Below, piece after piece: positions 1 through 64,000 of a stretch of 64,000 bases of DNA. The translations under genes and the position numbers were made by a program. The DNA is taken from the NCBI GenBank assembly GCA_964247055.1, contig OZ176055.1, positions 8,370,001 through 8,434,000 of the forward strand, read 5' to 3'. Under the pieces are notes generated by a model. The model was not told the origin of the DNA. It made no database searches and saw only the letters and a program-made list of their open reading frames with translations. Numbering within the stretch: the stretch's first letter is position 1; each line of letters opens with the position of its first letter. The stretch is from Paragordius varius (lineage: Eukaryota; Animalia; Nematomorpha).

Positions 1-269
1 TCAACACATGGTTTAATTGGATTCAATTTATATAAAAAAATCATATTGTATATGTTCAATGTTTAGTATTTCCATTTGTTAGATATCCCATTTCTGAATT
101 TATATTCATATTTATTTCATTTTGAGTGAATATGGTATACAAGTATTTTTTGCTTACGTTTAATGCGAAAATAAGTAAATTCGATTTTTATAATTATTTC
201 CCCCCCAAAAAAAATATATGCATTGATAATTTGACTTTTTATGCATATATCGTTTTTGACTGTATATAG

Positions 270-2028
270 ATCATCATCTGGTGCTCAATATTCAAATACT
301 ACACCGCAAACAAATGCACCCAATGTTAATAGCAACACTAATAACTCATCATCAGGTAGGCGTGCCCCGCTAAAACCCCAAGATATTGGAGATCAGCTGA
401 TCGAAATTGTAGGGCTTGAAAGTGCCATCCATGCCGGTCAAGTTAAGGCTGGCCTTCGGAGTTCAGGACGGAGAATAGCCCAGGGCTCACAAATTGTCAT
501 AAAGTAGGGGAAAATGTGCTTTTTATTTTTTGCTCTTGTTTGTGATAATTTCTATTAGATGGTAAAATTTCTAAGATTCTAATAATTTTTTTGTAAGTTT
601 GAGGGCTTTATAAATTGTCATAAAGCAGAATAGAATATCTCATTTTTTATTTTTTTAGTCAGGAGTTCGTAAGATTTTAGCGAAAATTTTACTCTAATAC
701 GTGTTTAATTGTTGTTAAGTAAATCGCTCACTTTCTTTAATAATTTAGTAGTTTACAAATAGTCATGAGTAGGATTTTTTAATTTTTGCCCTAAATTTTT
801 GAAAGTTTTCAAATAAATTTTAATTTTGTTTATTTGGTGTCTTTGATAAGCGTCTAATAGTTCTCAATTCATTGTTATAAGTAAAAAAAAATATTTTTAG
901 TCGTCCATTTTGCCCAATTTACTCTAAAGATTTTTTCTACTTTCGTATGGTACATTTGGCATTTTTTATAAATTGATTTACTACAGGCACTTTTTACAAG
1001 GATATATTTTTTCTATATATGTATTAATATTTTCAGGCTGATCAAAATACACTTTTTCCGCTAAAAATCGCATGTATTTTTCCATTAGCAAACTAGCTTG
1101 CGAGTATTTTTGAATTATTTTCGTAAACTAAAACAATAAATTAAATATATTATTTTTTTATTTTGTTTCCTAACAAATCATAATGATTTAAATAATTAAA
1201 TATTGAATAAAACTAAAGCAATTGAATTTAAATACATTTAATAAAAAATATTTGTCATTTATTTAAAAAAAGTTCATGACGCGAATGGGTAAGTTATGTA
1301 TTTTACCCATTATCATTATGAGGGAGGTCCATTATATTAGAATTGGAATTATATATATGCTATAATATATTATATTATTAGAACTATGCGAAGATTCCCA
1401 ATGCAAATTGATGGTGAACCATGGTTACAGCCCCCATGCACAGTATAAAATATAATTTTTTAAAATAATTGATTAAATTTATTTTGACCAAACATAATAT
1501 ACCATTTACAATTCAAATTTCACCCTTAAACAATTTAATTCCTTAAACAATTCAAATTCACCCTCAAACAAAATATATATTTTTTAAAATTAAAAATTAC
1601 CTATATTTTTATATATTTTTAAAAAATTTTGTTTTAAAAAAATAATACTGAAAAAATAATAAACCATGCCATAAATATATATTGCATATTAATATATTTT
1701 ACTTCGAAAACACATTTATTTTCAGGGTGAATTTGAATTGTTTAAGGGTGAATTTGAACTGTAAATGGTATTTTTGGTGGTTACGATTAAACTATTTTAG
1801 AAAGTATTTATAACTATTTACTTGGTCCGTACATCTCAAAAATATTATTTTACTTTTTTTGAGAAATAACTGCAAAGATGCATAAGATGTTTAACATTGA
1901 CTTGAAATATTTGTTTTTTCTATTAGATTACAATTAATCTCAAAAATCGAGTGCCTATGTTAATGGCCCCCAAAAGAAAACGTCATAAATCCTTATGTGG
2001 AATGGGCTTAATTCCCCAATTTTTTTAG
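270..2028 (+). CDS. DGK: Diacylglycerol kinase, type I (alpha/beta/gamma-like); last three exons 270-503, 1382-1442, 1927-2028; 5' part lies outside the window
   Basis: Spliced exons read [74 protein letters not shown], matching the DGK accessory-domain C-terminus (LEVVGLEG...PMQIDGEPW); GT-AG junctions keep frame; stop TAG at 2026-2028. Confidence 0.92.
1499..1771. mobile_element. MITE-like inverted-repeat element in the last DGK intron
   Basis: Left ataccatttacaattcaaatttcaccctt is the near reverse complement of right aagggtgaatttgaactgtaaatggtat; related copy at 44975-45221. Confidence 0.65.
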
Positions 2029-2380
2029 AAAAATCTCCAAAAATCTAAATTCTATTAAAAAAGAGAAATGTATTACCAGTTAAAACTACAAAACCTGTGA
2101 AAAACTATATTATAAAACATCTTTTAAAAATTTTTATATCATATTTGACTGTCAATCGTATATTTTGGTAAAAAAAATACGACTAATTTTATATTAATAA
2201 TTATAATTGTTCATATTATTATGATAATCAAAAGTTACAAAAAGTAATAATATTTATCCACATGTACATAACATATAATGAATAAATAAATAAATACTGT
2301 ATATAATTTTAACATACACATGGTCATTCTATTTCTATGTTAATTTTTTTGATATAACACAGTCCTAATAAGATGAGCTA

Positions 2381-5300
2381 ATGATAAATTGTTACATTCA
2401 ACATTATATATGGTTTCTAACAGTTTTAAATCTGTCTACTAGTAGTGGTTTTCTAAGCAAATCAATATTTTTAACGCCAAAAAGTTTTAATGGACGTATA
2501 TCCGCAAAAGTTAAACGGATAGAACCTATACCATACAATTATCATGATTTTAATGAGACATATTATGATTATACGGACAACACGGCATACTCTGACAAAA
2601 GTGACCCAGGCGATCCCAGCAACGTAACGCATGAAGAGTTAAGTATTCGAATGGGCGTTTTTTTACCCTTTTATGGGACAAAGTACCCTTTCACGCTGGA
2701 AAAAATGTATGGGAATTTGTTGTTAGCTTATCGTCGTATAAATGAACAATTTTTTACCCGTGATATCATAGTGAAAAAGTTTTCACCATCCCTGGCACGT
2801 TACGAAGAAACGGGGAAAAGGTTACGCATAAGTTTACGACTAATTTTTGCGGATACAGCAAGTGATGGTGAACTTGCGAGCAGTTATGACGAGTGCACGG
2901 AAGATTTTGCTACGTATCATGCTGGCCGAGCTTTTTACAAATACAAAATTTCGGCCTTTCTTGGCCCATTTTGTTACTTAACGTTTGCGTCTGTGGCGTA
3001 TTTATCAACGCGTTGGAATCTCCCTATCATTACTTCCATGGGCTCGGGTTATGTCGATGCCAAGACTTGGCCTACCCTGGTCCGTATGAGTTATCGAAGT
3101 ACAGATTTAGCTGGTACCTATCTCTCCATCCTAATTTCATATGGATGGACGGATTATTCCTTTATATATGAGAATGATGCGTTTGAACGCATTGGTATAG
3201 ATGGCCTGGATTACAGTCAGTTACTCTTGCAAAATGACGAGTATGGACCAAAACATGTATTCACTATAAATACGACAAATTCACACGACGTTTTACGGGC
3301 ACTTATGAGTGGTAGTGTAAATTCTAGAGGTAAAAAGACAGTAAAATCTTAAAATTTATTTGTATTGTATGGCTATAAAGTATTATGTAAATATTTAAGC
3401 AAGTTTATATGGTGCTTGATTATTACTAGTATACAACTATTTCTTGGAGTTTTTGAATATTGATATCAAACTTTGAGTTTGTTGATAATATTAAAACACA
3501 ACTTATTTGGGAATGACACAAATTTAGAAAATGGAATTTCCTCAAACATTTTAATAGGGATTTATGTTTTATAAAAAATATTTTTGTGTCTCTTAATTTG
3601 GAATCAATGAGTTGAATTTTTGTGCATTGTTCAAAAAAGTAATTTACGACATTCGCCAAAATATAAATTTAACTTTAATTACAGTTTTCATCCTTGCATT
3701 GAACGTCAATTTGGTTAAACAATTCTTACTCAGCGCCTATGATTTGGGCATGTTAGTTAATGGGGAATATGTATTCCTAACGGTAGAACTGTGGAAATGT
3801 GAATGTTTTGGGGGCTCTTTTTTCACCACTGATGAAACTGAAAATAGAATAGATGTATACACTAAAAATTGAAATTATACGGATGAAATGTAACAACTCA
3901 AATACAATGTTTTTCTAAAAGACAACCATATACTTTTTTGTATCACGATTTTTCCTAAAAAAACCTTATAATTACATTTTTGGATAATATAATTGAGTGG
4001 CTTACCAATTTCCATCTAAAATCCCCATTTCTTAACCCAAAATGAGTTATATTTCAAATAACAACATGTAAAAAATATGGTTGTCTTTTAAAAATATTTG
4101 TTATTTTCGTTTTTACGTTTCGTCCGTATAATTTAACTGTATGTATAATAGCCAATGTTGTCTAAAAATATTTAGGATTTGCGGAAGGCCTATGAATCAT
4201 TGTTTGTTATAACACCCAAAATGATAAAATCTCATGCGGCTACCGAGTATAACCAAGTTTTAAAAAATTTCTCCCGGTCACTCAACTATTTTGGGTATAA
4301 TTTTACCTCGAATGAAGAAGTATTGCTTATATCCCATATATTAAATAACCAATTAGACTAATTTAATTGTAACTGGAATGTACGATGGTTTATACGTTTA
4401 TGCCAAAGCTCTGAAAGAACACTTAGAAAACGGGGGAACTAATTTTGAGGGCGCTGATATTGCAAAAAGAATGAAAAATCAGACAGTACAAAGTTTTACA
4501 CATAAAAAGTAATCGTTAGGTGACATTGGTAATTTTTCGATAAATGAGGACGGCGACAGAATAACCGACTATTATGTATGGGATTTTGATCCAAAACAAA
4601 AAATTTGGAAGGTATGCTTAGTTTAATATTTCCCATACATTAAACATATGCCAACGATATACGTGAAGCTAAGTTTATATTTAAACTTAAAATTAACCGA
4701 AATTCGTCTTTTTTAAGAGGTTAAAATACGGACAACAAACAATTTTAACAAAATGAAGTTGTCGCAATAAATATTGAGATGTAACAAAAACTTTTGAAAT
4801 TTATATAGACATAATTAACGGTTAGGGCATTATCAAATATTATAAAATTTATTTTAATAAACTGGGTAAAATTAAAATCATCAAATAAAAGCACGAATAT
4901 TCCGAACATATTTTCTATATTAATACTTTCTTAACATTTTATATAGATCGCTATGACCTACTATAGTGAAATGAATAATTTAGTCCCCGAAAATGTATAT
5001 ACCATACATTGGCCAATTATACACGAAGCTCCTCCTAACATACCCGTGTGTGGTTTTGGAATCGATAAAGCAGCCTGTATGCCATCTGGTAAACATTGTT
5101 TTGTTCATTCAACTGAAAATAAAACTTGATGAAACTTTAAAGCGAATTTATTAATTATTCTGGAAATAACAAAATTACCATAAATTTTGTTAAAATCTTT
5201 TGCCGGTTGTAAAAATTTAGATAAATACAGTAAAGAAACCTAAAGTCGCTTGTAATTTTCTACTTTCCCCATAAGAAAATATTTTAAAGCAATAAAAAGT

Positions 5301-8300
5301 ATTGTGCTTTTTACATTAATCAAGAAACTTTGTTGGGGCACAGCCAAAATATTGTCTTGATATCGGTAGTTATTGGTAAACATAGTTTTAAAATTCTAAT
5401 AAGTTACAATTATACTTTATTAATACTTTTGCACATGCGGAAAATTGATTAACTCCTTATAACAAAATGATTGCATAATTCATTTGGGTAAGAAATGTGA
5501 GAAAAGCATCAAGCATTCGCCTAAGTAGAATGCGCAAATTTTTTATGTTAAGTCATTAAAAAATATATTTTATTGTCGGGAACAAGGAAAATAGAATACA
5601 AGGCGGTCATACCAACGGCAACCCTCTGTTAAAATGGGGTATGGGGTTATTTAAATAAAATGGGGTAATTATCATGAATAATCAAATTCAAAAACCATTA
5701 GATTTTAGTAGGTTAAAGAATTTTATTACAAATACGCTTTGTTTTATAGATCCCATAACTTTTGTTGAATTACTGACTTATATCCTAGCATTGTTTGTCC
5801 TGGTTGGCATATTATTAGCCTACATAGCTTACAAGTTATAATTACCAAATTAATTTGACAATTTTTATTTAAATTGAAATAAGTTTTATTATTTTGCTCT
5901 TTAATAATTTTTGTGATTAACTATAATTAAAAGCAAATAATATTAAATTACATATCAAAATATCAAAAATAGGAAAATGACGCTTGAATCGGAACTCAAC
6001 AGTAGATGGTGGGAAGCCAAATTCCATGAAATTAAATACGAAAATTTAAACCCTAGCTATTTATCATTGGTCAAAAATAAAACGGCCTCAGAGGTTTTTT
6101 ACAAATCAATCTGTAGAATTGTAGACCATCATATGTTAAACGTGAAATCAAAGGAGAATACAATGTAAGCTAATAATTTTAAAATTTACTTATATCTTGG
6201 GAATTTTGGAACTTTAAGCTGTGTTTTGTATTAACAATTGCACTTTGCAAAATAAATGCAAAAAATCTAAAAGCGTTAACAACTGGTTACCAACAAAATC
6301 GTGTGATTAATTTTATTGGTACACTAATTAAGCAAGACTTTGAAAATATTCTCCACTTAAAATTAATGTGGCTATTTATAAAGTTTTAAGACAAGGTTGA
6401 ATGATAATTGGGTATTAAATTCTAAACATATCACTAAATTCGGAAAATTGTGCAAATATATAGCGATAAACATGATAGTTTCATATGTTCCCATCCACCA
6501 TTTATACAGATTTTTAAAATATTAATGATTAGCAAAAATGACAGAATATTTTAGCTGTGAATACATTAGTCTTTTTATATAAATATCATATGCTACTTTT
6601 TGTAATACTGAAGCTTGAAATTAATCAAATTTTTAAATCCAGGGACTCGTTATTATATAATTTACTACTTAAGTTGTAATGTATACAAAATTTTTTATTC
6701 AAAATAGGGCATGTTGGTCAATATCTCAACGTTAGATGTAGATTGGAATTTTGTTATCAAGCGATCCAACCTTTTGGAATTTAAATACGTAATTACTTCA
6801 CTTAATAACATAGTTTATGTCAAATCAAAAATTGAAATATTTTACAATAAATAATCAAATTTGAGAACACTTCTAAAGTCTTATATCAGAGTTTGGAATT
6901 AAATTATTGGTTGTGGTATTGAAAAATGGTTTTTTCCATAAGTCATATTTAGTTATAGCTATATTAATATATTATGGTGCATATATAAAAATACTATTTC
7001 TGATATTATCATGAAACAAATGAATTTAAACTCGAGTCAACAAATTTTAAACAATTTTAACTTCGGAAATACTTGGCATTTAAAACGGTTTCTTTAAACT
7101 AGCGGTTCAGGTTTCTGTACTTGTAATTATAACCGATTCTCAAGCCACCTTTTTAAAAATTAGAACTGTAACGGAGATTAATGGGGAGATTGTCTTTAAT
7201 TTTAAATAAAATTTATGGATTGGACATATTATATGAATCATGAAAAATTTTTAAGAATGACCGTTAACTATAATAAATTTTCGAAAATGGTTGTTTTTCA
7301 CATAAATTAATACGTTATCAATATTAATAGCACAATAGGCCGAGTATCTTAATTTTAAAAAGCTTTAACTATGGACAAAAATGGCGTTTTATCAGAATCA
7401 TAGTAGGACATATATGCGTCTTGCAAAATTCTCATTAAATGCGATATTGATAATGATACATTCAAAATCGATTCAACATTGGTGAAGGGTTTTAGTTTAA
7501 GGCTTAGACTCCTAGAGCGGTTTAAAAACTGCTAAATGAATATATCCTTTAATTTGATATTAACTAAAAGTTTAAATTCCTTTTAATATATTTGGTTTCA
7601 AAGGTTAGACCATCTCAAATTCTAACGCTAATAGTTTTAAATACGTTATTATTGTAATTTTAACGGCAAATAAAATATATGTAAATGTGAATATTAACAG
7701 ATGCGTGATATTCAGAACACCAATTTGTGCCGATTCATTGCGCTTTGCGTTGAAATGCCTCGCTTGTATGTTCTCATGGAATATTGCAGCAAAGGAACTT
7801 TACATGTAGACTTTTTTACTGATATGTTATATTACATAAGGCGAAGTTTTTTTAGGCCATAAAGTTAATAAAATTATAAATTAAAGTACCATATTTTTAG
7901 GTATATAAATAGTATGTGGTCATTTGTGAATATTTTGTTTAATTATTTTTCAATTTTTAGCCTAACAGATGGTTTTAAATTTATACTTTAATCTTTTTTA
8001 AACACTGTGAATGTGATGTCTTACAATCAGTCAATTGTTAAACGTTAACACACTATGACAAAGTTTAAATAAATTATTATAATCAAACAACTAACCAGCT
8101 CTGCCAAAAAAACCCCTTTCTATGATGCCTTATTATGCATAATAATTACTTATCATGTTTGTAACTTTTAAAAAAGCATTATTAATATCTACTTAGCAAA
8201 TTCTTGAGAACGCAGACATACAAATTGATATGGAGATGAAGATTGCCATTTTAAAAGATATTGTATCGGTAAAATTCCCTATAACCTAAAAGAAAATTTA

Positions 8301-9193
8301 ATATTTTGCAAGAAATATCATTAAAATTTTAAAGTTTATATGATTAGAATATTGGTTTATTCTTTAAAAATAGATTTCTTATTTTAATTTATCTTTTGAT
8401 GATGTTTAAAATCGTATAGGGGATGAACTATTTACACTTAACGCCAATCGAATATCATGGAAATTTGCGATCCACAGAGTGTTGGATAGACTCAAGGTTT
8501 GCGGTAAAAATTTCGGGATATGGTTTAAATTCTATCCGTATAGTAACTGCCGAAGAAACGGATAATGACATTTATTACTACAGTAAGGCGTTAAAAAAGT
8601 AGAATTATTTTTTTCTATAACCGAAAATTCGATACCTATTAAATTTACTAACTATTCGTCTTTTAAAAATCACATATATACGCGTTTTTGCCATTTGTAT
8701 TATATAACTGTGTTTAATTATTATTTATTATCGATTAGACAGATTATATGTGGCGCCAGAATTGCTAAGATCAGATTGGCATGATGGAGTAGGAACGCAA
8801 AAGGGTGATGTATACAGTTTTGCTATTATTATGCAGGAAGTCTTACTCCGCTCAAAACCGTATGAGGCACCTAAATCACTTGGAGATCCTAACTCGGTAC
8901 AAAATTACAAAGGTAATTATATTATTTTATACATGTTTTTAATAATATGTGTAGAAATCACATCTGCACAGGTATGTTGCATTTCGTAAAAACTAAGTCT
9001 GATAATAAAACAGCATTTTATCGTTTTAGATATTTCTAGCTTTATTTTGTTCCGTTTTCGATTCAAAATAATGTTTTCCTAAAATTATACTCAGGGAATT
9101 AAATATTTGGCTAGCATTTACAGTATTAACTGGAGAGATCAGGATTGTGGAAAATTTAGATTATTAATAATGTAACAATTGTACTTTCAACAG

Positions 9194-9231
<38 letters not shown>

Positions 9232-12139
9232 GGAGAAATTTTTGAATTTCTTATTACAAATAATTTAGCCAAACAATTTTAATTATGTTACTCCAATATT
9301 TATAATTATGCGTAAACTTTATAGAAATTGTTGAAAATGTACAATCACAGGGGGAAATTTGTTTCAGACCTAACCTTTATCAAAACCATCTTCAAGATAT
9401 TCCCAACGAATGGTTTGAGCTTACCAAAGCGTGTTGGGACGAGAATCCAGATTATCGCCCAAATTTTTTACATATCCAAACTGTCTTGAGGCGATTATCA
9501 AAGTTGAATCTCTCATATTTTTTAAATAATATGTTTTTGCATAAACAGATAAATTCTTCCATTTATGATTGAGCAGAGGTAAGAATGAAAATGTAGTTGA
9601 TAGTTTATTGAAACGCCTTGAGGATTACTCCAACAACTTGGAGGTTTTGGTTCAAGAACGTACAAACGCATACATAGAACAAAAACAAAGGAGTGATGAT
9701 TTACTTTATCGAATCATACCAAAGTATTTTAAAATTTTTCTTTTCAAATATAAATATGGCAGGATAAAATGATAAAGCAAACATAATTATACTTTTTTAG
9801 AATTTTTATAATGGAGAAAGGTTTTTAAGTATATATAATTATATATATAAGGTTGACTCTGGCCTATGACCATTTTCATGACCGCTTATAAAAATAACCA
9901 TTTATTGAGACACATATGATTATAATATGATATCTAATATATCTAAAAATATTAATACGAAATTTTAAAATTTGATCACTTTTTTGTATTAATAAAACAT
10001 ATTAACAGCGTTGCTTCTTTCATAAAATATTCTTACTGAATGCATCAATTCCGTTGGAATATATAAAATATTTGTAGTTTAGTTTGATTAGCTCGTTACC
10101 ATGATTAGTCTGTTAATCACTTTTGAAACTGGTCAAAAAAATTTTTAGATGAGTAATTCACTACATAGAGACTATAAAATATTTAATGCGTTTTTTGAAC
10201 TTTGTTAGATCGGTGGTAGAACGATTAAAAATGGGTTACCAAGTTTTGCCAGAAAATTATGAACAAGTCACAATATATTTCAGTGATATTGTTGGGTTTA
10301 CATCTCTCTCGGCGGAAAGTACACCATTTCAAGTTATCCTAATGCCCATAAACACATAATAATTAGATTATAAATTTTCTCAATGATCTGTACACCTGTT
10401 TTGATACTGTGCTGACATACTTTGACGTATACAAGGTATTAGGCTGCTATTGAAGTTTATAGAACCCCATTTTTCATAAAAATTTAAATTATAACGGAAC
10501 TTAAAAAGTAAAAGAATACATATTTTTTAGCCCTTGTTTGATATATATAAATGATTAAAATTGTGAAATATATAATTTATTATGATACCATTTTGCATGT
10601 ATAATCCTAATTTCGCAACCTAAAAAAGGGTATAATAAAAAACATATTTTTTTGCTTTTTATGTTTTGTCATTATAATTTTAATTTTTACTGCAATAAGG
10701 TTGAAACTATTGGGGATGCATATATGGTTGTTTCAGGATTGCCCATACGAAACAATAACCACGCCGTTTATATTGCTAGAGTTGCTTTATGCCTGCTCTA
10801 TCAAATAATGGCATTTAAAATTCGTCATAAACCAAACAAAAAGTTAAAATTACGAATCGGTCTTCATTCAGGTTGAGTGCTTTTAATATACCATCAACAC
10901 TTTTAGTTTACCCTTATATATTTAAAATGACCCTTGAACATTAATTTACCCTTAAAGATTAAAAATTCCTTATAACAATAAATTATATTTTTTTGCACTC
11001 AATTATAATTGGGTAAAATGTTTAACTTTATAAATTTTTCATCTTTTCAAAAAAAATTTCCAAAAAACTTTAAACCTCAACCCATGTTGGTTTTTTAGTT
11101 TTTATTAAAATGAGAAAAACAACAATAATATAAAACAAAACGATGATAAATTATGCTGAAATACAATATTTGTTTGTTAATCTAGCCCAGAAGCACATAA
11201 TTTATTTTTTGATTAAATATTTTACTTGGTTAAAACAACTTAATTATGCCCGAATATAGGACCAGTCGCAGCTGGAGTAGTAGGTCTTAAAATGCCTCGT
11301 TACTGTTTATTTGGACATACCGTATTTCAAGCTTCGTGCATGGAATCTAGCGGGGAAGGTTGAAAAAACAATTGGTTTATAAAAAATATTTAGGCCTTAA
11401 AATTCATGTGAGCGATATAACTAAAGCCCATTTAGACAAGTATGGAGGTTTTGTCTGTGAACCTCGTGGAAAAACTGCTATGAAGGTAGATGGAAATAAA
11501 TGGTTATATAAATAAATGATATCATATTACAGTAAAAATTGAAATTATACAAACTTAAAAAAAAGGCAACCATCCTTTTTTAAACCATAATTTTCTTATA
11601 TAAATTATTAAATACGATTGCAAAACACATAATTGATTGTGTTACCAATTACGACACTAATTCATATTTTGCAATTTACAGTATGTGTATAGCAAAGTTA
11701 TTAATTATTGCCAACTAGTAATTACAACAAAGGGCAGTATTATTGGCTAATAATAGTAAAAAGTGAAAAAGGAAACTATAGCCAATAATACTGCCCCTTG
11801 TTGTTTTTACTATTTGGCAACAATTAATAACTTTCTAGAAATGTATACTTACTCATACTGTATAACAATGCTTTATATCAAAAAAATCAAGTTTAAATAA
11901 GTACAGCTGTCTTTTTTTTGTTTTTATATTTTTACGTGTCCGTATAATTTCAAATTTCATAAACTTTTTTTTTTCAAAATTAGGATGGAACCACGGTGGA
12001 GACGTTTTGGCTTTTGGGAGAACAGGATTCCACTAAACAACACAAAATGATAACGTATGACATGAAACGGGCCAAAGCCTGTGCAAAAGCTAGTAAAATG
12101 AATATGCAAAGCGAAGCAGCAAACAAAAGTTATAATTAG
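2381..12139 (+). CDS. Receptor (transmembrane) guanylyl cyclase, natriuretic-peptide-receptor-like architecture, multi-exon; catalytic domain atypical
   Basis: Signal peptide plus ANF-receptor-type ectodomain (2381-3329 and later exons); TM exon near 5750-5840 ([22 protein letters not shown]); kinase-homology domain ([24 protein letters not shown]); hinge [21 protein letters not shown]; cyclase motifs [50 protein letters not shown]; stop TAG 12137-12139. Confidence 0.95.
3908..4097. mobile_element. Short inverted-repeat (MITE-like) element in a guanylyl cyclase intron
   Basis: ttttctaaaagacaaccatat near 3911 pairs with atatggttgtcttttaaaaa near 4076-4095. Confidence 0.5.
11679..11860. mobile_element. 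182-bp Tc1/mariner-type MITE
   Basis: TA|CAGTATG...CATACTG|TA with long imperfect internal inverted arms; lies in the last guanylyl cyclase intron. Confidence 0.85.
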
Positions 12140-12474
12140 ATATTTACCATGAAATTCTCAGCAAAAACTATTTAGTAATGGTTTAGCATATATTTAAATA
12201 AAAACCTATATTTTGATGATGATTTTGTAATAAATATTTTTAAAAGAGTTAAGCGTGAATGGTAATTGAATTGCCTGTAAATAGGGGTGTTCTGTTTCTA
12301 ATTTTAATGAAATATGTAGACCATTTAAATTCAATAATGAATATTTGTATTTACATTTATACCGATCATAATCGGCCATGTAAAATAAGTTATAAACCAA
12401 AATAATTTGGCCATTTTATTATACATTTATTATATACATTATACTTTTTTGAAAATATTTTATATTATAAATAG

Positions 12475-12764
12475 GGGGTCGAATCATACCATCCGCACCA
12501 GATCTGGCAACAGATGACCAAAAAAACTTGCGCAAAAAATTTACAGTAAGTCTAACGAAATTGGAGAATGAGTTAGTGGCAAAAAGTATGGATTTTATCC
12601 TAAGTCCCTTCCGAAAACCGAAAAATGAAACTGACAATGTTGAACAAGAAATGAAATTGCTAAATAATCAAAGTAAAACTGATACAAGTGAAACGACATA
12701 TCGACCCACATCGTCTGAATTCCAAATTATACGAAAGAATTATATAAAAATGGACAAATCATAA
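12475..12764 (+). CDS. Possible terminal exon of an unidentified small gene (GRIIPSAPDLATDDQKNLRKKFTVSLTKLENELVAKS...)
   Basis: About 96 open codons after an aaatag acceptor, with coding-like composition against AT-rich flanks; no family recognised and upstream exons unresolved. Confidence 0.35.
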
Positions 12765-12785
12765 ATGTTTAATAATAAATAACAT

Positions 12786-13430
12786 TTATTCATTCTTTTT
12801 GTCATTCAATATGGTGGCAGTGGCCGTATTATCCAAAGATTTTATGCGTGAATATTTTTCGGATGGATAGTTTATTGAATTAAATTCAGTTGGTTTATTC
12901 AAAAATGGATTCCATATACCCTGTATTGAGCTATTTTCAGTTTTTGTATCATTGAGAATATGGGCACTAGGGTATCCGGATGCTGATTTAAAGTAATTGA
13001 GCCATTTCAAAATGTGCTCGGATTCGTAATTTTTTACGCAAAGATTCTCGATGTTTCCGGTAGCTAAATGTTAGATATTAAATGTAAATATTACAATATT
13101 CAGCAATAATTGAGGGTGGTTTATGACGCATAGGTTTAACATATACAGCTACAGAAGGGTTGTCTTTAGCAAATTGAACCAGATATTTGTCTACAAATTC
13201 TCTAACATACTATAAAAATTATGTTACCTCATTCCATGACTACTTTTATATTCTTTGCACAAAGTTAACGTGACTCGCAATAAAGGTGAAATATATCTAC
13301 CGTTAACCCCATTGTAAAAAATAGATTGTAGTGGTGATTTATTTAAAGTATCTACATAAGTACCGGGGGCTACACCAGCTCCGGCCTTAAAAGTCGGATT
13401 AATAATTTGAAAGAAATTTTTTATTGACAT
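12786..13430 (-). CDS. MRPL43: Mitochondrial ribosomal protein L43 (mL43), 3 exons; introns 13202-13227 (26 nt) and 13064-13094 (31 nt)
   Basis: Spliced product ...YNGVNGRYISPLLRVTLTLCKEYKSSHGMREFVDKYLVQFAKDNPSVAVYVKPMRHKPPSIIAEY...SIQGIWNPF matches mL43 (NGxGRY..REFV..FA..NP..V.Y..AEY..SIQG.W.PF). Confidence 0.93.
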
Positions 13431-13454
13431 TTAGGAGAGTTAAATTTATACAGC

Positions 13455-16400
13455 ATGGGAAGGACTAAAAAATGTGTTTGCGCATGTGATAGAAAACACA
13501 ATAAGGGTATGATTGAAATTTTGCCCAGAATTTTTTTGGGTGACTTAACCGCGGCGAAAAATACAGATAAATTGAAAAAATTGGAAATTAATCACATTCT
13601 TACAATCGGTATTAATGTTTTTTAAAGTGAATAAGATACACATCCACTACCGTCCAGATTTACCAATGACTTTCATTACAAATTTATATGCGCTCAGGAT
13701 TCTATAACACAAAACCTGCTAAGTTTTTTCGATGAATGTTATGAATTTATTGAAAAAGGATCTGAAAGTATGGAAGGAAATTCTAATTCTATATTAATTC
13801 ATTGGTATGAAATTATCTTTATTACAGCAATCAGGGTATATCACGTAGCTCAACCATATTAATTGCCTATATAATGAAAAAAGAAAAGATAACCGCCGAT
13901 GAAAGTTATTTAAAAGTTTTAGCAAAAAAGAATGTATGGTTAGTCTATTTAATTATTTAGCCCAAATAACGGTTTTTTACACCAGCTAAAGCTATACGAA
14001 CGGCTTGGATGCGTCCTTAATTCTAATGATCGTTCATTTAGAGCTTACCGATTAAATCAATTTGCCAAAAATATGATAGAAACATACTCATTTTTTGGTA
14101 GTTAAATTATTTTTCTAAACTTGTAGTAATATTACCTAAGTTTTTGTATCAAAAAGGCTTATATTTTTATAAATAATTATATTATTTTTTTAATTTTTCC
14201 ATCAAACCCAATTCGATACGATTAAAGAAATTTATAATTTAGAATATGTTACCAATCTACAGCTCTATCCCATTTTACATCTCAAAATAAGAGTATATTG
14301 TTAGAAATATGGTTGTTTTTATATTTTTAATTTTTACTGTAATAATATGTTTTTTTCTAGACACAAACGATTTCCCTCATCTCCTTTTTGGGACGGATCC
14401 CTTACACAATTTAGAAACGGAAAGTGTGGAAACATCAACCCAAATTTACAAGTGTCGACAATGCAGGTTTCCATACATATTACAGTATGCATTTTAATGT
14501 ATGTTAAGTAATTTTATTGCCTGCCAAATAACATAAATGGTTTATCAAAAGCGTAAAATACCGACCCACGAAATTATTTCGTAGTACACATATGAAAGAA
14601 GATTGACGTGAGAATTAACATAGGCTTTAATTTGATGGATATTTTGTAATGTTAAATTTTGAGAATATTATAGCAAATTATGTTAACATTTGTAATATTG
14701 TTGTTACGTATTTAGATGCAGAATTTTGTGGGTTTTTATCTTTGATAAATTAATAAATAGTAAAATACGTATTTTAAGATTTTTAATGTTAATTATTCCT
14801 AAATTTAATAATAAATATTTTTCAAGATGCTAAATACGTGTATTAATGAATATTGGTATTATAATTTTATATAGTTGTTACTACTAATTAAAAAACACAG
14901 GTAAATATATTTGTAAAAATTTAAGTAGATTTTAGATTTTTGTCTTTTATGTTTTGGTTAATTATTAATAATTTTTAAGTATTTCAGACATTTTAATCAG
15001 GTAAAAATTGCGGTTTTTAACAAATTTAGTAAAAATTTAGTTTTGTTTTTTTAGGTTTTGCATTGTTTATTGTAATTAATACTACATATTTTGGACATTT
15101 TAATAAATACAGGTAAAAATTGCGGTTTTAAATAACTTTAGTAAAAATTTAGTTTTTTTGTTTTTTTATGTTTTGCATTGTTAATTGTAATTAATTACTA
15201 CATATTTTGGACATTATAATTAATACAGGTAAAAATTGCGGTTTTTAACAAAATTAGTAAAAATAAGTTTTTTTTGTTTTTTTATGTTTTGCATTATTAA
15301 TTTTAATTAATTACTACATATTTTGGACATTATAATAAATACAAAAATTGCGGTTTTTAACAAATTTAGTAAAAATTTAGTTTTTTTTGGTTTTTTAGGT
15401 TTTGCATTTTTAATTGTAATTAATTACTACATATTTCGGACATTATAATAAATACAGATAAAATTGCGGTTGTTTATATATTTGGTATTATTGTTTTTTA
15501 TTTAACATTGTTAATCGTAATTAATTCCTACATATTTGGAAATTTTAATAACAGGTGGAAATGGCGGTTTTTAACGAATTTCAAATTTAACATTTTTTGT
15601 ATTTTGTATCATTGTTATTTAATTAATTACTAAATATTTTGGACATTTAAAAAACTGGTGTAAATTGCGGTTTTTAATAAATTAAAATACAGGTAAAAAT
15701 TACTATGATTTGCGGTTTTTTAAAATATTATTTTTTTGTTTTACATTGATAACTAATATATTAAATAGAGTTAACATATCTGAGCAGGTAAAAATGCATG
15801 TTACGGTTTTATGTTTGACATTTTATTTTCCAAATCAACTATTTATATTTTACAAACACCTTGTCACCAAAGATTGAAAATAAGATCAAGATATATAAAA
15901 CATCTTTTAAAGTATCTGAATATCGCCAAATATAAATAAATTCATTTGAATTATAAATGTATAATTATACAAAATATTCATAATATTATGTTTAAAATTA
16001 GCATTCTTCTTATTGATATTAATACAGGTAATTTCTTTCTAATATTGATATATGATGCGGTGTGCGTTCATGATGATCATATCTTTGGTAGATTCTATCA
16101 ACTAAAATATAAGATAGAAAGGTATTTATTAATATATTAGAAAATGGATACCTGATTCTAGAAGTATTTTCAACATAATTTAAAATATTAGGGGCTAAAA
16201 CATTCAAAGTTTGAAAGGAAACTAAATAAGGTTGACTTGGCTTTTTAACAACTAAATTTGAAAAAATTATTTTCTTCATGATAAAAAATTAAAAAATGAT
16301 ACTTTTGTTTTTGCATTTTCGTTCTACCATCCCAAACTATAAATATGAAAAGGCTTATATGATTTCACCAATGACGTCAAATAGAAAATAGAAACAAATA

Positions 16401-19400
16401 TTTTTTTTCAAAAGCTTTGAATGCAACAGCACTCCAAAAACTAAGCAGGCAACACTATGATTGCTTTGGTGAAGGATTTCATATTTATAGTTTAAGATAA
16501 ACGAAAACGCAAAAACATAAAGTATCATTTTTGAACTTTTTATCATGAAGAAAATATTTTTTTGCAAATTTAGTTGTTAAAAAGCCAAGTCAACCTTATC
16601 TAGTTCCCTTTCAAAATTTAAATGTTTTTGCTTAGTTCCCTTTCAAACTTTGAATGTTTTAGCCCCTAATATTTAAAATTATGTTGAAAATACTTCTAGA
16701 ATCAGGTATCAATTTTCTAATATATTAATAAATACCTTCTATCTTATATTTTAGTTGATAGAATCTACCAAAGATATGATCATCATGAACGCACACCGCA
16801 TCGTATATCAATATTAGAAAGAAATTACCTGTATTAATATCAATAAGAAGAATGCTAATTTTAAACATAATATTATGAATATTTTGTATAATTATACATT
16901 TATAATTCAAATGAATTTATTTATATTTGGCGATATTCAGATACTTTAAAAGATGTTTTATATATCTTGATCTTATTTTCAATCTTTGGTGACAAGGTGT
17001 TTGTAAAATATAAATAGTTGATTTGGAAAATAAAATGTCAAACATAAAACCGTAACATGCATTTTTACCTGCTCAGATATGTTAACTCTATTTAATATAT
17101 TAGTTATCAATGTAAAACAAAAAAATAATATTTTAAAAAACCGCAAATCATAGTAATTTTTACCTGTATTTTAATTTATTAAAAACCGCAATTTACACCA
17201 GTTTTTTAAATGTCCAAAATATTTAGTAATTAATTAAATAACAATGATACAAAATACTAAAAATGTTAAATTTGAAATTCGTTAAAAACCGCCATTTTCA
17301 CCTGTAATTATTAAAATTTCCAAATATGTAGGAATTAATTACGATTAACAATGTTAAATAAAAAAACAATAATACCAAATATATAAACAACCGCAATTTT
17401 ATCTGTATTTATTATAATGTCCGAAATATGTAGTAATTAATTACAATTAAAAATGCAAAACATAAAAAACCAAAAAAAACTAAATTTTTACTAAATTTGT
17501 TAAAAACCGCAATTTTTGTATTTATTATAATGTCCAAAATATGTAGTAATTAATTAAAATTAATAATGCAAAACATAAAAAAACAAAAAAAACTTATTTT
17601 TACTAATTTTGTTAAAAACCGCAATTTTTACCTGTATTAATTATAATGTCCAAAATATGTAGTAATTAATTACAATTAACAATGCAAAACTTAAAAAACC
17701 AAAAAAACTAAATTTTTACTAAAGTTATTTAAAACCGCAATTTTTACCTGTATTTATTAAAATGTCCAAAATATGTAGTATTAATTACAATAAACAATGC
17801 AAAACCTAAAAAAACAAAACTAAATTTTTACTAAATTTGTTAAAAACCGCAATTTTTACCTGATTAAAATGTCTGAAATACTTAAAAATTATTAATAATT
17901 AACCAAAACATAAAAGACAAAAATCTAAAATCTACTTAAATTTTTACAAATATATTTACCTGTGTTTTTTAATTAGTAGTAACAACTATATAAAATTATA
18001 ATACCAATATTCATTAATACACGTATTTAGCATCTTGAAAAATATTTATTATTAAATTTAGGAATAATTAACATTAAAAATCTTAAAATACGTATTTTAC
18101 TATTTATTAATTTATCAAAGATAAAAACCCTCAAAATTCCGCATCTAAATACGTAACAACAATATTACAAATGTTAACATAATTTGCTATAATATTCTCA
18201 AAATTTAACATTACAAAATATCCATCAAATTAAAGCCTATGTTAATTCTCACGTCAATCTTCTTTCATATGTGTACTACGAAATAATTTCGTGGGTCAGT
18301 ATTTTACGCTTTTGATAAACCATTTATGTTATTTGTCAGGCAATAAAATTACTTAACATACATTAAAATGCATACTCTATTTTAACTTTTATTATAGGCG
18401 GGACCTGTTTTACGACACTAGTGTTTTGTATCATACAAAGGGATTGGGATATTTGAAATTTAAATACGATGATATCTCACCACCAGGTAATAATTTAATG
18501 TCCATATTTATTACAAATTTTTAGAAAGGCATTTCTTTAAATGCCAATGATTAGTTAAAAAATAGATAATAATCCAAAAAATATGTAATACCCAAAATTA
18601 TTTTTTCATTTAATCATAAATTGTATACACGATTTATCGACATTATTGTAATTAATGTTGGGTCTGACTAGTTCTTACGTGATAGTTATCGCCTAAATAC
18701 AGGGGTGTCAAACACACACATATTAGCGGCTGATTTGATAATTTTTAGTTTTTTTTATTTTGAGTCGAAAAATCGTAAATTTTGATTGAAATAACATTTT
18801 TTAGGCGACTTTTGCGCAGTGAAAAGTGTGTCGGACATCCCTGGCCTAAATTAACAGCCTTGTGTGCATGATGATCAACATTAGATTTAATTTTATTTAA
18901 AAAGCGGTGCGAAGTAGGGCAAACCACATATACTGAAATTGATACTGCTACCGATTTAACTAAAATTTATAATTTGGAATTGTAAACAATGAGTTATATT
19001 TTAAAAAAATCAAAATATACAAAGTTTTTTAATTTTAAATTTTTTTGTTAAATTTTTATTGTGTGAATTATGAACGCCTTGTTTGACTTTAATTCTGTAG
19101 ATACTGGCCAACAAAGTGAGGATGAAAAAGTTTGCAAACAATTTTTATTCATCGAACCCGTAACTTGGATGCGAGATCAAATTAGTCAAATTTCAGGGAA
19201 ATTACATTGCCCCAAATGCCAAGCTAAAATAGGCACATACAATTGGTCAGGTTAGTTATTATCTTAATTCTAGGCATCTTAATAGATGAATGTTTATTTC
19301 GATTAATTCATCTTCGATTTTTGTAAAAACCTAAAATAATTTCTATGTTTACTATTTATGCAAGTTTATTAAATAATGTAAATTATAAAAATGTAAATGC

Positions 19401-19544
19401 ACCTGTATAACACAGTAAAAAACAAAAAAAACAGTTAATAAAATGGACATAATCATATAAAAATTAAATTTTAATGATTTTTTAAATAATTTACGATATT
19501 GCCTTTGTTTTTTCCATTAATATTTATTGTTTCTCATTTTCTCT

Positions 19545-19595
<51 letters not shown>

Positions 19596-19686
19596 TTATA
19601 AAGGGGAAGTTTGCGGTTGTAAAACGTGGATTACACCATCGTTCAATATCCAAAATGCCAAAATAGATAGGAATACTGTATCTTAA
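13455..19686 (+). CDS. DUSP12: Dual-specificity phosphatase 12 / YVH1 with C-terminal zinc-binding domain, multi-exon
   Basis: MIEILPRIFLGD; active-site HCNQGISRS (rebuilt across a 23-nt intron); PNNGFLHQLKLYE; YKCRQCRR; FIEPVTWM; GKLHCPKCQAKIGTYNWSGEVCGCKTWITPSF; stop 19684-19686. Start may be 13455 or 13509. Confidence 0.95.
14483..18377. mobile_element. 3.9-kb foldback DNA element with about 1.87-kb inverted arms and TA target-site duplication, inside a DUSP12 intron
   Basis: Left arm 14483-16350 is the near-exact reverse complement of 16477-18377 (few substitutions, one 33-bp duplication in the right arm); 126-bp spacer; termini TA|CAGTATGCATT... and ...AATGCATACTC|TA; no coding capacity seen. 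Confidence 0.93.
14990..15720 (+). repeat. About 115-bp tandem subrepeats within the left foldback arm (mirror copy near 17100-17870)
   Basis: Recurrent caggtaaaaattgcggtttttaac...ttttggacatt units, roughly 6-7 diverging copies. Confidence 0.85.
18700..18843. mobile_element. hAT-type MITE in a DUSP12 intron
   Basis: Ends caggggtgtcaaacac / gtgtcggacatccctg; flanked by gcctaaat on both sides (8-bp TSD-like, one extra base on the left). Confidence 0.65.
19551..19593. repeat. (TA)n microsatellite; similar tracts near 9197-9225, 46165-46203, 46819-46867 and 63602-63627
   Basis: Direct dinucleotide run. Confidence 0.95.
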
Positions 19687-19725
19687 CACATCAATACCTC
19701 ATTCACTTGTGCAAAATCATTATCA

Positions 19726-20658
19726 TTATGTAACAAATTCTTGTTTCGATATAAACTGTAAATTTTGACCTTTAATGAAATTTTTAATTTTATTTTTATC
19801 GTGATATTCGAGTTGCTTTAACGGAGCCCTGGGGTAACCACCAACTAAACCTAAAACATTTAGGGCGTGTTTAAGTCCAGGTATACCAAAAGGCTTTAAA
19901 AATTCATTAACTTCCACAATCTTTCTATTGGTGTGTTTTAGTTGAGTGTCTAAAGATTCATCAGATATGCTTTTATTGCAAGTAATCAAAGTCTCATATA
20001 ATTGACATAATTCGGCTGGCATAATATTTGCCAAGTTACATATGGATCCTGAGCTAATACTTAACCTTAGGCTTGGATATAACATACTTGCGGAACCAAC
20101 TAAAACGGTAAACGGATTCACTAAGCTATGATTCAATTGCATAAGTTTAACAATATTTGGGTCACATTCCTTCATACCCACTATATTTGTATGACGGCTT
20201 AACTCCATTAAAATTTTAAGGGATAAATTAATGTTCGTATGTACGGGCATATTGTATATAATTAACGGGAAACAATTATCAGCTATTTGTGAGTAATGAT
20301 TGATTATTAAGGCATCCGACATGGATTTATAATAATGTGATGGTAAGATAAGAATATAATCAGATCCGTTATCTAAACATTTTTTTGATAAATCTATAGT
20401 GTTTTTGGTTCCCTCGGAACCAGAACCAGATATTAATATTTTTTTAGTATGACTTCTTGTAAATTTAAGTATGTCTAATTTTTCGCATTCGTTAAGATAA
20501 ACAGATTCTCCTGTGGTCCCAAATAACACATATCCTGACAGGTTAAATCGTTCAAACACGGATAAATTTTTTAGCAAACCATCATAATCTATTTTTCCGT
20601 GCGAATAAAAGGGTATAACCAAAGGATTAAAAATACCTTTTAGTTGCAATGCTTTCAT
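19726..20658 (-). CDS. HOGA1: 4-hydroxy-2-oxoglutarate aldolase-like (DHDPS/NAL family class I aldolase), single coding exon, 310 aa
   Basis: GIF..L..PF, GTTGES, GSGSEGT, HY..IAD, IIYNMP, Schiff-base Lys in IVGMKE, GSA, LAN, FGIPGLK, GG.PRAPL all align with the HOGA1 layout. Confidence 0.85.
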   Translation of the reverse strand: MKALQLKGIFNPLVIPFYSHGKIDYDGLLKNLSVFERFNLSGYVLFGTTGESVYLNECEKLDILKFTRSHTKKILISGSGSEGTKNTIDLSKKCLDNGSDYILILPSHYYKSMSDALIINHYSQIADNCFPLIIYNMPVHTNINLSLKILMELSRHTNIVGMKECDPNIVKLMQLNHSLVNPFTVLVGSASMLYPSLRLSISSGSICNLANIMPAELCQLYETLITCNKSISDESLDTQLKHTNRKIVEVNEFLKPFGIPGLKHALNVLGLVGGYPRAPLKQLEYHDKNKIKNFIKGQNLQFISKQEFVT

Positions 20659-21241
20659 GTGCTAAAAACATTTTAAGGTAATAACATGTGGTTTAAAATA
20701 AAAATTTTTATCCTTGTCTAATTTAACTGAGTGTTTGTAAATATATATATATTATTCTTTAATCGAACTATGTTAAAATTTATACACATATAAACTATTA
20801 TCTAATTTTTCTGCGAGAGATTTTATACGCAAAAGACGGGATCAATAGCCAAATGGTACCAAAATGCTCAATAATATTTTTCGGGTAGAAGAATTTGTTA
20901 ATAAAAAAACTAGGATGATAGATATATTTGATTCAAATTATATAAAAAATATAAAAGAAAATTTTGGAAGTTATTTATACGCTAAGCATAACACCGCGTC
21001 CAAAATCGAGTGTTTTAAAAAACCTGATGTTACATATTGTATTAAATCGAGAAACCGTAAAACAATAATATTTATTGAGATAAAATGCAAAATCTCAACT
21101 ATATAAAGTTTGCGATGTTTATATACTTTTTGTGAATATAATATTTACATATTAAACCAAGGTAAAATAACGTGTGCAGGTTAAATACAAAATTGATACA
21201 ATAGTTTAACTCATATATAAGTCATCAAAAATGTATTCAAA

Positions 21242-22740
21242 TGTAATATATAAATTGGTCTCGTCTAAGGTTATCTAACTTGATGTATTCTAATCTATCC
21301 CTCCTTATCCAAATCCGAGCCGATCTGGTGCTTTTCTTTCCCTAAGAGGATATCTCCTTTCAGGTTCTTTTTCAGTTGTCTTTGCTCTTCTTATTTCAAC
21401 TATGGTGTCTTTCTCGTGTTCTTTTTCTTTGCTTGGTTCCTTCCCCACCTCCCGATTATTGGTTGTCACCCCTTCAACTGTTTGGTTTATCGTTAAATTA
21501 TCATCCTCCTCTTCGCCGTTCTCGACTCCGGTCGGCCGTAATTGATGCGAAGTGTTCGATTTCCATCTTTAACCGTGTACGAGAGTACCCCTGTTCTCTC
21601 CAAAATTATACCTTTTCTCCACCCTGAATTGATTTCATTCTTTATGTACACTTCTTCGCCCGGTCTAAAAACTTGATTGGGTATTATACCGTTTTCTAAT
21701 TGTTGTTCGGGTGTTTCCCTGACCCAAGAGGAGGGGGAATTAATATGTCTTTTCAGAAATAAGTTATACGGGCACTCTTTTGTGGCGCTATGTACGGCGG
21801 AGCGATGACCCCGTAATACTTGATTTATTTTTTTGTCGAGAGTCAGCTTAGAATCGGTTAGCGATTTATAGTGTGCTTCTAAGGTGTAAATGACCCGTTC
21901 CACCAGCCCATTTGTTCGTGGATGATAGGGGGCACTAGTGACATGTTTGATGTTTGCTCGTTGCAAGGTATCTTTAAAATCCTTCGATGCAAAATATGAT
22001 GCATTATCGGTAACTATATTTCGGGGAAACCCGAACCTTACACACCAAATTTCTAACCAATGTAATATGTTTGCAGAATTAACTGTTCTTAGCAATTCGA
22101 CTTCAACCCATCTGGAGCTACTATCGATAGCTACTAACCAATACAACCCATCTATAGGACCGGCAATATCAAGATGTATCCTTTCCCAGATACCCGTATT
22201 AAAATTCCATTTGTACGTTGGATTACTTTTTATGTTACTCCGGTTTAACTGACACCCAATACAAGATCTCACATAACTTTCAATGTCTTGGTTTATACCT
22301 GGCCAATAAACCCTAGTAGCCCCCGAATGTCCAACATGCAAAAATTTTAACGTTTCATTTCGTAACGCCCTGGGAATAAACAGACGATCGCCCCAATACA
22401 ACAAACCATATGATTCTTGTATTTCGTTTCTTATACTCAATATCGAATTTAAAATTGGAGCTGACCAATCATTATGATGTAGAGCCGCTTTTAATGTCAT
22501 CATCATCCCGTAAAGTATTTTCTTTCATTCGCTGTACGCTTAAGTTGTCAGTTGTTAGAAAGTTATTTGACTGGATGCTTGCTCCTCAACTTCCTCAGTC
22601 GGTTCTTCATACGGTAGACGAATACCAATCCGCTATATTTTCCGAGCCATTAATATATTGTATAGTAAAATCATAATCGGCTGTTCTGAGTATCTATCTT
22701 ACAAATCTGCTATTGTTAATATTACTTAGATCTCTCTTAA
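21242..22740 (-). mobile_element. Degenerate Ty3/Gypsy LTR-retrotransposon pol fragment (end of RNase H plus integrase)
   Basis: ORF 21493-22506 has LHxGH..YWP..CxxC zinc finger, WERIHLDIAGP, VTDNASYF and PYHPRTNGLVER (DDE core); upstream YDFTIQYINGSENIADWYS interrupted by stops; no paired LTRs found. Confidence 0.9.
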
Positions 22741-23379
22741 AGCCAAACAACTTAATTAGGGGTTTTATAGATATATTTTGATAGGAAAATGTAACAGGAT
22801 TATCATAATACATTTGGTTTTGGCCCTTATGAGTGACTTATGAAAGTAATTTAAGCTTTTCTTGTAATTGCTCCATAACAGAAAATGGCAATGTCCACAT
22901 TTAAGCAAACTTTTTTTTGAAAAATAACAGGGTCTATTCCGAAAAAATATCAGTAAAGTATGTCATATATTACATAAAAGCAAAACAAAATAATTTTTTA
23001 GATGTTACTCCCATATTTCTAAAATGGGCTAGTCCACTTAAAATTAACGCAAAAATGCCGTGATGCGCGGTAAGAATTTTATACATATGCTAAATTTTAA
23101 TATCATTTAAAAATAGTTTTTACAGAAATAGAAACTTTTTCAAAAATTTAATATTTAGCAGAATTTCGTTGTAGCGTACTTTTTTTATTTTAAATTATGA
23201 TATGTTTTTTCGATATTAAAGGGTATACAAAAACATGATGAAATATATACACTGTGTGAAAAAAGATTTGTAAAAATTTTTTTTTATGAGTATATGATCA
23301 GCGAATTCATTTGCCGCAAAAATATTTATTTGTTAACGACCTAGTTATTAAAACAGTGTTGAAAGAAAATCAAAATAGG

Positions 23380-24260
23380 GCAAAAGGTGAAAATTAAGAA
23401 TAATTAAAAAAATAATCATAAAACTTGAGATATTATGGTTTATTATCGATTTAGCAGATTTTTAGAATTTATTAGCATAACATAAGATTTTTATAAAAAT
23501 TCAGGTAAAAAAATCACGTTTTTCTATTATCGTGCTAAGACAATAAAATTTTTATGAAACTATATTGAAATAATATTTTTAAATTTTTCTCTAACTAAAC
23601 TCACCATAAAATCTTAACATTTGTATTTTATTCAGTAAAAAACTTATATATAATAAAATAAAACAAAAATATTCTTTTTATTTTTTTTCATTTTTTGTCA
23701 TCTGGTTTATGAGTGTATCAAAAATTTACTGTTTTACTCAGTAATCTTACATGAGCGGTGTGTGTAAATTTATGCGAAAGAGGATTTAGAAGTAGTGGAT
23801 AATCAACCAGCAATACGTTATCCCTGTAATAGGTTTATTTTAACATAAATTAATATATTTTTACGGATTTTTGGTTGCTATTCCACTACTTTTAAATCCT
23901 ATTTTTTAATTTATATACTTTATAACGCTCAGTAAGATTCCAAAATAAACAGATTTTTTATAAAACAGATGATAAAATGAAAAAATAAAATATTTTTTAG
24001 TTTTATATTGATTAAGTTTTTTAGTGAATAAAATATCAATGTTAAGATAATAATGAGTAAGCTAGTAATTTTAATATAGTTTCATAAAAAATTTTGTCTT
24101 TTTAGTACCTTAAGTAAAACGCGATTTGACCTAAATTATCATAAAACCCTAACTACTATTATAAATTGTAAATATATCCAAAAATGATATAAATCAGGAT
24201 ATCCCAAGTTTCATTCTTTTTTTAATTATACTCAATTATCCTTAATTTTCACTTTTTGCC
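23380..24260. repeat. Old, diverged foldback (arms about 23380-23830 and 23850-24260)
   Basis: aggatttagaagtagtggataatcaacc pairs with ggttgctattccactacttttaaatcct; gggcaaaaggtgaaaattaag pairs with cttaattttcactttttgccc. Confidence 0.7.
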
Positions 24261-25016
24261 CAATTATGACTTTCTCCAATATTTCAAAAACAAGGTCTTT
24301 ACAAATAAAATTTTTGCAGCAAATGAATACGCTGTTCAAAAAAAATTTTAAAATTAACCCTATTTTTGCATCCGAAAGGGTATCAGAAATCTCATGGTGC
24401 TTTAGGTTTTGGGACTTACGAGTGATTTTAAGAAAGTTATTTACACTTTTGTGATAAGTGCTCCATATCAAAAAATGGCAAAATTTGAGCACATTTTTGT
24501 AATAAAATTTTTCCTGATGAAAGCTAAATGCGTCATTCCAACAAATTATTATTAAAATATATGATAAACTATCTATAAATAAACAATATTTTTATGCAAT
24601 TTTTAGATTCCCATTTTTTTGCTTTTTTAAAACGGGTTAATTCTTTTAAAATAATCGCAAAAATGCCGCGGTTGCCCAATAAAATTTTTAAATATATGCT
24701 TTTTAACATCAAAAAAATATTTTTTAAAAAATTTATACTTTTTACAAAAATTTAATATTTATCAAAATTTGTTAAGTGTCTGTCTTTTTTTAGTCTAAAG
24801 GCGTTTTTTACCGTTTCCATTATGCCTAAGGTGACCAGATTTTTTTAAGGAAAAAGCGGAACAAATCTGAGAGGGGGGTCATTGGGGGGTACAACCAATA
24901 ATTTTTATACAAAAGATTATTGTAATATTTATTTATTTTTAACACAAATACATTATAAAAATAAAAAATTTGTACCTTACAGGTTGTTTGTACCTTATTC
25001 ATTAAATTTACATGTG

Positions 25017-25790
25017 CACGAACAAAGGGTGAAGTGATTGTAATATTCTAGAAAAGAATAATAAAGACGAAATCATCACAAAGTGCGCTGGGTGATGCAA
25101 GAAGCGGCACAAAAAATATTTTCACAATTTAGCGAATAATCTTAATTAAACATTATTGGCAGATACACAACGCTATTCAGACAGCTACTGATTTGTTAAC
25201 CCTGGATGTAGAAAATATAGATGTTAAAATGCTTGGATATTGTAGAACTGTTGGTTAGCTCTTTTGCCAGGGATTGAAATATTTATAAAAATGTGATATC
25301 CTAGAATCCTATTTTTTATCACAGGACAAAGGTCAAAATTCCAAGTCAAAAAAGGTTAGAAAATATACCATTACCTAATCGCAATATTATAAAACATCCA
25401 GAAAAACAAGGCTCAATGAATATCCAGAATATAAAAATGTTTTATACAAACAGAGACGATTATTTGGAAGACAAGACGGTGCACAATGACACTTTTTATT
25501 AAATTTCATTATTAAATAAATATATTGAATGAAAACTTAAATTATGGACAACAGAAAAAACGTAGGATAGAAATGGTTAAAATAATCATTTTTAAACAAA
25601 TTATGTTCCATACAAAAATATTTTAATTATAAAATTTGCATTACCTTTACCTGAACCACTGCTATTGAACGCGTTTTTCCACAGTAAATTAAGTAAGGAC
25701 ACGAAATCAAATTTAAATGTTGAATAAAAACCATTTTATGTGTTCAAATATAATTTGGCACATTATGAAGACTTATACAATATTTTAAGT
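25017..25790 (+). pseudogene. Second, more decayed and deleted transposase relic in inverted orientation inside the same hAT
   Basis: atacacaacgctattcagacagctactgatttgttaaccctggatgtagaaaat and gaacgcgtttttccacagtaaat correspond to the minus-strand transposase sequence. Confidence 0.75.
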
Positions 25791-25840
25791 AATTTTGTTT
25801 ATTTTTTAACAAAAAAACTTTATAATTATAAGAAAATATT

Positions 25841-27601
25841 TTATTCATTGGTATATTTTTTTGAGCGAATGCGTTTTAGCAGATTGTCATCATTTTTTAA
25901 AATATTGTAGAAAAGTCTTTACAAGAATTTGTCAAATTATATTTGACAGATAAGATGGCCTTTAAAGTTTCAACATTTAAATTTGATTTTTCCAATGTCC
26001 ACGCCTGATTTACTGTGGAAAAAAACGCGCTCAGTAGCAGCGTTGGTTCCAGGTAAAGATAGTGCGAATTCCACAATTTTTAAAATATTATTGTATGTAT
26101 TATAGTTGGCTTCAAAATGATGAAATATTTCCAACCATTTCTTTTCTACTGTATATTTTTCTTTTGTCCATAATTTAAGTTTTTCATTATTAATTATCTT
26201 TTAACTAATGATACTTCAGAAAAAAGATCATTTTCTGAGATTACTTTTTGAGAATTTTTGGGAGCAGATATAACCAAATGATTTTTGAACATCACACCAA
26301 TTAATTCTGATTTTAATGTTATCCAATGAAAATGATCCATTTTATTGAATTGCGTCGTCCAATCTTCCAAATGATCTTTACAGTTTGTATAAAACATTTT
26401 TATATGGTACAGGATATCTTGGCGATTTATTATTCCTTGTTTTTCTAAATTATTTATTATATTACGGATGATTAATGGTATAAAATTATTTTCTAACCGT
26501 TCTTGACATTTTTAGGTTACTAACTTCATTGGCTACTTCGATTGCTGAAATTTTGTCACCTTCTATAAATTTAATAACATTTTGAAACAGAGAAGCTTGA
26601 TTATGTAAGAATAACCATATTTTTGAAGAATCACTTTCAAAAAACTTTTTTAAAGTTGAAGGACATTTGTCCCGTGATAAAAAAAAATTTAAAGGATCAT
26701 ACATTTTTAAAATACTTTCGATAGCTGGCATAAAAGCTAACCAACGAGTTTTACAATATCCAAGCATTTTTTGATATTTCTGCATTTTCACAGAATTCTT
26801 TAATCGTTTCAACACGTACCGTGGATACATATAAATAGGAATATATTTTAACAACTACATTTTCCACATCTAAGGGTAACAAATCAGCAGCTGTTTGAAT
26901 AGCTTTGTGTATTATATGCACTGCACACCCAACGCCAATAATGTTTTGATTAAGATTATCTGTTAATTTATGAAAAGTATTTTTTGTTCCCCTCCTTGCT
27001 TTTCCACCAAAGTTCGTATTGGTGTTGTCAGCGCAATATGCGATAATTTTGTCTTTTAAATTATTTTTTTCTAGAATATTCATTATTGGAGTAAATATTA
27101 TTTCGGAATTTACACCGGGTAGAGAAATTAAATCTAAAATTTTGGGAAATAATTTTGTTTCATGGTAATTTGATGCATCAGAGTATAGGGATAAGATATT
27201 AATTTTCAGCAAATCTTTTTGTATTTCAGAAAATGCATGTGGCGAAAGGACATTGCACACAATGGCTTTGGCCTTTATACGGGCACATGTAAATTTTTTA
27301 TGGAATAATATGCGAATAACCTAGATACAGTCCATAGATCTAAAGGAATGATTGTGATTAACGGCGTGAAAAGACTCCAAATGCGGTTTTTCGAAAAAAA
27401 TCGCTCATTTTGTAATGCCGCCATATCTAAACGTTTTTTATGTTTCTGTGTTTCCATATGCTTTGTAGTATCATGCTTCCATGTGCTAGGGTGAATTCCC
27501 CCTCGCATATAAGACATTTAACAAATGATTCATTCTTCGTTTTTTTGCTAAAGGAAAATCTTTCATTAATTCATCGTTGAATTACCTCTTTTTGTGCTCA
27601 T
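25841..27601 (-). pseudogene. Frameshifted hAT transposase
   Basis: N-terminal BED-like finger (KCLICEGEF..HG..KH..TQKH), YCADNTNTNFGG, GVGCAVHIIH, YCKTRWLAF and C-terminal dimerisation motif LSLPGTNAATERVF, spread over several frames. Confidence 0.88.
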
Positions 27602-28264
27602 ATTTATAAACTATTAGTATAATAAATATTATATTACCTTAATTTTCTAGAATAAACTTGTAAGGTACCGATTTGTGGTATCAATTTGTCTTTTAAGCTA
27701 CCGATTTGTGGTATTAACTTGGTTTTTGATAAATGACAGTAGTAGTAGGAAGCAAAGTGTATAATCATATGATATAAATTCGAAAAAAAATAAATATTTT
27801 TAAAATAAAAATAAAAAATTTTAATTTAAAATTTAAACGGATAAAAAAATTTATTTGTATTAAAATTTTTTTTTTATATAATCGTGAAAAAGCGGGACAT
27901 TTTAAAACGTAGCGGGAGGCGGGACAAAGTGTGAAAAAGCGGGGTCCCGCCAAAAGCGGGACGTCTGGTCACCTTAATTATGCCTAAAAATAGTATTAAG
28001 TAGGCTTCAACAAAATTTTGCTAAAAATTAAGTATTTTTTAAAAGTATGCATATTATTAAAAATATTTTTTTAATGTCAAAATTTAGCATATATTTAAAA
28101 TTCTTATCGCGCCGATCATTATTACGTTTATTTTAACACATGCATATTGGGGTAACTAAATATCCCAGACAATATTTAAGTTGATATTTTTAAAAAACTA
28201 CTAAAAGAAACGGTTTCAATATAAATATATGCTTCTCCTATTAAAAATTATATAGATAAGTGTA

Positions 28265-31200
28265 AATCTATATATTTATAAAAATGGAAAATGCTGGCTT
28301 TGTGATCGGTCCGGAAAACCGGTAGACTCATTCAAATCCAAATGTCGAAAAAATATAATCATTAATAAATGCCCTGACAATAGCTTCGCCCTTTTTTGAA
28401 TTAGGTTCCCAGTTCGGGCCCACCTGGTGTGAAAAACGGGTTTTTTTGGTCCATAAAAAGTTTCTCTTCGAGACAGTTTTCCAGAGAACGTGTTGGACCA
28501 TTCAATTTTAAATATAATTTTTATTTTCGATTGCGCCGAGGATAGTCGGCTCGAGGCCCTCTTTTTACCCGCTCCCCCCGTAAAATGTCATTTATTCAAA
28601 AAAAAAACAAAGTCTACAAAAATAATTTTTTAATTCTATTTTTTGCCCAAGGTATGAGACCGTAAAAATTCAATAAGGATTTAGGTATTCCCTGTTAAAA
28701 GGCAAAAATTTTAGTCAAGCGTTTGTTTGATGATAACTGCTGAGTAAGGAGCTACCCGCGAAAAATTGACTCGTCATATCGAAGTAGCATGATTTTGGGG
28801 CTAAATTTCAGAAAACCTATCAAGCCATATGAGTTAAATAGCTTCTTAAAGTATTACCCGTAAAAAGTCAAAAATTTTAGTCGAGCGGATTATTTGAATT
28901 AGCCGTTAAATAGGCCCTTTACTCCCTAAAAAATGCGTTATCGTTGCATTATTATTTAGTTTTGAAGCCATTTTTCCATAAAGTATTAGGAATGAACGGT
29001 GATTCCAGGTATAAAGGCAAATTTTTTTATCTAACTACATTTTTATATTGGCCTGTGAGTAGTGGGTCGTACCCGCCTACAACTGCGGCATCATATCGAT
29101 ACAGCTTGCCTTTGGAGCCAAATTTCAGAAAACTTATGAGACTATGTGATTCATTTTACTACAAGCCGCATAATAAAATTGTTTATAAAATCAAATATGC
29201 CCCTTACCCCCAGAAGTCCGAAGGATTTCGAGCTGAGTAGCAGCACGAGATTTACGCTAGTATTTAAATAAGAATTAGTTTAGAAAAAAAGTTACGTAAC
29301 TACTTCGACTGCATTTTTATTTTACAACATTTTTGCAAAATATCGTGTTTTTTATTTAAATTACATTTTATATTTATATGTACAGAAAAATGGTATATTG
29401 TGCGTTATTTTTATATTTAACTTATGTCCACTTGTCATGTTGGCTATTTGCATATGGGTTTTACTTCTTATTGAGTAATATTTTTTATATATTTTTTTCG
29501 GTTCATTAATGTTATATAAGTGCGAATTTTTGTGGTTTTAATTCATTCCATATTTTTATATATATTTAATTTAACAAGGCTGGGCTATCCAACTATCGCA
29601 ATTCGAATCGAAAAACTTAAATGAATGTGTTGTATACAAGTGTTAAAAGATCTATCCCATTGAAGCGAGAAAAAATTTATGACTTTCGGACCCCACATCT
29701 AAAAATTAAAATATTTTAAAAGCATGATAATCCTGATATATTATGTTATCAGAATAGATATATATTTCTAATGGTCATTTTTTTGTGGACACAGTGTTAT
29801 TTCATCAGGTAGTTTTTTGTGGACACTGTGTAATATTGCAAATTATCTAAAATGTTTTCACTGCAAAAATGGGAAGACTAAAAAATATCCTGATAAACAT
29901 ATGTCTGATAGATAAATGTAACAGGATTATCATTGTTCTTTTGGATTTTGGACCTGATTGATTTAAAAAAAATATTTACTCTTGTGTGGTATTTTCTCTG
30001 TATCAAAAAACCGCCATTGTGCAGTTTCTGCTAAATTTTGTAAAAACTAAATACATAATTCCAAAATGTATAATTGAATCATATCATATACATTTAAAAG
30101 GCAAAATAATATTAAAATAATAATTTTTTAGTTGTAGAATCCGAAAGTCTCAAATTTTTGGGCCCTTCTAAAATGGGCTATTATAACACAAAAATGCCGA
30201 GGTGTTGCGAGAAAAATTTATAAAACATGTAAAATTATGACATCATAAAGAATCAATTTTAAAACCGCCATACTTTCTTGATATTGGAATTAGCCAATAG
30301 AACCGTGTTTATTGTATTTCGGAGCGGTGACGGTAGAAAAATATTTACAGATATTTACAAATACACATTTTCTTTACATGTCGCCAAAATCGAGTGGTAT
30401 AAATATATCCTGTAGAAATAAATAGAAAATGAATCAGGATTATCTTCATGCTTTTGGTTTTGGCCCTTACTGATTTAAAAAAGTTATTTACACTAAAAGC
30501 CTTATATCTGATAATAGCAAAGCTTGCGCACATTGAATTGTGATGAAACCTAAATGCTTAATTGTGATAAATATCACTAAAAAATCTCATAATCTATATA
30601 TTTATAAAAATGGAAAATGCTGGCTTTGTGATCTGGTACAGGAAAAACGGTACACCCATTCAAATACAAACTTCGAAAAAATATAATCATTAATGAATGC
30701 CCCGACAATAGCTTCGCCCTTTTTTTGAAATAGGCCCCCAGTTCGGGCCCACCCCGTGTGAAAAACGGTTTTTTTTGAAAACAGAAGTCCACAAAAATCG
30801 TGTCTTTGAGACAATTTTCCGGAGAACGTGTTGGACCATTCAATTTTAAATATGATTTTTGTTTACTTATTTTCGATTGCGCTGAACATAGCCGAGCCAC
30901 ATTTTTGATTTAGGCCGTCTTTTTACCCGCTCCCCCCGTGAAATGCCACCTTTTTCAAAAAACAAAGTCCACAAAAATAATTTTTTAAATCGATTTTTCG
31001 CCCAAGGTATGAGACCGTAAAAATTCAATAAGGATTTAGGTATTCCCTGTTAAAAGGCAAAAATTTTAGTCAAGCGTTTGTTTGATGATAACTGCTGAGT
31101 AAGGAGCTACCCGCGAAAAATTGACTCGTCATATCGAAGTAGCATGATTTTGGGGCTAAATTTCAGAAAACCTATCAAGCCATATGAGTTAAATAGCTTC

Positions 31201-34200
31201 TTAAAGTATTACCCGTAAAAAGTCAAAAATTTTAGTCGAGCGGATTATTTGAATTAGCCGTTAAATAGGCCCTTTACTCCCTAAAAAATGCGTTATCGTT
31301 GCATTATTATTTAGTTTTGAAGCCATTTTTCCATAAAGTATTAGGAATGAACGGTGATTCCAGGTATAAAGGCAAATTTTTTTATCTAACTACATTTTTA
31401 TATTGGCCTGTGAGTAGTGGGTCGTACCCGCCTACAACTGCGGCATCATATCGATACAGCTTGCCTTTGGAGCCAAATTTCAGAAAACTTATGAGACTAT
31501 GTGATTCATTTTACTACATGCCGCATAATAAAATTGTTTATAAAATCAAATATGCCCCTTACCCCCAGAAGTCCGAAGGATTTCGAGCTGAGTAGCAGCA
31601 CGAGATTTACGCTAGTATTTAAATAAGAATTAGTTTAGAAAAAAAGTTACGTAACTACTTCGACTGCATTTTTATTTTACAACATTTTTGCAAAATATCG
31701 TGTTTTTTATTTAAATTACATTTTATATTTATATGTACAGAAAAATGGTATATTGTGCGTTATTTTTATATTTAACTTATGTCCACTTGTCATGTTGGCT
31801 ATTTGCATATGGGTTTTACTTCTTATTGAGTAATATTTTTTATATATTTTTTTCGGTTCATTAATGTTATATAAGTGCGAATTTTTGTGGTTTTAATTCA
31901 TTCCATATTTTTATATATATTTAATTTAACAAGGCTGGGCTATCCAACTATCGCAATTCGAATCGAAAAACTTAAATGAATGTGTTGTATACAAGTGTTA
32001 AAAGATCTATCCCATTGAAGCGAGAAAAAATTTATGACTTTCGGACCCCACATCTAAAAATTAAAATATTTTAAAAGCATGATAATCCTGATATATTATG
32101 TTATCAGAATAGATATATATTTCTAATGGTCATTTTTTTGTGGACACAGTGTTATTTCATCAGGTAGTTTTTTGTGGACACTGTGTAATATTGCAAATTA
32201 TCTAAAATGTTTTCACTGCAAAAATGGGAAGACTAAAAAATATCCTGATAAACATATGTCTGATAGATAAATGTAACAGGATTATCATTGTTCTTTTGGA
32301 TTTTGGACCTGATTGATTTAAAAAAAATATTTACTCTTGTGTGGTATTTTCTCTGTATCAAAAAACCGCCATTGTGCAGTTTCTGCTAAATTTTGTAAAA
32401 ACTAAATACATAATTCCAAAATGTATAATTGAATCATATCATATACATTTAAAAGGCAAAATAATATTAAAATAATAATTTTTTAGTTGTAGAATCCGAA
32501 AGTCTCAAATTTTTGGGCCCTTCTAAAATGGGCTATTATAACACAAAAATGCCGAGGTGTTGCGAGAAAAATTTATAAAACATGTAAAATTATGACATCA
32601 TAAAGAATCAATTTTAAAACCGCCATACTTTCTTGATATTGGAATTAGCCAATAGAACCGTGTTTATTGTATTTCGGAGCGGTGACGGTAGAAAAATATT
32701 TACAGATATTTACAAATACACATTTTCTTTACATGTCGCCAAAATCGAGTGGTATAAATATATCCTGTAGAAATAAATAGAAAATGAATCAGGATTATCT
32801 TCATGCTTTTGGTTTTGGCCCTTACTGATTTCAAAAAGTTATTTACACTAAAAGCCTTATATCTGATAATAGCAAAGCTTGCGCACATTGAATTGTGATG
32901 AAACCTAAATGCTTAATTGTGATAAATATCACTAAAAAATCTCATAATCTATATATTTATAAAAATGGAAAATGCTGGCTTTGTGATCTGGTACAGGAAA
33001 AACGGTACACCCATTCAAATACAAACTTCGAAAAAATATAATCATTAATGAATGCCCCGACAATAGCTTCGCCCTTTTTTTGAAATAGGCCCCCAGTTCG
33101 GGCCCACCCCGTGTGAAAAACGGTTTTTTTTTGAAAACAGAAGTCCACAAAAATCGTGTCTTTGAGACAATTTTCCGGAGAACGTGTTGGACCATTCAAT
33201 TTTAAATATGATTTTTGTTTACTTATTTTCGATTGCGCTGAACATAGCCGAGCCACATTTTTGATTTAGGCCGTCTTTTTACCCGCTCCCCCCGTGAAAT
33301 GCCACCTTTTTCAAAAAACAAAGTCCACAAAAATAATTTTTTAAATCGATTTTTCGCCCTAGGTATGAGACCGTAAAAATTCAATATGGATTACACGTTT
33401 TCCCTGTTAAAAAGTAAAAATTTTAGTCTACCGTTTGTTTGATGATAGCTGCTGGGTAAGGAGCTACCCGCTAAAAACTGATTTTTCATATAACTTTGTG
33501 ATCTGTTTCCGGAAAACCGGTGAACCCAATCAAATCCAAACATCGAAAAAATATAATCATCAATGAATGCCTCGACAATAGCTTCGCCATTTTTTTGAAA
33601 TAGGCCCCCAGTTCGGGCCCACCCCGTGTAAAAAACGGGTATTTTTGAGACAATTTTCCGGAGAACGTGTTGGGCCATTCAATTTCAAATATGATTTTTG
33701 TTTACTTATTTTTGATCGCGCCGAACATAGTCGGCCCGCTTTTTTTATTTAGGCCCTCTTTATACCCGCTACCCCCGTAAAATGCCACTTTTTTCAAAAA
33801 AACTAAGTTCATCAAAATATTTTTTTGAATGTATTTTTCGCACAAGGTATGAAACCGTAGGGATTCGATAAGGATTCCAGCTAATCCCTGTTAAAAGCCA
33901 AAAATTTTACTCAGGCGTTTTTTTAATGATAGCTGCTGGGTAGGGAGATAACCGCTAAAAACCGACCCGTCATATCGTTTTTGCGTGCTTTTGGGGTTAA
34001 ATTTCAGAAAACTGATCGGGCCATAGCTCAATAGCTTCTAAAAATATCACCCGCAACAAGGTGAAAATTTACATCGTGCGGTTATTTTTAAATTAGTCCT
34101 TAATTTAGCCGTACACGCCCTGATAAATCCGCCCCCATATAATGATTTTTTACCTTTTTGACAATTTATTCAAAAACAAATAAGAGCATATGGAACTAAT

Positions 34201-35490
34201 CATTCCAGCTATTCTCCGTAGAAAGCTAAAATTTTTAATCAGGCGCATTTTTTCTATCAGCTTATGGGTAGGGAGCTACCCGCCTAAAACTGCGACACTA
34301 TATCGAATTTGCGTTGTTTAGGTATTATTTTTTAAAAAACTTATCAGGCCACATAAGTTTAAAAAAGTCCTGAATAATACCCGTAACAAGGCAAAAATGT
34401 AAGACCCGTGCCTTTTAAATTAGCGGTTAAATACGCCCGTTTGGCCGATAAAATGCGCTATCATTGATATAGTATTTAGTTTTGAAGCCATTCTTCCGAA
34501 AACAAATAAAAACATATATATAAATGTTTCCACGTATTCCATATGAAGGCAAAAATGTAAGACCCGCGCCTTTTAAATTAGCGGTTAAATACGCCCTTTA
34601 TGCCCGAAAAAATGCGCTAATGACATTATATCGATACAGCGTGACTTTGGAGTCAAATCTTAGAAATGTTTGACAGGGGCCTGAAATAATACGTGTAAAG
34701 GACGATATATTATGTATAACCGTTTTATTATATTACCCACTAATTAGGCTCCTGCCCTGAAAAATGCGCCATCATTGAATATCACAATTATGTTAATTCC
34801 TATTAATGATTATTTTTTTCGATATTTGGATTTGATTGGGTCTACCGGTTTTCCTGTACCAGATCACAAAGCCAGCATTTTCCATGTTTATAAATATATA
34901 GATTACCATAAATAATGTATTAATATCCATATATCTTTTAACATGCTATACATATGATAGATACTCCTTACTCAGCATCTATCATCAAAGAAACGCCTGA
35001 CTAAAATTTTTGCCTTTTAACAGGCATTACGAAAAATCCTTCTCGAATTTTTACAGTCTCATACCTTGGGCAAAAAAATACAATCAAAAAAATATTTTTG
35101 TGGACTTTTTTTTTCGAAAAAAATGGCATTTTACGGGGGGAGCGGGTAAAAAGAGGGCCTAAATCAAAAAAGTGACTCGACTATGTTCGGCGCAAAAGTA
35201 AACAAAAATCATATTTGAAATTGAATGGATCCAACACGTTCTCCAAAAAATTGACTTAACCCATTTTTCACACGGGGTGGGCCCAAACTGGGGACCTAAT
35301 TCCAAAAAAGGGCGAAGCTATTGTCGGGGCATTCATTAATGATTAAATTTTTTCGATGTTTGGATTTGAATGGGTTCACCGGTTTTCCGGAAACAGATCA
35401 CAAAGTTATATGAAAAATCAGTTTTTAGCGGGTAGCTCCTTATCCAGCAGCTATCATCAAATAAACGGTGGACTAAAATTTTTGCCTTTT
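28265..35490. repeat. Mosaic of about 500-bp GC-richer repeat modules in both orientations
   Basis: Module ggaaaatgctggctttgtgatc...gacaatagcttcgcc...cagttcgggccc...aaggtatgagaccg...cctgttaaaagg at about 28265, 30595, 32950 and 33495 (+) and inverted at about 34800-34905 and 34960-35490. Confidence 0.85.
28645..33355 (+). repeat. Tandem direct duplication, two copies of a 2,355-bp unit (28645-30999, 31000-33355)
   Basis: Constant 2,355 offset (e.g. ORFs 28944/31299 and 30345/32700); only three differences noticed by eye. Confidence 0.95.
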
Positions 35491-38400
35491 AACAGGTCAA
35501 ATATTTACAACTGGGACCTGATTCCCAAATTTCGCTCTTCTAGGCTAGTTTTCTTAAAATAAACGCATATATGCTAAATTTTGATATTAAATAAAATTAT
35601 TTTTTAAAAATGCATACTTTTTACGGAAAATTTATTTCTAAGAAAACTTTGTTCAAGCCACCACATATATTTTGAGGCAGGAGGTATAAAAAGGTTTTAA
35701 GATATTAAAAAACACTATTTAAAATCTATCATGCCATTTCTGCCTCAGAATTAAATTTAATGGTTTGTTTAGCTTCATATTATAATTTTTGCAAAAACTA
35801 AATTTATATTTAACATATATTTGAGGATGAACAAATATTTTAATCGAAATTCTGAGAGTATAGAAATATTTAGCATCATCAAATTATATGGAAAAAGTGT
35901 TTTTTAATATCTTGAGCGTTTTTATACCATTTCTTCCGTAAACAACAAATTTTGATAAAATTTAATTTTTAGAAAATGCTTTTCTTAAAAAATGTTTTTG
36001 GTTGTTATCAAAATTTAGCATATATTTATGATTTTTCGCGCAATCCCAGCATTTTATCGTTTATTACGAAACTAGATCATTTTAGAAGAGCGAAAAAATT
36101 CGAAACTTCGGTGTCCACCCACAAATTTAACACTTGGATACAAAATCATTTTAGTCCTTCGATTCAAATTGGGGTAGTTGAATCCAGGCATGTTTAAAAT
36201 CAAATACTTATAAAATATATATCATAAATAAATCGAAATACATAAAAAATATTATTCAAAAATATTTGATATTACTTTTTTTAAGCTGAAAACGAAAGGT
36301 AATTTCGTCATCGTGACATGTGTGAAATTATAAAATCAAAAAATAATACAAAATAAACCGCTATTCTCATTTAATCAATGTTAGATGTAATTTAAATAAA
36401 AAATAAGCTTTAATTTTACCCTTAAAATTATATGAAGACGATATTTTGCAAAAATTTTGTAAAAAAAATGGCGTCGATGCAGTTTGACATGGAACTATTT
36501 TTCAAAACATTTATTACGATAGAAGCATAAATTTAAATTGGGACCGTTTCCTTCAGTAGTTTTTTAAAAATATTAATTTAAATTTAGTCTGGGGTATTAA
36601 GATACTTCAATTTAAATCGAAGTGTTAAAATGTTTGAAAATATTGTTTTACTTTTTATATGTAGTTTCTCATATATAGTGATGTTTTTTAAAATAAAGCA
36701 TTTTTCGCCAAAAAAATTTTACTTAAAAAAATTTGCCCAAATTTTGCCATTTTTTGATATGAGACATGTTACACAAAAGTGTAAATATCTTTATCACTCA
36801 TAACCACAATGATAACATTTTTACTCCCTCAGAATATAAAATATTTTTTATTTTCGAATTTTGGTAGGTATATTGAATAATCAACCTTATATATCTAACT
36901 AAAATTTAAAAACCAATTAATTCTCGATAGATAGAAATGTTCAGCATCAACGAATTATAAAAAAATATATTTGTAATATCTAAAAGTATTTTTCTACCGT
37001 TTTATCATACTGTCAAATACCATGAATTCGTTTCAACAAAATTTTGATAAATAGATTTTTTAAAAAAACATTTTTTCATGTATTAATTACGATATTTTAG
37101 AATTTTTGCGTTTATGAGGGGGGCAAATTTAAAATTTCGAATCCCACAATATTCAAATTTTTTCATAATTGTTTCGCTTTTTAATATATGATAATTATTG
37201 ATATTTTTAGAATTCATTTAACTTTCCGATGTTAAGCATAATTTGCGTGAAATAAGTGGTAATTACCACAGAATTGTAAATATTTTTCAAATTCCTTGGA
37301 AGGGCCAAAACCATAAGTCCATGAGAATCCTAATGCATTTTATCGGAATATATGTATTTTTTATAGCTCCTAATTCTGTGCAGTGTAATAATAATCACAC
37401 ATATGCTAGGACTTATCCAAGAACTGAAAAGACAGGAACCAATTTTAGTTATAAAGGGAGTGTATGACAGCTAACGATTTAAAAAGTATATGAGACGATA
37501 TTTTTAAGGCTTATTTTACATGGGAGTGGAGATTTTAGCGCTTAGAAATCTTTCATTCACAAGCCAAATAAGTAGGACTATTAACATATTTATAACTTAT
37601 ATGATAACAAAAAACGGCTTCAAATTTATTTGAAGATTTGATTTTAACAAAAAATGCTATTTTAGAAGAAGGCCTAATTATTGGAGATAATTCAAAACAG
37701 AGGCTCTGCCAACTTCGATGCAAAAACCAAAAAATAAATTTTTAGCATTTTCTAGAAAAATTGCTTCAAAGCCAATATTTTTTCGAAAAACCCATTTTTC
37801 AGGGGGAAGGTGCTAAATTAAGGGTTAGATTTCAAAAATATAGAAGCTATAAAGATTTTAAATTTTTGAAATTTAGATAAATTTACGCATTTTTAAGTTT
37901 TCTCAAATTCTAGTTATAAATGGAAACTTTATTTTTACCATTTTATTCTAACTCTCATTTAACCTAACAGCTGTTTTTAAACAAAAAAGGGAGAGTGCAT
38001 AATTTTTAACAATATACCCTATATGATAATCGTACTTACCAAAATATTAACGCAAAGAGACGCGCACATATAATACGGGCAAATACTGCATAACTATTTG
38101 ACAGTGCTGGTACTTATAATCTAAACTGGTGGAAGATTTTTGATCTTATTTAAATCGCAAGATGCCTCTTATTCCATTTTTATGAGATTTTTAACAAAAT
38201 ATTAACCAACAATATAAATGATATAGCATCATGACAGGCCAACAAAATACGTATTAGAGGACATATTTCATTTTTAAATATGTCAAAGTGTAAGTTGAGG
38301 AAAAACAGTAAGGATAACTTAACACTTAAATACAACACATTCATTTCTGTTTTTAGACTTAAAATGAGGTAGTTGGATACTTCAGGTCTGTGAAAAATTA

Positions 38401-38871
38401 AATAAATCAAAACTATTAAATGAATTGATACCATGGCAAAAATTTTCACATTTATAACATTTTGAACCAAAATATATAAAAATTTTCATTCAAAAATATT
38501 TAATATTACTTATTTTTAGCTAAAACCTCAAGGTAAAATTTAGTCGAGATTACATGTGTGCATAAGCTAAATTTAAAAATAATAGAAACTAAACCATTTT
38601 TCTTTTCCTATCAATGTTAGATGTGATTTAAATAAAAATTTAGCTTTCATTTTAGCTTTAAAACCAAATAAGCATTATATTTTGCAAAAATGTTATAAAA
38701 TAAAAATGACGTCGAAGTAGTTTGGTTAACCAAATTTTATTTAGATATTTAGGTTTATTTATATAATTTTGATTAGGATAGCATAAATTTAAAAAGGAAT
38801 CCTTTCTTTCGGTAGTTTTCTAAAAATATAAGCTTAAATATAGTCTAGTGTATTTAGATACCCCACTTTAA

Positions 38872-40338
38872 GGCCCATGTGAATGAGCCAGTTGAGCAGG
38901 CTCATTCACCACTTTTAATGATCCAGGTGAATGAGCCTTCCTCGTCCTGTTGAGATGGAGGAATTTTTAATCCTGGTTTTTTCAGGATTAAGCTTGTTAC
39001 AAAAGCCGATATCTCGAGAACTAGGAAGAATTTTTAATATCTGCAAACTGTATTAGCCTTAATAAAGTATATTTAATATATGTATATGGTAGGTTTTGGA
39101 AATTTTGGACATGGATTAAAAAATATTTTTCGGGCAAATGCTTACTAAAGGTTAGATGCTTTATTTTTATATATTTAGGCAAGAAATGGTAGTTAGTTCG
39201 AGTTTATAAGCAAGTTTAACTGAATATTTAGAAAATTATGTATAACTACTGATATGTTTCTTCAAGAATTTAGAATATGTCATCAAATAATTTTTTTCTC
39301 ACTTGAAACCATTCTAAATGGTAAAATAATCAGGAATACTATCGAGTATTTTAAATTTGGTTTATTTTAGACATGAAACTCTGCTACTTACTAATGATAA
39401 TCGGAGTATTCGGTAATACATATTTCTATAAAAGCGATAGGTAACATTGACGAAAATGAGTTAGCAAACTTTTATCAGAAGATCAGACAACACCTATATT
39501 GAAAAGCCATCAGGCAGGATTAGATCGGAGAAACGAAATTTGACATAATTTTATTGATAATTTATTTTTACACAATAAATGAATATATTTTATAAATGTA
39601 TTATTGGTTTGGCTCAGTTATTGTGATTCCATGGATTAATTTACGATATATGTCTCTATCATTTGATGCGTTTCGAGGTATGTTCCGGAATTTAAAGTCT
39701 TATTCTATGATTTGAGTCCAAGTTGTTTTAGTCGGTTAAGAGCAGAAATCTGTAAATCAAGAGTTTCTTTTGCAGGTGAGTCTATACTGGATCTGTCTAT
39801 GTGTCCAAAATACCGAAGTCTATTTGTTCTGATTAAAGCTGTTATTGGTTCTAGTTCAATGGTAGATTTATCATCATATAGCATTTTGTCTTCCGTTCTT
39901 TTCAATCTCGATTCTAATGTTTTTGCCCAATTTAAATATTGATCATTTCTTCGGCTAAAGCCCCCCAGACCTTAAGCTTTTCGTCATTGCAGAATTTATT
40001 TACGGATTCATAAAGATGCACAGATATTTCGAAATTATTTAGACAAAACTTTAAGACCCGCATATAAATCGCGTGTAACTGTTTTCATCATATTGATAAA
40101 AATACAAAACAGGCCTTCGCCATTGCTAAATTTATTTACGGTATTCATAAAGATGGATATATCTATAAATTATTTGAACAAAATAACCTAAATAGCGTGT
40201 AGAACTGTTATCCATCATACTGATAAAAATTTTCAAAACTCCCACCTCAAAAACTCAATCACCTCCCTCAAACATATGCTTCCTCATAATCCATAATCCA
40301 GGTGAATGAGCTTGAAAATTGGCTCATTCACATGGCCC
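38872..40338. mobile_element. Non-autonomous PIF/Harbinger element, 1,467 bp
   Basis: 18-bp TIRs GGCCCATGTGAATGAGCC (17/18 match); TAA TSD at 38869-38871 and 40339-40341; a related repeat at 36591-36630 shows the empty site (...tttaaatcgaagtg). Confidence 0.88.
39705..39905 (-). pseudogene. LINE RT C-terminal fragment carried inside the Harbinger element
   Basis: IELEPITALIRTNRLRYFGHIDR resembles IEPLNVMLRKNRLRYFGHIKR of the LINE near 52130-52190. Confidence 0.7.
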
Positions 40339-40894
40339 TAAATCGAAGTGTTATGCACATTTTCAAAATTTCATATAAATTTGGCACACGATGATAAAAA
40401 CTCAATAAACGTTAAATTTTTGAGATTTCTTTGAATATTTTTAAAAGAAATCAGTATTGAATTCAATAGGCATAGTCAAAAGCGATTTGGACGACAGGTT
40501 AAAAAAATCGAGGATTTTAGAAAATTAATTTTATAATGAAAAAATGAAATTAGATAGTAACAACAGGTTATTACATAGAAAAATTTATAAATATTAAAAT
40601 CGGTTATATGTTTTAAATGTATTGCTAAGTCATTCGAAAATATTAACTTAATACGACGATCAGCAAACTGTTTTAGGTGGGCAAGCGGCTTGTTGTTTGA
40701 GTAACCCTGGTTTATGTTGCTTTGAAAAGGGTTGGAAAACGGTTTAGCATTTGATTTTAATATGTGTTAAGCAGTTACCCAATTTATTTTGTTCAATCAA
40801 AGGGCCAACCAAAATCGATAATAAACATTAGATAATGGTATGTAGATAACCAAGTTATATAAATAGCAAATCATTATATTAAATTTATTAAATT

Positions 40895-41295
40895 TTATTC
40901 ATCAGGTCCATCTTCTAAAGTAGCTGTAATATCAACTCCAGGATCCAATTGAAAATTAGTCTAAAATTAAAATTCAGTATTTACTATAAGCTGTACGATT
41001 TCTGGTGGACTGTATAAATCTACAACTCGTTTGTAAATTCGTAATTGGAAACGATCCCATGTTTTAGACCCTTCACCACATGGGGTTTTTCGCGTAGTTA
41101 TTCGAAGCCTTTTAGTCGGCATTCTGGATGGGCCTTTTGTAAAAACATCTTTGGCCTTAGCACGATCAATTAATTCTTTACAAACTATATTTATATAAAA
41201 TTTAAACCTTTTTCGACTTTTTTAACATCTCTGCTTACAAGTGTGATTCTAATCTTGCGCGAAGGCGATTCAACAACTGGTGCGTCTTTAAACAT
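40895..41295 (-). CDS. RPS20: 40S ribosomal protein S20 (uS10), 3 exons; introns 41185-41207 (23 nt) and 40961-40984 (24 nt)
   Basis: [23 protein letters not shown]...[62 protein letters not shown]. Confidence 0.97.
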
Positions 41296-43978
41296 TTGAG
41301 GGAAGCGACACTTTCATTCACTAAACACGTTGTATATATTAATAAAACTTAGTCCATAAAAATGATAGGAGAAATCATGATTATATCAATATTTTGTATT
41401 AAATAATATGTAATTTTTTAATGATATTATTGGCATTGGGCCTTGTGATAATTTAAAAAACTAAAGTTATCCATATTAAAATAATTCTATACTCTAAAAA
41501 TATAAAATAATATATTTATAAATAGGCTTTAAGATATATTTTTAGTCGCCACTAAAATGTTGTTAATCTTTTATCAAAAATGTGGAAATTTTGCGATAAA
41601 ACTTATATGGTGGTAAAATAAAAAAGCACATAAATGTAAACCTTATTATGAAATTTTTTAGCCAAATTTCGTAGTGATTTTGCTATTTTGAAGAAAGATT
41701 GAAGCGATGAAAAAACGGTATAAAATTTTATATGCTTTTTTATATAGTTTGATGATGCAGCTTATCAAAATAAGCGTTTGGCTTTAAATTTGTAGATCTT
41801 TCGTTAAAGGTAAAATTTATATTTAACTTAATTATCTGTGGTAAATGGCATACATCATTAAATTCAAAAAATATATCCTTTGATGAAATTTAATTTATTA
41901 CATAAAAGTATGTATTTTTTCATAACTGTCAAAACTAGGTAATATATCATATCGTTATAACTATTTAAAATTAAAAAACTGGTAAATTTTAAGTTTACCA
42001 TAGTTTTTTTATTAAGTCTTATATAGATTATTTATATTTTGTAAAATGAAGCATTTAGCTTTTACCAAAAAATTATTTAGCAATATGTGCAGAAATTTCT
42101 CATTAGATAAGGGGTGTACAACAGAAATCCGCATTTGAAAAATATATAAAGGGCTTTAACACAGTTCCTGAAAGTATCCTCACAAAGAAATGTAAGATTC
42201 TGTTAGATATGTAAAAGGATATGATGAGTTTCGGCTCTTTCTATTGACTTTATAAAGTTGTTACACTAATTTACTAAATAAATTTGTGAAAGCTATGCTT
42301 CATTTCAAAAAATATCAGAAATGATAAACTTTATATAAAAAGCAAAACAAAACTTGTATAGAATTCTATATTGTATGTGGTCTCCGAAATTCCAAATTAT
42401 TTGCTCTTCTAAAATGGGCATGTCTTTTAAAATGGACGCAAAAATACCGAGATTGCGCTATCAGTTATTTTGTAAAAAAACGCGTTTTATATAGGTTATT
42501 TTTATTAAAATTTAGTTATCAAATAAATTGTATTTTTTTGGTGTAAAAATAACCCGATGAAATTTATGAAAAGGAAATGTATCAGAATCATTATGCTTTT
42601 GGTTTTGCGCCAATAATATATGAAAATTATTATCATTTCCGTAATAACTGATTCAATGGCAAAATTTTGACAAATTTTATTAAATATATTTTTTGGTGGT
42701 AGAGACTTTAAAAAATATCAATAAAATTTATCATAAACTACCTATAAAAACACAACAAAAATTTTAAAAAATTTTAACTTATAGATATGAGCTCGAAACT
42801 CTTAATTGGCTCTTCTAAAATGGGCTGGTTTTCTTATACAGTCAGAAGTGCCGGGATTGCACAATAAATATTTTAAATATATACTAAATTTTGACATTTT
42901 TTGAATATGAATGCTTTTTACAAAAATTTAATATCAGTGAACCTTTGAATTAAAAAGTTTAGTAAAAATAAATTATTCATACAAATATCCAATGATAATT
43001 TTCCTATAAATGAATGAATATCACTCTAATTGATTCTTTAACTTTTTGCTCGATTTTGTGGACAAGTTTTTTTGAGATAGAATGATATTGGACATGGTTG
43101 GTGTCAATATTTGTTGTTTTGTTCCATTTTTTATTAAGTAACATGGGCCAGAAAGCATGCTCTATAGCTCGTATAAATTTTATACCAGTCTTATTGCAAA
43201 CCCAGTTTTTACAGTAAGTTGCGATTGGAAATATTATGATAATTAGAGTTTGTGTTGATTTTGTTTATGAATGCGTGATTACCTTGCGATATGATTAGAC
43301 ACAGCTATGACTATTCCTAGCATAATATCACTAGATGTATTTTTTTTATAATGCAGTTAAAGGGCTATAGTATACAATAGAGATAATTTAAATAATTTCT
43401 TCTGAAATGGCAAATTCCTAAAAATATCAATCAATAGATGCATAATTTAATATTTAAGGCAAGAATTTTGGTTATAAAGCAATTAAACAATATTTATTGA
43501 TAATATATTTTAGGCATTTTCAACGTGGTGGCATAATATTTTGCATATTCATTAAAATTTCTCTCAAACTAAACAAATTTTAATTAACCTATAAGCAACT
43601 TAACACTTAGATTCAAATTGGGGTGTATGAATACGCTTGACAATATCCTAGAATTAAGCTTGCTTTTTTATACAAATTACATTTAACTTTGATAAACAGA
43701 AAAAGTGGTATTATTTACATTAATATTGCTTGTAGACGCATGTCATAATGGCAAAATTTTTACTTTTGGGTTTTACCTATGAATAAGTAATATCATGTAT
43801 TTTTAAATGACGTTTCAAGGACTGAAATGATTGCGTTGCATCCCACTGTTAAACATGGCTATTCTGTTAAAATTTTGAAAGTAGCAACGAGATATTGGAA
43901 CGTGATTAAATTAATCATATATCATCTCAGCGCACTCTTTTTCATTTGGTTCTATCGCATTTAATTAACCGAAACTAC

Positions 43979-56387
<12,409 letters not shown>

Positions 56388-59164
56388 TTTAGTTTTTTTA
56401 TATCTATCATAAAAGCGACCATAAAAACGGAACGCCCTGCCCTCTTTTTTGGGGTAGATTTATGAAAGGTTAATGGGTTAAAATGAAAAGTAGGCTGAAA
56501 TAATATTACACGTTGAGAGAATTTAGGAAACGCATTTACACTTTTCAATCGTTTTTTATGTCGTCGTTTATGACGCCAATAAAAGTATTATTTATATCTA
56601 CGAAAAACATTGTTTGAACACCATAAAATCCCCCCCAAAAATCTTATTAGTTCAATTATAAACGCATTCATAATCGATTGGATTTGCTTTGTTTTTTTTA
56701 TATCTCATTTCAAGCTATCATCTCATATATCATGTAGTATAGACCTACACAAACACGCATACACCATAAGCAAAACAATTCGTCCAACTGCCCCCCGCCC
56801 CTTCTTTATACCAAAATAACTTTTTTTTCTGTTTTGTTTTAGGCAAATGCATTCATTTTTGAATCCTTCTTACATATTTTTTAATATTTATTTATAAATG
56901 CATGTAACAAAACAATATCACCCCATTTTTTTTACTATTATATTTCATAAGAAAATAGCGTATAAAGCATGACAAAGAAACAAATGATAATTTTTTTCCT
57001 TGATTTAAGGTAAAAATTTAATCAATACTAATTAGAGTGATTTATAGGCTAATAAATAGGTTAAGCAAAGGTTAATCAGATGAAATTTGCCATATTTATA
57101 AGGTTTTTCTGCTATTTATATTTCACATCTAACAAAAATCGATTTTTCTTTGTAAAAATTTAGGTTTTTTACACCTTACTATCTCCTTAAAATTAAAAAT
57201 GCGATGGATCATTCTTCTTATATGCATTTCCCATATATCCTAATCTTGTGGTGTTTGAATGATAAAACTTATTTTTCCAAATAAGCAATCTCTTAAAAAG
57301 CCATAATTATACATTTTAATTTGCAACTTAGCTTTATTCATTTAAAATCTTAGATTTCTTGTGTTAATATGAATATAATTGATAAATTTAAATTATTAAT
57401 TGAATTTTGTTTAATATGATATATGAATGAAAAAACGAATTTAAAACAAATTGTTTATAACCCATTTTCATGCATGATAATTAATATATTAATTATTGCT
57501 ATAGATATATTTATGGTATTAATTTGTCCTCATTTTTTGTCATTGTCAAATTACCATCTATTTATCTTTATATAGACTTCATCATCAATGTTTTTTACAT
57601 TTATAATATTACCCCATAGGTTTATATTGATTTTTTTGGCGGCGCTGTGAAAAAAAGTGCGTTACTAAAAGTTTTTTCTTAATTTTTTTTATCTTTGGGG
57701 GGAAAAATTCCCTAAAATAAATTATAATACTACAAATTTTTATTAATACATGACTTTATTTTACTTTTTTATTCCATACATGGAAATTTATTGCAAAAAT
57801 TATTGAATTTGCTCAAGGCCTTGCAATATATATCATCTATATGTATGTGCGCCATAATAGGTTTTGTGTCAAAGTTTAACTCATCTCCCCCCCCCTCTCT
57901 TTTTTTATAGTTTATATATACTGTAAGATTTATATTTTGATAAAATTATCATTGTTTAATTTAATTTGATTCTATATATTCATATATATATTTACTACTA
58001 TTATTATGAATATTTAATAAATTTTTCTATTCTATATTTTTTGGGTACGGAAGATGCGTTTGAAATCCACAGAGAGATAATTTTCAAGGCCAGATATTAA
58101 TTTTTTGGCATATATTTGAGGCTTGAAAGCACATTCACATATACTTGTGAAAATGTAAGTGTTTTAGACAGTATTTCAGTAGTGGTTTGTTTTTCGCACC
58201 AAAGCAGATTTAAATATCTATCTATATATATATACTTTGGCTACAAAAATTCAAATGATAGTTTTCTTTTTTAAACTATTTTAAATAGAAAAAATATATA
58301 ATTTTCAGTATTTATTCTTATAATTATCATTACATATAGGATCTTAGAAATATTGCGTCAATACTATATGTATGTTTGTATGTATGATGTGGTATTTGCT
58401 AATATACAGTGTGTGTGATTAAAATCAAAACAAAAATTATATGTATAAAAAATTATCAATAAAAAAATGTTTTGCCCTTGGGCTTTCTAGGCATTATTTT
58501 TTTCCATATTGATTTACATGATATTAATATAATACATTATAATTGATTTTTCATTGTACATAAAATATAATGTAAAAAATGATAAATATATCAATTACAA
58601 ATAAAAAATTGGAAAAAAATTCAAGAACAAATTAAAAGTTTATTTTGCAGTGAAAAAAGATTGTAATAAAATTGTTTTACGTTACGTTATTATTATGAAA
58701 TTGATTTTATGCATATGCAAAATGCAATATTTTTTCATTTAGTTAAAATTTGAATAGCTTAAACTACTTTTTTGAAAAAAAAACTGTAAGGTTATAAAAC
58801 ATATTTTTTGTTCAAAAAAAATAAAATATTAAAATTTTCGCACTCTTATTGTGTTGGCGTTTTTACTTTCGAACAAAAAAAATTAATATGAAACAAAACT
58901 TAAGTTAACACAGATTTTCTGCATTGTGAGAAGGTATTTAAAGAAAGGGACATCTAATACCGTACCATATTAATTGTTAGACTGCATAAAGGCGATTGTT
59001 TAAAGAAGCGATAAAGAAAAGGCTTTCAGTTCCTGAGGATTTAATTCGTTAAAGTTTTGCCATTTAAATTAAGAAATGATGACCAAAGTGACTCTGGTAC
59101 TTTAATATGTTATAGAAAACTTGCAAAGTTTTGATTTTGTTTTACAATGATATATCGTCCATTA

Positions 59165-62131
59165 TTACAACAAATATTTTATGCCTAAACATAGTAACGT
59201 GTTGGCAATGATGAGTATAGTGTTTGTATGAATTGGCCATTGACTATGGGCAGCACCGGTAGCTTTTTTAACTTCATCAATCTTATTGTCAATCTTTTCG
59301 TCGAGTTTGTGGAGACCTTCATCGATCTTATCTTTCGTATCCTTGACGCCCGTCTTGAGTTTTGCCTTCAATTTTTCCATTTTGGCCCGGGCCTCGTCAC
59401 TCAGGACGGCACCCTCTTCACAATGGGCTAGGAGGTCTTGTTTATTACAATTATCCGTACTACAAGTCGTATAACACAACACTTTTTCAACACCATCTTG
59501 ATTCGTTGCACGCATACAAACATTGTTTCCCAAATCCTCTGGGCTACAACTTCGCGTAAAGGTTAGTATGTTATCTATGGACAACAATTATTGTTAGAAA
59601 GTTAAATGTAAATCATAGATTGTAGATTGGATTATTAGATTAAATAATTTCATTTTAATTAGAAAACATGTGTAACAATTCTTAATAATTTAGCGGTCAA
59701 AGGTCATAACTAATTAAAAATTGGTCAAATATTTAGCCAATTAAGTAAAACTGCTAAATGCATATATAAAAGTTTGGTTATATTCATAGGCTTAATATGT
59801 TCAATTAATTATAACCTTCATTTACATACAACTTTCCAAACCTTTATTAAACCTCATTTTTTACCCGGAGATTAGAGTAAACCATTATATTCCTGTTTTT
59901 GTGAAGAAGAGCGTTTTTATATTTTTAATTATGCGCACAACTATCTAATGCTCTAATTTTAGTTTAAGGCAAATAAATTTTTCCATTCTGACAAAAAGGT
60001 TTTTTGCAATTTCAAATCAAACAATTATAGTTAGTAAATATTTTAATTTGAAAATTTGACTTTGCTAATATTTTGCCGTCTCCTATTAATTCTTTTATAT
60101 AAGGAGTTTGATATACAAAAATATATTAGAAAACTCATAAGTAAAATAATAAAATCCCAAATTCTTATCTGTTCGCAAATGATGGTGTATAAAACTGAAT
60201 GTCTTTTAATTACTTTTAACCATGTGCTGTGGACATTTTTTTAAAACACTTTTACTTTTTATAAACTATAAAATAGTGATCAGATCTATTCGCATCAATA
60301 AATTCCAAAATCATGATATTTTTTAAAATTTAAAATATAAGATGTAATACTCACTGTTTGTATCCTTTTCTTTGACCGTTATGCAGTGATTGTAATTGGC
60401 AGGACATTCGCGGCCTTCGGGAGGATTGCATTTACAAAATCTATCGTTTTCTGTCGAACAATGAATGCATTGCAGAGCTTGAACTAAAAATGATAATATA
60501 TAACGTTGTTAAAATCAGTAAATGATTAATATTTTAAATATACAGTGTGTCTCCTTCCTTCAATCATAATGTGATTAAAAATCGAAAAAGCGTATAAGAA
60601 TCATAAGTTAAGCTTTTAATGAACGCTAAATTTTCAAAAAATTCCATACTGCTATCCTATCATTTAAAAGACATAATAAATTTTAAAATGAAAAATCAAA
60701 AATTTGAAATTATACAGACAAAAAACGTAAAAACATCAAGTCAAATATGTTTTTTAAAAAGACCGCTGCCTTTTTTTGAAGTTGACCTTTTTGAATATAA
60801 CTCATTGTTTTAAATTGCAAAATATGGAATTGAGATGTAAATTGGTAACACAATCTAATTATATGTTAAAAATTATAACAATTTATATTGGTAAAATCAA
60901 TTTAAATTATGGTTGTCCTTTATAAATAGTGCCTTTTTACACTTTGTCTGTATATAATTTCAATTTTTACTGTATTTTGGGTCAAATTTTTTGGACACCA
61001 GTTATAATAATTTTAAAAGATTTTTTTTTAATTATTTAGCAAGGAATGCATATTTTGCATTCTCCGGTAAATTTAGATATTCAATTTGGCTTATTGAGCG
61101 GTATAATATATATATATTTACACCTATTAAATCCTTACGAATATAATTTAATGGATATTTATATTACAATGTAGAATGATAATTGCCAGCCATTTTCAAT
61201 AAAATAACTCTGAGACCAGAAATTACTAAATTCCACCTCCAAATAAAATAATTCTATATATCCGCTTTGGAAACATATATTTCAAAATAGCTCCTGTTAT
61301 AAAAACAGCCTTAAACAGGACTGATATACCGATATTAAACATTTGTTGGTTTTAGTAATTATAAGTCAAATTTTAATTATTCCTGGTGGCGCTTTGAATG
61401 TTGGATTCAAAAATATATTATTTCTTCAACTTTTAGATTAATTTAAACTTAAAATATAAAAATCGATTAATACCATTGACCCTGCCACAGGTAAAAAGGG
61501 TTAATATTTTTTTTCATATATAATATTTTATCGTTCATTACAATTTCTCAATCTTTATTCGAAAAAAGAATTAACAAATTAGTGTTAAATAAATAGTTTT
61601 TACCTACATATTTATTATATAAATTAAATTTTTTAATAAAAATTATTATAATATCAACGCCCTTATATATATCATAGTTATTATGATGATAAATTTCGAT
61701 TTAATTAAATATTTATATCATACCTGTTTATAAAATCTTTTATAAGAAAAAAAACATGATAAAAATATTTATGTTAACAGGTATATAAAAAAAACGTTTT
61801 ATTAAAATATTTAATATTTAATTTTTGTGAAAAGTTCAATTTAATTAAACTAATATATTATCATTTAACCATTATACTTACTTACTAACTTTGAAGCAAG
61901 TATTTTTTCAAAACATATTACATATATCCGCTAATTATTTATTAATTATTTAATAGAAAATATGCGCATCATAGATTATTTATGTCAAGGGTATTTTCAA
62001 TTTTTATATTCATTTTTTTAAAATAATCAAAAAAATTGTAAATATTTAAAATATTTATATATAAATATACCTGCAGCTGGAACATTGATTGAGGATAAAA
62101 GGATTAGAAATATAATAGCATAGGGTCCCAT
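59165..62131 (-). CDS. GPI-anchored Ly6/uPAR three-finger-domain protein (quiver/sleepless-like) with extra charged helical stalk; exons 62071-62131, 60355-60483, 59165-59574
   Basis: Signal peptide MGPYAIIFLILLSSINVPAA; LQCIHC...FCKC...EC...HC...RSC...VC...LCYTTCSTDNCN cysteine pattern; hydrophobic C-terminus TILIIANTLLCLGIKYLL; phase-1 GT-AG junctions. Confidence 0.85.
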
Positions 62132-64000
62132 ACTATTCAATGTGATTGAATTTTTCGAATTACTAAACAACTTTTTTAACATGTGGTGTGATTTGTTTGA
62201 TATAATAATTTTTTTTACTAAAGTTTACTCAAATCAAATTTTTTTAATTTATAAATATTAGATAATCAGTGGAAAAAATATTGTATAGTTTGCACGAAGA
62301 AAAAATCTTTAAAATCTAACAAATTTGTATCCGAAAACATATATTTTTTTACTAGCTAATATATATATATGTGTTTCGCGGTAGGTATTTATATTATATA
62401 TTGATGTTGATGATATTATTGATAATCTATAAATATAAAATGAAAATAAAATAAGAAAAAAATGATAATACACAATAAAATTTTAGAGGATTAATTTTTT
62501 TTGGATTGTAAAAAAAAATCTAAAATTTTACCGCGAGCGGAATTGGATTTGTTTTCTAGTGTGTTCTTCGAAATTTTTCCACAGCAATCAAATGTAATAT
62601 TAATTATCAAGCGGTTTGAATAACATTAAAAACAGAATGATAATTTATTTTTATATTTTTGTACACGAAAAAAGTAGTTGAATTAAATTTGAAAAGTAGT
62701 TGTTAGATATTATTTTCAATGTGGTTCGAAAAAAAAACTGTCAATTCCAATGTAAATTTTATTGTCAGCTTTCTGGTAAGCTATTTTCGGACACACAATC
62801 GAAAAAGAATAATCAAAAATAAATTTTATGATTTGAAACGGAATAACAATAAGAAATTAATAAAATTTGACATTTGAATAAGGAAAGGAAGTGTGAAATT
62901 TGAAACGCGCTAGAGAATTTGTCAAAGAATGTATTGTTGTTAACAGGCTTGATATGAATTTAGCGGTGATTTAAAAAAAATATATAAGCATTGAAAAAAA
63001 CGTGGTCAATTTCTTTTTGTCGAATATAAGGATATTAGCAACCAACCAGCCTTTTTCAAGATTAAATAAATTACTATTTATTCCACAAATGAAGAATATA
63101 AAATTATTTCACAGTTTTTTAAGAAAATAATATTTAATGAAGTAAAATCAAAATATGGAGTTGCAAATGTAGTATATATCTCTATATCTTATGCACGCAC
63201 AATATTTAAAACTTTGCAAAACTGTGAAAAGGTGTTTTAACTTTTAATAAGGAATACATAAGGAATGAATAAGGGAAAGTAGGAAAAAATTATTATTTAA
63301 ATTTATTTATTTATTAACTTAAACATTAGATTGCATTTTTTAAAATAAACATGAAAAAAATGGTGGAAGATATATATGTACGTATAAAAGATCTTAATTA
63401 CATAAAGAGTAAATTATTGAGTTCTAAAGAACTAGAATTTTGTTGGAAATACAATAATTAAAAAAAATAGTTTATATTGCTTTGCTAATATAATAATATG
63501 GATATGTAATATTGATTTGCTTTGAGAATTTCAATTTGATAGAGCAAACAGCAAATATTAATAATATACCTTTTATGTATATATCATGAAATTTATATAT
63601 GATATATATATATATATATATATATATGAACTTTTATTTAAGGATGAAATAGGAAAAAATATTTCATACTACTTTATACTATATATATATATATTTATAT
63701 ATATATTTTAATAGAAACACCTAGAAATTTTGTTTAAACGCTGCGCTGTTTATAAATATATATATATATATATATTATTGATTGATATATGGATGTTTTG
63801 TTAAGGAAGATTGATTACGCAAAACAAGTAGAAGGCTTTTGCAATTTTCCAGGGATTTTATCTATTTCATTATATTATTATTATTATACATATATAATTT
63901 TTTCATTTTATCATTATTAATGAACTTTTATCACTAAACAACATCTATCTATATATATATATATATATATAATCAATGGATTCTATTATTACATTTATAC

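What the first reader, a model, noticed from the sequence alone, without database searches (positions are those of the whole stretch)
14467..18397. A 3.9-kb foldback transposon appears to have landed in a 34-nt micro-intron, and its hairpin would restore the splice-site spacing
Seen: the DUSP12 intron 14467-18397 (3,931 nt) is almost entirely the foldback 14483-18377. Removing the element and one TA leaves gtttccatacatatta + ttttaacttttattatag = 34 nt, the same size class as the other micro-introns here. The near-identical 1.87-kb arms would fold so the donor lies 16 nt and the acceptor 20 nt from the stem base. Inference: in a genome whose spliceosome is tuned to 20-35-nt introns, palindromic elements may be tolerated because RNA folding makes the intron structurally short. 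The same pre-mRNA would also be a very long dsRNA (ADAR or Dicer substrate). Foldbacks with long TIRs and TA targets are known (C. elegans Tc6); I do not know this splicing-rescue role as a described system.
Basis: partly seen in the sequence, partly recalled or inferred. Interest (0 to 1): 0.82.

Follow-up and report, generated by a model that had tools for sequence, protein, structure and literature searches.

The report
Foldback transposon inside a tiny intron
A real 3.9-kb hairpin-shaped jumping gene landed in a 34-base intron of an animal's DUSP12 gene, but the same genome routinely carries long unstructured introns, so it looks like an ordinary tolerated intron insertion, not a new splicing trick.

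Summary
Window 14483-18377 is a near-perfect palindrome with two ~1.87-kb arms about 99% complementary. It is flanked by TA on both sides and has CAGT-type tips. It belongs to a non-coding family of about 100 copies. It sits between the donor and the branch-like motif of a GT-AG intron in a single-copy DUSP12/YVH1 gene. Removing it and one TA leaves 34 nt.

The RNA would fold (-2681 kcal/mol, 96% paired) and bring the splice sites within about 20 steps. But the premise that this spliceosome handles only 20-35-nt introns fails:
- DUSP12 itself has introns of 263, 614 and 353 nt.
- The neighbouring guanylyl cyclase gene has nine introns of 156-614 nt.
- A squalene epoxidase intron 30 kb away is 3,897 nt and filled by a LINE.
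- None of these is palindromic or more structured than shuffled sequence.

Other copies of the family sit in longer introns, up to 250-300 nt from the exons.

Best reading: a Tc1/mariner-type foldback insertion that left the splice signals intact and turned a micro-intron into a long one. The hairpin is a by-product. RNA evidence could not be obtained. Earlier notes of this scan describe the two-class intron system and another intronic foldback elsewhere in this genome.

The parts
14467..18397 (+). Intron 5 of the DUSP12/YVH1-like gene: 3,931 nt, GT...AG, phase 2 (split codon AG|G = Arg)
   Evidence: The frame closes only with this junction. The CxxC-R|R-x-L junction has the same shape as Yvh1 residues 230-240.
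14483..18377 (.). Non-autonomous foldback transposon: 3,895 bp, 21% GC, no coding capacity
   Evidence: Family of about 100 copies.
14481..14482 (.). Left TA of the target-site duplication
   Evidence: TA on both sides in 15 of 16 copies.
18378..18379 (.). Right TA of the target-site duplication
14483..16350 (.). Left arm (~1.87 kb). Carries 7 sense-strand AG|GTAA donor-like motifs.
16351..16477 (.). Degenerate centre (loop) of the palindrome
   Evidence: only short, broken matching blocks here.
16478..18377 (.). Right arm, reverse complement of the left arm (~99% in the outer 1.7 kb)
14998..15683 (.). Tandem 116-nt subrepeats in the left arm (about 6 copies)
17173..17867 (.). Mirror-image 116-nt subrepeat array in the right arm
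18380..18386 (+). Branch-point-like TTTTAAC, just downstream of the insertion and 11 nt from the acceptor; left intact by the insertion
   Evidence: Read from the sequence. Branch-point use is inferred.
13455..13608 (+). DUSP12 exon 1
13636..13804 (+). DUSP12 exon 2 (DSPc profile 37-79), preceded by a 27-nt intron
13828..13938 (+). DUSP12 exon 3 (DSPc profile 82-113). The preceding 23-nt intron splits the active-site Cys codon.
13961..14097 (+). DUSP12 exon 4, preceded by a 22-nt intron
14361..14466 (+). DUSP12 exon 5 (ends in the CxxC motif), preceded by a 263-nt unstructured, unique-sequence intron
18398..18486 (+). DUSP12 exon 6
19101..19250 (+). DUSP12 exon 7 (zinc-binding domain; matches Yvh1 275-319), preceded by a 614-nt intron holding old repeat fragments
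19604..19686 (+). DUSP12 exon 8 with stop codon, preceded by a 353-nt unique-sequence intron
48990..52886 (+). Natural control: a 3,897-nt GT-AG, phase-0 intron of squalene epoxidase holding a sense-strand LINE (about 49204-52399), with no inverted repeats

Best explanation
A non-autonomous, Tc1/mariner-type foldback transposon (TA target, CAGT tips, arms built partly of 116-nt tandem repeats) inserted at a TA inside a 34-nt micro-intron of the single-copy DUSP12/YVH1 gene. The insertion point lies between the donor and the branch-like motif, so the 5' splice site, the branch region and the 3' splice site are all untouched. The intron simply moved from the short class of this genome's two intron classes to the long class, and is removed by ordinary GT-AG splicing, like the many other long introns of this animal.

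The arms will almost certainly pair in the pre-mRNA, which brings the splice sites together and hides decoy signals. That pairing is a by-product of the element's shape, not a requirement for tolerance.

Shown: the anatomy, the family, the target site, the intact reading frame, and the abundance of long unstructured introns.
Inferred: that the intron is spliced, and that the hairpin is dispensable.
For: - Anatomy and TA duplication.
- Family of about 100 copies, none coding.
- Coherent 8-exon model with homology on both sides of the insertion.
- The gene is single-copy, with no second copy of either flank.
- Long unstructured introns in three conserved genes: DUSP12 introns of 263, 614 and 353 nt; guanylyl cyclase introns of 156-614 nt (nine of them); a squalene epoxidase intron of 3,897 nt. 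None is palindromic. Fold-energy z-scores run from -3.65 to +1.83, and 10 of 12 lie within 2 s.d. of shuffled sequence. Predicted end distance equals that of shuffles.
- Four of 16 family copies lie in or next to genes, and only this one is in a micro-intron.
- The 3.9-kb LINE intron has a predicted end distance of 12 steps against 20 for the foldback. This fits the general result that the ends of large RNAs are close whatever the sequence (PMC3017586).
Against: - No RNA evidence for the 14466/18398 junction could be reached.
- The donor GTTTCC is the least consensus-like of the 19 donors tabulated. It could depend on a nearby acceptor.
- No non-palindromic insertion into a former micro-intron was seen in my small sample. 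The LINE's host intron was already about 700 nt.
- The insertion could be polymorphic, so its tolerance is not proven.
- The long-intron sample covers three genes in one window.
Confidence: 0.7

Rival explanations
1. Hairpin rescue. Micro-intron splice signals work only at short range. The foldback is tolerated because its arms pair, restoring about 34 nt of effective spacing and hiding decoy donors. A non-palindromic insert at the same place would kill the gene.
For: - Predicted fold of -2681 kcal/mol, 96% paired, splice sites about 20 steps apart.
- Weak-looking donor GTTTCC.
- Seven AG|GTAA decoy donors in the sense strand of the left arm, four times the window's density, which the duplex would mask.
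- Structure-bridged introns exist elsewhere: yeast zipper stems (PMC2536676), zebrafish AC-GT introns (PMC4691745), euglenid introns (PMC11282704).
Against: - Thirteen other long introns in the window, including three in the same gene and one of 3,897 nt, lack any bridging structure.
- Other family copies sit 50-300 nt from exons, where the hairpin cannot restore micro spacing.
- None of 15 other copies is in a micro-intron.
- Predicted end distance is just as short for unstructured introns.
Confidence: 0.1
2. A harmful or unfixed allele. The insertion is fairly recent and perhaps polymorphic. The intron is spliced poorly or the transcript is degraded, and the animal survives on the other allele or on reduced DUSP12.
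For: - The copy is 97.8-98% identical to its nearest sampled relatives, and its arms are 99% alike.
- Twelve AATAAA signals and seven donor-like motifs lie on the sense strand.
Against: - All eight exons are intact in a single-copy, conserved gene.
- The arms have 27 differences and the right tip is mutated, which suggests some residence time, though these differences could have been inherited from the donor copy.
- No empty-site haplotig exists in the assembly.
Confidence: 0.15
3. An assembly or library artefact: a chimeric palindromic read built into the assembly.
For: Long perfect palindromes can arise from missed adapters or from amplification chimeras.
Against: - TA duplication and conserved tips shared with about 100 dispersed copies.
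- The arms differ at 27 positions plus indels, and the centre is degenerate.
- Copies range from 1.8 to 5.9 kb.
Confidence: 0.02

Closest known systems
C. elegans Tc6 and other long-TIR Tc1/mariner-derived elements (Dreyfus & Emmons 1991, cited in PMC3814204)
   Same: Non-coding, almost wholly two long inverted arms, TA target, Tc1-like CAGT tips, multi-copy.
   Different: Here the element is larger (1.8-5.9 kb) and its arms contain 116-nt tandem subrepeats. No matching transposase was identified here.
Drosophila Foldback (FB) elements and the nematode Tm1 Mutator/Foldback family (PMC3169594)
   Same: Long arms built partly of tandem repeats, variable size, hairpin-forming.
   Different: The target duplication here is TA, which points to Tc1/mariner and not to the FB or Mutator-type superfamilies. 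The 9-bp FB duplication is recalled from my own knowledge.
Structure-bridged spliceosomal introns: yeast RPS17B zipper stems (PMC2536676) and zebrafish (AC)m-(GT)n introns (PMC4691745)
   Same: An intronic stem brings the 5' splice site close to the branch point or 3' splice site.
   Different: In those systems dependence on the stem was shown by mutation, and the structure marks a whole class of introns. Here the dependence is untested, and the other long introns are not bridged.
Transposon-derived introns: introners, Fritillaria MITE introns, euglenid nonconventional introns (review PMC11282704)
   Same: A DNA transposon with inverted ends lies inside a gene and leaves with the intron. In euglenids, pairing brings the intron ends together.
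   Different: Those elements create the intron and supply or co-opt the splice sites. Here the intron already existed, and both splice sites lie in host sequence 16 and 20 nt outside the element.
Intronic inverted-repeat dsRNA as an editing or RNAi substrate (e.g. paired Alus, PMC526178)
   Same: A transcribed intronic inverted repeat gives a long intramolecular duplex.
   Different: This is a single 1.87-kb near-perfect duplex. Dicer is present, but no ADAR deaminase domain was detected in this genome (absence is not proven).

Membership tests
Tc1/mariner-superfamily non-autonomous foldback (long-TIR, Tc6-like) | TA target-site duplication | tested here: met
   TA on both sides in 15 of 16 full copies, including this one. 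206 TA-flanked tips genome-wide against 0 for the control.
Tc1/mariner-superfamily non-autonomous foldback (long-TIR, Tc6-like) | Terminal 5'-CAGT...ACTG-3' inverted tips | tested here: met
   This copy's right tip reads ...ACTC, one substitution away.
Tc1/mariner-superfamily non-autonomous foldback (long-TIR, Tc6-like) | Dispersed multi-copy family without coding capacity | tested here: met
Tc1/mariner-superfamily non-autonomous foldback (long-TIR, Tc6-like) | A DD(E/D) transposase-bearing partner with the same tips | not tested
Earlier scan notes report Tc1/IS630-type transposases in other foldback families of this genome; I did not test this.
Drosophila-type FB elements | Arms composed of tandem subrepeats | tested here: met
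   116-nt period, about 6 copies per arm.
Drosophila-type FB elements | Longer (9-bp) target duplication (recalled from my own knowledge) | tested here: not met
   The duplication is TA only.
Structure-dependent (bridged) introns | A stem that brings the 5' splice site close to the branch point or 3' splice site | tested here: met
   Prediction only: 955 long-range pairs, end distance 20.
Structure-dependent (bridged) introns | Splicing depends on the stem | not testable with these tools
   Needs minigenes or RNA-seq.
Structure-dependent (bridged) introns | Bridging structure marks the class of long introns | tested here: not met
   None of 13 other long introns has bridging repeats. Fold-energy z-scores range from -3.65 to +1.83, and 10 of 12 lie within 2 s.d. 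of shuffled sequence.
Introner / transposon-created introns | The element creates the intron and supplies or co-opts a splice site | tested here: not met
   Donor and acceptor lie 16 and 20 nt outside the element. Removing the element leaves a complete 34-nt GT-AG intron.
Ciliate germline IES (TA-bounded, Tc1-like ends, tiny introns) | Ciliate genome with reassigned stop codons | tested here: not met
   DUSP12 reads with the standard code, has no in-frame TAA or TAG, and ends at TAA. The window holds animal-type genes: ANF-receptor guanylyl cyclase and LINE/LTR elements.

The most novel reading that the evidence does not exclude
In this genome with two intron classes, micro-introns may be recognised by a short-range mode that tolerates weak donors such as GTTTCC. 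Only hairpin-forming elements could then survive inside them, because pairing restores the short geometry and masks the seven decoy donors in the left arm. Foldbacks would be the one kind of transposon able to colonise micro-introns. My sample contains no non-palindromic insertion into a former micro-intron, so this is not excluded.
Probability: 0.08. Interest if true: 0.75.

Novelty: new member of a known kind. Interest (0 to 1): 0.3.

Why it matters
By itself this is an ordinary event: a DNA transposon sitting in an intron. Its value is as a natural experiment. One insertion has turned a 34-nt intron into a 3.9-kb one without touching the splice signals, in an animal that keeps a discrete class of 22-35-nt introns beside ordinary long ones. 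A 3.9-kb unstructured LINE intron lies 30 kb away as a built-in control. RNA-seq across these two junctions, plus arm-deletion minigenes, would show whether micro-intron signals work at long range. That would tell us whether the two intron classes are recognised differently.

Tried and rejected
- Assembly artefact: rejected. The copy has a TA duplication and shares its tips with about 100 copies, and its arms differ at 27 sites.
- Ciliate germline IES: considered because of the TA bounds, Tc1-like ends and tiny introns. Rejected on the standard genetic code and the animal-type genes.
- Empty-site allele or paralogue: neither flank has a second copy in the assembly.
- Sister-species orthologue: the word search with the exon-7 frame found nothing. 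Full-length DUSP12 proteins are out of reach from single exons because of the length limits. All protein evidence here is exon by exon and by reference.
- Exons 5 and 6 alone gave no match among solved structures; at 34 and 29 residues they are too short.
- Exact-protein look-up of the neighbouring DHDPS-like gene, to name the organism: not on record. I did not verify the 'horsehair-worm relative' label from earlier notes.
- Rfam: no RNA family in or around the element.
- ADAR: no A_deamin domain was found, but the exon-wise search cannot show absence.
- The inverted tips I saw by eye in intron 6 were not recovered by the repeat finder. They are about 15 of 18 matches at best.
Full report
**Observation.** The palindrome is real. 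The repeat finder gives arms 14481-15499 / 17361-18379 (1019 nt, 99% complementary) and 15546-16119 / 16737-17310 (574 nt, 99%), plus further collinear blocks. A global alignment of the left half against the reverse complement of the right half gives 1884 matches, 27 mismatches and a few small indels, with a degenerate centre at about 16350-16478. The element proper is 14483-18377, with TA on each side. Its tips are CAGTATGC... and ...GCATACTC. Each arm holds about six 116-nt tandem subrepeats.

**Gene model.** I rebuilt the DUSP12 gene exon by exon. It has eight exons:
- 13455-13608
- 13636-13804
- 13828-13938
- 13961-14097
- 14361-14466
- 18398-18486
- 19101-19250
- 19604-19686

Together they give 999 nt. 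Every intron is GT...AG, and the frame closes on a stop codon. Exons 2 and 3 match the dual-specificity phosphatase profile collinearly (positions 37-79, then 82-113), and a 23-nt intron splits the catalytic Cys codon. Exon 7 matches the yeast Yvh1 zinc domain (residues 275-319, E 2.5e-7). The junction across the foldback reads CxxC-R|R-x-L, the same shape as Yvh1 230-240 shown in that output. Taking out the element and one TA leaves exactly 34 nt. I searched the exons separately and by reference.

**Not an artefact.** The first 520 nt of the arm finds 366 candidate places in the 110.5-Mb assembly, and the 40 that were scored are 93-100% identical. A 28-nt tip pattern including the TA occurs 206 times, against 0 for the reversed control. 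Sixteen full copies of 1.8-5.9 kb all have the same tips, and 15 of 16 have TA/TA flanks. None has an open frame of note. This is therefore a non-autonomous, Tc1/mariner-style foldback family of about 100 elements.

**Age of this copy.** Its arms are 99.0% alike, and its nearest sampled relative is 97.8-98% identical. Within-copy arm identity (median 97.8%) exceeds between-copy identity (95.8%) across the family. It also means that arm identity does not date the insertion.

**Does the hairpin form, and does it bridge?** In prediction, yes. The intron folds to -2681 kcal/mol (-0.68 per nt) with 96% of bases paired and 955 pairs between the first and last quarters. The shortest path from donor to acceptor is 20 steps. 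The insertion lies between the donor and a TTTTAAC branch-like motif at 18380-18386, so the donor, branch region and acceptor are all intact.

That premise fails in this very window.
- DUSP12's seven introns are 27, 23, 22, 263, 3931, 614 and 353 nt.
- I mapped the neighbouring receptor guanylyl cyclase with full-length homologues from the exhaustive protein search. Its introns are about 355, 502, 335, 614, 156, 412, 485, 264 and 388 nt, beside short ones of about 27-63, about 41-44, 34 and 35 nt. A 1.5-kb stretch (6170-7689) has room for only about one small exon and holds no inverted repeats.
- None of the twelve 156-614-nt introns is a palindrome. Their best inverted repeats are 8-42 nt and local.
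- Their fold-energy z-scores against shuffles run from -3.65 to +1.83, and 10 of 12 lie within 2 standard deviations. Their predicted end-to-end distances match those of shuffled sequence.
- DUSP12 introns 4 and 7 are unique sequence. Intron 6 holds old, diverged repeat fragments.

**A natural control.** Squalene epoxidase, 30 kb downstream, has an intron at 48990-52886. It is 3,897 nt, GT...AG and phase 0, and it joins ...VLVYK to ISSRYTR... with no residues missing relative to the family profile. It contains a sense-strand LINE at about 49204-52399, with endonuclease and reverse-transcriptase frames. That LINE is 98-100% identical to many other 3.2-kb copies. The intron has no inverted repeat of 25 nt or more and folds like ordinary RNA: -0.18 kcal/mol per nt and 23 long-range pairs. 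Its predicted end distance is nevertheless 12 steps, shorter than the foldback's 20. This fits the general result that the ends of large RNAs are close whatever their sequence (PMC3017586). Caveat: this LINE is very young, so its tolerance is no better proven than the foldback's. Even so, the intron was already about 700 nt of unique sequence before the LINE arrived.

**Where the rest of the family sits.** Among 16 full copies, only the DUSP12 copy has a reconstructed empty site that reads as a GT...AG intron of 18-60 nt between open frames; none of the 15 others does. Pfam on the flanking frames shows three other copies in or beside genes:
- One lies between Sec1-family exons (profile 197-239 | element | 246-288), roughly 250-300 nt from each exon.
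- One lies between DNA-polymerase subunit-B exons, with the nearest open frames 52-56 nt away.
- One lies within 41 nt of a ZP-N exon.

Intronic copies are therefore common. In these cases the hairpin cannot restore micro-intron spacing. Any insertion into a 34-nt intron is bound to abut both splice sites, so that part of the observation carries no extra information.

**Side claims.** A Dicer dimerisation domain is present in the genome at C4:9128416. No ADAR deaminase domain was detected, but the exon-wise search cannot prove absence. No Rfam family lies in the element. The left arm carries seven sense-strand AG|GTAA motifs, four times the window's density, and the right arm carries none. The duplex would mask them. 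This is the most plausible real benefit of the palindrome, but it is speculation.

**What is known.** Long-armed Tc1/mariner derivatives such as Tc6 are established (Dreyfus & Emmons 1991, as cited in PMC3814204). Stems that shorten the effective intron are established in yeast (PMC2536676) and zebrafish (PMC4691745). Euglenid and other transposon-derived introns pair their ends (PMC11282704). The proposed mechanism is therefore a variant of known ones. Here it is neither required by the data nor testable without RNA.

**Earlier notes of this scan.** They describe the same two-class intron system in other windows (s1-261268, s1-313170, s1-298866) and another Tc1/mariner foldback in a VPS41 intron, said to be polymorphic (s1-243090). 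My measurements in this window agree with the first. I did not test the second, nor the 'horsehair-worm relative' label.

**Verdict.** The insertion-into-a-micro-intron reading is supported. The splicing-rescue inference is not supported, because its premise fails, although it is not strictly excluded. This is a new member of a known kind, and it is useful mainly as a natural experiment.

Noticed in passing
window 48990-52886: A 3,897-nt squalene epoxidase intron holds a sense-strand LINE (about 49204-52399) that is 98-100% identical to many other 3.2-kb copies, so the LINE family looks currently active. In this copy the endonuclease and RT frames share one reading frame but are separated by a single stop at 50268-50270.
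   Followed up: partly
window 14899-16026: Seven AG|GTAA donor-like motifs lie on the sense strand of the foldback's left arm, five of them as AG|GTAAAA and several sitting in the 116-nt subrepeats. The right arm has none. The density is four times that of the window.
   Followed up: partly
L032:2003-6321, L045:2003-6249, L034:2003-6502: Three other copies of the same foldback family lie in introns of a Sec1-family gene and a DNA-polymerase subunit-B gene, and within 41 nt of a ZP-N/cuticlin exon.
   Followed up: partly
window 18487-19100: DUSP12 intron 6 contains two old dispersed repeat families (intron positions about 202-316 and 442-572, 74-92% identical to many loci). It also holds a possible small element with imperfect CAGGGGTGTC-type inverted tips at about 18700-18846, which the repeat finder did not confirm.
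   Followed up: partly
window 28200-33700: Identical 108-residue open frames at 28914-29237 and 31269-31592, together with similar minus-strand frames, point to a tandem duplication with a period of about 2.35 kb.
   Followed up: no
whole genome (G000): No ADAR-type deaminase domain (PF02137) was detected, while a Dicer dimerisation domain is present at C4:9128416-9128589. The negative result is weak, because the search works exon by exon.
   Followed up: partly
window 2381-11509: The receptor guanylyl cyclase gene spreads about 1,000 codons over about 9 kb and has both intron classes: about 27-44 nt and 156-614 nt.
   Followed up: yes
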